NCBI GenBank assembly: GCA_945957385.1
Contig: CAMFKP010000002.1
Coordinates: 50,458 to 114,457 of the forward strand
Source of the DNA: an uncultured Aeromonadaceae bacterium
Lineage (GTDB): Bacteria; Pseudomonadota; Gammaproteobacteria; Enterobacterales; Aeromonadaceae
Reading direction: 5' to 3'
Length of the DNA: 64,000 nt
In this document: piece by piece, positions 1 to 64,000 of the stretch
How the letters are laid out: every line of letters begins with the position of its first letter
Position numbering within the stretch: the first letter of the stretch is position 1
Notes under the pieces: generated by a model
Told to the model about the DNA's origin: nothing
Seen by the model: only the letters and a program-made list of their open reading frames with translations
Database searches by the model: none
Made by a program: the position numbers and the translations under genes

Positions 1-305
1 GCCCGAACAAGGATCTGGCTGTTGAATTCCTGGAAAACTACCTGTTGACCGATGCTGGCCTGAAGGCTGTGAACACTGACAAGGCTCTGGGCGCCGTTGC
101 ACTGAAGTCATTCCAAGCCACTCTGGCAAAGGATCCGCGTATTCAGTCCACCATGGCTAACGCTCAAAATGGTGAGCCGATGCCTAGCGTTCCGGAAATG
201 GTTCGTTTCTGGTCATCTTTTGAAACAGCTCTGAAGAATGCTACCACTGGTCGTCAATCCCTTGACGATGCTCTGGATACAGCAGCACGTCGTATCGTGC
301 AATAA
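1..305 (+). CDS. malE: Maltose/maltodextrin ABC transporter periplasmic binding protein, 3' part (5'-truncated by window edge)
   Basis: The frame is open from base 3: [37 protein letters not shown]...DPRI...NAQNGEPMP...SGRQ-like C-terminus closely matches the MalE C-terminus; malF and malG follow. Confidence 0.95.
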
Positions 306-313
306 ATGATTGG

Positions 314-333
314 GAGGCCCCGCAAGGGGCCTC
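314..333 (+). other. Intercistronic stem-loop between malE and malF (mRNA stabiliser or partial terminator)
   Basis: GAGGCCCC-gcaa-GGGGCCTC: 8-bp perfect stem with a GNRA loop; T-run at 341-346. Confidence 0.7.
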
Positions 334-368
334 TACTATATTTTTTGGCGTTATGAAGGTTTTTGGGC

Positions 369-2006
369 ATGGAACAAATCCAGTCTGTTGATACTACTGC
401 GGCCTCCGGCTCCAGAACTGCTTGGTTCAAGTGGTTACTGGCTGGCCTGGTAGTGCTGCTGAACGGTTATGCTGTCGTCATGATGTATGCTGGCGGCGAG
501 ATAGCCTTCGCTCTGTTGGACCTGGTGCTTGTGGCATCAGGGGTTTATGTTTTCATGAATAAGAAAACATATGCCCACCGTTATATTTTCCCGGGTGTGG
601 CCGGGATGGTCGCGTTTATTATTTTCCCGCTGGCGTATACGATCAGTATCGCCTTTACGAACTACTCAGGTGCCAACTTGCTCTCACTCGAGCATGCAAT
701 GACGTATCACCTGAAGAAAACGTACAAGGTAAAAGGTGGTGAATTTGACTTCGCGTTATTGGACCGTGGCGAGCATCGTTACCAATTGCTGTTGACACAG
801 GAAGGGGCGACGTACATTAGCAATCCAATGCAGCTATGGACAAATAATGAACTGAAGAGTGGGACAGCCAAATTAGCTGGTCAGGTTGATGTGAAGCTGG
901 TCCCGCTTGATGTTGCCCCTCCTGCACCTGAGGTTGCGGTTCGCGATATCATTGCCCGTAAGGGACATTTGAGCCAGTTGTCGCTGTCTCTGCCGGATGG
1001 CACCCAGCTGAGTATGATTAGCTTGCGTAAGTTTGCGGCTCAAAAGCCGTTATTCACTCATTTGCGCGATGGCTTCAATCTCAAGTCAGGGATTCATCTC
1101 AGCGATCAGCACATCCTGCGTAATAACGAAACGGGCCAAATCATGTTGCCTAACATGGAGACCGGTTATTATCAGTATGTTAATGATGAAGGTGTCTTTG
1201 TCGGTGATGGTCTAGCTCCTGGTTTCGTGGTTAATGTAGGTTGGAAAAACTTCCTGCGTGTTCTGACTGACCCAGGTATTCAAGGACCGTTCCTGCAAAT
1301 TTTTGTCTGGACAGTGATTTTCGCTGCATGTTCTGTTGGCTTCACTTTGGCCATCGGTATGGTCCTGGCTTGTCTGGTTCAGTGGGAAGAGTTTAAAGGG
1401 CGTGGTTTCTACCGCGTCATGTTGATTCTTCCCTACGCTGTTCCGGCCTTTATCTCCATTCTGGTTTTCAAGGGCCTTTTCAACCAGAGTTATGGCGAAA
1501 TCAACATGTTCTTGGCGTTGTTGGGATTCGATAAACCTGAATGGTATATGAACCCGATGCTGGCAAAGACAATGATCTTGATCGTCAACACTTGGCTTGG
1601 CTATCCGTATATGATGATTTTGTGTATGGGCTTGCTGAAGTCTATTCCTGAAGATCTATACGAAGCATCGGCTATGGATGGTGCTGGTCCGATCCAGAAT
1701 TTCTTCAAGATCACGGTCCCGCTTCTAATGAAGCCGCTGACTCCGTTGTTGATTGCCTCTTTCGCATTTAACTTCAATAACTTTGTTCTGATTCAACTGT
1801 TGACCAATGGTGCTCCGGATATTATCGGTGCCACAACGCCTGCAGGTACAACTGACTTGTTGGTCAGCTATACCTTCCGTATCGCTTTCCAAGGCGGTGG
1901 TGGTCAGGATTACGGCTTGGCTGGTGCTATTGCCACAGTAATCTTCCTGATTGTGGGTGCCTTGGCTCTGCTGAACATGAAGTTGTCAAAAGTAGAGAAT
2001 ATTTGA
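369..2006 (+). CDS. malF: Maltose ABC transporter permease MalF
   Basis: Multi-TM protein with a large periplasmic P2 loop and the EAA motif ([10 protein letters not shown]); ATG at 369 is 8 nt after GAAGGT (the ORF track starts at TTG 363). Confidence 0.95.
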
Positions 2007-2016
2007 GGGATCAGAG

Positions 2017-2907
2017 ATGGCGATTGTTCAACCTAAATCCATTAAATACCGGCAGTTTGGTACACATATTCTGATGTGGTCCTTTATTGCCATGATCGTA
2101 TTCCCATTAGTGATGGTCATTGCGATTTCTTTCCGTGCGGGGAATTTCTCTGTCGGCGAGATCATTCCGACCAATCCAACACTGGATCACTGGAAGCTCG
2201 CTTTGGGCTTCCCAGTTACAGATGTTAGCGGGAAGCTAATTCAACCGCCGTTTCCGGTTCTGACCTGGTTATGGAATTCAATCAAGGTAGCAGGCCTGTC
2301 ATCGATTTTTATCGTAGTGCTGTCTACTACCTCAGCCTATGCGTTTGCGCGTCTTCGCTTCCGCGGTAAAGACACAATCCTTAAAGGCATGCTGATTTTC
2401 CAAATGTTTCCAGCCGTACTGGCGTTGGTGGCAATTTATGCATTGTTCGACAAGATTGGTGACTATATCCCCTGGCTTGGCCTGAACACGCACGGTGGTC
2501 TGGTTCTTGGCTACATGGGCGGGATAGCGTTGCATGTATGGACGATTAAAGGCTATTTCGAAACGATCGACCCTTCGCTCGAGGAAGCGGCTGCCATTGA
2601 TGGTGCAACTCCTTGGCAGGCGTTCCGTTTGATTCTGTTGCCGTTGTCTGTTCCGATCCTGGCAGTGGTGTTCATTCTGTCGTTTATCGGTGCGATCACC
2701 GAAGTTCCTATGGCCTCGATTCTGTTATCTGACGTGGATAATTTGACCTTGGCTGTCGGTGCTCAACAGTACCTTTATCCGCAGAATTATCTGTGGGGTG
2801 ACTTTGCCGCTGCGGCTGTAATGTCCGGTCTGCCTATCACCATCGTATTCCTGCTGGCACAACGCTGGCTGGTTGGCGGCCTGACCGCTGGTGGTGTTAA
2901 GGGTTAA
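2017..2907 (+). CDS. malG: Maltose ABC transporter permease MalG
   Basis: MAIVQPKS N-terminus, [14 protein letters not shown] motif, C-terminal GLTAGGVKG; 296 aa. Confidence 0.96.
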
Positions 2908-2986
2908 TAAATGTTCTGAGGGGAGACTGTTCACTCCCCTCTGATTGGTTTCCATATAATTATCGATTTTTACAGCGGAGCGACTC

Positions 2987-4123
2987 ATGGCTGAAGTAGT
3001 TCTGAACAATGTGCGCAAAAATTATGATCCTTCTAATCTGAAAGACACCCTGCGCAGCGTTAACCTTAATATCAAAGAGGGCGAGTTTGTCGTCTTCGTC
3101 GGTCCATCTGGCTGCGGTAAATCAACGCTGCTGCGTATGATCGCTGGTCTGGAAGATATCACCTCTGGTGAATTGACCATCGGTGGAAAATACATGAACG
3201 ATGTTCCGCCAGTTGAGCGTAATGTCGGCATGGTCTTCCAGTCTTATGCCTTGTATCCGCACATGAATGTGTATGAGAACATGGCGTTTGGTCTTAAATT
3301 GAAGAAGATGGACAAAGACACTATCCATAAGCGTGTATCTCGTGCTGCGGATATTCTTGGTTTGGTGCCTTTGCTGGAACGCAAGCCGAAAGCCCTGTCT
3401 GGTGGTCAACGTCAGCGTGTAGCTATCGGCCGTTCAATCGTCCAGCAACCGTCGGTTTTCCTGTTTGATGAGCCGTTGTCAAACCTGGATGCAGCTTTGC
3501 GCGTCAAGATGCGTATCGAGATTGCCAAGCTGCACAAAGAGCTGAACTCAACCATCATCTATGTTACCCATGACCAAGTGGAAGCTATGACGCTGGCTGA
3601 CAAGATTGTTGTTCTCAGCCCTCTGAAAGAAACGGCTGAAACTAACCTTGAGCAATACGGTACTCCGCTAGAGCTATATCACAATCCTGCCAACAAATTT
3701 GTTGCCGGCTTTATCGGCTCACCCAAGATGAATTTCTTGGGCGGTGAGTTGATTGAGATCGGTGAAGACAAGTGTAAGGTTAAATTGAGTACAGGCGATA
3801 TCATCACCGCTTGTGTTGATGCTCGTCGTGGCAGCGTTGGTGACAAGGTCGAGCTGGGTATCCGTCCTGAACACTTGGTTCCAGTGGATCATCCAGATGC
3901 CGCTGGTCGTTTGTCAGGTTTGGTACAGGTGGCTGAACACTTGGGTGCAGAATCTTTCGTGTATATGGAAGTGGATGGCAAGGACTTCACGGTCAAAGCA
4001 GCGAGCGAGATCCCGGTGGATACAGGTGATACTCTGGAAGTTGGTGTTCCAGCTCAAGCTTGCTATCTGTTTGACGCTAAAGAGCAAGCTTTTCCTCGTA
4101 CAACCAAATACAACCGTACCTAA
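2987..4123 (+). CDS. malK: Maltose/maltodextrin ABC transporter ATP-binding subunit (MalK/MsmX family)
   Basis: Walker A GPSGCGKST, signature LSGGQRQRVAIGR, Walker B FLFDEPLSNLD, H-loop YVTHDQ, C-terminal TOBE region. Confidence 0.9.
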   Translation: MAEVVLNNVRKNYDPSNLKDTLRSVNLNIKEGEFVVFVGPSGCGKSTLLRMIAGLEDITSGELTIGGKYMNDVPPVERNVGMVFQSYALYPHMNVYENMAFGLKLKKMDKDTIHKRVSRAADILGLVPLLERKPKALSGGQRQRVAIGRSIVQQPSVFLFDEPLSNLDAALRVKMRIEIAKLHKELNSTIIYVTHDQVEAMTLADKIVVLSPLKETAETNLEQYGTPLELYHNPANKFVAGFIGSPKMNFLGGELIEIGEDKCKVKLSTGDIITACVDARRGSVGDKVELGIRPEHLVPVDHPDAAGRLSGLVQVAEHLGAESFVYMEVDGKDFTVKAASEIPVDTGDTLEVGVPAQACYLFDAKEQAFPRTTKYNRT

Positions 4124-4140
4124 GCGCGTTGTAATGCATA

Positions 4141-4169
4141 AAGAGGCGCTGCAGTTGCAGCGCTTTTTT
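4141..4169 (+). terminator. Rho-independent terminator of the mal operon
   Basis: GCGCTGC-agtt-GCAGCGC followed by TTTTTT, just after the malK stop. Confidence 0.8.
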
Positions 4170-4257
4170 ATTCTGTCTGATCTCTCTGCTCATAAGCTGT
4201 CGGTGGTTGCGGTGTGGTAAATTGTTGCAACACACAGTAATGATGGAGCATTGAGGA

Positions 4258-5172
4258 ATGAGTAGATGGCCAAGCCTTAAACAGCTTCACTATCTCGTTG
4301 CGCTAGCGGAATACCAAAACTTCAATCGCGCTGCACGGGCGTGTTTTGTCAGTCAATCAACCTTGAGTACAGGTATTCAGACCCTGGAGGAGTTGCTTGG
4401 TATTCAATTGATAGAGCGTGACCATAAGTCTTTCATCATGACAACAGCCGGTCGCGATATTGTAATCCGCGCGCGTAAGATGCTGGCGGAAGCCCGTGAT
4501 ATGATGGAATTAGCCGCGGCACAAGGCGGCCTCATGTCGGGCGGTTTAAGACTGGGTTGTATACCCACGATAGCCCCGTTTTTGTTGACCGATCTGGTTA
4601 ATCGCTGTGCGCAGCAAGCCCCTCAATTAGAGCTGTTATTACGTGAAGACACGTCCGCTAATTTATTGAATCAGCTTGAAGAAGGCGAACTTGACCTTCT
4701 TGTTCTTGCACTGCCTTACGAGTTGAGAGGTTTTCACAGCCGCATAGTTGGCACGGATCCTTTTCGATTAGTGGTGCATCAGCATTTAATAGAAAAACTA
4801 CCAGCACCGGTCAGCGTCGATACGTTACCTACACATTCAGTCTTTTTGCTTGAGCAGGAGCACTGTCTAACAGGACATGCTTTGGCTGCATGCCAAATGA
4901 CGGCTCGAGATAAGATTAATCCCTTTGCTGCCTCCAGCCTTTATACCTTGGTCCAAATGGTTGCCGCGCAAGAAGGGGCAACATTCTTGCCTCAGATGGC
5001 GATTTGCGGGGGGATATTGTCTCAAACCGGGTTGCAGGCTTTGCCTTTGGCGCAAGAGGGCGCAGCTCGTGAAATTGGATTGGTATGGCGACCAAGTACG
5101 ACACGCGTAGCAACTTTTTATGCGTTTGGAGAGTTGGTTGCAGAGAGTTTAAAACAGATCTGTCAGGCGTAA
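4258..5172 (+). CDS. oxyR: LysR-family regulator, OxyR-like (probably the OxyR2-type paralogue)
   Basis: LysR HTH (LKQLHYLVALAEYQNFNRAARACFVSQSTLS), GCIPTIAPFLL motif, and the redox pair LLEQEHCLTGHALAAC (C-x8-C as in OxyR C199/C208). Confidence 0.85.
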   Translation: MSRWPSLKQLHYLVALAEYQNFNRAARACFVSQSTLSTGIQTLEELLGIQLIERDHKSFIMTTAGRDIVIRARKMLAEARDMMELAAAQGGLMSGGLRLGCIPTIAPFLLTDLVNRCAQQAPQLELLLREDTSANLLNQLEEGELDLLVLALPYELRGFHSRIVGTDPFRLVVHQHLIEKLPAPVSVDTLPTHSVFLLEQEHCLTGHALAACQMTARDKINPFAASSLYTLVQMVAAQEGATFLPQMAICGGILSQTGLQALPLAQEGAAREIGLVWRPSTTRVATFYAFGELVAESLKQICQA

Positions 5173-5284
5173 AAAAAGAAACCCGACATAAGCCGGGCGC
5201 TATAGCAAGCTATGGATATAACAGCAAGACTAACTAAGGGGTGTTGCAAACTCTTGGCATCCAGACGTCAGGATGCGTTGAAGT
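5171..5284 (-). ncRNA. Candidate trans-acting small RNA (about 114 nt), convergent with oxyR2
   Basis: The terminator CCCGGC-ttat-GTCGGG-TTTCTTTTTTT pairs fully only on the minus strand (G-U there, A-C on plus). There is a 5' hairpin GCATCC...GGATGC, an upstream TTGAAA-16-TATCAT promoter, and no minus-strand CDS to account for the terminator. Confidence 0.6.
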
Positions 5285-5290
5285 GATTAC

Positions 5291-5318
5291 ATGATAGTCC
5301 ATTGTAGTTTTTTTTCAA
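5291..5318 (-). promoter_or_regulatory. Putative sigma70 promoter of the candidate sRNA
   Basis: Minus strand: -35 TTGAAA (5318-5313), 16-nt spacer, -10 TATCAT (5296-5291); predicted +1 A near 5284. Confidence 0.55.
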
Positions 5319-5510
5319 CATTGCTTGTTGTGTGTTACGCAAAAAAGTCGCTAATGAAACCTTTTTCATTGCTGTTTGATCTAATTAATTCATCTTATGC
5401 GTCATATATTGTGGCGAGACATAGACCAAAGCGCTCGGCACTGCGTGCCTTTTCTTGATCCCTCGGAAAGCACTGAATAGACTGTGCCGTCTTTTTTGCT
5501 TGAGGTTCCC

Positions 5511-6563
5511 ATGCAGGTTTCCGATTTTCATTTTTCACTACCCGAAGAACTGATTGCTCGGTATCCAATGCCGGAGCGTTCTGCAAGCCGGTTATTACAG
5601 CTGGACGGTGTGTCCGGTGCTATCCATCACGGGCAGTTTCGTGATGTCATCGACTTGCTGAATCCAGGGGATTTATTGGTATTTAATAACACTCGAGTTA
5701 TTCCTGCGCGCCTATTCGGCCAAAAAGCGAGTGGTGGCAAAATCGAAGTGCTCGTCGAACGGCTTTTGGATGAGCACCGAATTCTGGCCCATATAAGATC
5801 ATCAAAGTCTCCGAAAGAGGGGGCTAGCCTGCTCTTTGACCATGGATATTCGGCGACAATGCTGGCGCGTCACGGTGCCTTGTTTGAGCTTGAGTTTGAC
5901 GGCGATAGTCGGGTGCTCGAAATACTTGAACATATCGGTCACATGCCTTTACCGCCGTACATTGACCGTCCTGATGAACAGGCGGACAAGGAACGCTACC
6001 AGACTGTCTACAATGCTAAACCGGGTGCCGTTGCCGCGCCAACAGCCGGTTTGCACTTCGACCAGCCGCTGTTGCAGTTGCTGCAAGCTAAAGGGGTTGA
6101 GCTGGCGTTCGTTACGTTGCATGTCGGTGCAGGTACGTTTCAGCCGGTGCGGGTTGAACGCATTGAAGACCATCATATGCATCAGGAGTACGTCGAAGTG
6201 CCCCCTGAGGTGGTAGAGCAAATTGCCGCAACCCGGCGACGCGGAGGGCGCGTAGTTGCGGTAGGCACCACATCGGTACGTTCATTAGAAAGTGCTGCAT
6301 GTGCATCTGGTGTGGCAGAGGGCCAACCACTACAGCCGTTCTATGGCGACACCGATATCTTTATCTATCCTGGCTACCGCTTTGCTGTCGTCGATGCATT
6401 GATCACTAATTTTCACTTACCCGAATCAACACTGATTATGTTGGTCTCGGCCTTTGCCGGGTATCGGCATGTCATGGATGCCTATGCTGCTGCGGTAGCG
6501 CAACGCTATCGATTTTTCAGTTATGGTGATGCCATGTTTGTAACACGTCAGTCCATGGCGTGA
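5511..6563 (+). CDS. queA: S-adenosylmethionine:tRNA ribosyltransferase-isomerase
   Basis: [50 protein letters not shown]; ATG 5511 follows GAGG. Confidence 0.97.
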
Positions 6564-7730
<1,167 letters not shown>

Positions 7731-7762
7731 TTTTGCTTAATTAACGATAACGAGGAAATCCC

Positions 7763-8098
7763 ATGGATATTATCTCCAACGCCTACGCCGAAGGTGCGGC
7801 TCCAACGCCAGCAGGTGGCGGCATGGAAATGTTGATCATGCTGGCCGTATTTGGCTTCATTTTTTATTTCATGATCTATCGCCCACAGGCTAAGCGCAGC
7901 AAAGAACACCGCAACCTGATGTCCGCTCTGTCCAAGGGTGACGAGGTGCTGACCTCAGGCGGACTGGTTGGCAAAATCAGCAAGGTTTCTGCCGATAACG
8001 ATTTCTTGGTCTTGGCGCTGAATGATCAGACCCAAATCACCATCAAGAAAGACTACATCACTGCCGTATTGCCGAAGGGCACTATCCAGTCTCTGTAA
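7763..8098 (+). CDS. yajC: Preprotein translocase subunit YajC
   Basis: [12 protein letters not shown]...[16 protein letters not shown]; lies between tgt and secD. Confidence 0.96.
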
Positions 8099-8118
8099 TT
8101 TCCGCTGAGGAGTCAGCC

Positions 8119-9972
8119 GTGTTGAATCGGTTTCCGCTGTGGAAGAACCTGATGGTGGCCTTTGTGGTCATCATCGGTTTTCTTTATTCAGCTCCCAATC
8201 TCTATGGTGAAGATCCGGCCCTGCAGGTCTCTGCAGCGCGCGGTGCCGAAGTCCAGGTCGATACGCTGGACAAAGTAAAGAGCATCCTCGAACAGCATCA
8301 CCTGGCTATCAAGTCAGCAGTGCTGGAAAAAGGTCAGCTCTTGGTCCGTTTCAATAACACCGAAGATCAGCTCAAGTCGAAGGAATTTGTATCACAAGCG
8401 TTGGGTGACCAGTTTGTGGTGGCGCTGAACCTTGCGCCGGCAACCCCGGCCTGGCTGGCGGCGATTGGCGCAGGCCCATTGAAACTGGGTCTGGACTTAC
8501 GTGGTGGCGTGCACTTCCTGATGGAAGTGGATATGGCCGAAGCGATCGCCAAGTCTCAGGATCAGTTGGTGCAAGATTTCCGTACCGAGTTGCGTGAAGA
8601 GAATCTGCGTTATTCTGGTGTGCGCCGTGATGGTGACACCGTCGTGATCTCGTTCCGTGACAGCGATGTTCAGCAAACGGCATTGGCTGATTTGCGGACC
8701 CGCCATAAGGATCTTGAATTCACCGAGCGTGAGCAAAACGGGCAGTATCAGTTGTTGGCCAAGATGAGCGAAAAGCGCATCAAGGAAATCAAGAACTATG
8801 CCCTGGAACAGAACATCACCATCATCCGTAACCGGGTGAATGAACTGGGTGTCGCCGAGCCGCTGGTGCAGCGTCAAGGTTCAGAGCGCATTGTTGTCGA
8901 ACTGCCAGGTATTCAGGACACCGCGCGTGCCAAGGAGATCCTGGGTGCGACGGCAACGCTGGAGTTCCGCATGGTGGATGACACTGCGGATCTGCAAAGC
9001 GCCGCAGCCGGGCGTGTGCCAGCCAATTCGCAACTGTACACCACCCGTGATGGCCGTCCGGTCGTCCTGCAAAAGCGTGTAATTCTGACCGGTAACCATA
9101 TCGTCGATGCCAAATCGGGTGTTGATGAATACAGCCGGCCACAAGTCAGCATCAGCCTGGACTCCCAGGGCGGCAACAAGATGTCAACTTTCACCAAGGA
9201 TGCCGTTGGCAAGTCCATGGCGACGGTTTTCATCGAGTTCAAACCTGAAGGTGAACCTGGTGCGGATGGTAAGCGCAAATTCCGTAAGCATGAAGAAGTG
9301 GTCAACGTCGCTACCATTCAGTCGCGGCTTGGCAATAACTTCCGCATTACCGGCATAGACAATATGCAGGAAGCGCACAACCTGGCTCTGGTGCTGCGAG
9401 CCGGTGCCTTGATTGCCCCGATTCAGATTGTTGAAGAACGGACCATAGGTCCGAGCATGGGGCAACAAAACATCGATAGCGGCCTGAACGCCATGGCGTT
9501 GGGTATGGGCGTGCTGGTTATTTTCATGGCGCTTTACTACCGGAAGTTTGGCCTGGTGGCCGACTTGGCACTGTGTTTTAACGTGGTATTGCTGGTCGGC
9601 ATCATGTCGCTGATTCCTGGTGCAACCATGACCTTGCCTGGGATCGCCGGTATCGTCTTGACCCTGGGGATGGCGGTTGACGCCAACGTTCTGATCTATG
9701 AGCGGATCCGGGAAGAGTTACGCAACGGACGTAGTCCGCAACAGGCGATCAACCTGGGTTATGAACGCGCCTTCGGCACCATTGCTGACTCCAACATCAC
9801 AACCCTGATCACCGCATTCATCCTGTTCTCTGTCGGTTCAGGACCGGTGCGTGGATTTGCGTTAGTGCTGATGATCGGTATTGCCAGCTCCATGTTTACG
9901 GCAATAACGGGTAGCCGTGCTGTGGTCAACCTGTTGTGGGGTGGAAAACGCCTCAACGACTTGTCCATCTGA
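8119..9972 (+). CDS. secD: Protein translocase subunit SecD
   Basis: [38 protein letters not shown]; GTG start after GAGGAG. Confidence 0.97.
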
Positions 9973-9982
9973 GGGTAATGAA

Positions 9983-10924
9983 ATGTTCCAATTGTTGAAG
10001 CCGGGTCATGTCATTCCCTTTATGCGGTTGGCTCTACCGGCAACCATTTTCTCTTGCTGTGTCATCCTGCTGTGTGTGTTCAGCCTGGCTACTCGCGGTC
10101 TGAACTGGGGGCTGGATTTTACTGGCGGCACCATAGTGGAGGTGAACTTCCCGGAGCCGGCTAACCTGGATGCGGTGCGCAGTGCCCTGAATGGGCAGCA
10201 TATCGAAGGTGCTGTAGTACAGCACTTCGGGAGTACGCGTGATGTGCTGATCCGCCTCGCTCCGAAGGGGGATGTGAATCAGCAACAACTGGCTACCGCG
10301 GTCACGACTGCGGCCAAGCAAGTTGCTGCGGATGCTAAGCTGACCCGGATCGAGTTTGTGGGCCCGGCCGTCGGCGCCGAGCTGGCGCAAAGCGGTTTCA
10401 TGGCCATTGTCGCCTCCTTGTTGTGTATCCTAGCCTACGTTGGTTTCCGCTTTGAGTGGCGGATGGCAACGGGTGCTGTGCTGTCATTGGCGCACGACGT
10501 GTTAGTGACCCTCGGGGTGTTCTCCTGGTTCCAGTTCGAGTTCGATTTGACGGTACTGGCGGCTGTGCTGACGGTGGTGGGCTACTCCCTCAACGACACC
10601 ATAGTGGTATTCGACCGGGTTCGGGAAAACGCACGTCGTCTGCGCAAGGGCGAAATGCGTGAGATCATCGATATCTCGATGACAGAAACCCTGAGTCGGA
10701 CCTTGATCACCTCTGGTACCACCTTGTTCACGGTTGTCGCGTTGTTTGTAATGGGCGGTGCCTTGATTCATGGCTTTGCAACGGCGTTGTTGATCGGTAT
10801 CGGCTTCGGTACTTATTCATCTATCTACGTTGCCAGTGCCTGGGCCATGTACCTGAAGGTCAAGCGTGAGCATCTGTTACCGACGGAAGTCGAAAAAGAT
10901 GAGAGCGGCGTCGAGTCGCTATGA
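9983..10924 (+). CDS. secF: Protein translocase subunit SecF
   Basis: GLDFTGG, VGYSLNDTIVVFDRVRE; ATG 9983 after GAGGG (the ORF track extends upstream into secD). Confidence 0.96.
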   Translation: MFQLLKPGHVIPFMRLALPATIFSCCVILLCVFSLATRGLNWGLDFTGGTIVEVNFPEPANLDAVRSALNGQHIEGAVVQHFGSTRDVLIRLAPKGDVNQQQLATAVTTAAKQVAADAKLTRIEFVGPAVGAELAQSGFMAIVASLLCILAYVGFRFEWRMATGAVLSLAHDVLVTLGVFSWFQFEFDLTVLAAVLTVVGYSLNDTIVVFDRVRENARRLRKGEMREIIDISMTETLSRTLITSGTTLFTVVALFVMGGALIHGFATALLIGIGFGTYSSIYVASAWAMYLKVKREHLLPTEVEKDESGVESL

Positions 10925-10926
10925 TT

Positions 10927-10952
10927 AAAACCCCCGCTACGCGGGGGTTTTT
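10927..10952 (+). terminator. Intrinsic terminator after secF (bidirectional form)
   Basis: AAAA-CCCCCGC-tac-GCGGGGG-TTTTT. Confidence 0.85.
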
Positions 10953-11127
10953 GTTCATGTGGTCCATGATCGACAACTGCAATCACTATTGCTCCATTTT
11001 TCATCAGGTTATCTATGGCAGGCTTTATTGTTTTCTCCTGTCGCGAAATACGCATCTTTACATGACAAACGCCGTGCCGACTCGTAACATTAACGTCAGT
11101 AAACCTGCTTGGGTTTTGGAGTCGATA

Positions 11128-12045
11128 TTGGATTGCAGGAAACAGATCGCCTGGCTGGGCTGGGCGTGCGTGTTGCTGACACTGACGGGGTGCAGTAGCA
11201 CACAGGGACGTTCACCACAGGCGCAGGAAGACATTCCTCTTGCCACGCTGGCGGTTCCGCAACAGGTTAGCTACCAAAGCGAATTGGCGTTGGCCAAACT
11301 CGGACAGATGCTCTCCTCGCCTGAGCTGAATCCGGATCAGCGTGCCGAGCTGTTTTATGAGCGTGGCGTGATGTTTGATCGGGTTGGTTTGCGCACGATG
11401 GCGCGTATCGATTTCAGTCGTGCGTTACGCGAACGGCCGGATTTTGCCGAAGCGTATAATTTCATCGGCGTTTATCTGACTCAGCAGCAAAATTTCGATG
11501 AGGCATATGAGGCATTCGATTCTGCGCTTGAGCTGGCGCCGGAATATGATTATGCCTATTTAAATCGCGGCATCGCCCTGTATTACGGCAAGCGTCCTGC
11601 GTTAGCCGTCCAGGATTTGGGTGAGTTTTATCGACGCCGTCCGGAAGATCCCTACCGCGTATTATGGCTCTATATGGCAGAGCGTAATATTAATAACGAT
11701 CATGCATTGCTAGATTTGCAGCGTCGCTATAAGCAGCATGGTGGTAATGAATGGGGCTGGAATATTGTCGGCGTAGTTGCAGGGGAACAGTCTGAAGCTG
11801 CTTTTTTCCGGCAAGTCGCACAAGATAGCAGCAATAATAAAGAGCTGGCGGAGCGTTTGTGTGAAGCCTATTTTTATCTCGGCAAGGTTTATTTGGCCCA
11901 AGGGCAGATAAAACGGGCTGCCAGTTATTTCAAACTGTCCATGGCGAGTAATATTTACGACTTTATTGAATATCGCTATGCGATGCTGGAGTTGAATTTA
12001 CTCGATCCTGCGCTAGCACAGAGCGATGATGAAGAGGCCATGTGA
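11128..12045 (+). CDS. nlpI: TPR lipoprotein NlpI
   Basis: Lipobox LTGC; YERGVMFDRVGLRTMARIDF, AYNFIGVY, DPYRVLWLY, CEAYFYLGK are NlpI motifs. The TTG start at 11128 (GGAG 6 nt upstream) gives a 22-aa signal; ATG 11062 is an alternative start. Confidence 0.9.
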   Translation: MDCRKQIAWLGWACVLLTLTGCSSTQGRSPQAQEDIPLATLAVPQQVSYQSELALAKLGQMLSSPELNPDQRAELFYERGVMFDRVGLRTMARIDFSRALRERPDFAEAYNFIGVYLTQQQNFDEAYEAFDSALELAPEYDYAYLNRGIALYYGKRPALAVQDLGEFYRRRPEDPYRVLWLYMAERNINNDHALLDLQRRYKQHGGNEWGWNIVGVVAGEQSEAAFFRQVAQDSSNNKELAERLCEAYFYLGKVYLAQGQIKRAASYFKLSMASNIYDFIEYRYAMLELNLLDPALAQSDDEEAM

Positions 12046-12068
12046 CGAGTGCGATGTGGCAGTGCAAA

Positions 12069-12092
12069 CAAGCCCGGGTTAGCCCGGGCTTG
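12069..12092. terminator. Hairpin between convergent nlpI and ubiV
   Basis: CAAGCCCGGG-ttag-CCCGGGCTTG, 10-bp perfect stem. Confidence 0.65.
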
Positions 12093-12098
12093 GCATTT

Positions 12099-12974
12099 CT
12101 ATTGCTGTTGCATTCCGGCGATACTGTGCCAGTAACCATTGCAGTCGCGATGCGAGGGTTTAAAGGTAATCGTCTCGCCATTGCGCGCTTTATTAAATTG
12201 ATTAATCCACGATGCAATATCGTCGCCTTGTGGACTAATACGCAAAATATCGACTAAGCCTTGCATACCTGAAATATCATTGAGCAGGTTGTAGCAATAT
12301 CCTGATTGGGTTTGTATGCCATTGAGCACAAATACCGGTTGTCCCTCCTGGCTTTGCGCGACACGTCCTGCTGGATAATTAATACAGGCCAATTCGCACT
12401 GATCTTTGGCTCGATTTTCAGCGCGGGCAGTGAAACAGCGTGCAGAATAAGCTAAGGGTAAATTACCGTAGGAAAAAACCTCAACTTCAAATTTATTTCT
12501 CAGTCCACGTTGCTCACATTCAGCTAATAATAATTGCAGCCAGTCGCGTGATAATTCTACCGGCATGACCCAACGTTGCATGCCGCGCGCCAATAATAGT
12601 GCAATGACATCGGCGTTATAACAGTTGATGGCTGGTCCACAGACGAAAGGCAATTTAGCTTCATGCGCTAATTGGATTGCCCCCATGTCATTAGCCTCGA
12701 TCAACAGTTCACCATTATCTAACCAGCGTTTCACTTCGTTGAGTTCGGAAGGCGCCTGGATCAGCGCCAACGTGGACAATACGACCTCTTTTCCCTGGGC
12801 GCGAAGCGCTTTGGCAATCGCCAGCCAGTCGCCGAGTTTTAGCTCGCGACGTTTGCTGCAGACGGTTTCACCGAGATAAACTATGTCGCTCTCTGTCTCC
12901 GCCAGTTGTTGATACAGCGCCTCGACGCGCTGTTTTTCCCAGAAATAGAGCAGTGGGCCTAATGCAATTTTCAT
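12099..12974 (-). CDS. ubiV: Anaerobic ubiquinone biosynthesis protein UbiV (YhbV, U32 family, Fe-S)
   Basis: MKIALGPLLYFW, YLGETVCSKRR, LAYSARCFTAR, CELAC (four Cys ligands); directly downstream of ubiU. Confidence 0.93.
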   Translation of the reverse strand: MKIALGPLLYFWEKQRVEALYQQLAETESDIVYLGETVCSKRRELKLGDWLAIAKALRAQGKEVVLSTLALIQAPSELNEVKRWLDNGELLIEANDMGAIQLAHEAKLPFVCGPAINCYNADVIALLLARGMQRWVMPVELSRDWLQLLLAECEQRGLRNKFEVEVFSYGNLPLAYSARCFTARAENRAKDQCELACINYPAGRVAQSQEGQPVFVLNGIQTQSGYCYNLLNDISGMQGLVDILRISPQGDDIASWINQFNKARNGETITFKPSHRDCNGYWHSIAGMQQQ

Positions 12975-12987
12975 ATTCGACATCCTG

Positions 12988-13983
12988 TTACTGCCACTGT
13001 TTGTGATAGGCACCCAGCGTGGTCTGGCTGCCCTCGGAAACGGCGGCCAGTTGCTGATCCCAGAGGGGGTCGACCTGATACGCTTCCGGGTTGGCATGGT
13101 AGCGGTCGATCGCCGCGCGCCAGACTCGCGTCACCTGTTCGACATAAGCCGGGCTGCGTTGCCGGCCTTCAATTTTCACGGATTTGACGCCACAGGCGAA
13201 CAGTTCAGGCAGTAATGACAGGGTATTGAGGCTGGTGGGCTCTTCCAGGGTATGGAAAAGCTGGTCGCCCACCCGATAGCGCCCCTTGCATAGCGTGGGG
13301 TAACCGGCGTTCTCCCCTGGGGCATAACGATCGATCAGCACTTCGTTCAACCGCGACTCGAGGCCGGCCGGTGTCTCTTGCCAGCGCACGAAGCGGGCGG
13401 GGGAACAGGCACCGACGGTATTGGGGCTTTCACCGGTCAGGTACGAAGAGAGATAACAACGTCCTTCGGCCATGATGCACAAGCTGCCAAAGGCAAACAC
13501 CTCCAACTCTGCGCTGGTCTCCCGGGATAGCTGTTTAACTTGATGAATCGATAACACCCGGGGCAAGACGACACGTTTGATATTGAATGCCTGTTGGTAG
13601 AAACGGACGGCCGCGGCGTTGGTCGCTGAGGCCTGGACCGAGAGATGCAGCTCGACCTCTGGGTAACGACGTGCCGCATATTCCAGTACGGCGATATCGG
13701 CAATGATCAGGGCGTCAGCACCGAGGGCGACAGCCTTATCGACGGCTTGTTGCCAGCGCTGTCCTGCGCCTGGATGGGCAAACGTGTTGATCGCGATATG
13801 CAATTTTCGTTGGTGTTGATGCACATATTCGACGGCGCGTTGCAACTTTTTGTCATCAAAATTCAAGCCGGCAAAATGGCGGGCGTTGGTATCGTCCTTA
13901 AAGCCGATAAAGACGGCATCGGCACCACCATCCACCGCCGCTTTCAACGCAGGCAGATTGCCCGCCGGACAGAGTAATTCCAT
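12988..13983 (-). CDS. ubiU: Anaerobic ubiquinone biosynthesis protein UbiU (YhbU, U32 family, Fe-S)
   Basis: MELLCPAGNLPALKAA, GSLCIMAEGRCYLSSY, GACSPA, PTLCKGRY; 331 aa. Confidence 0.95.
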   Translation of the reverse strand: MELLCPAGNLPALKAAVDGGADAVFIGFKDDTNARHFAGLNFDDKKLQRAVEYVHQHQRKLHIAINTFAHPGAGQRWQQAVDKAVALGADALIIADIAVLEYAARRYPEVELHLSVQASATNAAAVRFYQQAFNIKRVVLPRVLSIHQVKQLSRETSAELEVFAFGSLCIMAEGRCYLSSYLTGESPNTVGACSPARFVRWQETPAGLESRLNEVLIDRYAPGENAGYPTLCKGRYRVGDQLFHTLEEPTSLNTLSLLPELFACGVKSVKIEGRQRSPAYVEQVTRVWRAAIDRYHANPEAYQVDPLWDQQLAAVSEGSQTTLGAYHKQWQ

Positions 13984-14039
13984 ACACAGACTCCATAGAT
14001 CGATGGCCGTGATTCTAATCAGCCTGTGTCTACACTGTT

Positions 14040-14092
14040 TTGACTTGAGGCAGTTTTCACTCGGCGAGCAGGATAAAGTTGATTTTCAACAG
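14040..14092. promoter_or_regulatory. Two FNR-like boxes in the ubiU/ubiT divergent promoter region
   Basis: TTGAC-ttga-GGCAG (14040-14053) and TTGAT-tttc-AACAG (14079-14092) compared with the consensus TTGAT-N4-ATCAA. Confidence 0.55.
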
Positions 14093-14149
14093 AATTTAAT
14101 GCGCTGAAATATGGTTAGATGCGCAGCAATACAAAAGGAGATCACGAAC

Positions 14150-14662
14150 GTGTTCAATCAGTTGCATGGCCGTCTGGTACGACTGGCACCGAGTCTGTTG
14201 CGAGCCCCGGCACGCTGGATGCCCTTTGCGCTGCAGCAAAAGCTGATGGGGGCTTTGCTAAGCCGAATCTTTAGTGATGCGTTGGCGGATGGCGATTTTG
14301 CCTTTCTGCAGGATCGCTGGTTACGGATTGAAGTCCGTGATCTGCAATTGGGATGGTTCATCTCCTCGAGCGAGGCTGGATTGATCATTGCCGAGCAAGC
14401 GCCACAAACGGATGTAACTTTCTCTGCCGAGCTTAACGATCTGATTCTGATCGCTGGACGAAAAGAAGATCCGGATAGTCTGTTCTTCCAGCGGCGGTTG
14501 CGTATCGAAGGAGATACCGAGCTGGGGCTGGAGGTCAAAAATCTGATGGATAGTATTGATCTGGCGGTGTTGCCCTCGGTGCTGCGCTATGCGCTACAGG
14601 ATTTTTCCGGGTTTGTGCAACGCGGTTTGGCACAACCGATGGCGAGTGAGCGCGCACTGTAA
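14150..14662 (+). CDS. ubiT: Ubiquinone anaerobic biosynthesis accessory factor UbiT (YhbT, SCP2 domain)
   Basis: DGDFAFLQDRWLRIEVRDL, EDPDSLFFQRRLRIEGDTELGLEVKNLMD; GTG 14150 after AAAGGAG; divergent from ubiU. Confidence 0.93.
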   Translation: MFNQLHGRLVRLAPSLLRAPARWMPFALQQKLMGALLSRIFSDALADGDFAFLQDRWLRIEVRDLQLGWFISSSEAGLIIAEQAPQTDVTFSAELNDLILIAGRKEDPDSLFFQRRLRIEGDTELGLEVKNLMDSIDLAVLPSVLRYALQDFSGFVQRGLAQPMASERAL

Positions 14663-14771
14663 AGCGACGGTGGCAAACACATCTTTTATCTGCATCATCC
14701 TGGCAAGTGGGGACAAGTCTGTCGACTGCGTGATACCATCTTGCGCCGTTTTTTAGTCGTCAGCTGCCGCC

Positions 14772-15500
14772 ATGTTGGACAATATTCGCATCGTTCTGGT
14801 TAACACCTCCCATTCTGGAAACATCGGTTCCGCCGCTCGAGCCATGAAGACAATGGGCATTCATGATCTGGTTCTGGTTGATCCCGTCGAGGCGCCGGAT
14901 GGGCGAGCAACCGCGATGGCTGCGGGCGCGGTGGATGTGCTGGCTAACTTGCGTACCGTTGCCACGTTGAGCGAGGCGGTGGCGGATTGTGGCTTGGTCA
15001 TCGGCACCAGTGCCCGAAACCGCACTCTGGAGTGGCCGCTACTCGACCCGCGGCAAGCTGGGGCGCAGGCGATCCGTGAAGCGGCTACCCACAAGGTGGC
15101 CCTGGTTTTTGGCCGGGAACGAACTGGCTTGACCAATGACGAGTTGCAACAGTGCCATTATCACGTCTGCATTCCGGCTAATCCCGAATACAGTTCGTTG
15201 AACTTGGCGATGGCCGTTCAGACGTTATGCTACGAAATGCGCATGCATGCGTTGGCGAGCGAGCCTGTTCCGGCCAGCGATACGACGCTTCAGGAATACC
15301 CACAACAGGGTGAACTGGACCGTTTTTACGTTCATCTTGAGCAAACATTGCGTGATGTTGCTTTTTTGCGTCCCGATCATCCCGGTCAGGTGATGGGCAA
15401 GTTGCGGCGTTTGTTCAATCGCTGTCGTCCGGATAGTCAGGAATTGAATATTCTGCGAGGTATTCTGACGGCGGTGCAGAAGGCGCGGCGCAATACCTGA
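14772..15500 (+). CDS. trmJ: tRNA (cytidine32/uridine32-2'-O)-methyltransferase
   Basis: [49 protein letters not shown]; upstream of iscR. Confidence 0.94.
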
Positions 15501-15542
15501 GTTCATTTAGGGGTTATATACTTGACTGAAAAAGTCAGGTAT
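15493..15542. promoter_or_regulatory. Tandem type-1 IscR binding sites at the iscR promoter
   Basis: ATACTTGACTGAAAAAGTCAGGTAT (15518-15542) matches ATASYYGACTRWWWYAGTCRRSTAT at 24 of 25 positions and contains a TTGACT -35; a degenerate abutting site ATACCTGAGTTCATTTAGGGGTTAT lies at 15493-15517. Confidence 0.85.
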
Positions 15543-15583
15543 GAAATCATGCTCTCAGAGTGAATACAGAGGGTTGCCAAGCC

Positions 15584-16090
15584 ATGAGACTGACATCGAA
15601 AGGACGTTATGCCGTAACTGCCATGCTGGATGTAGCCTTGCATGCAGATCAGGGCCCGGTACCGCTGGCCGATATTTCTGAGCGTCAGGGGATCTCCCTG
15701 TCTTATCTGGAACAGTTGTTTTCCAAACTGCGCAAGCAAGGGCTGGTGGCCAGTGTCCGGGGACCAGGCGGAGGCTATCGTCTCGGTTTGTCGGCGGATG
15801 AAATTTCTATCAGCAAGGTCATTGCTGCCGTCAATGAGTCAGTTGAAGCGACCCGTTGCCATGGTGAACAGGGCTGTCAGGGGGGAACGCGCTGTCTGAC
15901 GCACTCCCTGTGGCGGGATCTGAGTGACCGGATTAGCCATTTTCTGGATGAAATTACGTTAGGCGAACTGGTGCGGCAGGCGGAAGTGAAACAGATCGCC
16001 GAACGCCAGGATAAGCAAAAACAGGTAGCATTGCCGATGGGGCACAAGCTGGATCTGGATGCGATCAGTGTCTCTGTTAACGCGGGTTGA
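15584..16090 (+). CDS. iscR: Fe-S cluster assembly transcriptional regulator IscR
   Basis: [20 protein letters not shown]; Fe-S ligands C-x5-C-x5-C-x2-H ([17 protein letters not shown]). Confidence 0.97.
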
Positions 16091-16122
16091 TGTTCTACCG
16101 ACCGAATCGAGGTAATTGAGTA

Positions 16123-17337
16123 ATGAAGCTGCCGATTTATCTGGACTACTCCGCAACGACGCCGGTGGATCCGCGCGTTGCCGAGAAGATGATGCAATGT
16201 CTGACGCTGGATGGCACCTTTGGCAATCCGGCATCCCGTTCCCACCGCTTTGGCTGGCAAGCTGAAGAGGCTGTGGATGAGGCGCGTAATCACATTGCCG
16301 ATCTCATCGGTGCTGATCCCCGTGAAATTGTGTTCACCTCCGGGGCGACCGAATCCAACAACCTGGCGATTAAAGGCATTGCCCATTTTTACCAGAAGCA
16401 GGGCAAGCACATCATTACCTGCAAGACCGAACACAAAGCGGTGTTGGATCCCTGCCGTTATTTAGAAGGGCAAGGTTTTGAGGTGACTTACCTGGATCCG
16501 CAGCCCAATGGCCTGGTTTCGCTGTCGCAGCTAGAAGCGGCGATGCGCGATGACACCATCCTGGTTAGCCTGATGCATGTGAATAATGAGATCGGCGTGA
16601 TTCAGGATGTGGCGGCCATCGGCGAGCTGTGCCGTGCCCGCAAGATCTTCTTCCATGTCGATGCAGCACAAAGCTGCGGCAAGATTGCCATCGATGTTGA
16701 AGCGATGAAGATCGACCTGTTGTCGATGTCGGCACACAAGATTTATGGACCCAAGGGGATTGGTGCCCTGTTTGTCCGTCGCAAGCCTCGTGTGCGTCTC
16801 GAAGCCCAGATGCATGGTGGTGGTCATGAGCGGGGTATGCGCTCTGGTACCTTGCCGACGCATCAGATTGTTGGCATGGGTGAAGCATTCCGTCTGGCCA
16901 AACTGGAGATGCACACTGAAGAAGCCCGTATTCGCCAACTGCGTGATCGGCTGTGGAATGGCATCAAGAATATCGAAGAGGTCTATGTCAACGGCGATCT
17001 CGAACAACGAGTGCCGGGGAACTTGAATGTCAGCTTTGCGTATGTCGAGGGTGAATCTCTGATCATGGCGCTGAAGGATCTGGCTGTTTCCTCTGGTTCT
17101 GCGTGTACATCAGCCAGCCTGGAGCCGTCGTATGTACTACGCGCGTTGGGATTGAACGATGAGTTGGCACATAGCTCTATCCGCTTCTCTATCGGTCGTT
17201 TTACGACCGAAGCCGAGATTGACTATGCCGTGTCGCTGATTAACGAAGCGATCGGTCGTCTGCGGGAGCTATCTCCGTTGTGGGATATGTTCAAGGAAGG
17301 CGTCGATCTGACCAAGGTCGAGTGGGTTCATCACTAA
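16123..17337 (+). CDS. iscS: Cysteine desulfurase IscS
   Basis: [32 protein letters not shown]; 404 aa. Confidence 0.98.
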
Positions 17338-17369
17338 TCCGTCAGGATGCAGTTAGTTGGAGGTGAGAC

Positions 17370-17756
17370 ATGGCATACAGTGAAAAAGTCATTGATCATT
17401 ATGAAAACCCGCGTAACGTGGGCTCGTTTGACAAGAATGATCCGGATATTGCCACCGGTATGGTGGGGGCTCCCGCCTGTGGCGACGTGATGAAGCTGCA
17501 GCTGAAAATCAGCGCCGATGGCGTGATTGAAGATGCCAAGTTCAAGACATACGGATGTGGTTCAGCCATTGCGTCCAGTTCCCTGGTCACCGAATGGGTC
17601 AAGGGTAAGACACTGGATGAGGCTCAGGCCATCAAGAATACCGATATCGCCGAAGAGCTGGCGTTGCCTCCGGTTAAAATCCACTGTTCGATTCTGGCTG
17701 AGGATGCCATCAAGGCTGCCATTGCGGACTATCGCAAGAAGAAAGGCCTCGAATAA
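17370..17756 (+). CDS. iscU: Fe-S cluster scaffold IscU
   Basis: GAPACGD, FKTYGCGSAIASSS, LPPVKIHCS. Confidence 0.98.
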   Translation: MAYSEKVIDHYENPRNVGSFDKNDPDIATGMVGAPACGDVMKLQLKISADGVIEDAKFKTYGCGSAIASSSLVTEWVKGKTLDEAQAIKNTDIAEELALPPVKIHCSILAEDAIKAAIADYRKKKGLE

Positions 17757-17786
17757 TAAGCGGTGAGCAAGAAGGATAGGTGAGTA

Positions 17787-18110
17787 ATGGCAGTTAGCAT
17801 GACGCATGCCGCAGTCGAACGGGTAAAAAAGTTCCTGCAAAGCCGCGGTAAAGGCATAGGTTTACGCCTCGGTGTTAAAACATCCGGGTGTTCAGGAATG
17901 GCCTATGTTCTGGAGTTTGTTGATGAGCTGCAGGCGGAGGACGAAGTGTTCAACGTCGAAGGCGTCAACATTATCGTCGATGGCAAGAGTCTCATCTATC
18001 TGGACGGTACCGAATTGGACTTTGTTAAAGAAGGCCTCAATGAGGGCTTCAAATTCAACAATCCGAATATCAAAGGGGAGTGTGGCTGCGGCGAAAGCTT
18101 CACGGTCTGA
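17787..18110 (+). CDS. iscA: Fe-S cluster assembly protein IscA
   Basis: GVKTSGCSG and C-terminal ECGCGESF. Confidence 0.97.
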
Positions 18111-18133
18111 GCTCTCCGTTAGTATGTGAGTGC

Positions 18134-18655
18134 ATGGTGAACTATTTCGAGCTGTTTGAATTCCCTCCGCAATTGACACTGGATACCGCTCTGCTGGCAG
18201 AGCGGTATCGTGCCTTGCAACAGCAATATCATCCCGATCGTTTTGCAGCTGCGCCCGAGAGTGACCGAGTGCAAGCGCTGCAACACGCCGCCGAAATCAA
18301 TGCCGCTTACCAGACGCTCAAAGATGGACTTAGTCGGGCTGAATATTTGTTGGCATTGCAAGGATGGGATATTCGCGGTGAGCAACAGACACTTCAGGAT
18401 ACTGATTTTCTGATGCAACAACTGGAATGGCGCGAAGAGCTGGAAGCGTTACGCCAGCATGCCGATCCCGATGCGGCTATTCCGGTATTTGAACAGCGTA
18501 TCAGCAGCGAATATAACCGTCTGAGCCTACAGCTGGAGGCTGCCTTTATTGCTGCCGACTGGCCCCTCGCGGCGGATTTGATCCGCAAGTTGAAGTTCGT
18601 ACGCAAGCTGCGCGACGAGCTCAGTCGTCTTGAAGACTCATTAATGGATCTGTAA
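18134..18655 (+). CDS. hscB: Co-chaperone HscB
   Basis: J-domain with HPD (YHPDRF), [21 protein letters not shown]; ATG at 18134. Confidence 0.95.
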
Positions 18656-18659
18656 TCCG

Positions 18660-20510
18660 ATGGCGTTACTTCATATTGCCGAACCGGGGCAGAGTGCTGC
18701 TCCCCATCAACATAAGTGGGCTGTCGGTATCGACCTTGGCACCACTAACTCGCTCGTGGCTGTGGTACGCAGTGGTGTGGCTGAAACCCTCGCCGACTCC
18801 GATGGTGAGCACCTGTTACCCTCAGTCGTTCATTATCAAGCAGATGGGCTACGGGTGGGGCATCAGGCGCGTGTTGAAGCCGCAACTGACCCGCGGAATA
18901 CCTTGTCATCGATTAAACGCTTGATGGGCAAGGCGTTGCGGGATGTGTCGGCTTCGGGGTTACCCTATCAGTTCAGTGCCAGTGACAGCGGTATGGTGCA
19001 AGTTGATACCGTGCAGGGGGCTGTCAATCCGGTGCAGGTTTCTGCCGAAATCCTGCGCGCACTGGCTCAGCGCGCCGCCTCCACGCTGGAGGCTGAACTT
19101 GATGGTGTGGTGATCACCGTGCCGGCTTATTTCAATGATGCCCAGCGTCAGGCCACCAAAGATGCCGCACGTCTTGCCGGACTGCATGTGCTGCGTTTAC
19201 TGAATGAACCGACGGCTGCCGCGGTGGCTTATGGGCTGGACTCTGGCCAGGAAGGGGTGATTGCCGTCTATGACCTTGGCGGTGGGACCTTCGATATTTC
19301 GATATTACGCTTACATCGCGGTGTGTTTGAGGTGTTGGCCACCGGCGGCGACTCGGCGCTGGGTGGGGATGATTTTGATCACTTGCTGGCTGACTGGATC
19401 CGTGAACAGGCCGGGGTCAGTACCGATGCCATGTCTCCAGAGCAGCAGCGTACTTTGTTGGATCTGGCGTGTGCCTGCAAGATTGCGTTGACCGAGCAGA
19501 GTGATGTGCCAGTGGCATTTTCCGGATGGCAGGGGCAACTCTCCCGCCAGCAGTTTGAGACGCTGATTGATCCTCTGGTACGCAAGACACTGCAGGCATG
19601 CCGTCGCGCGATCAAGGATGCGGCGATCGATATCGCCGAAGTCCGCGAGGTCGTCATGGTCGGCGGCTCGACCAGAGTGCCGCTGGTTCGACAACGGGTG
19701 GGGGACTTTTTTAACCGTCCGCCGCTCACCAGTCTGGATCCCGATCGCGTGGTAGCCATTGGCGCCGCTATTCAGGCCGATGTGCTGGTTGGCAACAAAC
19801 CGGACAGCGAAATGTTGTTGCTGGACGTGATTCCGCTATCGTTGGGACTGGAGACGATGGGGGGACTGGTCGAAAAAATCATTCCGCGCAACACGACCAT
19901 TCCCGTGGCCCGGGCACAGGAGTTCACAACTTTCAAAGATGGTCAGACCGCAATGGCGATCCATGTGGTACAGGGTGAGCGGGAATTAGTTGCCGATTGT
20001 CGGTCTCTGGCCCGTTTTACGCTGCGTGGCATCCCGCCGCTGGCGGCCGGGGCCGCTCACATCCGCGTGACGTTTCAGGTCGATGCGGATGGCTTGCTGT
20101 CGGTCAGTGCGCTGGAAAAGAGTTCTGGTGTTCAGGCTGCGATCGAGGTCAAACCCTCATACGGTCTGAGTGAGTTGGAAATTGCCACCATGTTGCGAGA
20201 TTCACTGCGCTATGCGCAGCAGGATGTCGCGGCGCGTACGCTGGCAGAGCAACAGGTTGAGGCCGATCGCGTGCTGGAGAGTGTTCAGCAGGCATTGCGT
20301 GCCGATGGCGATGCACTGCTGGAGCGCGGGGATCGCGCTGTGATAGATGCTGCCTTGGTACAGTTGTCGGCCTGCCGAAACGGCTCAGATCCCGACGCGA
20401 TTCAGGCCGCCATATCGGCGCTTGACCATGCTACTGCCGAGTTTGCCGCCCGACGTATGGATGCTTCCATCCGGCTGGCCTTGCAGGGACAACAGATAGA
20501 TAAGGTGTGA
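18660..20510 (+). CDS. hscA: Fe-S protein assembly chaperone HscA
   Basis: Hsp70 fold ([18 protein letters not shown]), 616 aa, between hscB and fdx. Confidence 0.97.
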
Positions 20511-20511
20511 T

Positions 20512-20850
20512 ATGCCAAAGATCATTTTTCTGCCCCATGAAACCCTGTGTCCAGAGGGATTGGCGGTTGAGGCGCAAAGCGGTGAGACCATCTTGGACGT
20601 GGCGCTGCGTAACCATATCGAGATTGAGCATGCGTGTGAGAAATCTTGTGCCTGCACGACATGCCATTGCATCGTGCGTGAAGGCTTTGACTCGTTAACC
20701 CCGAGCGATGAACTCGAGGATGACATGCTCGATAAGGCATGGGGATTGGAGCCTGAATCACGGTTAAGCTGTCAGGCTCAAGTTGCAGATGAGGATCTGA
20801 TCGTCGAGATCCCACGTTACACCATTAACCTGGCTTCAGAACGCCACTGA
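20512..20850 (+). CDS. fdx: ISC-system 2Fe-2S ferredoxin
   Basis: EHACEKSCACTTCHC...SRLSCQ. Confidence 0.97.
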   Translation: MPKIIFLPHETLCPEGLAVEAQSGETILDVALRNHIEIEHACEKSCACTTCHCIVREGFDSLTPSDELEDDMLDKAWGLEPESRLSCQAQVADEDLIVEIPRYTINLASERH

Positions 20851-20893
20851 CAGGTGTGATATGCGTGGTCAGCACAGAGAAAGCTAAATAGAG

Positions 20894-20922
20894 TAAGGCC
20901 ATCCCCACAAGGGATGGCCTTA
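20894..20922 (+). terminator. Hairpin/terminator at the end of the isc operon
   Basis: TAAGGCCATCCC-cacaa-GGGATGGCCTTA, 12-bp stem followed by GTTGTTT. Confidence 0.65.
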
Positions 20923-20960
20923 GTTGTTTATTGTACAATAAAAACAGGGATACCAAGGTT

Positions 20961-22259
20961 ATGTCCGCCATCATGAAAGTCATGCTCAGTGAGCACGCTG
21001 CCGATGCCCAATGGGGTGAAAAGGCATTAATCAGTTTCAATCAAAATGGTGTTGCCATTCACCTCGATGGCTCAGAGTCCGAACAATTACGCCAAATTCA
21101 GCGGGCGGGACGTCGCCTCGATGGCCAAGGTATCAAACAGGTGGCATTGGTGGGCGCGGAGTGGGAGCTGGAACGTCGTTATGCGTTCTATCAGGGTTTC
21201 TATAATCCGCGCGCCGGTCAAAGCCTGTATCTTGGCGACATGCCTGCCGAGGAGCAGAAACAACTCGATGCCTTGCTGGAGGCGACGCGCTGGGTCAGAC
21301 AGATCACCAATGCCACACCAGAAGATCTTTCTCCGCAAGCGCTGGCGGAACAAGCGGCAGATTTTATAGCGCGTCAGGCTTGGGAGAATGTCAGCTTCGA
21401 GATCATTAGTGGTGAAGCCTTGCTGGAGCAGGGACATATTGGCATCTATCACGTGGGGCGCGGCAGTGAGCGTGCACCGGCGTTACTGAAGCTGGATTTT
21501 AATCCCAGTGGTGATCCCTTGGCACCCGTAGCCGCCTGTCTTGTCGGCAAAGGAATTACCTTCGACTCTGGCGGTTACAGCCTCAAAAGCTCCGATAACA
21601 TGCTGCCGATGAAATCAGATATGGGCGGAGCCGCCATGGTCAGTGGTGCCTTGGCGTTGGCGATACGTCAAGGCCTCAAGCAGCGGGTGCAGTTGTTCCT
21701 GTGCTGTGCTGAAAATCTGGTTAGCGGCCATGCCTTCAAACTCGGTGACATTCTGACGTACCGCAATGGTGTCACGGTAGAGATCCTCAACACCGATGCC
21801 GAAGGACGACTGGTTCTGGCGGACGGTTTGCTGTGTGCCGCGGACAGTGGTGCCAGCCATATCCTTGATGCGGCCACGCTGACCGGGGCGGCCAAGATGG
21901 CCTTGGGGCGTGACTACCATGCCGTATTCAGTCTGGATGAGCAGCGTGGCATGCAGTTATGTCAGTGGGCTAAATCAGTCAATGAGAAGGCCTGGCCATT
22001 ACCGCTGGAGAGCTGGCATCTGGGGCAACTGAGTTCAAGTTTCGCAGATCTGGGGAATGTCGCGTCTGCGGAGGGAACGGCTGGGGCGACCACGGCCGCG
22101 GCATTCCTTTCTCGTTTTGTTCCCGAACGCGCACAGTGGCTACATATGGATTTGTCTGCTTCCTACCAAAAGAACGGTAACGAGTTGTGGGCACCGGGAG
22201 GGAAAGGGCATGGTGTGCGTACGATTGCGCGCTGGTTGCTAGAGGTCACGTCGGCATGA
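20961..22259 (+). CDS. pepB: Leucyl aminopeptidase PepB (M17), copy 1
   Basis: ADAQWGEKA N-terminus; LVGKGITFDSGG, MKSDMGGAA, NTDAEGRLVLAD metal and catalytic motifs. Confidence 0.93.
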   Translation: MSAIMKVMLSEHAADAQWGEKALISFNQNGVAIHLDGSESEQLRQIQRAGRRLDGQGIKQVALVGAEWELERRYAFYQGFYNPRAGQSLYLGDMPAEEQKQLDALLEATRWVRQITNATPEDLSPQALAEQAADFIARQAWENVSFEIISGEALLEQGHIGIYHVGRGSERAPALLKLDFNPSGDPLAPVAACLVGKGITFDSGGYSLKSSDNMLPMKSDMGGAAMVSGALALAIRQGLKQRVQLFLCCAENLVSGHAFKLGDILTYRNGVTVEILNTDAEGRLVLADGLLCAADSGASHILDAATLTGAAKMALGRDYHAVFSLDEQRGMQLCQWAKSVNEKAWPLPLESWHLGQLSSSFADLGNVASAEGTAGATTAAAFLSRFVPERAQWLHMDLSASYQKNGNELWAPGGKGHGVRTIARWLLEVTSA

Positions 22260-23527
22260 TGCAGGTTTATCTCTCGCCACAATTGGCGAGCCCTGAGTGG
22301 GGAGAGACGGCGTTATTGAGCCACGATTTGGCCGGTTGGCAGATCCATCAAGCCGAATTAACTGCCATCCAGCAAGCTGCGCGGCGGCTGGCGAACATGG
22401 GTTTGCGCGAGATTCAACTTGCCGGGCACTGGGAGCTCAGCCAGCAGTGGGCCTTTGCTCAGGGGTTCATGCCAAGCCGGGGGGAGGTGACGTTACGCTG
22501 GGCCGATGCTCCGGATGCCAGCTTGCAAATGCTTGAGCAACGTCTGTACTGCGCCAACTGGGTGCGGCGCCTGACAAACAGCTCGCCTGAGGTGTTGGGG
22601 CCGCTGGAGTTGGCGTTGGAGGCGGTGTCATTTCTCAGTGAGTTGGCACCAGGTGCCATCAGCCATCGGTTGCTTAAAGGGGATGGCTTATTGGAAGCCG
22701 GCTGGGTCGGATTACATGCCGTTGGGCGGGCCGGTGCCCGCGAGCCGGTAATGCTGGAGTTGGACTTTAATCCGACCCACGATCGACTGACGCCTGTTTC
22801 AGCTTGCCTGGTGGGTAAAGGTATTACCTTTGATTCTGGGGGCTACAGCCTCAAGAGTTCCGAAGGCATGGTAACGATGAAATCGGATATGGGAGGGGCT
22901 GCCCTGTTGGCTGGTGCGCTGGGTTATGCCATCACCCAGGGACTGAGTCAGCGGGTCAAGTTGATCCTCTGTTGTGCCGAGAACCTGATTAACGAAAAAG
23001 CCTGCAAGCTTGGCGAGATTTTGCATTATCGCAATGGCATCAGTGTCGAAATTGTCAATACCGATGCCGAGGGGCGGTTGGTGTTGGCGGATGGCCTGCT
23101 GGCGGCGGCTGAAACCGGTGCGGCGCGGATCCTGGATGCGGCAACCTTGACGGGTGCGGCATATATGGCCTTGGTTGGCCACTACCAAGCCATTTTTGCG
23201 CTGGACACGACGGCACAGCAGCATTTTTTGCAGCATGCCGAGCGTTGTCATGAGTCGTTCTGGCCATTGCCGCTTGCGCGCTGGCATCGCCAACAGTGCC
23301 CATCGCATTATGCCGATACGGCTAACTCGCGTCCGGTGAAAGGAGGGGGACCTGGCGGCGCGTCTAATGCGGCCGGATTTCTATCCCGTTTTGCTCCCAA
23401 TGACGGCGCGGGTTGGTTGCATCTCGATCTTGCCGCTGCATTTTGTGATAACGGCAATCACCTGTGGGCTCCCGGTGCCACGGCGGTTGGCCTCACTACG
23501 CTCGCCAGCTGGCTTATGCAGCCGTAA
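22256..23527 (+). CDS. pepB: Leucyl aminopeptidase PepB-like (M17), copy 2
   Basis: ATGA overlap with the copy-1 stop; the same M17 motifs are intact (LVGKGITFDSGG, MKSDMGGAA, NTDAEGRLVLAD). Confidence 0.88.
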   Translation: MMQVYLSPQLASPEWGETALLSHDLAGWQIHQAELTAIQQAARRLANMGLREIQLAGHWELSQQWAFAQGFMPSRGEVTLRWADAPDASLQMLEQRLYCANWVRRLTNSSPEVLGPLELALEAVSFLSELAPGAISHRLLKGDGLLEAGWVGLHAVGRAGAREPVMLELDFNPTHDRLTPVSACLVGKGITFDSGGYSLKSSEGMVTMKSDMGGAALLAGALGYAITQGLSQRVKLILCCAENLINEKACKLGEILHYRNGISVEIVNTDAEGRLVLADGLLAAAETGAARILDAATLTGAAYMALVGHYQAIFALDTTAQQHFLQHAERCHESFWPLPLARWHRQQCPSHYADTANSRPVKGGGPGGASNAAGFLSRFAPNDGAGWLHLDLAAAFCDNGNHLWAPGATAVGLTTLASWLMQP

Positions 23528-23548
23528 ATGCTGCGGTGACAACGGATT

Positions 23549-23573
23549 AAAAGGGGCGCTTGGCGCCCCTTGT
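23549..23573. terminator. Bidirectional terminator between pepB2 and the oxidoreductase
   Basis: AA-AAGGGGCGC-ttg-GCGCCCCTT. Confidence 0.7.
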
Positions 23574-23589
23574 TGGATCATCTGGCCTG

Positions 23590-25365
23590 TCAACTGGCAC
23601 TGAAAGGCGGCAGATCCTCATCCTCGTCGTCATCTCGGACACTTAAATGCGGTAGCGGCTCTCCACCGCGCAGGGGGGTGGCCTGGCGTTCACTGGCCAG
23701 GAGACTGGTTGGCGCAAGCTCAGGCAGCAGTGGCTCAGATAGCGTTCGCTCACGGTGGCGGACTGGATTCGGAAACGGAGTGCCTAATTGGGGCTCGTCT
23801 CGTTCTGCTTCTGGTGTTAAATGGGCCAAATCGATTCTGGGCTCTTTTTCTTGTCCCGAGCCAACACTATTCAGTCCAGGGCCTGTTGTCAGCCCAAAGC
23901 GGTAACTGCCGGCATGGCCTTGGGGTTCCGATGTTGATGGGGAAACCCTGCTCGGTGCAGCCGGAGCCGGATTTTCCCTTCGTTCGAGCCGTGTTTTATC
24001 CAGTGGACTCGGTTGGCGAAAACCACTGCGCGGCATATTGTCGGCGCTATTGCGCGCCGCTAATGCCCGGTGTTCGTTATTGAACGTCGAGCTAGCATGG
24101 CGGTCTTCCGAGCGAAGCTGACGCTGCGGTTGTAGGCTGGGGCTCACCGTACTCTTGACGTCAGCGATGGCAGAGCTGGGCATAGCCGCAGTTGAGCTAA
24201 CGGCATGACTGGGACGGTTGGTCAGCGGAAGCGGACGCGGTTTCGGGGTATCTGTCAGCGGCGTGCGCGCTATTGCCGAGTGGCTTGACGCAGGACGTGA
24301 AGCCGACTGGATCACGGTGTCCAGTTGTCCGGGTACAAGTCGGCGCCCTTCGCGTGCGCTGCGAAGTCCCAGTTCGATTAACTCCATGACTTTGAGTGCG
24401 TCTTCGGCAGGGACGGGGGCGGGAGTCCCTCTTTGGATGGCATCGGCCATACCCTGATAAAACGCCAGATAGTGCCCTTGTTGATTGCTCAGGTCTTGAA
24501 TGCGCTGCTTGCCGTTTTGTTCCGTGATCAAGCGGCCAGGTCGAGGGTCGAGACCAAAGCTGGCGTCGCTAGGGGAGATACCTTGTTTTAGCTGCTCTTC
24601 TTGTGTATCAAGACCCACTTTACTGTAGGAGCCGAGCGTGCCATGCACGATAAAGCGCGAGGCGTTTGCGACAACCTGTGTGCTGGCATGGAGTATCACG
24701 CGACGTTCTCCGTATTGTAGAACCGCATGAAAAAAATCATCCGTCCGTGCGCCGGGTCGTTGTCTGGCCAGATCCAGCCATAGGCTCTCTGGCGTGCCAA
24801 ATAACTGCAGTGTCTGATCCAGCAGATGGGCTCCCAGATCGTACCAAAGGCCACTGCCTGGGACCGCTTGTTCGCGCCAGCGATCGCGGACCTCGGGGCG
24901 ATAGCGGTCAAAATGGGACTCTAGATGCAAGATATCGCCTAGCTCGCCACTCGTGATTAACTGACGCAGTGTGAGAAAGTCAGCATCCCAGCGGCGGTTA
25001 TGAAAAACGGATAGCTGTAAGTCATGCTCATGGGCCAATGCAATCAGCTGACGCGCCTCTTTGCTATCCAAGGTAAATGGCTTGTCGATGACCACGTGTT
25101 TGCCAGCCAGTAGCGCAGCCTTGGCTAGTGGGAAGTGGGTATCATTGGGAGTGGCGATCACGACCAAATCAATATCTGGGTCAGCCAATAATTGCTCGGC
25201 ATCGCTTTTGTGCTGCACATCGGGCCAATCGGCACGAACCTTGTCGCCATTGCGAGACACGATAGAGTGCAGATGAATACCGGGAGTGGCGTTAAGTAGC
25301 GGTGCGTGCAGTGTCTGACCTGCATAGCCGTAGCCAATCAGACCCGCGTTGATATGTTCGAGCAT
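23590..25365 (-). CDS. Gfo/Idh/MocA (YdgJ-like) oxidoreductase with a long low-complexity C-terminal extension
   Basis: GLIGYGYAG dinucleotide-binding motif, GKHVVIDKPF, FHNRRWDADF, GSGLWYDLGAHLLDQ; ATG 25365 after GGAGGAG; about 345-aa domain plus about 245-aa S/P/R-rich tail (591 aa). Confidence 0.88.
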   Translation of the reverse strand: MLEHINAGLIGYGYAGQTLHAPLLNATPGIHLHSIVSRNGDKVRADWPDVQHKSDAEQLLADPDIDLVVIATPNDTHFPLAKAALLAGKHVVIDKPFTLDSKEARQLIALAHEHDLQLSVFHNRRWDADFLTLRQLITSGELGDILHLESHFDRYRPEVRDRWREQAVPGSGLWYDLGAHLLDQTLQLFGTPESLWLDLARQRPGARTDDFFHAVLQYGERRVILHASTQVVANASRFIVHGTLGSYSKVGLDTQEEQLKQGISPSDASFGLDPRPGRLITEQNGKQRIQDLSNQQGHYLAFYQGMADAIQRGTPAPVPAEDALKVMELIELGLRSAREGRRLVPGQLDTVIQSASRPASSHSAIARTPLTDTPKPRPLPLTNRPSHAVSSTAAMPSSAIADVKSTVSPSLQPQRQLRSEDRHASSTFNNEHRALAARNSADNMPRSGFRQPSPLDKTRLERRENPAPAAPSRVSPSTSEPQGHAGSYRFGLTTGPGLNSVGSGQEKEPRIDLAHLTPEAERDEPQLGTPFPNPVRHRERTLSEPLLPELAPTSLLASERQATPLRGGEPLPHLSVRDDDEDEDLPPFSAS

Positions 25366-25613
25366 GTTCTCCTCCGTGATACCGGAACGGGCGCGTAAGC
25401 CGCATAGCCGGAAATGTGGCCACAAGGGTAGCAAACCCCTGGTGTGACGAGAAGCGTTGTAGGGCGGCCGTGCCGCTTCACTTTGCCGAGCAGATATTGA
25501 TGTGGCGTTAAAATATTTAAGAAAAGGTAACAAGCGCACATGTTATGTCTGTGGATTACCATATAATCGCGCTGCAACTCTGATAATAATTCTGGTCTTG
25601 AAAGGATTACGCC

Positions 25614-26042
25614 ATGCTAGAACGTACCTTTTCCATCATTAAACCCGACGCTGTGGGCCGCAATCTGATTGGCGATATTTACCACCGCTTTGAAAACGCC
25701 GGGCTGTGCATCATTGCTGCGAAGATGTTGCATCTGAGTCGAGAGCAGGCGGAGGGTTTTTATGCAGAACACAAGGGTAAACCCTTCTTTGATCCGCTGA
25801 TTAAGTTTATGACCTCAGGCCCGATCATGGTTCAGGTTTTAGAAGGTGAAGATGCGATCCGCCGCCATCGCGAAGTGATCGGTGCAACTGATCCGAAGAA
25901 GGCGCAGGCGGGAACCATTCGTGCTGATTATGCGGCCTCCGTCCAGCAGAATGCGGTGCATGGTTCAGATAGCATCACATCAGCTGAGCGTGAGATTGCT
26001 TATTTCTTCCCGGATGAAGAGATATGTCCTCGAACTCGCTGA
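25614..26042 (+). CDS. ndk: Nucleoside diphosphate kinase
   Basis: [26 protein letters not shown]. Confidence 0.98.
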
Positions 26043-26060
26043 GGCGTCAATAAATGTTAA

Positions 26061-26092
26061 CGTCAGGGGGCTCAGGCCCCCTGACGCGTTTT
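26061..26092 (+). terminator. Terminator after ndk
   Basis: CGTCAGGGGGC-tcag-GCCCCCTGACG then CGTTTT. Confidence 0.7.
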
Positions 26093-26239
26093 AATACATG
26101 GCGAAGATGTCATCCTGTTCCCATACAAAGCGTAAGTGGAAAGCGCGTGGTAAAATTTGTACAATGCGCGCCCTTCTTCGGTGGCCGCCATGGCAACACC
26201 GTTTTTTCTGCAGATATATGGGTTATCCCGGAGTCAATC

Positions 26240-27358
26240 ATGAGCAACACCAAAATCAACCTGCTGGATCTGGATCGCAAAGCGCTGCGTGCGCTATTTG
26301 CAGAAATGGGTGAGAAGCCATTTCGCGCCGACCAGATTATGAAGTGGATTTACCACTTCGGGTGTGATGATTTCTCCCAGATGACCAATGTAAACAAGGC
26401 ATTACGTGAAAAGCTCAGCACCATAGCCGAGATTCGGGCTCCGGAGATAAGCCGTGAGCAGCGCTCCAGCGATGGAACAATCAAATGGGCCATGCTGGTG
26501 GGCGATCAAGAAGTCGAGACGGTCTACATTCCGGAAGACGATCGCGCCACCTTGTGCGTCTCTTCGCAAGTGGGATGTGCGCTGGAGTGCAAGTTTTGTT
26601 CTACGGCACAGCAGGGTTTCAATAGAAATCTCAAGGTTTCTGAGATCATCGGCCAAGTCTGGCGTGCGGCACAGGTCATCGGGTTTTCCAAAGATACGGG
26701 TAAGCGCCCTATCACGAATGTCGTCATGATGGGGATGGGCGAACCGCTTCTGAACCTCGCGAATGTGGTTCCAGCAATGGAGCTGATGTTGGATGATTTT
26801 GGATTTGGCCTCTCCAAGCGACGGGTGACGCTTTCTACCTCAGGCGTTGTTCCGGCATTAGATAAGCTGGGCGACATGATTGATGTGGCGTTGGCCATAT
26901 CACTGCATGCCCCGAATGATCAGTTACGCTCTGAGATCATGCCAATCAACGACAAGTATGATATTCAGGAATTTCTGGCGGCGGTACGGCGCTATTTGGA
27001 GAAATCTAACGCCAATCAAGGGCGGGTCACGATAGAGTATGTGCTGCTCGATCATTTCAATGATGATATGCAGCAGGCTCATGAATTGGCCGAACTGCTG
27101 AAAGATACGCCATGCAAAATCAATCTGATCCCGTTCAATCCTTTCCCGGGCAACCCGTATGGTAAACCGAGCAATAGCCGCATTGATCGATTCTCCAAAG
27201 TATTGATGGAGTACGGTTATACGGTCATCGTTCGCAAAACCCGTGGCGATGATATCGATGCCGCATGTGGCCAACTGGTGGGTGATGTGATCGACAGAAC
27301 CAAGCGAACCTTGAAAAAACGGATGCACGGTGAGGGGATTTCCGTCAAAATGCTTTGA
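26240..27358 (+). CDS. rlmN: Dual-specificity rRNA/tRNA m2A methyltransferase RlmN
   Basis: Radical [36 protein letters not shown]; ATG 26240 after GGAG. Confidence 0.97.
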
Positions 27359-27383
27359 AATCCAATCCGTTAATGCTTAATCC

Positions 27384-28154
27384 ATGAAAATACATATCCT
27401 TATTGCCGGGAGTATGCTGTTAGCCTTGACTGGCTGCGTAACGGAAACGACTTATGTCGGCAAAGATGCCGTGCGGGACGGGGTTGATAACAAGGCCGCA
27501 GCAAAAACGCGATTGAATCTTGCCATGGGCTATATGCAAAAAGGCGAGATGTCTCAAGCCAAAATCAATATCGAGAAGGCGTTGGCGTTTGACCCGGATA
27601 ATCCCGATGTCTATTTGACCCAGGCTTACTACTTCCAGACGGTCGGTGATACTAAATCTGCGGAAAAGAGTTATCAGCAGCTGTTATCTCGCGATGGTAA
27701 AAATCCAAACGCATTGAATAATTACGGCGCCTTCCTCTGTAGCAACAAGCGCTTTGCTGAGGCGGATAAGCAATTTAATCTTGCTTTGCAACAGCCTGAG
27801 TATGTGCGCATGGATGACACCTACGAGAATGCGGCACTCTGCGCCTTGAAGTCCGGCAACAAACAAAAAGCGGCACAATACTTTGACCTCGCAATTGGGT
27901 ACAATCCCAACCGCGGCATGTTACTGCTCTCTGCCAGCGAGTTGGCGTTGATGAATAGCGATACCGCGAAAGCCGCGGCGTACCTTAAACGTTACAGTCT
28001 TGGCGGCAAGGAGACTGCCCAGAGCTTGTGGTTGAATCTGCAGCTGGCCCAGGCTCAAGGTGAAATTGCGTTGTTGCACAAATACGGCCAAGCGCTGGTG
28101 CAGCAATATCCCAAATCAGATCAAGCCAGAAGATATTTGAACAATGACTACTGA
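27384..28154 (+). CDS. pilF: Type IV pilus biogenesis/stability lipoprotein (PilF/PilW/TapF)
   Basis: Lipobox LTGC, TPR repeats (RLNLAMGY, NALNNYGAFLC, YENAALCA); conserved position between rlmN and rodZ. Confidence 0.88.
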   Translation: MKIHILIAGSMLLALTGCVTETTYVGKDAVRDGVDNKAAAKTRLNLAMGYMQKGEMSQAKINIEKALAFDPDNPDVYLTQAYYFQTVGDTKSAEKSYQQLLSRDGKNPNALNNYGAFLCSNKRFAEADKQFNLALQQPEYVRMDDTYENAALCALKSGNKQKAAQYFDLAIGYNPNRGMLLLSASELALMNSDTAKAAAYLKRYSLGGKETAQSLWLNLQLAQAQGEIALLHKYGQALVQQYPKSDQARRYLNNDY

Positions 28155-29088
28155 ACATCACGATTCCAGCCCTATGGCTATCAGCCCGGGTGAAATGTTG
28201 CGCGAGGCGCGTGAAGCGAGAGGCTTGAGTCAGTCAGAGGTTGCCGCACGTTTAAATCTTCGCGTTTCATTGGTTCGCGATATTGAACTGGATCGTTTTG
28301 ATCAACAGACCGCTACTACCTTCACTCGTGGTTATCTAAAGATTTATGCTCGTTTGGTTGGAATCTCTGAGGATGAGGTTGTTGCTGCATACGAGACGTT
28401 AGGTTTTGTGGATAATCCGTTTGCCGAAATGCACAGTTTTTCCGGCCGCCGCCGTCTTGAGGCAAATGAAAACCGCCTGCGCCTCTTCTCTTGGTTGGTT
28501 TTTATTGCATTGGGTGCGGGAATTTTATTCTGGATTTTAGGCCGCCCTGCCGATAAGCCAGAGTTGGTCAAATTGGATGAGAAGGCGTTGTTAAGCGCCG
28601 CAAGTGCGGCAGTCACTTCTACCGCGACTGCGGTGTCATCTTCTGTGTCTACCGACAGTCCTGTTATTGCATCTCCTGCTGTTTCTTCCGCTCTGGTTAC
28701 AGCGCCCTCAGCCGCATCTGCCTTGGTTGTGACTTCTGCGGCCCAACCCACTGCCAGTGCTTCAACCTCGGCTGCCGGCTCGAGTGTTGAGACGCAAGTG
28801 GTCACTGCAGCCTCCGCAGCCACACCGAGCGAGGCAGTGGATAAAGTAAGCGGTGATGTGGTGATCCGTTTTTCCGGCGACTGCTGGCTCGAAGTGTTTG
28901 ATGCCAAGGGTCGCAAATTGTTGTCTGGTGTGCGCAAGGCTGGACATCAGGAAGTTTTGAATGGTGAGGCGCCGTTCCGATTGGTGATAGGGGCGCCTAA
29001 GTACGTTTCCGTTGCATTCAAGGGTAAAGATGTCGACATGAGCCAGTTCCCTAAAGGCCGTGTTGCGCGTTTCCAGTTACCGCAGTAG
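28144..29088 (+). CDS. rodZ: Cytoskeleton protein RodZ
   Basis: N-terminal HTH (PGEMLREAREARGLSQ...RGYLKIYARLVG), single TM, A/S/T-rich linker, C-terminal CWLEVFDAKG domain. Confidence 0.93.
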   Translation: MTTEHHDSSPMAISPGEMLREAREARGLSQSEVAARLNLRVSLVRDIELDRFDQQTATTFTRGYLKIYARLVGISEDEVVAAYETLGFVDNPFAEMHSFSGRRRLEANENRLRLFSWLVFIALGAGILFWILGRPADKPELVKLDEKALLSAASAAVTSTATAVSSSVSTDSPVIASPAVSSALVTAPSAASALVVTSAAQPTASASTSAAGSSVETQVVTAASAATPSEAVDKVSGDVVIRFSGDCWLEVFDAKGRKLLSGVRKAGHQEVLNGEAPFRLVIGAPKYVSVAFKGKDVDMSQFPKGRVARFQLPQ

Positions 29089-29097
29089 AACCGAATT

Positions 29098-30210
29098 ATG
29101 ACTCTTCCTACTCCAATCAAGCGTCGCCAATCTAAACAAATCATGGTTGGCAAGGTTGCTGTCGGCGGTGGCGCGCCGATTTCAGTTCAGAGCATGACCA
29201 ATACCAGAACCACGGATGTGGATGCGACGGTGGCCCAAATCCGGGCAATTGCGCGTGCTGGCGCCGATATTGTTCGCGTATCTGTACCGACTATGGATGC
29301 AGCAGAAGCCTTTCGTCTTATCAAGCAGCAGGTCTCTATTCCGGTTGTGGCCGATATCCACTTTGATTTCCGTATTGCTCTGAAGGTTGCCGAATATGGT
29401 GCCGATTGTTTGCGGATCAATCCGGGCAATATTGGTAAAGAAGACCGGGTTCGTTCGGTTGTGGATTGTGCGCGTGATCTGGGTATTCCGATCCGCATTG
29501 GTGTTAATGGCGGTTCATTGGAAAAAGATTTGATGGACCGTCATGGCGAGCCAACGCCTGAAGCCTTGGTTGAGTCGGCGATGCGACATGTCGATATTCT
29601 TGACCGCCTGAATTTCGATCAGTTCAAAGTCAGCGTCAAAGCATCAGATGTTTTCCTTGCCGTTGATGCCTACCGTTTACTGGCCAAACAGATTGAGCAG
29701 CCGTTACATCTGGGAATTACCGAGGCTGGTGGCTTCCGAGCTGGAGCGGTCAAGTCTGCCATCGGCTTGGGCATGCTTCTGGCAGAGGGCATTGGTGACA
29801 CGCTGCGTATTTCGTTGGCCGCGGATCCCGTTGAAGAAGTGAAGGTCGGTTTTGATATCCTCAAGTCGCTGCGCATTCGTTCCCGAGGGATCAATTTTAT
29901 CGCCTGTCCTTCTTGCTCGCGGCAAGAGTTTGATGTGATCGCGACAGTCAATGCACTTGAGCAGCGTTTGGAAGATATCATTACGCCAATGGATGTTTCG
30001 ATCATCGGCTGTGTTGTGAATGGTCCGGGTGAAGCGCTGGTCTCTGATCTGGGATTGGCTGGCGCAAATCGCAAAAGCGCCTTGTATGAAGCTGGTGAGC
30101 GGGTTGATCGTCTGGATAATGAACATCTGGTTGATGAGCTGGAAAAGCGGATCCGGAGCCGAGTCGCCAGACTGGATGCAAGTCAGCGTATTGAGATTGA
30201 TGAAGTCTGA
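29098..30210 (+). CDS. ispG: 4-hydroxy-3-methylbut-2-en-1-yl diphosphate synthase
   Basis: [32 protein letters not shown]. Confidence 0.98.
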
Positions 30211-30238
30211 ACCAAGGCGGCCTGTGCCGCCTTGGTTC
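30209..30238 (+). terminator. Hairpin after ispG
   Basis: GAACCAAGGCGGC-ctgt-GCCGCCTTGGTTC, 13-bp stem followed by CTTATTTT. Confidence 0.7.
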
Positions 30239-30243
30239 CTTAT

Positions 30244-30272
30244 TTTACCTGGCTGGTGAAACTTCCTATAAT
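30244..30272 (+). promoter_or_regulatory. Putative sigma70 promoter for hisS
   Basis: TTTACC-17-TATAAT, 44 nt upstream of the hisS start. Confidence 0.55.
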
Positions 30273-30316
30273 GCGGTCAATTTTTTCCAGCCATCAACGG
30301 CATTCGAGATAGTAAC

Positions 30317-31597
30317 GTGGCTAAACAGATTCAAGCAATTCGTGGTATGAATGACTGCCTGCCTGAGCAGAGCCCATTATGGCAGATGGTCGAGTCAACC
30401 CTGAGACAGGTTGTGGCCTCCTACGGCTATTCCGAGATGCGGATGCCGATTGTTGAAATGACCAACCTGTTTCAGCGCGCCATCGGCGAAGTCACCGATG
30501 TCGTAGAAAAAGAGATGTATACCTTTGCTGATCGCAACGGCGATAGCCTGACATTACGCCCAGAGGGGACGGCTGGTTGCGTCCGCGCCTGTATCGAGCA
30601 TGGACTGACCTACAACCAAGAGCGTCGTGTTTGGTATATCGGTCCCATGTTTCGGCATGAGCGGCCACAAAAGGGTCGCTATCGCCAATTTCATCAATTT
30701 GGTGTTGAGGTCTTTGGCCTGAATGGACCGGACATCGATGCCGAACTCATCATGCTGACCGCACGTTTGTGGCAATCGTTTGGTATTGCAGAACATCTGT
30801 CGTTGCAACTCAATACATTAGGCTCATCTGAGGAGCGTGCCCGCTACCGTGAGGCGCTGGTCGCATTTCTGGAACAGCATAAGGATCGCCTGGATGACGA
30901 TTGTCGCCGCCGCATGTATACCAATCCGCTGCGTGTTCTCGATACCAAGGATGCCTCTATCCAGTCGCTGTTAGTCGATGCGCCAAGATTGTCCGATTAT
31001 TTTGGCGAAGAGACGCAAAACCACTTTACGACCCTCAAAGCCACCTTAGAGGCGGCCGGTATCGCTTATGAGGTCAATGAGCGGCTGGTGCGGGGTCTTG
31101 ATTACTACAACTACACCGTTTTTGAATGGGTTACCAATAGCTTGGGGGCTCAGGGAACGGTCTGCGGTGGTGGCCGTTATGACGGTTTAGTCGAGCAATT
31201 AGGTGGCCAGGCGACGCCGGCGGTCGGTTTTGCGATGGGTATGGAGCGTCTGGTACTGTTGCTGGAAACGCTTGGCAAAACTGAGGGTGTGGCGCGTCAA
31301 GTCGACGTCTATGTCTGTATGAGTGGTGATGGTGCCATGACGGCTGCATTCAGTCTGGCCGAGTCGCTGCGTGATGCATTGCCGCAGTTACGCATCATGA
31401 CCCATTGCGGTGGCGGTAATTTCAAAAAACAGTTCAAACGTGCTGACAAGGTTGGCGCCGAGATCGCGCTGATTTTGGGGGAAGCCGAGATTGCCAATGG
31501 CGAGGTCGGCATCAAATATTTGCGAGCAGAGGGTGATCAGCAGACCGTCAGACAGGATGAGCTGGCGACTGTTTTGGCAGCCCGCATAGGAGCGTGA
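30317..31597 (+). CDS. hisS: Histidine--tRNA ligase
   Basis: [44 protein letters not shown]. Confidence 0.98.
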
Positions 31598-31601
31598 CAA
31601 C

Positions 31602-32255
31602 GTGGAAATCTACAACACCGAAGAACAACAAGCAGAAGCGATTAAAGCGTGGTGGAAGGATAACGGTAAGGCGATAGTGCTTGGCGCTGTGCTCGGTCTG
31701 GGTGGCATGTTTGGATGGCGGGCCTGGAACGAGCATCAGCATGCTCAACTTGAGGCTGGCGCGGTGGCTTATGCTGGCATCGTTAAATCTCTGGCCGAGC
31801 AGCACGATAAAGCGTTCCCGCAGGCTGAAGCGTTTATCAAACAACATGCTGGCTCCACCTATGGTGATATGGCTGCCATGCAATTGGCTGCTGCCGCGGT
31901 CAAGTCCGGTCATTTAGATGTGGCTGCAGCGCAACTGCAGCTGGTTGTCGACAATAGCAAAAATGACGCGTTGAAGCCGTTGGCTGCCGTTCGTCTGGCG
32001 CGCGTACTCGGCGAACAGGGCAAGGTGCCTGATGCACTGAAGCTGCTTGAGTCGGTAAAGGACAAGGCGTATGCCACCATGGTGGCAGAAGCGCGTGGCG
32101 ACCTTTATCTGCAACAGGGTGATCGCGCCAAGGCCTATGCCGCTTATCAAGATGCTGCCGATAAAGCAGAAGGGGCGGTCAATCCTGAATTGCAGATGAA
32201 GCTGGACGAATTGACTCCACTGCCTGCTGCTACTGAAGAGAAAACTAATGCATAA
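31602..32255 (+). CDS. yfgM: YfgM ancillary SecYEG translocon subunit (TPR)
   Basis: MEIYNTEEQQAEAIKAWWKDNG, single TM, RLARV, RGDLY motifs. Confidence 0.92.
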   Translation: MEIYNTEEQQAEAIKAWWKDNGKAIVLGAVLGLGGMFGWRAWNEHQHAQLEAGAVAYAGIVKSLAEQHDKAFPQAEAFIKQHAGSTYGDMAAMQLAAAAVKSGHLDVAAAQLQLVVDNSKNDALKPLAAVRLARVLGEQGKVPDALKLLESVKDKAYATMVAEARGDLYLQQGDRAKAYAAYQDAADKAEGAVNPELQMKLDELTPLPAATEEKTNA

Positions 32256-33432
32256 CTGGTTCAAAAAACTGGGAGGCATTCTGGTTACCGGTCTGGTTCT
32301 ACAGGGGTGTTCCCTGTTTAACTCGGAAGAGGACGTCGTCAAGATGGCGCCGGTGCCGGAAGTGGATTCCCAGTTCAAACCCGAGAAACTCTGGTCCCAC
32401 TCCGTCGGGGATGGCGTCGGTAAGTTCTACTCCCAACTGAGTCCAGTTGTCGCTGGCGATCTGGTGTATGCCGCATCTCGGGATGGCGTTGTTTCGGCAT
32501 TTGACAAGATGACCGGCGAGCGCAAATGGAAGATCGATCTTTCTGATGAGCCGGAAAATAGTGACAAACGTAGCCCCCGCTTATCGGGCGGGCTGACCGC
32601 GTATTACGGCAAGCTCTTCCTCGGTTCGGAAAACGGTTATGTCTACGCACTGGATCAGGAAACCGGCAATCTGCTGTGGCGCCATGAGGTTCCCGGTGAA
32701 GTGCTCGCGGCACCGGTGGCCGAGGCAGGAAAGGTCGTGATAGTTACGACCTCCGGGAAAATGGTCGCTCTGGAGGTCGAACATGGTGAGCAAGTCTGGT
32801 CGACGGGTGATGATCAACCCCGGTTAACGCTGCGTGGCCAGTCAACCCCGGTGATTTCATCCGGTGGGGTCATTTATGGCCGTGCGGATGGGCGTGTCGG
32901 TGTGGTGTTGCTCGACAGTGGCTTGTTGGCTAACGTTTCGCGCGTCGCGTCACCGCGTGGTGCAACCGAACTCGAGCGGATGGTCGACGTCGATGCCCAG
33001 CCAGTTGTCGTTGGCGATGAGCTGTTTGCGGTGGCATATAACGGCCAGTTAGTCGCCCGTAAGCTGATCAGCGGTGAAGAGTTGTGGAAGCGTAAATACA
33101 GCGCCTATCAAAATGTTGGCGTTGGGGCGAGCGATCTGGTGTTGACCGATTCACGTAGCCATATCTATGGCATCGATCGTCGCAATGGCAGCGAGGAGTG
33201 GTCCAATACCCAGCTTTCCTACCGTAACGTCACCGCACCCGTGGTGTTCGGTAACTATATCGTGGTCGGGGATGGCGAAGGCTATCTCTACTGGCTCGAT
33301 GGTTCAAGTGGGCGCATTCTGTCGATGCAGAAACTGGATAGCGATGGCTTGTATGTCGCGCCGGTGGCCGATGGAGATGTTATCTACGTCCAAACACGCA
33401 GCGGAGACCTGGTCGCCCTGAAGCGCCCATAA
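32248..33432 (+). CDS. bamB: Outer membrane protein assembly factor BamB
   Basis: Lipobox LQGC, PQQ-like beta-propeller repeats, LRGQSTPV, RMVDVD. Confidence 0.95.
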   Translation: MHNWFKKLGGILVTGLVLQGCSLFNSEEDVVKMAPVPEVDSQFKPEKLWSHSVGDGVGKFYSQLSPVVAGDLVYAASRDGVVSAFDKMTGERKWKIDLSDEPENSDKRSPRLSGGLTAYYGKLFLGSENGYVYALDQETGNLLWRHEVPGEVLAAPVAEAGKVVIVTTSGKMVALEVEHGEQVWSTGDDQPRLTLRGQSTPVISSGGVIYGRADGRVGVVLLDSGLLANVSRVASPRGATELERMVDVDAQPVVVGDELFAVAYNGQLVARKLISGEELWKRKYSAYQNVGVGASDLVLTDSRSHIYGIDRRNGSEEWSNTQLSYRNVTAPVVFGNYIVVGDGEGYLYWLDGSSGRILSMQKLDSDGLYVAPVADGDVIYVQTRSGDLVALKRP

Positions 33433-33454
33433 GTCGCAGTCTGCTGATTAATCT

Positions 33455-33483
33455 GGCTCCTGGTCGATGACCAGGAGCCTTTG
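33455..33483 (+). terminator. Hairpin between bamB and der
   Basis: GGCTCCTGGTC-gat-GACCAGGAGCC-TTTG. Confidence 0.6.
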
Positions 33484-33506
33484 TCGTTTAAAAATCGAGG
33501 TCTTTT

Positions 33507-34994
33507 ATGACTCCAGTTGTAGCCCTGGTGGGACGTCCGAATGTCGGCAAATCCACCCTGTTCAATCGTCTGACGCGCAGCCGTGACGCGCTGGTCGCTG
33601 ACTTCCCGGGGCTGACCCGGGATCGCAAATACGGTCAGGCTAAAGTGGGCGAGATGGAATTCATCGCCGTAGATACCGGTGGTATCGATGGCTCCGAAGA
33701 GGGAATTGAGCTGAAGATGGCCGAGCAATCTTTGCTGGCCATTGAAGAGGCGGATGTTGTCCTGTTTCTGGTTGATGCACGCGCTGGCGTCACCCCGGGA
33801 GATATCGTCATCGCTAACCACTTGCGCCGTCAGCAGAAGAAAGTGTTCCTGGTGGCCAACAAGACCGACGGCATCGATGCTGATTCGGTCGTGGGTGACT
33901 TCTATGAGCTGGGCTTGGGCGATATTTATCAGATCGCTGCCGCCCATGGCCGTGGGGTGCACAGTCTGCTGGAGCAGGCGTTGACGCCGTATCTGGAAGT
34001 TCTGCAACAACAGGCCGATGGTGAAGACGCCGACAGTGACGAGTGGGACGACGAGTGGGATGAACTCGACGAACTCGAACCGGAAGAGGAAGAGGGTGAC
34101 GACGTATCGCAGCCATTTGCCGACTTGCCGATCAAGTTTGCCATCGTCGGTCGTCCGAATGTCGGTAAATCCACCCTGACTAACCGGATGCTGGGCGAAG
34201 ACCGCGTCATCGTTTTTGATATGCCGGGTACGACACGGGACTCCATCTACATCCCGATGGAGCGCGATGAACAGCAGTACGTGATCATCGACACCGCTGG
34301 GGTGCGCAAGAAGAAAAAAGTCTACGAGGCGGTCGAGAAGTTCTCTGTGGTCAAGACACTGCAGGCGATCGAGGATGCCAACGTCGTCATTCTGGTGATT
34401 GATGCTCGGGACGGCATTTCGGATCAGGATCTGAGTCTGCTTGGTTTCACGCTGCACTCCGGCCGCTCCATCGTCATCGCAGTCAATAAATGGGATGGCC
34501 TGGATCAGGATGTCAAAGAGCAGATCAAACTCGATCTCGAGCGTCGTCTCGGCTTTGTCGACTTTGCTCGGATTCACTTTATCTCTGCATTGCATGGCAC
34601 GGGTGTGGGTCACCTGTTCGAATCCATTCAAGAGGCTTACCAGTCGGCGACGCGTCGGGTTAGCACGTCGCTGCTGACGCGCATCATGCAGATGGCGCAG
34701 GATGATCACCAGCCGCCGTTGGTGCGTGGCCGTCGGGTCAAGCTCAAGTACGCCCATGCCGGGGGATACAACCCGCCGCGTATCATCATCCACGGTAACC
34801 AGGTCAAGGATCTGCCGGATTCCTATAAGCGTTACCTGATGAACTACTATCGCAAGTCGTTGAAGATCATGGGCACGCCGATCCACATTGACTTCCAGGA
34901 AGGGGAAAACCCGTTCGAAGGCAAGAAGAACAAGCTGACCCAGAGCCAGATCCGCAAGCGTCGCCGTTTGATGAAACACGTCAAGAAGGGCTAA
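33507..34994 (+). CDS. der: Ribosome biogenesis GTPase Der (EngA)
   Basis: Two [10 protein letters not shown]-loops, DTGG/DTAG, NKTD/NKWD, acidic linker, KH-like C-terminus. Confidence 0.98.
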
Positions 34995-35022
34995 GGGCGC
35001 CTGGACATTCAAGGAGTAGCAC

Positions 35023-35253
35023 ATGGCTTATCAGATTATCTGTCCCGAATGCGGTCAAGAGGGACTGGATCCACGTCGCAGCCAGACCGACTGTTCGGCC
35101 TGTCATAAGACATTCGTGCTGACGCCGCACTGCCCGCAGTGTGATGCCGAGCTCGAACGAGTGCAGGCCTGTGGGGCTGTGGATTTTTTCTGTAACCACT
35201 GCAATAACCTGGTGTCCAAGCGCGCCGCCCGCTACGACATCCGGCCGGCGTAA
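35023..35253 (+). CDS. yfgJ: Zinc-ribbon protein (YfgJ family)
   Basis: CPEC, CSAC, CPQC, ACGAVDFFCNHC...LVSK; AAGGAG RBS; follows der. Confidence 0.85.
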   Translation: MAYQIICPECGQEGLDPRRSQTDCSACHKTFVLTPHCPQCDAELERVQACGAVDFFCNHCNNLVSKRAARYDIRPA

Positions 35254-35275
35254 TCCCCGACGAGGCTAAAACGAC

Positions 35276-35305
35276 AAAAGGAGCCATCGGCTCCTTTTTC
35301 TTTTT
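35276..35305. terminator. Bidirectional terminator after yfgJ
   Basis: AAAAGGAGCC-atc-GGCTCCTTTT-TCTTTTT. Confidence 0.85.
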
Positions 35306-35388
35306 GCTGGTTTTTGTGTTGCTTTGGCTGGTTTCCGCCAGTGAGCAATCCGCCTTGCCTGCCGTGCCCGCGTTGCCGCTGGCAAGCG

Positions 35389-35526
35389 TTATCCCTGGTT
35401 GATGACGCTGAACAAGACATGCCGGCGGCGACGAACTTTGCGCTTGTTGAGCGACAGTGGACTGCGGTGGTTTGGCCACCGGCTGGCGGCGCGTTTGCGC
35501 AATGCCAATTTTCTTTTTCTTAACAT
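35389..35526 (-). CDS. Small highly basic protein (45 aa), function unknown
   Basis: MLRKRKLALRKRAASRWPNHRSPLSLNKRKVRRRRHVLFSVINQG; AGGAG 7 nt upstream of the ATG; 16 Arg/Lys and no acidic residues; bidirectional terminator downstream. Confidence 0.6.
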   Translation of the reverse strand: MLRKRKLALRKRAASRWPNHRSPLSLNKRKVRRRRHVLFSVINQG

Positions 35527-35743
35527 GGTCTTTCTCCTGCCAATACAGCCTGGCTGGCTAGTGACAACGCTACCATAACCGATCCGACCAGACAACTTCC
35601 TGCCCTTTCGAGCAAGAATGCGGCTCAAGATGGAATTTTAGGTACTTTTTGACGCCATCCCATCGGCTGCGGTGCGGAGTTTGACTATAAAAACTGCGCT
35701 TGCCTGCCACCGATGCCGCTGCGGCCGCCGCGGGATCCGAGCG

Positions 35744-35795
35744 ACTAAAACGTTTGTCTTTTGCGGTCGACATCACATCGGCAGCTTCCTATAAT
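35744..35795 (+). promoter_or_regulatory. purL promoter with PurR-like box
   Basis: ACTAAAACGTTTGTCT (35744-35759; core AAACGTTTG) followed by TCGACA-17-TATAAT (35767-35795) and a GC-rich discriminator. Confidence 0.75.
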
Positions 35796-35841
35796 ACGCG
35801 CACTTCCACATCCCCCCCTTAACTTGGTGAGAATTGGTAAC

Positions 35842-38800
35842 ATGGAAATCTTACGAGGTGCCCCCGCTTTATCCGGCTTTCGTGTCAGTAAACTGTTGCG
35901 GAGCTTTGAAGAGATGGGGCTACCCATCAGGGACCTGTATGCCGAGTTCGTTCACTTCGCCGACTTGTCGGCCGAGCTGGATGACGCGGCGCGAGCGACA
36001 CTGGGCAAGCTGTTGACGTACGGCCCCACCATCGCAGAACACGCTCCTACTGGTCATCTGTTCCTCGTCACCCCCCGTCCCGGCACCATCTCCCCCTGGT
36101 CTTCCAAAGCAACTGACATCGCCCACAACTGTGGTCTGAACCAGATCCTGCGTCTGGAACGCGGTATTGCTTACTATGTGATTGCCGATGCGCTGGATGC
36201 CGAACAACGCCGCCAGGTCGCGGCGCTGCTGCATGACCGCATGATGGAGTGCGTGTTTGATTCGCTGCCGGCCGCCGCAGCCCTGTTCTCGCACCATGAG
36301 CCGGCGCCACATACCGTGGTCGACATCCTGACCGGCGGTCGTGCTGCGCTGGAACAGGCCAACATCCAACTGGGGCTGGCGTTGGCGGAAGATGAAATCG
36401 ACTACCTGGTCAGCAGCTTCACCCGTCTGGGGCGCAACCCGAACGACATCGAGCTGTACATGTTCGCCCAGGCGAACTCCGAACACTGCCGTCACAAGAT
36501 CTTCAACGCCGACTGGACCATCGACGGCGTCAAGCAGTCGAAGTCGCTGTTCAAGATGATCAAGAACACCTTCGAGCAGCACAGCGAACACGTGCTCTCG
36601 GCGTATAAGGACAACGCGGCCGTGATGGTCGGCTCCGAAGCCGGACGTTTCTTCCCGAGTCCGGAGACCTTCGAGTACGAATACCATCAGGAGCCGATCG
36701 ACATCCTGATGAAGGTGGAAACCCACAACCACCCGACGGCGATTTCACCGTTCCCGGGCGCAGCCACGGGGTCAGGCGGCGAAATCCGCGACGAAGGTGC
36801 CACCGGTCGGGGCTCCAAGCCGAAGGCCGGTCTGTGCGGCTTCAGTGTCTCCAACCTGCGCATCCCGGGCTATGAGCAGCCGTGGGAAACCGACTTCGGC
36901 AAGCCGGGCCGCATCGTCACCGCCCTCGACATCATGATCGACGGTCCGCTGGGAGCGGCGGCGTTCAACAACGAATTTGGTCGCCCGAATATCCTTGGCT
37001 ACTTCCGTACCTATGAAGAGCGGGTCGCCAGCCACAACGGCAGCGAGATCCGCGGTTACCACAAGCCGATCATGCTGGCCGGTGGTCTGGGTAATATCCG
37101 CCGCGAGCACGTACAAAAAGGGGACATCCCGGTCGGCGCCAAGCTGATTGTGCTGGGGGGCCCGGCGATGAACATCGGCCTGGGTGGCGGTGCCGCTTCG
37201 TCCATGGCCTCCGGCCAGTCGGCCGAGGATCTGGATTTTGCCTCGGTACAACGTGATAACCCCGAGATGGAGCGCCGTTGTCAGGAGGTGATCGACCGCT
37301 GCTGGCAGATGGGTGAAGACAATCCGATCGTCTTTATTCACGACGTCGGCGCCGGTGGCCTCTCCAATGCGATGCCGGAGCTGGTCAACGATGGTGGTCG
37401 CGGCGGCCGCTTCGAGCTGCGCAAGGTGCCGAATGACGAGCCGGGCATGAGCCCGCTGGAGATCTGGTGTAACGAATCCCAGGAGCGGTATGTCCTGGCG
37501 GTGGCGCCGGATCAGCTGGCCCGCTTTGAAGAGCTGTGCCGCCGTGAGCGTGCCCAATACGCGGTCATCGGTGAGGCGACCGCCGAGCAGCATCTGACGC
37601 TGGCCGACAGCTACTTTGGCAACCAGCCCATCGATCTGCCGCTGGAAGTGTTGCTGGGCAAGCCGCCGAAGATGCACCGCGATGTCAAACGTCAGCAGGC
37701 ACAGGGCGAAGCGCTGCAGCTGGACGGCACCAGCGTCAAGGATGCGGCCGAACGCATCATGCGCCTGCCGACTGTTGCCGAGAAGACCTTCCTGATCACC
37801 ATCGGTGACCGTACTGTGACCGGCCTGGTGGCGCGCGACCAGATGGTCGGCCCGTGGCAGGTTCCGGTCGCCGATTGTGCCGTCACCGCCGCTACTTACG
37901 ACACCTACGCCGGTGAGGCGATGTCGATGGGTGAGCGCACACCGGTGGCGCTGTTGAACTTCGGTGCCTCGGCGCGTCTGGCGGTGGCCGAGTCGCTGAC
38001 CAATATTGCGGCGACGCGCATTGGCGATCTGAGCCGCATCAAGCTCTCCGCCAACTGGATGGCCGCAGCGGGTCACCCGGGTGAAGATGCCGGTCTGTAT
38101 GAAGCGGTCAAGGCGGTCGGTGAAGAGCTGTGTCCAGAGCTGGGACTGACGGTGCCGGTCGGCAAGGACTCGATGTCGATGAAGACCCGCTGGCAGCAGG
38201 ATGGCGAACAGCGCGAGGTGATTGCTCCGTTGTCGCTGATCATCACCGCCTTTGCTCGTGTCGAAGACGTGCGTGGTACTGTCACGCCGCAACTGCGCAC
38301 CGACAAGGGTGAAAGCGATCTGATCCTGATCGACCTGGGCAATGGCAAGAACCGCCTCGGCGCCTCCTGTCTGGCGCAAGTCTACAAGCAGCTCGGTCAG
38401 CAGACGCCGGATGTCGACAATCCGGTGCAGGTGAAGGGTTTCTTCAACGCGATCCAGGCGCTGGTGGCCGATGACAAGCTGCTGGCCTATCACGACCGCT
38501 CCGACGGTGGTCTGTTCGTCACGCTGGCCGAGATGGCGTTCGCCGGCAAGACCGGGATCACGGTCGAGCTGGATCAGATCGGCAGCGACAACCTGGCCGC
38601 GCTGTTCAGCGAAGAGCTGGGGGCGGTGATCCAGGTGCGCCGTGCCGACAAGGAGTCGGTGCTGACCCTGCTGGCCGGTCACGGCCTGGCGGCGTGCACC
38701 TATGTCATCGGCGCGCTCAATGGCGAGGATGTGCTGCGCTTTACCCGCGACGGCAACGAAGTGCTGTGCGAAAGCCGCGTGCACTTCCGCACCCTGTGGG

Positions 38801-39732
38801 CCGAGACCACCCATCACATGCAGGCGCTGCGTGACAATCCGGCCTGTGCCGAGTCCGAGTTCAAGGCCAAGTTTGACGCCGCCGACCCGGGCCTGCATGC
38901 CAAGCTGAGCTTCGATCTGAACCAGGATGTGGCGGCACCGTTTATTGCCAAGGGCGCCCAACCGCGCATCGCCATCCTGCGTGAGCAGGGCGTCAACTCG
39001 CAAAACGAGATGGCGGCGGCGTTTGACCGTGCCGGTTTCAGCTGCATCGACGTGCACATGAGCGACGTACTGAGCGGCCGTGTGCAACTGGCGGACTTCC
39101 AGGGCCTGGCGGCCTGTGGTGGTTTCTCCTACGGCGATGTGCTGGGGGCCGGTGAGGGCTGGGCCAAGTCCATCCTGTTCAACTCGCGGGCGCGTGACGA
39201 ATTTGCCGCCTTCTTCCAGCGCAACGATACCTTCGCCCTCGGCGTCTGTAACGGTTGCCAGATGATGTCGAACCTGCGGGATCTGATCCCGGGGGCCGAG
39301 CTGTGGCCCCGTTTCGTGCGCAACGAATCCGAGCGTTTCGAGGCCCGCTTCAGTCTGGTCGAGGTGCAATCCTCGCCGTCGCTGTTCTTCGCCGGCATGG
39401 CCGGTTCCCGCATGCCGATCGCCGTCTCCCACGGCGAAGGGCGGGTTGAAGTGCGCGATGCGGCCCATCTGGCGGCGATCCAGGGCAGTGATACCGTGGC
39501 GGTGCGCTTCATCGACCACTACGGTGCACAGACCGAGCGCTATCCGTTCAACCCGAATGGCTCGCCGCAAGGCATCACAGGTCTGACGACCCGTGATGGC
39601 CGCGTCACCATCATGATGCCGCACCCGGAGCGCGTGATGCGCACCGTGGCCAACTCCTGGCATCCGGATGAGTGGGGCGAAGCCAGCCCGTGGTTGCGCA
39701 TGTTCCGCAACGCCCGCGTCTGGCTGGGCTAA
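35842..39732 (+). CDS. purL: Phosphoribosylformylglycinamidine synthase (large PurL)
   Basis: [70 protein letters not shown]; ATG at 35842. Confidence 0.98.
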
Positions 39733-39751
39733 GCGCCGCGCCGCCTTGTCG

Positions 39752-39779
39752 AAGCCCCCTCTGCGAGGGGGCTTTTTTT
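39752..39779 (+). terminator. purL terminator
   Basis: AAGCCCCCTC-tgc-GAGGGGGCTT-TTTTT. Confidence 0.9.
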
Positions 39780-39814
39780 ATGCGTTTGTCGCTACGCCCA
39801 CATGGCGTCTGGCG

Positions 39815-39967
39815 GGATTATTAAGTTTCATTTAATAATCCGTGCCGTTGGTTAGCGCTTTTTTCGGGTAATCGTCGGGGCGGTGGCTCCGGCATGCTAT
39901 TACCGCCGGATTATTAAGTTTGATTTAATAATCCCTTCCATCTATTAGTGCTTTTTTAGCGGAATCG
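39815..39967. repeat. Two direct copies (93-bp period) of an approximately 60-bp unit containing a perfect 27-bp palindrome
   Basis: GGATTATTAA-gtttcat-TTAATAATCC (39815-39841) and GGATTATTAA-gtttgat-TTAATAATCC (39908-39934); each is followed at the same offset by TTAGYGCTTTTTT and AATCG. Confidence 0.9.
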
Positions 39968-40035
39968 GCGCGGCCGCGCTGAACGGAGGTGCGGCGCCGT
40001 CCGCGGCGAGGGGCCGCGCAACGGCTGGGCTGGGG

Positions 40036-40533
40036 TTATTGACTCAGGCGGCGGGTCTGACTGTAGGTCTTGCGCCAGTAGGGATTGTCGAGGCTGGAGA
40101 TGATCACCCCCTTGCTGGTGGAGGCGTGCAGAAACTGCCCCTGCTGCAGGTAGATGCCGACATGGCGGCTGAAGCGACCGGTATTGAAGAACAGCAGGTC
40201 ACCAGGTTGCCGCTGTCCGCTGCGCACGGCGACGCCAATCCGTGCCTGGCCGTCGGTATCCCGTGGCAGTTGCAGGCCAAACTGCTGGCGAAACGTAATC
40301 TGCACGAAGGCCGAACAGTCGACCCCGTAGCGGCTGGTGCCGCCGGTGCGGTACGGCACGCCGCGCCACTGGCCATATTGATCGAGCAGCGCGGCACGGA
40401 CCGCTGCCGGTGAACCGAGCCGACTGCTGATTTCCGGCTCTCGCTGGCCGGATGGCGTCTGGCACCCGGCGAGCCATAGCAGCAGGAGACAGGGTAACAG
40501 GCGCTTGATCCAGTACATGGTTATCGCATCCAT
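40036..40533 (-). CDS. NlpC/P60 family cell-wall endopeptidase lipoprotein (MepS/NlpC-like)
   Basis: Lipobox LAGC; WRGVPYRTGG, DCSAFV, GDLLFF, HVGIY, FLHAS catalytic motifs; the start may be ATG 40518. Confidence 0.92.
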   Translation of the reverse strand: MDAITMYWIKRLLPCLLLLWLAGCQTPSGQREPEISSRLGSPAAVRAALLDQYGQWRGVPYRTGGTSRYGVDCSAFVQITFRQQFGLQLPRDTDGQARIGVAVRSGQRQPGDLLFFNTGRFSRHVGIYLQQGQFLHASTSKGVIISSLDNPYWRKTYSQTRRLSQ

Positions 40534-40583
40534 TCGTTAGCGGGCGGTCACAGGCTGCCGCAACCCCCCGGCGCTGGCAAGTC

Positions 40584-41129
40584 TCAGGGTGTGGTTTTGA
40601 GGCGTAACAGACCGGGATGCAGCTCGAAACCGGTGACATGCGCCTTGAGCCAGGCCTGCTGTTTATCTTTGGGATTCAGGCGGTAGGCCGGCTGGCTGGC
40701 GAGACGTTGTTGCAAACTCCGGGTCAGATAGCCCATCAGCGGTGCAAATTGCTGTTGTAGCTCGGCCGGTTGCAACTGGTAATCCTGCAGCGTGAAGTTG
40801 TCCAGATAGATGGCGCCTTGCCGGGTATCGTAGCGCGGGCGGGCCTGAAAATTGGCTTTCAAGGTGCCATTGATCGCCGGTTTGTTCGGCAGTGCCAGCG
40901 TAAAGTCGCCGAGACTCTGCACATTGGCCAGTTGGGGTTGCTGGCGAGCCAGCGAGACCTGCAGACTCTTGGTGCGAATATCCGCTTCGAACAGGCCCGG
41001 TACGCCAAATTGCTGGGCGTATCTCACCTTGCTGTTAACATATTGTGTCAACTGTTGTTCACTGATATCGACATTGCCTTGCGGCGAGACCGTCAGGGCC
41101 AGAGCAAGAAACAGGCTGCTTATCATCAT
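40584..41129 (-). CDS. DUF1439 (YceB-like) exported protein
   Basis: ISEQQLTQYV, P.YD..QGAIYL, PAYRL motifs typical of DUF1439; signal peptide without a lipobox Cys. Confidence 0.75.
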   Translation of the reverse strand: MMISSLFLALALTVSPQGNVDISEQQLTQYVNSKVRYAQQFGVPGLFEADIRTKSLQVSLARQQPQLANVQSLGDFTLALPNKPAINGTLKANFQARPRYDTRQGAIYLDNFTLQDYQLQPAELQQQFAPLMGYLTRSLQQRLASQPAYRLNPKDKQQAWLKAHVTGFELHPGLLRLKTTP

Positions 41130-41210
41130 GATGTGTCCACGGCGAAGAATGGCCGCATGATAGCACTGGTGAGTGCGGATGGCAGCGCGGTTGCGCTTGC
41201 AGGAGGTTGC

Positions 41211-42686
41211 ATGGGGTCACACGTACTGTTGTTCGATTATGTCAGCAATATCATAGGGCTGGCGCTGTTTGTCAGCTATGTCGTGCTGGTGGTGGGGATC
41301 GTGATGCGGGTAATCATGAACCGGCGTCCTATCGGGGTCTCTCTGGCCTGGCTGAGCCTGATCTTTACCATTCCGATCCTCGGCATCAGCTTGTATCTCC
41401 TGTTTGGCGAAATCCGCCTCGGGCGCAAACGGGTGGAACGCGCCAAGGCGCTGTATGAACCGTTGGCGCGCTGGATCCACGATCTGGTGGCCAGTTTTCC
41501 ACAGCAGCCGGCACGCGCCTCATCGGCAGCCGAACCGCTCAGCGAGCTGATCCTGACCCGCCTCGGCCAGCCGATGCTGGGGGGCAACAGCGTCACCTTG
41601 CTGGATGAGCCCAATGCCATCCTGTTTGCAATTGCCGAGGATATCCGCAGCGCCTCGGTGTCGTGTTATCTGGAATTTTATATCTGGCAAGCCGGTGGCT
41701 GGGCGGATCAGGTCGCCGAGGCGTTGGTGGGGGCGGCCGGGCGCGGGGTGGACTGTCGGGTGCTGCTGGACTCGGTCGGCAGCAAGTCCTTCTTCCGCAG
41801 CCAGTGGCCGGCACGCTTTGCCGAGGCCGGTATCAAGCTGGTGGAGGTGCTGCCGGTAGCCGGCTGGCGCATTCCACTGCAACGCCAGGATCTGCGCATG
41901 CACCGCAAGCTGGTGGTGATCGACGATCAAGTGGCTTATACCGGGTCGATGAATCTGGTGGATCCGCGCTTCTTTAAACAGAATGCCGGCGTCGGGCAGT
42001 GGATCGATGTGATGGTGCGCGTCCAGGGGCCGATCGTGCCGCTGATCTGGTCGCTATTCGTGCGCGATTGGGAGATGGAGACCGGCGAGCGCCTGCTGGA
42101 TTCACAGCAGCATAATCCGGAGTTTGACACCCACAGTGATCAGCATCTGCAACTGGTGCCCTCCGGACCCTTTACCGGTGGTGATTGTATCCAGCAAATC
42201 TTGCTGCTGGCGGTGTATCGCGCACGACGGCGCGTGGTGCTGACTACGCCTTATTTCGTGCCGGATGATCCCTTGGTCGCGGCGCTGCGTGCCGCCGCCG
42301 ATCGCGGTGTTCAGGTTCGGTTGATCCTACCGGCGCATAACGATTCGTTCATGGTGCGGCATGCCAGTGATGCCTTCATGACGGAATTGCTCGAGGCCGG
42401 CGTCGAAATCTACCGTTTCCAGAATGGGCTGCTGCATACCAAGAGTGTGTTGATTGATGATGCGATGGCGCTTTTTGGCACACTGAACCTCGATCGCCGC
42501 AGCTTGTGGCTCAACTTCGAAACCATGTTGCTGATCGACGATGCGCGCTTTGCCGGCCAACTGGCTGAGCTGCAACGAGGCTATATGCAGCAGGCGCGCC
42601 GTCTCTACCTGTCGGCCTGGAACAAACGGCCGTGGCGCAAGCGGCTATTGGAAAACGTGCTCTATCTGTTCAGTCCGCTGCTGTGA
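41211..42686 (+). CDS. cls: Cardiolipin synthase (ClsA type)
   Basis: Two N-terminal TMs, two HKD motifs (MHRKLVVID...GSMN; LHTKSVLID...GTLN); ATG 41211 after AGGAGG. Confidence 0.93.
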   Translation: MGSHVLLFDYVSNIIGLALFVSYVVLVVGIVMRVIMNRRPIGVSLAWLSLIFTIPILGISLYLLFGEIRLGRKRVERAKALYEPLARWIHDLVASFPQQPARASSAAEPLSELILTRLGQPMLGGNSVTLLDEPNAILFAIAEDIRSASVSCYLEFYIWQAGGWADQVAEALVGAAGRGVDCRVLLDSVGSKSFFRSQWPARFAEAGIKLVEVLPVAGWRIPLQRQDLRMHRKLVVIDDQVAYTGSMNLVDPRFFKQNAGVGQWIDVMVRVQGPIVPLIWSLFVRDWEMETGERLLDSQQHNPEFDTHSDQHLQLVPSGPFTGGDCIQQILLLAVYRARRRVVLTTPYFVPDDPLVAALRAAADRGVQVRLILPAHNDSFMVRHASDAFMTELLEAGVEIYRFQNGLLHTKSVLIDDAMALFGTLNLDRRSLWLNFETMLLIDDARFAGQLAELQRGYMQQARRLYLSAWNKRPWRKRLLENVLYLFSPLL

Positions 42687-42780
42687 TGGCTTGGCGTTTG
42701 GTGCCGCCTCTGGCAGAGTGTGCGCTTTGCCGGTTGCGCCAGGCGCCGGCACAGTTTATCAATCGGGATTGGACGGCAGG

Positions 42781-44049
42781 ATGCGCAGAGCAGTCAAAAT
42801 AGCGGGTGTGGGGTGTGTTGGCGTACTGGCGCTGGCAAGCGTTGGTCAGTGGCTGACAGGGTACTATCATGACCAGCAGCTGGATGCATGGCTGCAGCAG
42901 CTGCACTCCGTGCCCGGGCTCAGCGCGGTCTGGGAGCCGGATACCAATAACTGGTTGCAACGCGATGGAGCCTTGCAGTTGACGCTTGAGCCGCAGCTGG
43001 TGTGGCAGTTGTCGGCTGGCGCCTGGCAGCCCGCGGCGCCCGTCACGCTGCAATGGAATGTCAGCCAGCAGCTGTGGCCGTTTTATATCAGTGGTCGTGC
43101 CTATCTCGATTCCGATGTCGGCGCCTATCAACAGCTGCGTCTGCAGCAGGGCATTGCCTCGATTCCGCACAAACTGCGCTGGCATATCAATGGCCTGACC
43201 CGCCATTTCGATACGCGCCTGGCGGTGGCCGGGTTCGAACTGGAACAGGACGGGCTGCAGCTGACGATGGCCCCGTTGCAACTGCAGCTGGAAGGGCGGG
43301 GCGACAGGCTCTCCCTGCAACTGCAGTGGCAGGGTGGCAAACGTCAGCGGCAAGACCGGGCGGATTGGCAAGTCGAGCCGCTGTCCGTGGTTCAGGATTG
43401 GCATCAGCAGGATGGTTTCTGGGTCACACAACATCAGCAGTGGCAACTGCAGGGCCTGACATTGCCGGCAGTGGGTGTCGAGGTGCGCCAATTGGCCTGG
43501 CAACTCACCCGCCAGGATGATGAGGCCGCCTCGCGCCTGGATCTGACGGCCCAATTGGCTTGTCAGCAGTGCCAGTGGGCGGGCGGTGACGTCTTGGTGC
43601 AACAACTGCAGGCGCAGTTGCAGCTACGGCATCTGGATCGGCTGGCTTATCAGGCATTGTGGAATGGCCCCATGACCGGTGCGGTAGCGCAGTGGCAGAA
43701 GCTGGCGGCACTGCAGCAGCTGGTTAGTGCGGGGATGACGGTGACGATCCCGGAGGCCGCGGTGCATTATAACGGCGGTGAACTGCAGGTGAGCGCCGAT
43801 TTGCAACTCGCACGCGATCCGCGGCCGGTGCTCTCGGTCGCCAGTTTATTCTCGCGTCTTGAGGGACAGGCACAGCTGACGGCCTCCGAGGCCCTGATTC
43901 GGCAATGGTCGAATGCCCAGGCCATCCAACAGTGGCAACAGGCGGGCTATCTGCAACCGGTGGCCCAGGGGTGGTCCAGCCGGCTGCAGGCCAAGGACGG
44001 GCGCGTGACACTCAATGGTACCGCCTTGCCGGTTCAATCGGTGAGGTAA
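42781..44049 (+). CDS. YdgA/DUF945-like exported or membrane-anchored protein
   Basis: N-terminal hydrophobic anchor followed by W-TG, beta-rich Gln/Trp body, C-terminal KDGRVTLNG motif as seen in DUF945; divergent sequence. Confidence 0.6.
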   Translation: MRRAVKIAGVGCVGVLALASVGQWLTGYYHDQQLDAWLQQLHSVPGLSAVWEPDTNNWLQRDGALQLTLEPQLVWQLSAGAWQPAAPVTLQWNVSQQLWPFYISGRAYLDSDVGAYQQLRLQQGIASIPHKLRWHINGLTRHFDTRLAVAGFELEQDGLQLTMAPLQLQLEGRGDRLSLQLQWQGGKRQRQDRADWQVEPLSVVQDWHQQDGFWVTQHQQWQLQGLTLPAVGVEVRQLAWQLTRQDDEAASRLDLTAQLACQQCQWAGGDVLVQQLQAQLQLRHLDRLAYQALWNGPMTGAVAQWQKLAALQQLVSAGMTVTIPEAAVHYNGGELQVSADLQLARDPRPVLSVASLFSRLEGQAQLTASEALIRQWSNAQAIQQWQQAGYLQPVAQGWSSRLQAKDGRVTLNGTALPVQSVR

Positions 44050-44753
44050 TATTCCACGGTCGAGACGATGCGTACGCGTTTGATATAAGGCGTATTGCTG
44101 TCCCGATCTTCCACGCTGAACTGTCCCTGGCTGGCGCGCTTGATTTTGCCCAGCTTGCTGCCGGAGTCGTGGGCAAATTTTTCAGCCACTTCTCGGGCAT
44201 TGCGGGTGGCCTCTTCGATCATCGCTGGTTTGATGTTATTGAGGCCATTAAACAGAAACTGGGTGCGCACATCGTAGTCCTGGCCGCTGATGGCGATACC
44301 GTTTTGCCCCAGTTGCGCCAAGTTGGTCATCGCCTTGCGCACCATATCGATATCGGTGCTGTAGACCGTCAAGGTTGAGGTGCCGGCATAGCGGCCGTTG
44401 CGCACCTGCTCCTCGGAGAAGCCCTGTGCCTGTCGATCCTGAATACCGGGCACCGCAACCGAGATCTCATCGGCCTTGAACCCCTGCTGCTGCAGGAACA
44501 GACGGATTTTTTCGTTCTTTTGTTCGATGGCGCCATAGACTTCACCCAGATCGTTACTGACCTCGGTATAACGGATCGGCCAGATCGCGACATCGGCCGC
44601 CACCTCGCGCTCGGAGAGGCCTTTGACGGCAACGGTTCTATCCATGTCTTTGAATTGAATCATGCCTTCCGTCAACAGCACGCCAAATACCGTCATGCCG
44701 ACGCAGAACAGGGCTCCTAGCAGAACCGAACTGATGATATTGCGCTCTTGCAT
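44034..44753 (-). CDS. SIMPL domain (DUF541) protein
   Basis: RTVAVKGLSEREVAADVAIWPI, IKPAMIEEATRNAREVAEKFAHDSGSKLGKIKRASQGQF, KRVRIVSTVEY. Confidence 0.88.
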   Translation of the reverse strand: MQERNIISSVLLGALFCVGMTVFGVLLTEGMIQFKDMDRTVAVKGLSEREVAADVAIWPIRYTEVSNDLGEVYGAIEQKNEKIRLFLQQQGFKADEISVAVPGIQDRQAQGFSEEQVRNGRYAGTSTLTVYSTDIDMVRKAMTNLAQLGQNGIAISGQDYDVRTQFLFNGLNNIKPAMIEEATRNAREVAEKFAHDSGSKLGKIKRASQGQFSVEDRDSNTPYIKRVRIVSTVEYYLTD

Positions 44754-44816
44754 ACAGACTCCTAATCCAGAGGGGCTGTTTTTCAGTCTAACCTCTGGTT
44801 TCGCTCGAGAACAGAC

Positions 44817-44850
44817 GAAAACGCAGAAGGCTCCCGCGGGAGCCTTCTGC
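44817..44850 (-). terminator. Terminator after purU
   Basis: GCAGAAGGCTCC-cgcg-GGAGCCTTCTGC, followed on the minus strand by GTTTTC. Confidence 0.7.
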
Positions 44851-44873
44851 TGACAACGCCGTTGAGACTGGGT

Positions 44874-45710
44874 TTACTTAAAGACCACTGTCTTGTTGCC
44901 ATAGACAAACACACGTTCATCCAGCACATGGGCCAGGGCGCGTGACAACACGGAACGTTCGCCATCACGGCCGGCCTTGGCCATGTCTTCCGCGCTGAAA
45001 GAGTGGTTCACATGGATCACATCCTGTTCAATGATCGGGCCTTCATCGAGATCGTCGGTGACGAAGTGAGCCGTGGCACCGATGATTTTGACGCCGCGGT
45101 CAAAGGCTTGCTGGTAAGGGCGAGCACCGATAAACGCCGGCAGGAACGAGTGGTGAATGTTGATGATACGGCGGCGATAGGCGGAGACGAACTCAGGGGT
45201 CAGTACCCGCATGTACTTGGCTAACACCACATAATCGGGGTGATATTGGTCAATAATCGCACGGACCTGCTGTTCGTGCGTTTCACGGCTCAAGCCATCG
45301 TGGCTGACCGTGTGGAACGGAATCCCAAATTTGCCGGTCAGTTCAGCCAGCGAGTCGTAGTTGCCGATGACGGCAGCGATGTCGACATCCAGTGCACCGG
45401 AATAGCTTTTCATCAGGATGTCACCAAGGCAGTGGGACTCCTTGGTCACCAGAATCACCAGACGCTTACGACCGACCGGGATCAGACGACGATCCGAGCC
45501 TTCCGGCAGGGCATCATCGAGATCTTCAAGGAATGTTTCGTCATTGAACCGGCCTTCCAGTACGGTGCGCATGAAGAAACGTCCCTGCTCGTGGGTCACG
45601 AACTCATCGTTCTTGATGATATTGAGCTGGTGCTTGTAACAAATGTTGGTGATCTTGGCGATCAGCCCTTTGGCATCCGGGCAGTCGGTCAGCAGTATTT
45701 TCCGTTCCAT
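44874..45710 (-). CDS. purU: Formyltetrahydrofolate deformylase
   Basis: ACT domain (CPDAKGLIAKI), VLAKYMRVL, INIHHSFLPAFIGARPY, GATAHFVTDDLDEGPII. Confidence 0.97.
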   Translation of the reverse strand: MERKILLTDCPDAKGLIAKITNICYKHQLNIIKNDEFVTHEQGRFFMRTVLEGRFNDETFLEDLDDALPEGSDRRLIPVGRKRLVILVTKESHCLGDILMKSYSGALDVDIAAVIGNYDSLAELTGKFGIPFHTVSHDGLSRETHEQQVRAIIDQYHPDYVVLAKYMRVLTPEFVSAYRRRIINIHHSFLPAFIGARPYQQAFDRGVKIIGATAHFVTDDLDEGPIIEQDVIHVNHSFSAEDMAKAGRDGERSVLSRALAHVLDERVFVYGNKTVVFK

Positions 45711-45870
45711 CTGTGGAGAATTCCTTTAAGTCCAACGGCAAAGCTTGTGGCCGAACACTATGCCATAAATCAGTGGTATTTCCAGATGTGGCGCCCTGCT
45801 GGCGCAATAAAATCGTGCAGCTGCGGCAAGTGAGGGCAGGGATGACGGGCACAAGTTGGTGCATTGGCAG

Positions 45871-45900
45871 AAAATAAAACGGCCCACGAGTGTGGGCCGT
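45871..45900 (-). terminator. Terminator of the nucleoside ABC operon
   Basis: ACGGCCCAC-N4-GTGGGCCGT, followed on the minus strand by TTTATTTT. Confidence 0.75.
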
Positions 45901-45919
45901 CGAAATCATCACGGCGGGG

Positions 45920-46885
45920 TTATTCCCGCTCCTTCACGTATGGGGTGCCCAGCGCTTTAGGGGCGACGGCCCGGCCGATGAACCCAGCCAGCAGGAACAC
46001 GGTCAACATATACGGGATGGCTTCAATGAACTGCACCGGGATTTCGAAGCCGGCGATTTGTACCCCTTGCAGGCGGATCGCCACGGCATCCAGAAAACCG
46101 AACAGCAGACAGGCGCCCATCGCCGGCCATGGCCGCCATTTACCAAAGACCAGTGCGGCCAGTGCCATGAAGCCTTTGCCGGCGCTCATGTTCGGGATGA
46201 ACTGTGCTGTTTGGGCTACGGCAAGGTAGGTACCACCGAGCCCGGCGAGCAGGCCGCCGATCATCAGTGCGGTATAGCGCAGGCGCACGACCGAGATACC
46301 GGCGGTATCGACAGCAGCTGGCGCTTCACCCACGGCCCTCAGGCGCAAACCAAAGCGGGTACGGAACAAGACCCACCAGGCGAGCGGTACTATGGCCAGA
46401 GCCAGGTATTCCAGCATCGAGTGGCCGCTGGTCAATTCAGAGTACAGCTGCCCGATCACCGGCACATCGGCCAGCTGTTTTTCAAACGGCAACGAGATCG
46501 GTGCAAACCGGGCATCGCCGGACAGAGCCGGAGTTTGCCCGCCCTGATCGAACCAGTAACGGCCCAGCGTAATGGTCAGGCCCGCGGCCAGAATGTTGAT
46601 CGCCATACCGCTGACCACCTGGTCACCCCGGTGGGTTATGGTGGCAAAGCCATGTAGCAGCGCCAGCATGACGGAGGCGGCAACACCGGCGCCTAATCCC
46701 ATCCAGGCTGAACCCGTGACGGCCGCGGTGGCACCACTGGCGAAAGCGGCGGCCAACAATTTCCCTTCCAGCGCTATGTTGACGACGCCGGAGCGCTCAC
46801 AGAACATGCCGGCCATCGCGGCAAAGATCAGTGGTGGTGCGACTCGAATCGTGGAGTCGAGCATCAGAATCAGGGTTTCAAACAT
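45920..46885 (-). CDS. Nucleoside/sugar ABC transporter permease (NupC-like)
   Basis: ERSGVVNIALEG, FGLRLRAVGE, GKGFMALAALVFG, PKALGTPY. Confidence 0.88.
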   Translation of the reverse strand: MFETLILMLDSTIRVAPPLIFAAMAGMFCERSGVVNIALEGKLLAAAFASGATAAVTGSAWMGLGAGVAASVMLALLHGFATITHRGDQVVSGMAINILAAGLTITLGRYWFDQGGQTPALSGDARFAPISLPFEKQLADVPVIGQLYSELTSGHSMLEYLALAIVPLAWWVLFRTRFGLRLRAVGEAPAAVDTAGISVVRLRYTALMIGGLLAGLGGTYLAVAQTAQFIPNMSAGKGFMALAALVFGKWRPWPAMGACLLFGFLDAVAIRLQGVQIAGFEIPVQFIEAIPYMLTVFLLAGFIGRAVAPKALGTPYVKERE

Positions 46886-46888
46886 GAT

Positions 46889-47992
46889 TTATGCTTCCCC
46901 TTTGCGAGTCAGAGATAAATACAGCGCTTCGATGCGCGGGCGGAACATGTGCTCCAAGGCGCCGGAGAACAGGATTACCAGCCCCTGGAGTACGACGACG
47001 ATGTTACGGTCAACACCAAATTCGAAGCTCAGCTCGGCCCCGCCTTGATAGAGGAAACCAAACAGCAAACTAGCCAGAATCACGCCGATCGGGTGGTTGC
47101 GCCCCATTAATGCCACCGCAATGCCGGTGAAGCCGAAGCCTTCGACAAAGTTCAGCTTGATCTGGTGCAATTCCCCCTGCAGCACGTTCAATGCAAAGAA
47201 GCCTGCCAGCATGCCGGAGATGAGCATCGCCACCATGACGACACGTGAATAGCGGATGCCTGCATAAGCCGAGGCGCTGTGATTGGCGCCGACAGAACGT
47301 AATTCATAGCCCCAGCGGGTGCGCCAGATGAACAGCCAAACCAAGAGGGCACAGATCAACGCCCAGAAGAAACTCAGGTTCAGTGGACTTGGCGATAGCT
47401 CAAGGCCCAGCGGCGCCAGCAGGTCGGTCATCTTTGGCAACCAGGCGGCTTCGGCAAAGACCCGGCTTTCCGGTGCCATGGTGCCGGCCGGCTTGAAGAC
47501 ATCCACCAACAGGTAGGCCATCAGCGCCGACGCGATGAAGTTGAACATGATCGTCGTGATGACGATATGGCTACCGCGCTTGGCTTGTAGCCAGGCAGGA
47601 ATAAAGGCCCAGGCCGCCCCGAACAGGCCACCGGTGACAATCGCCAGCGGTAACAGCAAGGCAAACGGTAATTTGTCACCCAGCAGTAGACAGACCAATC
47701 CGACCCCGAGACCGCCGATATAGGCTTGGCCTTCGCCACCAATGTTAAACAGACCGGCGTGGAAGGCGATCGCGACCGCTAGACCGGTGAAGATAAAACC
47801 GGTCGCATAATAGAGGGTAAAGCCGATGCCTTCACTGTTGCTGAACGCGCCTTCCCACATGATCTTTGCCGCTTCCAGCGGGCTGATATCGAGGTAGTAA
47901 AATAGGATGGCCGATACGGCAAAGGCCATCAGGATGTTGACGGTGGGCAGCACGCCAACCGTAATCCACGCCGGGATACGTGTTTGACTCAT
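46889..47992 (-). CDS. Nucleoside/sugar ABC transporter permease (NupB-like)
   Basis: GLFNIGGEGQ, WGYELRSVGAN, GFTGIAVALMGRNHP. Confidence 0.88.
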   Translation of the reverse strand: MSQTRIPAWITVGVLPTVNILMAFAVSAILFYYLDISPLEAAKIMWEGAFSNSEGIGFTLYYATGFIFTGLAVAIAFHAGLFNIGGEGQAYIGGLGVGLVCLLLGDKLPFALLLPLAIVTGGLFGAAWAFIPAWLQAKRGSHIVITTIMFNFIASALMAYLLVDVFKPAGTMAPESRVFAEAAWLPKMTDLLAPLGLELSPSPLNLSFFWALICALLVWLFIWRTRWGYELRSVGANHSASAYAGIRYSRVVMVAMLISGMLAGFFALNVLQGELHQIKLNFVEGFGFTGIAVALMGRNHPIGVILASLLFGFLYQGGAELSFEFGVDRNIVVVLQGLVILFSGALEHMFRPRIEALYLSLTRKGEA

Positions 47993-49557
47993 GGGGTGAT
48001 CTCCGCTGCGGTGGATGGTTTGAGGTGTTCCGGCACTATGTTGGCCATCATCAGGCCAAGCGTGCGCTCATCGGCCTCGGCGGCCGAGACTTCGCCGACG
48101 ATGGCGCCATCGGCCATCACAAGAATACGATCGGCAAGGGAGAGGATTTCATCCAGCTCGACCGAAACCAGTAAGACGGCCTTACCTTTGTCGCGCATTG
48201 CGATCACTTGCTGGTGAATGTATTCAATGGCACCGATATCGACGCCGCGGGTAGGTTGACCGATTAACAGCACATCCGGGTCCTGTTCGACTTCACGAGC
48301 GATGACCAGTTTTTGCTGGTTACCGCCGGAGAAGTTAGCTGTTTTCAGTGTCGGAATGGGTGGCCGCACATCCCATTTGGTCATCTTGTCCTGGCACTCC
48401 GCCAGAATCGTTGCTTTGTCCTGCAGGACTCCCCGGTTATACAGGGGGCGATCGTGGTAGCCGAGAATGTAGGCTTCTTGGGCTTCGAAGCGATTAATCA
48501 GCCCCATCTTGTGGCGATCTTCCGGCACGTGTCCCAAGCCGTAGTGGCGGACTTGACGCGGGTCCGCTGGTGCTTCGGAAGTGACGCTGTGCTGACCGAT
48601 AGTGAATTCACCGGCGGTCGGCTGCAAAATCCCTCCCAGCAGACTGAGTAATTCGGATTGACCGTTGCCAGAGACGCCGGCGATGCCAACGACTTCACCG
48701 GCATGGACGGTAAAGCTTGCCGCTTTGACTCGGGCGACACCGGCCGCATCGACGTAGGTCAGGTTTCGGGCTTGCAGCAAGGCTTGTCCTGGTTGTGCGG
48801 GTTGCTTATCGACCTTGAGACGCACCTTGCGCCCGACCATCAACTCGGCCAACTCTTCCTTGTTGGTTGCCGAGGTCGCGACATGGGCCACCATTTCACC
48901 ACGGCGCATGATGGAGACGTGATCAGTGATGGCGAGGATTTCCCGCAATTTATGGGTGATCAGGATGACCGTGGTACCTTGATCGCGCAGCTTGCGCAGG
49001 ATCTCGAACAGGTGATCGGCTTCCTGAGGGGTCAGGACGCCGGTGGGTTCGTCAAGAATCAAGATGTTAGCTTGACGGTAAAGTGCCTTGAGGATTTCTA
49101 CGCGCTGCTGCAGTCCGACCGGCAGGTTCTCGATGCGTTCATGCAGAGGCACATCCAGCCCGTAGCGACTGGCCAGCTCTTTGAGCATCTTCTCGGCGGA
49201 GGCCATGCTCTTACCCAGGTGCCAACCACCTTCTGCTCCGAGAATGACATTCTCGAGCACGGTAAAGTTATTCACCAGCATGAAGTGCTGGTGAACCATG
49301 CCAATACCAGCCGCGATGGCATCCTGGGAGCCATGGGGACGGAACGGTTGGCCGTCGATCAGCATCTGGCCACTGTCGGCATGGTAGAAACCATAGATGA
49401 TGCTCATCAGAGTCGACTTGCCGGCGCCATTTTCGCCGACGATGCCGTGAATGCTGCCTTTGCGAACTTGCAGATCGATATGTCGATTGGCGTGGACCTC
49501 GCCAAAGCGTTTATCAATGCCGTTGAGCTCAATGGCAAAGTGTGCTGTTTGTTCCAC
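47989..49557 (-). CDS. CUT2-family ABC ATPase with two fused NBDs (NupA-like)
   Basis: GENGAGKST, LILDEPT, FSGGNQQK, QPTRGVDIGA; GTG 49557 is the likely start (uncertain). Confidence 0.9.
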   Translation of the reverse strand: MEQTAHFAIELNGIDKRFGEVHANRHIDLQVRKGSIHGIVGENGAGKSTLMSIIYGFYHADSGQMLIDGQPFRPHGSQDAIAAGIGMVHQHFMLVNNFTVLENVILGAEGGWHLGKSMASAEKMLKELASRYGLDVPLHERIENLPVGLQQRVEILKALYRQANILILDEPTGVLTPQEADHLFEILRKLRDQGTTVILITHKLREILAITDHVSIMRRGEMVAHVATSATNKEELAELMVGRKVRLKVDKQPAQPGQALLQARNLTYVDAAGVARVKAASFTVHAGEVVGIAGVSGNGQSELLSLLGGILQPTAGEFTIGQHSVTSEAPADPRQVRHYGLGHVPEDRHKMGLINRFEAQEAYILGYHDRPLYNRGVLQDKATILAECQDKMTKWDVRPPIPTLKTANFSGGNQQKLVIAREVEQDPDVLLIGQPTRGVDIGAIEYIHQQVIAMRDKGKAVLLVSVELDEILSLADRILVMADGAIVGEVSAAEADERTLGLMMANIVPEHLKPSTAAEITP

Positions 49558-49603
49558 GATAAGGGGTTCCCGAATAGTGCTGTGATGACCTGAGAATAGG
49601 CAA

Positions 49604-49628
49604 TAAAAGACCGGCCTCCATGGGCCGG
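49604..49628 (-). other. Stem-loop after the binding-protein gene (stabiliser or partial terminator)
   Basis: CCGGCC-N6-GGCCGG, followed on the minus strand by TCTTTTA. Confidence 0.5.
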
Positions 49629-49653
49629 CCATTTATGCGGAGCCCGGGACGAC

Positions 49654-50652
49654 TCAGTACTTGCAGCCGTTATCTGCCATGTAGTCGTGTACCTTGATCT
49701 TGCCGGCAATGATGTCCGCCTTGATAGCATCGACCTTGGCTTTCATCTCAGGGGTGATCAACTTCTCGTTGTCCTTATCCAACGACCAGTCGACACCGTT
49801 CTCAGCCAGCCCCAGCACCTTGATGCCCGGCTTCCACGTGCCCTTGGCGGCATCGTCCCAGGTGGTGTAGGCGGCCAGCCCCACGCTCTTGACCATGGAC
49901 GTTAGCATGGTGCCAGGTTGCAAGTGGTTCTGGTTGGAGTCGACACCGATGGCCAGTTTGCCTTCGTCCTTGGCGGCCTGATAAACACCAATGCCTGTGC
50001 CGCCAGCTGCGGCATAAACAACATCCGCGCCCTTGGCAAATTGGGACTTGGCCAATTCGCCACCCTTGGCTGGGTCAGCGAAGGCCGCTGGAGTGGAACC
50101 CGTCATGTTCTGGAACACATCAATCTTAGGATTGACGTACTTGGCACCTTGCTCGTAACCACATTCGAACTTGCGGATCAACGGGATATCCATGCCACCG
50201 ACGAAGCCCACTTTCCCGGTTTTGGAGGCCATGGCCGCCAGTGCGCCGACAAGGAATGAGCCTTCATGTTCTTTAAACACCACAGACTGGACGTTGGGCT
50301 TGTCAACAACCATATCGATGATGGTGAATTGGGTCTTCGGGAACTCGGTAGCGACTTTCTCTACCGCAGAGGCGAAGTTGAAACCGACTGCAACGATCGG
50401 GCCGTAACCACGGCTGGCCAGACGGCGCAGACCCTGTTCACGTTGTGCCTCGTTTTGTGGTTCGAATTCCTTAACGGCGATGCCTTTATCCTTTTTGTAA
50501 ATCTCGACCCCGTTGCGGAAGACCGCCTCGTTGAACGATTTATCGAACTTGCCGGCAGAGTCGTAAACGACGGCCGGTTCTGAAGCAGCATGGGCCGACA
50601 GGGCTGACAGCGTCAGGGCAGTCAGGGTGGCGAGCTTGAATGTCTTGATCAC
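49654..50652 (-). CDS. BMP/PnrA-family ABC substrate-binding protein (nucleoside/purine)
   Basis: Sec signal ending AHA; KFDKSFN, EHEGSFLVG, GADVVYAAAGGTGIG, IGVDSNQ; GTG start after AAGGA. Confidence 0.9.
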   Translation of the reverse strand: MIKTFKLATLTALTLSALSAHAASEPAVVYDSAGKFDKSFNEAVFRNGVEIYKKDKGIAVKEFEPQNEAQREQGLRRLASRGYGPIVAVGFNFASAVEKVATEFPKTQFTIIDMVVDKPNVQSVVFKEHEGSFLVGALAAMASKTGKVGFVGGMDIPLIRKFECGYEQGAKYVNPKIDVFQNMTGSTPAAFADPAKGGELAKSQFAKGADVVYAAAGGTGIGVYQAAKDEGKLAIGVDSNQNHLQPGTMLTSMVKSVGLAAYTTWDDAAKGTWKPGIKVLGLAENGVDWSLDKDNEKLITPEMKAKVDAIKADIIAGKIKVHDYMADNGCKY

Positions 50653-50715
50653 GATCGTGTGTCCTTATTTTTGTATGATTCCGCGTCACAGCAAGGGGGA
50701 GTCCTGGCCGCAACC

Positions 50716-50771
50716 ACTCTATGTTAGCAGCAATCCCGGTCAAGTTTGATGCTTAAGAAAACCGATTGCGC
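50716..50771 (-). promoter_or_regulatory. Promoter of the BMP-Nup operon with an upstream PurR-like box
   Basis: Minus strand TTGACC-16-TAGAGT (50743-50716); GCGCAATCGGTTTTCT (50771-50756) resembles the PurR consensus ACGCAAACGTTTKCGT. Confidence 0.6.
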
Positions 50772-51001
50772 TATTAGTTTACAAATTGTTCAGGCACGGC
50801 GGGAAGCCGCAGTAACTGATAAGGCAAAAAAGATGCCAGAGATGGTTATAAGTGACTCGTTTACGCGATCTGATAATTCACTCGCCTGTTCTATGTGATT
50901 GTCGGTTATCGGTTAATGACGGCGAAAATCAACGCGTTTTTAGGGGCGTGCAACGTCGGCACCACTATTTTGTTGGCGTTGTTCGGGAAATCACGGATGC
51001 C

Positions 51002-51029
51002 TTGCTCATGGCTGGCGAGATGTTAAGAT
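51002..51029 (+). promoter_or_regulatory. Putative sigma70 promoter of the polysaccharide locus
   Basis: TTGCTC-16-TAAGAT with an extended -10 TG (TGtTAAGAT). Confidence 0.5.
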
Positions 51030-51103
51030 AGCAGCCCAATAGCGCCATGAATGTCATGACGGGAAATAAAGCTTTATTTTTCAATTTGTTATTTAGTTTT
51101 ACC

Positions 51104-51137
51104 GCGGTGTGGCAGCGGCAAGCCAGGGGCGGTAGCC
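51104..51137 (+). promoter_or_regulatory. JUMPstart/ops element (RfaH loading site)
   Basis: ...GGCAGCGGCAAGCCAGGGGCGGTAGC with ops GGCGGTAG at 51128-51135, upstream of a long co-directional polysaccharide operon. Confidence 0.85.
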
Positions 51138-51445
51138 ATGATCTTTTTTAGTGATGACTTGCTGTTGTGCTAAAGCGATATCGTTTTCAATGTTGGCTTT
51201 GTGCCTGTCGCCTCAGGTAACTTCTAGTTTGTTCGAGATTTTCTACTACGGCTCGTCAGTAGGATCCTGCTATTGGCTGCTGGTATGCAGGGCCTTGGCA
51301 TAAAGAAGCAAACAAATAACGAACCTTAGGATGGCGTTGCCGTGTCTTGCTGCTCTGTCGCTCGGTTATCCGAGAGGTTGACTGATCGGTGCCCCTCAAG
51401 CGTGTTGTAGATAATTGACCATAACATCACAGGATTAACCCAAGA

Positions 51446-54154
51446 ATGAAACCTGCAGTGATGCGTCCGCTGTTGCTTGGCTCTATGCTGAGCGTCCTTT
51501 CCTTTTCGAGTCATGCTGAGATCCCGGCGAATGTGATGGCACAATTTAGCCAACTGTCACCGGCACAACAGGAGGCTGTGGCTGCCCAGTATGGAATTAG
51601 CTTGGATCAAATACGGGGACAGGCACAAACGCCAGCCCAAGAGCAAAAAGCGACCCCTACGCTGGCTCCGCGAACTGTTGATGCGGCCAACCAGAGCCAA
51701 CGATTATCAACTGCTGTAACTCGAACCGAAAAAGGCACGCTGCAGCCCTTCGGCTATAACGTTTTTGCTGGCCAACCCACCTCACAGACGCCGTTGGCTG
51801 ATATTCCGGTTCCGGATGATTACATTGTGGGGCCGGGCGATGAGCTGCGTGTCCAGATGTACGGGAAGGAAAATGCTAGCTACAAACTGAAGGTTAATCG
51901 TGATGGCAGTGTAGAGTTTCCCAAATTAGGTCCGATTAATGTTGCTGGCCAGAGTTTTGAACAGGTCAGTGCCATGCTGCAACAGCGCATCTCTGAACAG
52001 TTCATTGGTGTGGAGTCAGCTATCAGCATGGGTAGCTTGCGCACGATACAAGTATTTGTGATGGGGGATGCCTATCGCCCTGGCGCATATAACGTCAATG
52101 CGCTGACCACTGTCACTCAGGCGCTGCAGATAGCCGGTGGAATTGATACTGTAGGGTCACTGCGTAAAGTTCAGGTTAAGCGCGGTGGCGCGGTTATCCA
52201 GAATGTTGACCTTTACAAGATGCTGATTTGGGGCAACACCGCTCAGGACATTCGCCTCAGGGCCGGTGATACGATCTTTATCCCGGCCAAAGGCAGTGAA
52301 GTAACCATCGATGGTTTGGTCAAACGCCCCGGGATTTACGAGCTTTCTGGACCGGCCGGCCTGGGTAATGTGCTGGAAGTTGCTGGGGGGTTGAAAGCTG
52401 AGGCTTTGCGTGAAGTAACGGTTACCCGCCGTGGTCAGAGTGGAATGCAAGTATTCAATTTGAACATGGCTAACGGTCGGGATAATGCATTTACGGTGCA
52501 TGACGGCGACAAAATTGAGGCCAAACCTACCACCACTGAGTTTTCCAATGCGATAGCAGTCAAAGGCGCGGTTATCCGTGAGGGTACCTATGCTTATCAG
52601 GCGGGGACGCGTGTCAGTCAACTTCTGCAAAATCCGCGTCGAGATTTGAAAGCGACGGCAGATCTGGATTATGCATTGGTAGTGCGTGAAATTAATCCGC
52701 GGCACGATATTGAGGTATTGCAGTTCAATCTGGGGATGGCCATTGCTCATCCGGGAGATATTGACGATTTAGTATTACAGCCTCGGGATCAGATCCTGGT
52801 ATTTAACCGGGGCCAAGTCGACACGTTTGGTCAGATGGCTGCTGAATCGAAAGCACGAGAACAACAAAAACGCGCGCAGACACAACAAGGCGAAAATGAG
52901 CAAGAGTTTCTTGATCAAGGACAGCAGCAACGTACTGCGCTAAAACAACAAGGGTTGGCCAAAGATCAGATCGTTGATGAGCAGACAGGAGCGGTAGTCA
53001 GCAGCAAGGCGCTCAACGATAGAAATCGTCTGACTTTGCAGGATAGTGGCGAACAATTGATTGATTCAAATAAGGATCAAGCAGATAGCCGTGAGGCATT
53101 GTTAGCCCCTGTGATTGCCAAGCTTAAGGCTCAATCTGGAACCAATGCTCCTGTGCAGCTTGCCGAAGTGCGTGGGGAAGTGCGTTTCCCTGGCGTGTAT
53201 CCTCTGCCGCAACAACCAACGTTGGGCAAGCTGGTGTTAGCTGCCGGCGGCCTTAAAGAGTCTGCCTCTGTCGCCGAAGTGTCCCGGATCGATGATGTCG
53301 CCGGAGATTTGCAGATTACAAACTTGCGCTTTGAGCTTTCCGATTTAGCGACTGCAAATGGCTCTCCAAGAGCCATGTCCAAAGACAACCTGAATATTCT
53401 GGCCAACCCGCGTTGGCGCGAAGAGGTGTCAGTTAAGTTATTTGGTGAAGTTAAATATCCTGGCACTTATCGTGTGCAACGTGGTGATACGATCGGTAAC
53501 TTGATTAAACGTGCAGGTGGGTTGACGGAGTTTGCTAATCCCAAAGGGGTCGTATTTGCCCGTGAGTTTTTGCGTAAGCAGGAACAGGAGCGGTTAGTGT
53601 TCTTGCGAGAACAACTGCAAGAAGAGATAGCAACGATGACGCTGCGACGTCAGACAGGAACGCTGGGTGCGCGCACCTCCAGCCCGGCGGAGGCATCAGA
53701 ACTGGTTGGTAAAATGCAGACCGTTCAAGCGATTGGCCGCATGAGTATCAACATGCCCGCTATTCTCTCCGGAGATAAGCAGGCCGATGTGATGCTGGAA
53801 AATGGTGACAAGCTGTATATCCCCATGATGCAAAAAGTGGTATCCGTTGCGGGCCAAGTGCAGATGCCTTCAGCGCATGTTTATGATCCCTCACTTTCCG
53901 TTCAGGACTATCTGGATAAAGCCGGCGGAACCAAGAAGCAGGCGGATACCGATCGCATTTATGTCATCAAGGCGGATGGTTCTGTGATGTTGCCGGAAAA
54001 CAGCTGGTATGCGCGCCGTAATGATCAGCTAGAGCCTGGTGACACCATCATTGCTCCTATTGACACGGATTACCTGGATAATTTGAGTGTCTGGTCGACT
54101 GCAACCCAGATGATGTATCAACTGGGCGTCGCTTGGGCTGCCATCAAGAACTGA
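51446..54154 (+). CDS. Polysaccharide export protein with multiple SLBB domains (OtnA/WbfF/KpsD-like)
   Basis: PFGYNVF, PDDYIVGPGDELRVQMYG poly-export domain, repeated VxGxVxxPGxY SLBB units, GDTIIAP C-terminus; 902 aa. Confidence 0.9.
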   Translation: MKPAVMRPLLLGSMLSVLSFSSHAEIPANVMAQFSQLSPAQQEAVAAQYGISLDQIRGQAQTPAQEQKATPTLAPRTVDAANQSQRLSTAVTRTEKGTLQPFGYNVFAGQPTSQTPLADIPVPDDYIVGPGDELRVQMYGKENASYKLKVNRDGSVEFPKLGPINVAGQSFEQVSAMLQQRISEQFIGVESAISMGSLRTIQVFVMGDAYRPGAYNVNALTTVTQALQIAGGIDTVGSLRKVQVKRGGAVIQNVDLYKMLIWGNTAQDIRLRAGDTIFIPAKGSEVTIDGLVKRPGIYELSGPAGLGNVLEVAGGLKAEALREVTVTRRGQSGMQVFNLNMANGRDNAFTVHDGDKIEAKPTTTEFSNAIAVKGAVIREGTYAYQAGTRVSQLLQNPRRDLKATADLDYALVVREINPRHDIEVLQFNLGMAIAHPGDIDDLVLQPRDQILVFNRGQVDTFGQMAAESKAREQQKRAQTQQGENEQEFLDQGQQQRTALKQQGLAKDQIVDEQTGAVVSSKALNDRNRLTLQDSGEQLIDSNKDQADSREALLAPVIAKLKAQSGTNAPVQLAEVRGEVRFPGVYPLPQQPTLGKLVLAAGGLKESASVAEVSRIDDVAGDLQITNLRFELSDLATANGSPRAMSKDNLNILANPRWREEVSVKLFGEVKYPGTYRVQRGDTIGNLIKRAGGLTEFANPKGVVFAREFLRKQEQERLVFLREQLQEEIATMTLRRQTGTLGARTSSPAEASELVGKMQTVQAIGRMSINMPAILSGDKQADVMLENGDKLYIPMMQKVVSVAGQVQMPSAHVYDPSLSVQDYLDKAGGTKKQADTDRIYVIKADGSVMLPENSWYARRNDQLEPGDTIIAPIDTDYLDNLSVWSTATQMMYQLGVAWAAIKN

Positions 54155-54201
54155 GGATGACTGGTCGTAACAGATTTGCTGGCGATCGGAATAATATTGC
54201 T

Positions 54202-55194
54202 ATGAATGATTCTAAATCTACGTTGCCTCCGTCTTGGCAGGGTGTTGTCGCGTCGGACGATGAAATTGATCTAATGGAGCTGGTTGCCGCGCTTTGGCGC
54301 GGCAAATGGTGGATCCTTGCAACCGCCACCCTAGGAGCTGTGATCGCGGTGGGTGTGGCCCTCTGGCTACCGAATGTGTATCGGGCAGAAGCATTATTGG
54401 CTCCGTCCTCTGAACAGCAAGGGGGGGGGTTATCGGCATTAGCTGGCCAATTTGGTGGTATTGCTTCGTTGGCTGGGATTAATTTGGGAAGTGAGAAAGC
54501 GGATAAAACGGCGATTGCTGTAGAGATTGCCAAATCACGCCAGTTTGTTAGTCAATTTGTACGGCGACATCAATTGGAAGTACCACTAATTGCGGCAATC
54601 AAGGCGGATAAAAAAACGGGTGAGCTGATAATTAACGGCGATATCTACGATTCACAACATAACCGCTGGCTTCGCCCTGCAACGTTGAACAAAACATCAG
54701 CTCCGACAGATCAAGAGCTTGTTAAAGCGTTTAATGCGATTGCCTCGATCTCTTTGGATAAGAAGAGTGGTCTAGCGACAGTCTCGGTCGAATATTACTC
54801 CCCGCAGATGGCAAAGCAGTGGGTTGACTGGCTCGTCAGCGATTTGAATGCCACGATGAAAGCTCGAGATCAGGCGGAGACTGCGCGCAATATTGCTTAT
54901 CTAAAGGCCCAGCTCGAAAAAACGGCCGTAGCCGATATGCAGACAGTTTTTTACAAGTTGATTGAAGAGCAGACCAAAACCCAGATGTTGGCTGAAGTCA
55001 ATCCTGAGTATGTCTTCAAAACGCTCGACCCGGCTGTTGTGCCCGAGGAGAAAGCCAAACCCAAGCGCGCCCTGATTGCCGTATTGGGTACAGTATTGGG
55101 CGGCATGGCTGGCGTACTGATTGTGCTGGTGCGTTATGCCTTGCGTCGACGCGAGAGCAACACAACTTCCTTAGCTGCAAGCAAGGATGCGTAA
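54202..55194 (+). CDS. wzz: Wzz-type chain-length determinant / polysaccharide co-polymerase
   Basis: DDEIDLMELVAALWRGKW, N-terminal TM, C-terminal LDPAVVPEEKAKPKRALIAVLG.VLGG; no kinase domain. Confidence 0.9.
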   Translation: MNDSKSTLPPSWQGVVASDDEIDLMELVAALWRGKWWILATATLGAVIAVGVALWLPNVYRAEALLAPSSEQQGGGLSALAGQFGGIASLAGINLGSEKADKTAIAVEIAKSRQFVSQFVRRHQLEVPLIAAIKADKKTGELIINGDIYDSQHNRWLRPATLNKTSAPTDQELVKAFNAIASISLDKKSGLATVSVEYYSPQMAKQWVDWLVSDLNATMKARDQAETARNIAYLKAQLEKTAVADMQTVFYKLIEEQTKTQMLAEVNPEYVFKTLDPAVVPEEKAKPKRALIAVLGTVLGGMAGVLIVLVRYALRRRESNTTSLAASKDA

Positions 55195-55335
55195 AACTGA
55201 GATCCAATCGACAAACCGTTTGCCCGGTAGTCAATTTGGTCTTAACCTGAGGCTGAGGTGATCTGATGTCGCCCGTTTTATGGGGTCATCGGGTGCCGAA
55301 ACCTGAACCAACCTGAAAACAAAGAGGATAAACAG

Positions 55336-55563
55336 ATGAAGAAGTTCATCGCACTGGCTACCGCCCTGCTGCTGGCAGGTGGTAATGCGGTTGCTGCAGA
55401 AGCGGGCGGCGCAGGCGTTTTCGGTACCGCAGTTGGTACTACCACTGCGGTTGCAGGCGTCTCTCTGGCTGCGATTGGTGTTGCAGTAGCTGTTTCTGAC
55501 AGCTCCAACAACGATACGACCAGCACCAGCACTGCGACCAGCACCACTACTGCTACCAAGTAA
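55336..55563 (+). CDS. yjbE: Small Thr/Ala-rich exported protein, YjbE/GfcA-like
   Basis: Signal peptide, hydrophobic AIGVAVAV segment, TTSTSTATSTTT tail; AGAGGA RBS; first gene of a gfc/yjb block. Confidence 0.8.
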   Translation: MKKFIALATALLLAGGNAVAAEAGGAGVFGTAVGTTTAVAGVSLAAIGVAVAVSDSSNNDTTSTSTATSTTTATK

Positions 55564-55578
55564 GCAGTTGTTGTTGAA

Positions 55579-55609
55579 AACCGCCTCCGAATATCGGAGG
55601 CGGTTATTT
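55579..55609 (+). other. Stem-loop after yjbE/gfcA (differential-expression hairpin)
   Basis: AACCGCCTCCGA-ata-TCGGAGGCGGTT, 12-bp stem. Confidence 0.65.
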
Positions 55610-55624
55610 ATATCAGGACAATCG

Positions 55625-56284
55625 ATGTTTCCCGCCATGCGATATCCCCTATGGATACTGGCCGCCAACATACTGGCTGCATGTAGCACGCCAGCTACCG
55701 ATCTCTACGACACGGTCAAGCTAAGTACACTGGGCACTCCAGATGCAAACTTGAGTCCGGACGAGATAAAACAGATTCCTTATGCTACCGCCTATTTCAA
55801 GATTGAGGGGCTCCCTCGTGCGCTTGTGGTGTTGGCTTTTGCCGAAAATAACGAACTCAAATGGATGTCTGCCGATCGCAATCTGTTTGTGACACGTCAC
55901 GGCCGTCTGGTGAAGACATTGGGTTTGCGTGATGATTTACGAAACCTGACGAGCAGCGAACCGGATCCCTTACATAATGAAACGCTCAGACGTGTCGGTG
56001 GACATGCGACATGGCGTTGGCAGGCCCAATGGAGCCGTTATCCCGCTGTGCATGAGATGTGTTCCGAACTGACATACGTCGCGACACAGACCGTAGAGGT
56101 GAATGGACAGCCGCGACAGCTGGTTCAGGTGGAAGAGCGGGTCACCGATGTGACGCTGGCAAAGAGCTATCGTAATGAGTACTGGCTGGATCCGGTGCAG
56201 GGTGATGTCATCATGAGTCGCCAGCAACTTGGTGTGGATTTGCCAGTTGTGGAAATGACCATTCTGAATCCCTATACCCCATGA
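55625..56284 (+). CDS. yjbF: Group 4 capsule lipoprotein YjbF/GfcB
   Basis: Lipobox LAAC, IPYATAY, LKWMSAD, GRLVKTLGL, NEYWLDP...SRQ. Confidence 0.88.
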   Translation: MFPAMRYPLWILAANILAACSTPATDLYDTVKLSTLGTPDANLSPDEIKQIPYATAYFKIEGLPRALVVLAFAENNELKWMSADRNLFVTRHGRLVKTLGLRDDLRNLTSSEPDPLHNETLRRVGGHATWRWQAQWSRYPAVHEMCSELTYVATQTVEVNGQPRQLVQVEERVTDVTLAKSYRNEYWLDPVQGDVIMSRQQLGVDLPVVEMTILNPYTP

Positions 56285-57045
56285 GCAAGCACTTTGTATT
56301 ATGTCTCGCCACCTTGATGGTTTATTTGCTGCCAGTTCGGTTGCAAGCGGCAAGCCAGATAGAGATTCTTTCTCCAGGTCACCATTGGCAAGTGCAGCTT
56401 ACCAATGGTGCTCGACTGTCCAATTTATTGATGCTGCCGTCGTTGCCGCGCAGTACGGACTGGAGTTTAGCCGTGATCTCTACTCCGGCTCAGGATGCGG
56501 TGATTGAGCAGCTACGTCAGCGTGTGTCGACGCAACTGGAACAACTGGAGTATCTCTGGTTAACCGGTAGCGAGAATCGCGGCGGGTATGCTGTGCATCA
56601 ACTGAGAGTAGAACTGCTACGCTATGCGTTTGCCGGACGCCTCTTTACCAATCTGGATCCGGACTGGGTTCGCACCAAGCCAGGCGCTGACCCTGTGCTG
56701 CAGGGAAAATACCGTTTGCGGCTAAGGCCTGCAGCCTCTGGATTTCGGGTCGCTGGTCTGATTGATGGTGCGATTGACGTTGAACCGAATGCCAATATGG
56801 CGGATGTCGCGACCTTGCTCAAACAACGTAAATGCCTGCCGATGGGGGATTGTCGGTGGGGTTATCTGATTCAGCCTGATGGCCAGGTTGAGAAGATTGG
56901 CTTGCAAGCATGGAATAGCCATTACCGCGAGGCAGCACCCGGAGCCTTATTGTGGGTCGGTTTCGATGAGTCGCGTCTACCTGACGGCTTTCGCTCGCTG
57001 AATCAAGACATTATCTTGTTATTGCGCAACCGGATTTCCAATTGA
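56281..57045 (+). CDS. yjbG: Capsule biosynthesis protein YjbG/GfcC
   Basis: Signal peptide, LDPDWVR...DPVLQGKYRL, IQPDGQV...AWN...PGA; ATGA overlap with gfcB. Confidence 0.85.
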   Translation: MSKHFVLCLATLMVYLLPVRLQAASQIEILSPGHHWQVQLTNGARLSNLLMLPSLPRSTDWSLAVISTPAQDAVIEQLRQRVSTQLEQLEYLWLTGSENRGGYAVHQLRVELLRYAFAGRLFTNLDPDWVRTKPGADPVLQGKYRLRLRPAASGFRVAGLIDGAIDVEPNANMADVATLLKQRKCLPMGDCRWGYLIQPDGQVEKIGLQAWNSHYREAAPGALLWVGFDESRLPDGFRSLNQDIILLLRNRISN

Positions 57046-59147
57046 TGAAGCCGTTTTTTTCTATCAGTTTACTTGCCTGTCTGGTGGCCGGCTATTGCCA
57101 TGCCGATCCGGTAGGCACTCGTTATCGTCCGGAGCTGGATGGCGTCGGGCCATCGCAACAGGATTTTGGTGGTGTCGGCTTGATGCAGATGCCCACAGCA
57201 CGCATGGCCCGGGTTGGCGAGTTCAGTGCCAACTATATGGACAATGAGCAGTATCGACGCTGGTCCGTTTCACTGCAGCCTTTTGATTGGCTTGAGACAA
57301 CGTTACGTTATACCGATGTTAGAACTCGTCTTTATAGTCCTTACCCTGATTTTAGTGGCGACCAGACGTATAAGGACAAGGGGATCGATTTCAAGTTTCG
57401 TCTCTGGCAAGAAGGTACCTGGTTACCACAGGTTGCAGTGGGTGTTCGGGATTTCGCGGGTACTGGACTGTTTGACAGTGAGTTTTTGGTGGCCAGCAAG
57501 CGCTGGTATGACTTTGACTTCACCCTCGGCATGGGATGGGGAAACATGGCCGAGAGTGGCAATATCAAGAACCCCTTCTGTTCGATCAAAGAGTCATTCT
57601 GTGAGCGCGCCGGCTTTACCGGTGTACCGGGTGGTTTTGAATTTGGCAATTTGTTCCACGGCCCGGCCGCCCTGTTTGCAGGGGTAGAATACCAAACGCC
57701 ATGGCAACCGCTGCGCCTGAAGGTGGAATACGATGGTAATGACTACAGTCAGGAGTTTGCCGGTGCCATAAAGCAATCTAGTCCGGTCAATGTCGGGGCT
57801 GTGTATCGGGTATTCGATTCGCTCGATACCCACTTGAGTTACCAGCGTGGCAACACCCTGATGTGGGGCTTTACTCTCAGAACCAATTTTAATGATCTCA
57901 GCAATCACCATGTGGATGAGCCGGCTGAAACACTACACGCCGTCACCCAAACACAGACAGCGACAGATTGGAACCTGGTGGCGCGCAAGCTGGAGCACAA
58001 TGCCGGTTGGTATAACCCGCAGATCGTGACAGCTGGCCAGCAGGTGCAGGTCGTTGCGGAACAGAAAAAATACCGCGACCGAAATGAAGCCAATCAGCGT
58101 GCTGCGGCGATCGTTGCCAATGCCGCGCCGCAAACCCAGACCTTGCTACTAACCAATCGCCGGCAGCAGATGACCATCGATGAGACCCGCGTTGATATCC
58201 CGGCCTTTCGGCAGCAGCAATTGGAACCGGTCTTGGGCGCGCCCGAGTCGCCGGTGACGAAGCAAGAGGCGCCGAGTTTGCCCGCGGGGGTAGTACAGCG
58301 CGCAGGCGATCGTCCGCAGCTGGATTACTCCTGGTCCCCGCATTTAGCCCAGTCGTTTGGTGGACCCGAGTCGTTTTACATGTACCAGGTCGGTATCAAT
58401 GGCAATGCTGATGTAGCGCTGACCAACCAGATTTGGGCGTCTGGTACCTTGTATCTGAACCTGGTAGATAACTACGACAAGTTTAACTACTCCACGCCGC
58501 CGAGTGATACCGATGCGTTGCCGCGCGTGCGGACCTGGATTCGGGAGTATGTCAGCTCATCGAATCTGTTACTCAACAACCTGCAATTGACGGCGATGGA
58601 TAAGCTCTCCGACAGCGTTTACGGCCAAGCATACGGTGGTTATCTGGAGATGATGTATGCCGGGGTGGGAAGCGAGCTCTTGTATCGCCCGTATGGCTCC
58701 AGCTGGGCGCTGGGGCTCGATGCAAACTATGTGCAGCAACGCGACTGGAATAACACCCTGCAGCTGGCGGATTACAAAGTGGCAACCGGCCATTTGACCA
58801 GTTACTGGCAATTGCCGTTTGTCGACAATACGTTGGCCAAAATCAGCGTCGGACGCTATCTGGCCGGCGATTACGGTACCACCATCGATCTTTCCCGTCG
58901 TTTCGACAGTGGCATCATCGCTGGCGCGTTCGCCACCTTCACCAATGTCTCGGCTGAGGAGTACGGGGAGGGCAGTTTTACCAAAGGGTTCTATTTCACA
59001 ATTCCGTTTGACTTGATGTTGGTTAAACCGACCACGCGTCAGGGCAGCATCAGTTGGATTCCATTAACGCGTGATGGCGGGCAAATGCTGTCGCGTAGAT
59101 ATGGTTTATATACACTTTCAGCCCCGCAGACGGGCAGCACTGATTAA
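57045..59147 (+). CDS. yjbH: Outer-membrane beta-barrel YjbH/GfcD
   Basis: SQQDFGGVGLMQMPTARM, KDKGIDFK, GTGLFDSE, GRYLAGDYG, GEGSFTKGFY, W.PLTRDGGQ; TGATG overlap with gfcC. Confidence 0.93.
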   Translation: MKPFFSISLLACLVAGYCHADPVGTRYRPELDGVGPSQQDFGGVGLMQMPTARMARVGEFSANYMDNEQYRRWSVSLQPFDWLETTLRYTDVRTRLYSPYPDFSGDQTYKDKGIDFKFRLWQEGTWLPQVAVGVRDFAGTGLFDSEFLVASKRWYDFDFTLGMGWGNMAESGNIKNPFCSIKESFCERAGFTGVPGGFEFGNLFHGPAALFAGVEYQTPWQPLRLKVEYDGNDYSQEFAGAIKQSSPVNVGAVYRVFDSLDTHLSYQRGNTLMWGFTLRTNFNDLSNHHVDEPAETLHAVTQTQTATDWNLVARKLEHNAGWYNPQIVTAGQQVQVVAEQKKYRDRNEANQRAAAIVANAAPQTQTLLLTNRRQQMTIDETRVDIPAFRQQQLEPVLGAPESPVTKQEAPSLPAGVVQRAGDRPQLDYSWSPHLAQSFGGPESFYMYQVGINGNADVALTNQIWASGTLYLNLVDNYDKFNYSTPPSDTDALPRVRTWIREYVSSSNLLLNNLQLTAMDKLSDSVYGQAYGGYLEMMYAGVGSELLYRPYGSSWALGLDANYVQQRDWNNTLQLADYKVATGHLTSYWQLPFVDNTLAKISVGRYLAGDYGTTIDLSRRFDSGIIAGAFATFTNVSAEEYGEGSFTKGFYFTIPFDLMLVKPTTRQGSISWIPLTRDGGQMLSRRYGLYTLSAPQTGSTD

Positions 59148-59170
59148 TTTGATAGCCTGGTATTCGAGTG

Positions 59171-60172
59171 ATGGAACATAAAGTTGTACTCCAGCCGTCG
59201 GTGGTGGAATTTGCCGCCGCAACGGAGGAAAGCCTGCTTGCCGCTGCAACGCGGCAAAATATTGTACTTGAGCACAGTTGCGGGACTGGTCAGTGTGGTG
59301 CCTGCAAGGCGAAAGTGCTCGTTGGCCAGGTCGAGTTTGAAGACCGCTATAACGTACTGACTAGCGATGAGTTGGCCAGTGGTGTGGTTCTGACCTGTGT
59401 CACCAAAGCGCTGAGCCCTCTTGAACTAGAGGCGGAATACCACCCCGAACTGGCCGGCATCGTGAAAAAGACAGTGCCCTGCAAAGTGGCGGACCTGCAG
59501 TTTCCGGTGCCTGACGTCGCCGTGTTACGCTTGCGCCTGCCGCCGACCGCGCAATTCCAATTTCTGCCGGGGCAGTTTATCGATCTGTCTGCGCAAGGCG
59601 TAACGCGCAGCTACTCGGTAGCCAGTGCCGGAATCGAGAATAATCAGCTGGAGCTGCATATTCGCCAGGTCCCGGGTGGCCAGTTTAGCGACATCGTGTT
59701 TAACCAGCTCAAACCGGAGCAACTATTACGTTTACACGGTCCTCATGGCACTTTTTTTGTTCGCCACGAAACGCGACCGCTGATCTTCCTGGCTGGCGGT
59801 ACCGGCTTTGCGCCTGTCAAGGCCATGGTGGAAGATCTGATTGCCCGTGGTGACAAGCGACCTGTGCATATCTACTGGGGACAACGTAGCGCGTCTGCGG
59901 TCTATTCCGACCTGGCGAGCCAGTGGGCGCAACAGCATGCCCATATCCAGGCCCATATCGTGGTATCGGATGATCCGGACTGGGCCGGGCGTCGTGGTCT
60001 GGTGCATGAGGCGGTGCTGCAGGACTTTGCCAATCTGGCGGGCTGTACTGTCTATGCCTGTGGCTCTTCGGCTATGATTGCCGTCGCAAAAACGGCATTT
60101 TTACAACAAGGGCTGGAAGACAAGGCATTTCATTCCGATGCCTTCTTACCTGCTGTGACCTTGCGAGGGTAA
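59171..60172 (+). CDS. ddhD: CDP-6-deoxy-delta3,4-glucoseen reductase (E3; AscD/DdhD/RfbI)
   Basis: 2Fe-2[11 protein letters not shown]...LTC, FAD-binding RSYSVAS, NAD-binding LAGGTGFAP; directly upstream of rfbF. Confidence 0.9.
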
Positions 60173-60177
60173 AACTG

Positions 60178-60951
60178 ATGAAAGCTGTAATTCTGGCCGG
60201 TGGCCTGGGAACGCGTCTGAGCGAAGAAACCGTGGTCAAGCCGAAGCCGATGGTCGAGATCGGCGGCAAGCCAATCCTCTGGCATATCCTGAAGATGTAT
60301 TCGGCGCACGGTATCAACGACTTCGTGATCTGCTGTGGCTACAAGGGCTATGTGATCAAGGAGTATTTCGCCAACTACTTCCTGCATATGTCGGATGTGA
60401 CCTTCAACATGCGCGAAAACCGCATGGAAGTGCATCACAAACGCGCCGAGCCGTGGAACGTCACGCTGGTGGACACCGGTGACGCCTCCATGACCGGTGG
60501 CCGCCTCAAGCGCGTTGCCGAATATGTGAAAAACGATGAAGCCTTCCTGTTTACCTATGGCGATGGCGTTTCCGACGTCAACATTCGCGATACCATCGAT
60601 TTTCACCTCAGCCATGGCAAACTGGCGACCTTGACGGCGACCTTGCCTCCAGGACGCTTTGGCGTTCTGGATATTGATTGTAATCAAGTCCGTTCGTTCA
60701 GGGAGAAGCCGAAGGGCGATGGCGCCATGATCAATGGTGGTTTTTTCGTGCTGAACCCCAAGGTGATCGATTTGATTAGCAATGATGCAACCACATGGGA
60801 ACAGGATCCGTTGATGACGCTGGCGGAACAGGGCGAACTGATGGCCTATGAGCACGGTGGCTTTTGGCAACCGATGGACACGCTGCGCGACAAGCATTAT
60901 CTCGAAAGCTTGTGGGAAAGCGGCAAAGCACCGTGGAAGGTATGGGAGTAA
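60178..60951 (+). CDS. rfbF: Glucose-1-phosphate cytidylyltransferase (RfbF/DdhA)
   Basis: [34 protein letters not shown]-like [19 protein letters not shown]. Confidence 0.97.
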
Positions 60952-60956
60952 CCAGC

Positions 60957-62039
60957 TTGATTGACGCAACATTCTGGCAAGGCAAACGCGTATTCCTGAC
61001 CGGTCATACCGGCTTCAAGGGCGGCTGGCTTGCGCTGTGGCTTGAGGAGATGGGTGCCGTGGTGCGTGGCTACTCATTACCGGCGCCAACCGAACCGAGC
61101 CTGTTCGAGGTGGCGGATGTCCGCCAGGGCTTGCTCTCGGAAGAGGGTGATATTCGCGATTTTTTCCACTTACGCGAGGCCATGGCCGATTTCAAACCCG
61201 AGATCGTATTCCACATGGCGGCGCAGCCGCTGGTGCGGCTCTCGTATGATGATCCGGTTGAAACCTACTCCACCAATGTGATGGGCACAGTGTATGTGCT
61301 GGAGGCCATCAAGGCCGTGGGTGGGGTCAAGGCGGTGGTGAACATCACCAGCGACAAGTGCTACGAGAATCGGGAATGGGTCTGGGGCTATCGCGAAGAT
61401 GAAGCGATGGGCGGCTACGATCCTTACTCCAACAGCAAAGGCTGCGCCGAGCTGGTGGCGTCGGCGTATCGCAACTCGTTTTTTAACCCCAAGGAGTATG
61501 CCCGCCATGGTGTGGCGCTGGCATCGGTCCGGGCCGGTAATGTCATCGGTGGCGGTGACTGGGCCAAAGATCGCCTGATTCCGGATATTCTGCGTTCGTT
61601 TCAGAACGCTCAGCCGGTGGTGATCCGCAATCCGCACTCCATTCGCCCCTGGCAGCATGTGCTGGAGCCGTTGTCCGGCTACCTGCTGGTCGCGCAAAAA
61701 CTGTACGCCGAGGGGTGTGACTTTGCTGAAGGCTGGAACTTTGGCCCGAATGACAACGACGCCCAACCGGTACAGTTCATCGTCGAGAAGATGGTGCAAC
61801 TGTGGGGCGAAAACGCCAGCTGGCAGCTGGATGGCGCCGATCACCCGCATGAAGCTCACTACCTGAAGCTGGACTGCTCCAAGGCCAAGCTGCGCATGGG
61901 CTGGCAACCACGCTGGGATCTGGTGACGACCCTGGGCCGCATCGTCAGCTGGCATAAAGCCTGGCTGGCCGGTGAAGATATGCGTGCGCGCTCGCTGCAG
62001 GAAATTCGGGATTATATGGCCGCTACACCACAACGCTAA
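60957..62039 (+). CDS. rfbG: CDP-glucose 4,6-dehydratase (RfbG/DdhB)
   Basis: IDATFWQGKRVFLTGHTGFKG, TSDKCY, DPYSNSK, RAGNVIGGGDW; TTG start 60957 after GGAG. Confidence 0.96.
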   Translation: MIDATFWQGKRVFLTGHTGFKGGWLALWLEEMGAVVRGYSLPAPTEPSLFEVADVRQGLLSEEGDIRDFFHLREAMADFKPEIVFHMAAQPLVRLSYDDPVETYSTNVMGTVYVLEAIKAVGGVKAVVNITSDKCYENREWVWGYREDEAMGGYDPYSNSKGCAELVASAYRNSFFNPKEYARHGVALASVRAGNVIGGGDWAKDRLIPDILRSFQNAQPVVIRNPHSIRPWQHVLEPLSGYLLVAQKLYAEGCDFAEGWNFGPNDNDAQPVQFIVEKMVQLWGENASWQLDGADHPHEAHYLKLDCSKAKLRMGWQPRWDLVTTLGRIVSWHKAWLAGEDMRARSLQEIRDYMAATPQR

Positions 62040-62153
62040 GGCGTGGCGCCAAACGGCAGAGGAGTACATCTGCCGTGTCGTTTTCGCGATGTCGTGCCGC
62101 GGTTGCATGCAGGCAGTGGCATCGCCCAAACCATTGAACAGGAAATAAAACTG

Positions 62154-63467
62154 ATGACAGCTCAAGCTCTGCGTGAACAGATCTCCCAACTGGTAGCCCA
62201 GTATGCCGACCAGGCACTGGCACCGAAGCCGTTTGTTGCCGGCAATAGCGTCGTGCCGCCCTCCGGCAAGGTGATTGGCGCGCGTGAACTGCAACTGATG
62301 GTTGAAGCCTCACTGGATGGCTGGTTGACCACCGGCCGTTTCAATGACGCCTTCGAGAAGAAGCTGGGCGAATACATCGGTGTGCCCTATGTGCTGACCA
62401 CCACCTCCGGCTCCTCGGCCAACCTGTTGGCACTGACGGCGTTGACTTCGCACAAGCTCGGCGCCAAGGCGCTGAAGCCGGGTGATGAAGTGATCACGGT
62501 CGCCGCCGGGTTCCCGACCACCGTCAACCCGACCATGCAGAATGGTCTGGTACCGGTATTCGTCGATGTGGATATCCCGACTTACAACATCGACGCTGCG
62601 CTGATCGAAGCCGCTGTCACCGACAAGACCAAGGCGATCATGGTCGCCCACACCCTGGGTAATCCGTTCAATCTGGCCGAAGTTCGTCGCATCGCCGATA
62701 AATATGACCTCTGGCTGATCGAAGATTGCTGTGACGCCCTGGGCACCAAGTACGATGGCAAGATGGTCGGCACCTTCGGCGATATCGGCACCGTCAGTTT
62801 CTATCCGGCGCACCACATCACCATGGGTGAAGGCGGCGCGGTGTTCACCAAGTCCAGCGAACTGAAGAAGATCATCGAGTCGTTCCGCGACTGGGGCCGT
62901 GACTGCTACTGTGCGCCGGGCTGCGATAACACCTGCGGTCACCGCTTTACCCAGCAATTTGGCTCGCTGCCAGAAGGCTACGACCACAAGTACACCTACT
63001 CGCACCTGGGCTACAACCTGAAGATCACCGACATGCAGGCCGCGTGCGGTCTGGCGCAGCTGGAACGGGTCGCAGAGTTTGTGGAACAGCGCAAGGCCAA
63101 CTTCGCCTACCTCAAGGCCGGCCTGGCGAACTGCGTCGACTTCCTCGAGTTGCCGGAAGCTACCCCGAACTCGGAGCCGTCCTGGTTCGGTTTCCCGATC
63201 ACCCTCAAGGAAACCGCCGGTGTCAGCCGTGTCGAACTGGTCAAGTTCCTGGACGAGGCCAAGATTGGCACCCGTCTGCTGTTCGCCGGTAACCTGACCC
63301 GCCAGCCCTATTTTGAAGGCCGCAACTACCGCGTAGTCGGTGAGCTGACCAATACCGACCGCATCATGAATCAGACCTTCTGGATCGGTATCTACCCGGG
63401 CCTCGGCCACGACCACCTGGATTATGTCATCGCCAAGTTCGAAGAGTTCTTCGGCGTCAGCTTCTAA
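62154..63467 (+). CDS. rfbH: CDP-4-keto-6-deoxy-D-glucose 3-dehydrase (E1; RfbH/DdhC)
   Basis: [39 protein letters not shown] (His in place of the PLP Lys), [14 protein letters not shown] Fe-S motif; 437 aa. Confidence 0.96.
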
Positions 63468-63484
63468 TACCAAGATAGGAACAC

Positions 63485-63506
63485 AGGCGGCTAGAAATAG
63501 CTGCCT
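63485..63506 (+). other. Stem-loop at the boundary of the low-GC module
   Basis: AGGCGGCTA-gaaa-TAGCTGCCT (one G-U pair, GNRA loop). Confidence 0.5.
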
Positions 63507-63514
63507 AATTAATA

Positions 63515-64000
63515 ATGAATACTGTACTTGAGCAAGATTTGCAGAGATTAATCTCTGACAACAAACTAATATTTGAAGCTTTTAAAGAGAAAAAAATTTT
63601 TATCACTGGCGGGACAGGCTTTATCGGTAAATGGTTATTGCATAGCTTTTGCTACGCAAATGATAATTTAGGGCTGGGTTGCAACTTGGTTGTGGTGAGT
63701 CGAGATCCAGGTAAATTTATCCGTGACAATATCTATTTTTCTACAAGAAGCGATATTACATTTATTGCATCGGATGTTGTAGCATTAAGTGTCGATGACT
63801 TGCCACATTGTGATTACTACATTCATGCGGCAACAGATGTGGCTGATCCATTAGGATCAATTGATTATGCTGCCATCATGGATGTGAATACAAAAGGCAC
63901 TACGATTGTGCTGGAAGCAGCGAGAATGGCTAAAGCTTCATCCGTATTGCTTTTAAGCAGTGGGGCTGTATATGGTGTGCAACCGCAGAATATTGCTTGC
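63515..64000 (+). CDS. NAD-dependent epimerase/dehydratase/reductase (extended SDR), 3'-truncated
   Basis: Not in the ORF track because it has no stop in the window; translates MNTVLEQDL...KKIFITGGTGFIGKW...YIHAA...LLSSGAVYG; AT-rich. Confidence 0.9.
   Translation, partial: MNTVLEQDLQRLISDNKLIFEAFKEKKIFITGGTGFIGKWLLHSFCYANDNLGLGCNLVVVSRDPGKFIRDNIYFSTRSDITFIASDVVALSVDDLPHCDYYIHAATDVADPLGSIDYAAIMDVNTKGTTIVLEAARMAKASSVLLLSSGAVYGVQPQNIAC

Follow-up and report, generated by a model that had tools for sequence, protein, structure and literature searches.

What is the transcription unit that appears to run on the minus strand between an OxyR-like LysR regulator gene and queA, both of them on the plus strand, in the 64,000-nt stretch of Aeromonadaceae DNA analyzed here (the window)? 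The sequence-only reading had taken it for an unannotated, independently transcribed, Hfq-type sRNA. This interpretation is supported in that it fits all of the comparative sequence evidence, while the Hfq dependence of the RNA, the position of its +1 and its expression we infer. The features of the locus are collected in Table 1, where all coordinates are positions within the window.

Table 1. Features of the minus-strand sRNA gene and its surroundings.
Feature	Position	Strand	Remarks
sRNA gene including promoter	5171-5318	minus	from sigma-70-type promoter to U tail
Predicted sRNA transcript, ~114 nt	5171..5284	minus	+1 near 5284, placed from the -10 element
Sigma-70-type promoter	5291..5318	minus	TTGAAA-16-TATCAT, 10/12 matches
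-35 element TTGAAA	5318-5313	minus	followed by a 16-bp spacer, then the -10 element
-10 element TATCAT	5296-5291	minus	
5' hairpin GCAUCC-UGACGUCU-GGAUGC	5257..5276	minus	in MFE and centroid folds
Conserved unpaired core AGUUUGCAACACCCCUUAGUUAGUCUU, presumed seed	5226..5252	minus	from cross-genus alignments
Anti-Shine-Dalgarno-like box CACCCCUUAG	inside core 5226..5252	minus	
Second U/C-rich module GCUGUUAUAUCCAUAGCUUGCUAU	5201..5225	minus	directly 5' of the terminator
Intrinsic terminator GCCCGGC-UUAU-GUCGGGU, then UUCUUUUUUU	5171..5198	minus	
Palindrome TGAAA-N4-TTTCA, candidate operator	5355..5368		AATGAAAAAGGTTTCATT on the minus strand
OxyR-like LysR regulator gene ('oxyR2')	4258..5172	plus	convergent with the sRNA gene
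queA	5511..6563	plus	divergent from the sRNA gene

Most parts of the unit were found as they had been described. The promoter is present where it had been claimed, and is conserved among Pseudaeromonas relatives as the motif TTGAAA(T)AAAAyTACA-N-TAnnnT (seven genomes). The proposed 5' hairpin GCAUCC/GGAUGC was recovered by both folding approaches, and the middle of the RNA, said to be C/U-rich and weakly structured, is unpaired in the centroid fold. Less remains of a short AUAGC/GCUAU stem: its loop would be 2 nt, so that at most four pairs are possible, and its sequence occurs in the window and in Pseudaeromonas sharmana only. The terminator was located together with its long U tail, the DNA after the stem GCCCGGC-TTAT-GTCGGGT being TTCTTTTTTT (5198..5171), and it is indeed complete only on the minus strand; in the plus-strand version the stem is broken, A.C replacing G.U, and no U tract follows. 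The overlap noted between the tail and the stop codon of the oxyR-like gene amounts to the last two U, which are complementary to the AA of TAA (5170-5172). For this gene the best model was OxyR, with 211 bits, which is below the 329-bit equivalog cut-off.

The unit had furthermore been called an orphan, a description that has to be given up, as the sRNA belongs to a family found in three of the six Aeromonadaceae genera sampled. Scanning 185,579 species genomes for the core pattern gave 26 records, all of which were Aeromonas, P. sharmana or Aeromonadaceae MAGs. A covariance model (R1) had exactly one match per genome in 55 out of 103 family genomes, distributed over Pseudaeromonas (11 of 12), which is the genus of the window, Aeromonas (43 of 46) and a third genus (1 of 1), and no match in the three other Aeromonadaceae genera of the same scan. 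Throughout, the copy keeps its synteny with queA-tgt and peroxide-defense genes, and queA is the constant neighbor of the locus in all genera. The Pseudaeromonas congeners also have a peroxiredoxin gene divergent from the oxyR-like gene.

The promoter, the core and the terminator are all kept in these relatives. Aligned by BLAST against P. sharmana, the locus matched only from the -35 element to the terminator (84% identity), and the seven Pseudaeromonas homologs are 101-119 nt long; for Aeromonas, an RNA of about 150-170 nt would be expected. The segment most conserved between genera is the core, AGUUUGCA(A)CACCCCNUAG, which is conserved together with the terminator, while the 5' hairpins vary in sequence with their pairing kept; every one of the seven Pseudaeromonas homologs has a 5' hairpin at the same place with an unrelated sequence. 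The mean unpaired probability of the core is 0.74, and in the seven homologs it is similarly accessible (P(unpaired) 0.54-0.80). Of the seed proposed earlier, CCCCUUAG, the CCCC is invariant, but the base that follows is U, G or A depending on lineage. The second U/C-rich module, which may serve in Hfq binding or as another site of pairing, corresponds to GCCAUUCCUUG of Aeromonas, invariant in 23 out of 23 sequences. The spacing of the conserved blocks differs by lineage, as would not usually be expected of one rigid seed.

Compensatory changes were found in several helices. The stem closing the core, GCAA/UUGC, becomes GUAA/UUAC in P. sharmana, and six of the eight pairs of the long Aeromonas hairpin carry such changes. 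Covariation is also seen in the terminator helix, where 99.1% of cells are paired and three of six pairs have compensatory changes, values that neither count reached in any of 500 shuffles. This covariation of hairpins and terminator points to selection at the RNA level. Judged from such comparisons, the locus is not a chance pattern, and the RNA of about 114 nt is probably a new, conventionally built regulatory sRNA.

It had been stated that the RNA matched no known enteric or Vibrio sRNA, and a search with Rfam 15 agrees with this, giving no match in the window even at E<=10. Nothing was found in Rfam at the gathering threshold for six homologous loci, nor was there an above-threshold match for the Aeromonas locus and the distant G059 locus. 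The sub-threshold matches are driven by the terminator, the top one being JA04 (23.6 bits, cut-off 81). In the literature, no account was found of an Aeromonas sRNA near queA, ahpC or oxyR2.

We consider it rather likely that the locus is the ncRNA gene of an uncatalogued Aeromonadaceae sRNA family, covering Pseudaeromonas, Aeromonas and one further genus, with the mechanism and the carbon-tied input proposed in the following. The gene is built from a promoter, a 5' hairpin, the core AGUUUGCA(A)CACCCCNUAG...GUCUU, a U/C-rich block and a terminator. Features expected of Hfq-dependent sRNAs in general are found here, i.e. an own promoter that is independent of the flanking genes, a terminator with a tail of at least 6-7 U after a U/A-rich stretch, and a conserved accessible seed region, the latter across three genera. 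The genome itself encodes Hfq (96% identical to that of E. coli), CRP (89%) and ProQ. Hfq would bind the sRNA through the U tail of the terminator and the U/A-rich stretch before it, and the sRNA would act in trans. With a C-rich box similar to the 16S rRNA 3' end (CACCUCCUUA), it may pair with G-rich Shine-Dalgarno regions, which would block the initiation of translation and usually destabilize the mRNA.

The regulatory input seems to differ between the two main genera. Among about 30 Aeromonas sequences, a perfect CRP box, TGTGA-N6-TCACA, with invariant half-sites and a variable N6, fills the spacer between the -35 and -10 elements; the window has no such box, nor does its genus. From this position, repression by cAMP-CRP is the most likely input in Aeromonas. 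Class II activation by CRP from a downstream -10 element (AATAGT) is less likely, because the distance between the box and AATAGT varies by 1 nt and because a conserved TTG-N17-TAnnAT frames the box.

In Pseudaeromonas, the input would instead be received through the TGAAA-N4-TTTCA palindrome, centered some 77 bp before the putative +1. It is found at the same position in six out of seven Pseudaeromonas genomes with this promoter type, and its half-sites are conserved while the 4-nt spacer is variable. The 12 copies in the genome of the window, 8-10 of which are intergenic, adjoin e.g. the genes for pullulanase, alpha-amylase, glucan phosphorylase and LamB, placing the palindrome beside genes for alpha-glucan and glycogen. 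The corresponding counts were 14 in P. sharmana and 18 in one Aeromonas genome, compared to 0-1 for a reversed control pattern. A first candidate for a protein acting at the palindrome is the product of a LacI-family gene at contig C56:8728-9720 of the genome. The copy upstream of the sRNA stands between two divergent genes and might be a site of queA instead. Taken from these sites, transcription of the sRNA appears to be tied to carbon status; since the two genera differ in promoter, a shared 'carbon status' input is something we only infer.

Targets were searched for in the genome of the window. Contiguous seed matches at translation-initiation regions were no more common than those of shuffled seeds, and plain duplex energies were too noisy for a ranking. 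By a rough accessibility-corrected score plsC ranked first, in a list whose ranks are only indicative, as the script artificially penalizes long duplexes; the z-score of the plsC duplex was low in only some lineages. Neither accC nor katG keeps, in other lineages, the complementary G-run at its Shine-Dalgarno sequence, and genera that lack the sRNA look the same. A RafY-type porin has no clear ortholog, only patchy relatives with 46-49% identity. None of these four is supported across genera. The pairing with ahpC in Aeromonas is weak, with mixed scores; ahpC (in Aeromonas) and plsC are still the foremost candidates, and members of the palindrome regulon were not among the top-ranked targets.

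Turning to other explanations, the sRNA could be a strongly diverged ortholog of the enterobacterial CyaR, controlled by CRP and with its box placed in a loop, which we regard as unlikely. The box CACCCCUUAG does match the CACCUCCUUAG of CyaR in 10 of 11 positions, with one base missing, the -10 element TATCAT is identical to that of E. coli cyaR, the Aeromonas homologs have their CRP box, and the niche is open, no CyaR being detected by its covariance model (RF00112, gathering score 47 bits) in any of the 25 family genomes scanned. With respect to the loop box CCACCUCCUUAGCC of CyaR, it also speaks for this reading that in most lineages a short helix, though a weak one, may form around CACCCCUUAG. 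The CyaR model, however, gives no match at the window or the Aeromonas locus even at E<=10, and the two genes lie in unrelated genomic surroundings. The CRP site, moreover, is found at -41.5 in E. coli cyaR (class II) but at about -22 in the Aeromonas homologs, i.e. some 20 bp closer and inside the promoter spacer, and the similarity as a whole is limited to about 11 nt, which anti-Shine-Dalgarno mimicry could have produced by convergence.

It is quite unlikely that the sRNA has its main role in cis in Pseudaeromonas, where convergent transcription or antisense pairing would tune the oxyR-like gene and the core would be secondary. Such a role would agree with the location of the sRNA 3' end: in all Pseudaeromonas genomes, as in the third genus, it either directly adjoins the oxyR-like stop codon or extends into it. 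Furthermore, the oxyR-like gene has no usable plus-strand terminator before the next candidate site at 5437-5449, and read-through RNA would therefore be fully complementary to the sRNA. In Aeromonas, on the other hand, the sRNA is not adjacent to any oxyR gene, being co-directional with ahpCF or other genes, and the best-conserved part of the RNA is an internal unpaired core, for which a purely antisense function would have no need.

Two further explanations have very little in their favor. That there is no gene, with a hairpin that simply terminates the oxyR-like gene and promoter hexamers that arose by chance, is highly improbable: the single sigma-70-like match in 4000-6700, TTGAAA-16-TATCAT, is not above the expectation from shuffles (3.0 +/- 1.6) and the folding z-scores are modest and near-equal on both strands (-1.83 and -1.81), but conservation covers promoter, core and terminator as one unit, in one copy per genome in three genera including genomes without an adjacent oxyR, and the U tract is found on the minus strand only. 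A small protein or dual-function RNA is equally hard to credit, as the 8-codon frame ending at the core UAG (AUG CCA ... CCU UAG in the window, AUG UCU ... CCG UAG in most Aeromonas) lacks a start codon in P. sharmana, G006, G028 and others, has no preceding Shine-Dalgarno sequence and is shifted between genera by a 1-nt indel, while a 33-aa ORF (5268-5369) is not conserved in P. sharmana and no conserved ORF was seen in the locus on reading the homologous sequences.

As a single-copy sRNA in nearly all Aeromonas and Pseudaeromonas, the uncatalogued family would count among the core post-transcriptional regulators of the Aeromonadaceae. Aeromonas includes fish pathogens as well as opportunistic human pathogens, and to our knowledge almost nothing is known about its sRNAs. 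The family would also show clearly how a promoter can be rewired while the RNA behind it is conserved, and the covariance model from this analysis could serve as the seed of an Rfam family and help in annotating genomes. More speculatively, and with a rather small chance of being correct, the family might correspond, in the Aeromonadaceae, to CyaR and Spot 42, i.e. be a carbon-status sRNA with an anti-Shine-Dalgarno-like seed, a rewired promoter and a link between carbon and peroxide. In the rewiring, the CRP box of Aeromonas, shared with a distant homolog in another family of the order, would have given way in Pseudaeromonas to a LacI-type TGAAA-N4-TTTCA operator common to alpha-glucan and glycogen genes, and a real connection between carbon supply and peroxide defense would explain why the sRNA gene is fixed next to ahpCF or prx-oxyR2, with the sRNA for example repressing ahpC or interfering with the oxyR-like transcript.

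Several known systems can be compared with the sRNA described here. AvrA and SgrS share with it the genus of its homologs and the broad class of base-pairing sRNAs. AvrA of Aeromonas veronii is 253 nt long (PMC6517841), and with up to three mismatches allowed none of its six published knock-out primers matched any of 78 loci, the A. veronii locus included. SgrS has a conserved seed, CUGAGUAUUGGUG, and its gene adjoins sgrR (PMC2760817); at the present locus this seed is absent and the neighbors are queA and the oxyR-like gene. Both identities were consequently discarded, as was that of a preQ1 riboswitch, prompted by the adjacent queA, the element being on the wrong strand and without an Rfam match.

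OxyS of E. coli is, like the sRNA, physically linked to oxyR-type and peroxide-defense genes. It is, however, divergent from oxyR and has an OxyR-bound promoter, whereas the sRNA and the oxyR-like gene are arranged tail-to-tail, and the sequence upstream of the sRNA showed no ATAG-N7-CTAT repeats of the OxyR type. Given this orientation and the lack of an Rfam match, OxyS was rejected as its identity. Spot 42, whose promoter is repressed by cAMP-CRP, tunes the use of carbon sources, a logic suggested for the sRNA as well by where the CRP box lies in its Aeromonas homologs. The two are not the same RNA, as the locus resembles Spot 42 neither in sequence nor by the model and a genuine spf is found elsewhere in the genome (contig C3:118725-118838, 93.4 bits, with 80 bits set for a match to RF00021); the model search found Spot 42 also in Aeromonas.

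Lastly, CyaR (RyeE) of the Enterobacteriaceae and the sRNA are both short RNAs with a 5' hairpin, a C-rich anti-Shine-Dalgarno-like box and an intrinsic terminator. The conserved blocks UUUGCA and GUCUU of the sRNA are not present in CyaR, and a CyaR-like link to cAMP-CRP through a CRP box is confined to the Aeromonas homologs. Their mode of action, i.e. occlusion of the ribosome-binding site, is likely to be the same.

The minus-strand element between the oxyR-like gene and queA had been taken, in a sequence-only reading, for a probable unannotated Hfq-type sRNA, and the observation is correct with a single exception. A consensus scan recovered the claimed promoter, the sole sigma-70-like match in 4000-6700, and the terminator, whose stem is indeed complete on the minus strand alone: on the plus strand an A.C pair breaks it and the U tract is absent. 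The 5' hairpin (GCAUCC/GGAUGC), the weakly structured middle and the terminator all appeared when the inferred 114-nt RNA (5284..5171) was folded, the middle being essentially unpaired. The flanking genes lie on the plus strand, as had been stated, and the overlap of the U tail with the stop codon of the oxyR-like gene amounts to two bases of its TAA. The exception is a proposed AUAGC/GCUAU stem: its loop would have to be 2 nt long, which is impossible, and the stem is lineage-specific.

Features of the sRNA locus, and palindrome sites in the source assembly (C-numbers are its contigs)
Feature	Position	Strand	Basis or remark
Sigma-70-type promoter TTGAAA-16-TATCAT	5318..5291	minus	consensus scan, 10/12 matches
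Intrinsic terminator GCCCGGC-TTAT-GTCGGGT then TTCTTTTTTT	5198..5171	minus	same scan
OxyR-like LysR gene	4258-5172	plus	scores 211 bits with the OxyR model (equivalog cut-off 329 bits)
queA	5511-6563	plus	neighbor of sRNA gene
tgt	with queA	plus	neighbor of sRNA gene
Palindrome TGAAA-N4-TTTCA	5355-5368		about 77 bp upstream of inferred +1
Palindrome sites, own genome	C5:8284, C5:102544, C14:36035, C17:28429, C25:48925		
Palindrome sites, own genome (further)	C33:20532, C44:10853, C56:8696, C61:17784		

One promoter-like match in the region is within shuffle expectation, and folding gave a z-score of just -1.8 for either strand; with the single-sequence signals not above chance, the case for an sRNA gene is a comparative one. 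A BLAST search of relatives gave an alignment limited to the -35-to-terminator stretch in P. sharmana (84% identity), and a 32-nt core, the C-rich middle with its CACCCC box, aligned at 91-94% in other genera. In a set of 185,579 species, with one genome per species, the core pattern AGTTTGY-N0-1-ACACCCCKTRGTTAGTC matched 26 records, all of them Aeromonas species, Pseudaeromonas sharmana or Aeromonadaceae MAGs, which assigns the window to a species of Pseudaeromonas. A covariance model spanning core to terminator, run on 103 Aeromonadaceae genomes, found a single copy in each of 55, i.e. in 11/12 Pseudaeromonas, 43/46 Aeromonas and the one genome of a third genus, with zero matches in three other genera. 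Just one further match, a weak one, came from 201 genomes across the order (G059, of another family). Judged by this comparative record, the element is most likely a real, conserved sRNA gene, apparently representing a new family within a familiar class of RNA.

In the terminator helix 99.1% of cells are paired and three of the six pairs carry compensatory changes, values reached by 0 of 500 shuffles. Seven Pseudaeromonas genomes keep the promoter motif TTGAAA(T)AAAAyTACA...TAnnnT and a predicted sRNA of 101-119 nt; each has a 5' hairpin, these being unrelated in sequence, and the core is still accessible. Invariant elements are UUUGCA, the CCC(C) run, GUCUU and a second, U/C-rich block just before the terminator, which reads GCCAUUCCUUG in Aeromonas. 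No conserved ORF was found in the homologues. The cores of the window and P. sharmana differ at two positions (C to U, G to A), and the two changes compensate each other in a GCAA/UUGC stem, which would put the C-rich box in a loop; comparable short helices are possible in other lineages. The predicted Aeromonas RNA is longer (about 150-170 nt) and has a long second hairpin with compensatory changes in six of its eight consensus pairs. In these homologues (e.g. L008:4850-5017) the hairpin loop UGUGCA is exactly complementary to UGCACA of the core, and this long-range pairing is the one that RNAalifold favors. Its bases are invariant and hence show no covariation; the RNA may mask itself in this way or form a pseudoknot. 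A subgroup of the window's genus (G007, G004 and G002; loci L063, L064 and L066) has a divergent sRNA, GCAAGCCCUUAGUUAGUCUUAGC, without UUUGCA, together with another promoter and ~1.1 kb of extra DNA separating it from queA.

Gene order in Pseudaeromonas and the third genus is malK-like, often peroxiredoxin, oxyR-like, sRNA, queA and tgt, with the peroxiredoxin gene divergent from the oxyR-like gene and the latter convergent with the sRNA. In Aeromonas the order, all co-directional, is tgt, queA, a CBS-pair gene, sRNA and usually ahpCF. The constant neighbors are thus queA and, across the sRNA from it, peroxide-defence genes. Comparison of window positions 4124-4257 with six related loci (L067-L070, L065 and L004; five from the window's genus, one from the third genus) revealed a 161-aa AhpC-like peroxiredoxin gene between the malK-like and oxyR-like genes, divergent from the latter. 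This gene has been lost from the site in the window, in P. sharmana and in some other genomes; the ahpC of the own genome is on contig C104. No plus-strand terminator follows the oxyR-like stop codon, the next terminator-like hairpin being GGCACTGCGTGCC with a T tract at 5437-5449, so that read-through RNA would be antisense to the whole sRNA gene. An additional cis-antisense effect of this tail-to-tail overlap is possible in the window's genus.

The Aeromonas promoter, TTGCnT-[TGTGA-N6-TCACA-C]-TAnnAT, holds a perfect CRP box filling the 17-bp spacer, with invariant half-sites and a variable N6 (about 30 distinct sequences); the box is absent from the sRNA promoter in the window's genus. The G059 locus (L128:2895-3085), adjoining gmk-spoT, has a promoter, TGCGATCTGCTTCACACTATTTG, nearly matching that of Aeromonas, as well as the second block, CAUUCC(C)UU, and a terminator, while the CACCCC core is missing. 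It is a probable distant homologue, and the family may be older and wider than Aeromonadaceae; the near-identity of the promoters makes the CRP-box type look ancestral. With the box at about -22, repression by cAMP-CRP, in a Spot 42-like logic, would be the simplest reading for Aeromonas. A class II mode of activation, using a downstream -10, is the less likely option, since the distance to this hexamer varies.

Upstream of the sRNA in the window's genus, the palindrome TGAAA-N4-TTTCA is kept in six of the seven Pseudaeromonas genomes with the TTGAAA-type promoter, its spacer being variable; the Aeromonas counterpart, TGAAA-N3-TTTCA, is found 27 bp before the -35 of that genus. Of 12 N4 sites in the own genome, 8-10 are intergenic; the sites neighbor genes for a pullulanase, an alpha-amylase, a GH5/CBM35 enzyme, a chemoreceptor, a glucan phosphorylase, LamB, a sugar-binding protein and an esterase. 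The search gave 14 sites in P. sharmana and 18 in an Aeromonas genome, and 0-1 with a reversed control pattern. P. sharmana keeps orthologous sites at pulA and at its amylase gene, and in Aeromonas sites adjoin the phosphorylase gene and two glgC-like genes. The palindrome is a genuine genomic motif, strongly over-represented and mostly intergenic by alpha-glucan/glycogen genes in both genera. A LacI-family protein is a lead as its regulator, by analogy with PtxS, a LacI-family repressor of Pseudomonas reported to bind TGAAAN4TTTCA (PMC3402500); a LacI-family gene adjoins one own-genome site. At the sRNA locus the palindrome may act on the sRNA or on queA, and the Aeromonas layout, where the corresponding site is flanked by a co-directional gene and the sRNA gene, favors the sRNA.

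The anatomy is that of an Hfq-type, presumably trans-acting sRNA, and the own genome has genes for Hfq, for a second Hfq-like protein, for ProQ and for CRP. The second Hfq-like coding region (C54:6298-6489) shares about 50% identity with E. coli Hfq across 64 aa; canonical hfq is on C77. The C-rich box would pair with G-rich Shine-Dalgarno regions and thereby block translation initiation. Seed matches showed no enrichment over shuffled seeds. The best single-genome target candidate, plsC, is supported in some lineages only; accC and katG found no support across genera, their complementary G-runs not being conserved, and neither did a RafY-type porin without clear orthologues. A duplex of the second block with the ahpC ribosome binding site is predicted for most Aeromonas (-13.7 kcal/mol, z about -2.5); it shows no covariation and is gone in a divergent clade.

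The claimed lack of resemblance to known sRNAs holds for Rfam 15, which gave no match to the window at E<=10 and none to six homologous loci at the gathering threshold; the Aeromonas and G059 loci gave only sub-threshold matches, driven by the terminator. We found no description of this sRNA in the literature searched. OxyS, SgrS and AvrA of A. veronii were excluded as its identity by orientation, seed, context or primer matching. Spot 42 has a separate copy elsewhere in the own genome (93 bits), and CyaR was undetectable in 25/25 Aeromonadaceae genomes examined. The CyaR box, CACCUCCUUAG, resembles the core box of the new sRNA, CACCCCUUAG, which also resembles the 16S rRNA 3' end; the CRP site of E. 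coli cyaR lies at -41.5, so the two architectures differ.

Follow-up and report, generated by a model that had tools for sequence, protein, structure and literature searches.

What function, if any, is served by two perfect palindromes lying in a gap where both neighbouring genes end is the question raised by the purL-nlpC locus of an uncultured Pseudaeromonas species. An earlier note on the window (the whole stretch of 64,000 nucleotides analysed here) had proposed either a recombination site or a protein-binding array, and its description of the locus was borne out in most respects. The twin palindromes, of the form GGATTATTAA-N7-TTAATAATCC, are present as GGATTATTAAGTTTCATTTAATAATCC and GGATTATTAAGTTTGATTTAATAATCC at the positions given in Table 1, 93 bp apart from start to start. 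As the note had stated, the window has no third copy; this result stands with 3 mismatches allowed, and 100 shuffles of the window produced 0 matches to the palindrome. Both copies are followed, at the same offset of 12 nt, by the common motif TTAG(C/T)GCTTTTTT-N5-AATCG (39853-39874 and 39946-39967), and the GC-rich hairpin GGCGGT...ACCGCC reported between the copies is present as well. The gap lies behind the purL terminator, with purL upstream and the NlpC/P60 gene downstream; since the latter is encoded on the minus strand and faces purL, the gap is convergent, as had been claimed. The 7-bp core, originally described as an asymmetric spacer, is indeed asymmetric, but is better read as GT-NNN-AT, so that, on one strand, the palindrome forms a stem of 12 bp that includes a G.T wobble and leaves a variable centre of 3 nt. 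The window units lack a sigma-70-like promoter, and no gene starts next to them. With regard to the neighbouring genes, the family alignment of PurL starts at residue 28, which places the true start possibly near 35842, and the NlpC/P60 protein shares 93% identity with its counterpart in Pseudaeromonas sharmana CCUG 54939.

Table 1. Features of the purL-nlpC gap and of its two neighbouring genes, in window coordinates.
Feature	Coordinates	Strand	Basis and remarks
purL (phosphoribosylformylglycinamidine synthase)	35761..39732	+	Longest ORF; NCBIfam NF003672, 2222 bits
purL intrinsic terminator, GC-rich hairpin and T-run	39751..39782	+	Terminator scan; kept in P. sharmana
Unit 1 palindrome, GG-ATTATTAA-GTTTCAT-TTAATAAT-CC, T-N11-A dyad	39815..39841	no strand	Pattern search
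Unit 1 one-sided flank, minus-strand sequence CGATTACCCGAAAAAAGCGCTAACCAACGGCAC	39842..39874	-	Family alignment; anchored comparison with LysR operators
GC-rich inverted repeat between the units, GGCGGT-N17-ACCGCC	39879..39907	no strand	Outside the repeat family; poorly kept in P. sharmana
Unit 2 palindrome, GG-ATTATTAA-GTTTGAT-TTAATAAT-CC	39908..39934	no strand	Pattern search
Unit 2 one-sided flank, minus-strand sequence CGATTCCGCTAAAAAAGCACTAATAGATGGAAG	39935..39967	-	Family alignment
NlpC/P60 family peptidoglycan endopeptidase (MepS-like)	40036..40533	-	Convergent with purL; domain search

The palindrome is not confined to this locus. The genome-wide search that the earlier note had called for, carried out on the host genome (Pseudaeromonas sp.; 4.03 Mb in 133 contigs, 55.5% GC, with genes outside the window called by a crude ORF scorer), revealed about 29 dispersed copies. 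Exact matches to ATTATTAA-N7-TTAATAAT numbered 27, as compared to 0 for the reversed control pattern, which gave 2 per strand when 2 mismatches were allowed. A profile search of the same genome recovered 29 units, two of which carry one or two mismatches in the arms, and detected no flank-only or decayed copies. Each unit spans ~60-63 bp and is composed of (n)GATT(A/C)C, ~5 nt, AAAAGCACTG, ~13 variable nt and the palindrome, the last of these having the form (C/G)G-ATTATTAA-(G/A)T-NNN-A(T/C)-TTAATAAT-C. The flank is thus one-sided and 36 bp long, and its boxes, read towards the palindrome, are GATT(A/C)C followed by an A-run/GCACTG; the downstream motif common to the window copies is this same flank seen on the opposite strand. 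The ends of the unit are sharp, the similarity breaking off at both of them even where two copies have flanks of 89% identity, and they show a short inverted similarity of 6-7 bp, GGATTA...TAATCC. A second small hairpin can be drawn within the flank, inconsistently across copies.

All of the units are intergenic. Convergent spacers of the host account for 9 of 26, against an expectation of 14-17% (p = 0.006 to 0.03), an enrichment that looks like selfish or neutral insertion and not like a regulon. A regulon was also rejected on the identity of the neighbouring genes, which have no functional theme (purL, purH, flagellin, mnmE, mutY, ridA, xerC, xerD and others). The window pair is matched by a second side-by-side pair, at C5:11755/11860, with 105 bp between the copies. 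The units show no orientation bias relative to either the neighbouring genes or the GC skew, and target-site duplications of 2-6 bp were not found above chance at any boundary offset. Relative to the flank, the 7-nt core is found either way round (GTTTGAT in 7 and 5 units, GTTTCAT in 4 and 3), and since the core variants are identical in the two orientations, the centre and the G/A asymmetry flip as one block. Small inversions in hairpin loops behave in this manner.

Beyond the host species, the family is restricted to one relative. P. sharmana has at least 16 copies, 16 of them exact. The 9 other Pseudaeromonas species have none, apart from a single copy on a contig of the G006 assembly, and that contig is 98-99% identical to the host genome. 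With one exception, a genome with two matches that are not family-like, the exact palindrome was missing from the 13 genomes of other genera in the family and the 16 of other families in the order that were searched. Searches with the flank pattern in 30 genomes of the family outside the genus gave chance matches only, those for flank-only relatives in 40 family genomes gave chance matches inside genes only, and no related sequence was found among viral contigs, phage records and plasmid records. Metagenome matches were limited to seven contigs, all from the host species at about 99% identity. Accordingly, of the possibility that the motif is a dispersed REP-like terminator hairpin common to the genus, which the earlier note had named as refuting its own proposal, the dispersal holds, but the units occur in only 2 of 12 species and are not terminators.

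Orthologous sites provide a view of how long the units have been in place. In most relatives (G001-G004), the purL-nlpC spacer measures ~60-150 bp, and others have different insertions. The islands that relatives might have carried at this spacer were not encountered, and none of the relatives carries the element there, which places its insertion in the common ancestor of the two repeat-bearing species. At the orthologous site of P. sharmana, the unit 1 palindrome is perfectly kept except for a C-to-G change at its centre, while the position of unit 2 is occupied by the heavily decayed copy GGCTGATGCCGTGCAATGTAGTCATCC. Of the 16 P. sharmana copies, 14 are at positions orthologous to host copies, with synteny on both flanks. 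Across these 14 pairs, the arms and the G/C clamp are 98% identical and the GT/AT positions 93%, as compared to 72% in the flank, 62% in the centre and about 55% outside the unit. Neutral retention of the 16 arm bases at the divergence of the flank would amount to about 0.5% per site. The remaining host copies correspond in P. sharmana either to an ortholog with 1 or 2 mismatches or to nothing recognisable, and as about half of the host copies have no recognisable ortholog, the constraint is not universal. The arms are either perfect or gone, and compensatory drift was never seen. This bimodality, together with the gradient in identity from the arms through the flank to the outside, speaks for a sequence-specific constraint, which points to a binding protein rather than to maintenance of the hairpin or to recent spread. 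Comparison with empty sites defined no element ends, the intergenic DNA being too diverged among the available species.

A candidate for such a protein is suggested by one unit of the family. Unit C34:8499 borders on the Shine-Dalgarno sequence of a gene of the LysR family (C34:8531-9442; Pfam HTH_1 and LysR_substrate), which is divergent from a gene for a Flavodoxin_2 NAD(P)H quinone reductase (C34:7847-8410). The centre of its palindrome is ~100 bp from the ATG of the reductase gene, which is the classic geometry of the recognition-binding site (RBS) of a LysR-type regulator (LTTR). Its flank plausibly bears the lysR promoter, to judge from the hexamers TTGATT-17 bp-TAAATC, with the transcription start at the palindrome; TTGATT-17-TAAATC is conserved at lysR in P. 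sharmana, and of all the copies only the lysR-linked one has it in plausible form. This copy and its P. sharmana ortholog are the only ones located between lysR and a divergent target, a setting not found for the window copies or for the other ~26. The closest solved structure to the regulator is that of meningococcal CrgA (3HHG). CrgA is a repressor of its own gene and an activator of mdaB, the divergent gene for a quinone reductase, and its footprint covers 63 bp with two T-N11-A motifs (PMC2724274). More generally, the stretch of 50-60 bp that an LTTR occupies is made up of a recognition site and, near the -35 region, an activation site (PMC2724274). The units show both of these properties: the interrupted T-N11-A dyad is present as TTAAGTNNNATTTAA within ATTATTAA-N7-TTAATAAT, and the unit of ~60-63 bp extends to one side by its 36-bp flank.

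The operators of orthologous regulators strengthen this link. Eight LysR orthologs with 47-53% identity were compared. All six that keep the Flavodoxin_2 neighbour (from Vibrio maerlii, V. owensii, Shewanella, Plesiomonas and two metagenome contigs) have one ATTRTTAG-N7-CTAAYAAT box just upstream of lysR, while neither of the two that lack this neighbour has the box; the stray matches in 28 kb amounted to one, at 2 mismatches. The homologous box expected of an LTTR operator at orthologous regulators is therefore present at all six of these loci with the divergent gene. The repeat dyad ATTATTAA-N7-TTAATAAT differs from the foreign consensus at the innermost arm position only, and the Shewanella box, ATTATTATGATTTAGCTAATAAT, has 16 of 23 positions in common with the unit palindrome. 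In the foreign operators, TTGAT(A/T)A is located 32-36 bp upstream, where the units have GATTAC, and their T(A/T)AG aligns with the A-run/GC box of the unit, although outside the box the flank similarity is short and weak. When all 41 copies are ordered by how similar their flanks are to the foreign operators, the lysR-linked ones come first and second, a ranking that is weak and in which the two copies are not independent. The recognition helix reads PPSVSQ/H/N in eight more distant orthologs and PAAVSL only in the two repeat-bearing species, and this change accompanies that of the box from TTAG/CTAA to TTAA/TTAA. In the genus, close orthologs of the regulator are confined to the same two species, the P. 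sharmana protein being 80% identical to that of the host; as this co-occurrence rests on one clade, it counts as one evolutionary event.

On these grounds, we consider it probable, with moderate confidence, that the units are the dispersed operator of a CrgA-like LysR regulator and that the window pair represents orphan binding sites. The protein-binding array offered as an alternative in the earlier note is thus the part of its proposal that we favour, but the binder is likelier to be a LysR-type regulator than the chromosome-organisation protein suggested there. In this scheme, the palindrome would be the recognition-binding site with its T-N11-A dyad, and the one-sided 36-bp flank would contain both the activation-binding site and the lysR promoter's -35 region, with the GATTAC box corresponding to the lysR -35 in the parental operator and the A-run/GC box to the activation-site region. 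The parental, vertically inherited copy would be the C34 unit between the LTTR gene and the Flavodoxin_2 quinone reductase gene, from which ~28 further copies may have been dispersed to other intergenic regions in the common ancestor with P. sharmana, preferentially into harmless convergent gaps. An LTTR oligomer would sit on each unit, the palindrome being bound by one dimer and the flank by another, and selection for sequence-specific binding would hold the arms invariant while their surroundings drift. The purL-nlpC units, with nothing to control, would then serve as adjacent high-affinity decoy or architectural sites that regulate neither neighbour. Their 93-bp spacing, ~nine helical turns, would set both dyads on one face of the helix, where, as a matter of speculation, a single oligomer could bridge them.

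From the sequence comparisons above, we infer that the LTTR binds the units and that the origin ran from operator to repeats; the amplified-operator reading also implies a mechanism that copied a block of ~60 bp and perhaps a benefit of the orphan sites. We know of no mechanism that copies a 60-bp operator. A more elaborate version holds that the whole ~63-bp CrgA-like footprint was copied to ~28 sites, that the dyad has been held by selection beyond the species split, that the orphan sites act as a titration buffer, a roadblock or architectural elements, and that the 7-bp centre flips by hairpin-mediated inversion. This combination is possible, and we propose it only tentatively.

The other readings are less probable. 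The recombination reading, in which the palindrome is a Xer-, lox- or att-like core, with a tyrosine recombinase on each arm and strand exchange over the 7 bp, and the twin sites are resolution or attachment sites or scars, now appears the least probable of all. Its attraction lies in architecture, namely 10-bp inverted arms around a 7-bp asymmetric spacer, and in the fact that one unit lies in a spacer next to xerD (C13:5316-6200) and another in a spacer next to xerC (C15:31054-32007), for which the chance probability is about 2e-4, uncorrected. However, the canonical dif site of the host, TATTCGCATAATGTATATTATGTTAAAT at C16:12712, has arms unrelated to the palindrome, in agreement with the earlier observation that the motif does not match dif. 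Moreover, recombination would be expected among about 29 dispersed copies that lie in both orientations, but 14 sites are syntenic on both sides between the two species. The spacers differ among copies, the window pair included, and among the 14 integrase-family genes only the housekeeping xerC and xerD adjoin units, as compared to 0 of the 12 phage-type genes. The phage, plasmid and viral collections, which yielded nothing related, and the relatives that lack both the element and any island at purL-nlpC speak against it as well. The proposal of tyrosine-recombinase attachment sites, resolution sites or scars is thus not supported. It is also very improbable that the units act as RNA, whether as genes for small RNAs, as 5' stabiliser hairpins or as terminators, the G.U wobble then showing which strand is transcribed. 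Owing to the G.T asymmetry, one strand gives the more stable RNA hairpin, by ~1-2 kcal/mol (copy 1, -10.9 against -8.8 kcal/mol; copy 2, -10.4 against -9.3), and a plus-strand T-run follows about 20 nt past the hairpin. Against this, an Rfam scan of the gap gave only sub-threshold noise, the region has no sigma-70-like promoter and no terminator other than that of purL, and the suggestion of two tandem hairpin-plus-U-tract RNA units was dropped for these same reasons. Across the family, most units are promoter-less even under relaxed rules, several are placed past the terminators of the genes on both sides, the strand that has the wobble is not consistently related to the neighbouring genes, the flank or the direction of replication, and the stem is invariant in sequence and never covaries. 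Terminators in particular were rejected on the grounds that the T-run is 20 nt off the hairpin and is not preceded by a GC stem, and a sigma-54 or sigma-70 promoter in the flank was rejected after inspection by eye and a scan, which found no consistent hexamers.

Two further readings were weighed. One is that the site belongs to another DNA-binding protein (nucleoid-associated, partition-type or an XRE/TetR-type repressor) and that the repeats organise the chromosome, which we judge improbable. The ~30 copies of a perfect 23-27-bp dyad over many contigs do resemble the matS, SBS and NBS-type sets, and the arms are under constraint. Such sites, however, are usually family-wide together with their protein, whereas the units are limited to two species, carry a flank on one side only and have the character of a discrete repeat; nor are they biased in orientation relative to the GC skew. 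By eye, the palindrome has no convincing match to the boxes known to us for IHF, Fis, NagC, HapR/LuxR, P22 c2, matS, SBS, parS and Ter. No candidate protein emerged for this reading, whereas the LysR link names one. The other reading is that of a REP/MITE-like selfish hairpin, with an unknown transposase that recognises the AT-rich hairpin, as single- or double-stranded DNA, and copies the 60-bp unit, of which the lysR copy would be one more insertion and its LTTR-box likeness a coincidence; we regard it as unlikely. It would explain why the units are discrete, dispersed, exclusively intergenic and sharply bounded, why they are enriched in convergent gaps and why side-by-side pairs arose at two loci. 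The same core variants in both orientations suggest hairpin-mediated flipping, the stem runs slightly past the arms (mean run 1.73 versus 1.28), and the ends form the short inverted repeat GGATTA...TAATCC. On the other hand, the genome has a single Y1/RAYT gene (C56:2796-3086), and what flanks it is a classical GC-rich REP of the GTAG type and not the palindrome; an IS110-family transposase is found in neither species, target-site duplications were not found, and no insert is flanked by solitary half-sites or a split palindrome. Selfish spread alone does not explain why the arms outlast the flanks at orthologous sites, or why one copy of the same arms, at the same spacing and position, is found at the promoters of orthologous LysR genes from other orders. 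Assignment to the known classes was likewise rejected: REP/REPIN-RAYT because the stem is AT-rich and perfect and has no GTAG, with the separate classical REP GTAGGTTGGGCTGAGC...GCCCAAC flanking the RAYT gene; MITEs because the end similarity GGATTA/TAATCC covers only 6-7 bp and target-site duplication is absent; and IS110/dRS3-like targeting because neither such a transposase nor split palindromes were present.

For dispersed intergenic repeats of bacteria, the usual account is a transposase, as with REP-RAYT and MITEs, or none is offered. In the present small family, restricted to one lineage, the conserved core leads back to the operator of a single regulator that can be identified, which provides a concrete candidate binder. 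If a LysR regulator does occupy ~30 sites, most of them with nothing to regulate, the birth of transcription-factor site sets, the possible decoy buffering of regulator dosage and the purifying selection on orphan sites could all be addressed in the culturable P. sharmana CCUG 54939. The amplification of a regulatory site would then have given a pathway-specific regulator a quasi-nucleoid-associated role, and the unit boundaries would be those of a protein footprint. For annotation, the reading of the purL-nlpC palindromes as attachment or resolution sites is poorly supported and should be treated as a false lead.

Among known systems, dif, pdif and loxP have inverted arms of ~10-13 bp and an asymmetric spacer of 6-8 bp, as do the units, but the arms of the host dif are unrelated, and the units differ in their many dispersed copies, their differing spacers and the absence of evidence for exchange. 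With REP/BIME and REPIN-RAYT sequences the units share a short palindromic intergenic form, a bias to 3' ends and convergent gaps, occasional clustering and long vertical persistence; they differ in being AT-rich, in lacking GTAG and in their low copy number, and the RAYT gene of the host has another REP. The dRS3 elements of Neisseria have short conserved inverted arms and a variable core and lie beside repeat segments in arrays. The likeness of the units to dRS3/NIME is in these conserved short arms around a variable core, although the arm sequences are unrelated. Correia elements combine a site for a host protein (IHF) with promoters (PMC3184786). In contrast to dRS3/NIME and Correia elements, no IS110-type integrase, filamentous prophage, long terminal inverted repeat or target-site duplication accompanies the units. 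A canonical LTTR operator is resembled in the T-N11-A dyad, the one-sided extent of 50-60 bp and, for the lysR-linked copy, the overlap with the putative lysR promoter and the position upstream of a divergent target; such an operator is normally single-copy, whereas the unit occurs about 29 times, as a perfect 10/10 palindrome that is invariant in all copies.

By description, the closest precedent is the combination of REP2 (CREN) and CrgA in the meningococcus. REP2 of Neisseria meningitidis has ~26 intergenic copies without terminal inverted repeats and includes the promoter region of the LysR-type gene crgA and of other, co-regulated genes (PMC3184786). It differs from the Pseudaeromonas family in that the REP2 unit is ~120-150 bp long, carries a promoter, a site for ribosome binding and an ATG, and lies upstream of genes, whereas the unit described here is ~60 bp long, has no conserved Shine-Dalgarno sequence or ATG after the palindrome and is mostly promoter-less. 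The Pseudaeromonas units also stand in any orientation, are enriched between convergent genes, have a perfect dyad and mostly have nothing to regulate. In both systems, a dispersed intergenic repeat takes in the promoter region, putative in Pseudaeromonas, of a LysR-type regulator gene, and this regulator, CrgA being an autorepressor, is encoded divergently from a quinone reductase of the Flavodoxin_2 type, mdaB in the meningococcus.

The units of this repeat family, each a palindrome around a 7-nt core followed by a one-sided flank, vary in how core and flank are oriented to each other. Genome-wide, the core, with its G/A asymmetry and its centre, is found either way round with respect to the flank. 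At one orthologous site its direction differs between this genome and Pseudaeromonas sharmana, the second repeat-bearing species (example pair, C31:16593 here and locus L095 in P. sharmana). In metagenome strains of 99% identity, none of seven sites showed a flipped core.

Units are found in the spacers adjoining both housekeeping Xer genes, xerC and xerD. The xerC-yigB gap is unusually long, at 409 bp. Both Xer-linked units are kept in P. sharmana, and the chance of units adjoining both genes is about 2e-4, uncorrected. Because the arms of the genome's canonical dif site (C16:12712) are unrelated to the unit arms, we treat this adjacency as unexplained and possibly a coincidence.

Features outside the window
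Feature	Position	Strand	Length	Setting
Unit	C13:5173			121 bp upstream of xerD
xerD	C13:5316-6200
Unit	C15:32360			within the xerC-yigB gap
xerC	C15:31054-32007
Y1/RAYT-like transposase gene	C56:2796-3086	minus	184 aa	region C56:2300-3700

In the window, the 68-nt stretch 3' of unit 2 (39968-40035) is GC-rich and includes a perfect palindrome, GCGCGGCCGCGC. No intrinsic terminator was recognisable after the NlpC/P60 gene, and therefore transcripts of this gene may run into the units. The convergent purL-nlpC spacer was also viewed in other genus members (L115 of G007, L117 of G008, L118 of G005 and L113 of G009). The G008 spacer carries AAATCCGTTCGCCCTGAGC(C/T)TGTCGAAGGGAGCTTGT... in tandem copies, and that of G007 carries palindromes of the CCCTCCCCTTGAACAAGGGGAGGG type. 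Other repeats have independently filled the same gap in other species of the genus, and it is a spot where intergenic repeats land recurrently.

Genome G006 belongs to a different species, its purL being only 84% identical, and its sole copy of the palindrome lies on one contig (G006:C185, locus L107) that matches this genome (C39:3-2413) at 98-99% identity. This near-identical contig looks like either bin contamination or a recent transfer.

A look-alike of the dyad with two mismatches, AGTATTAAGTGGAGCTTCATAAT, is located at C86:6990-7012, overlapping the start codon of another LysR-family gene, whose product is 34% identical to the CrgA-like LysR regulator on C34, the neighbour of the putative parental unit. 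The family flank is absent at this look-alike, which is probably the own box of the C86 regulator. Classical REP sequences, GTAGGTTGGGCTGAGCTGGCGAAGCCCAACGTTTACCGCG, are present on both sides of the Y1/RAYT-like gene on C56; together, the gene and these sequences constitute a REP-RAYT system separate from the unit family.
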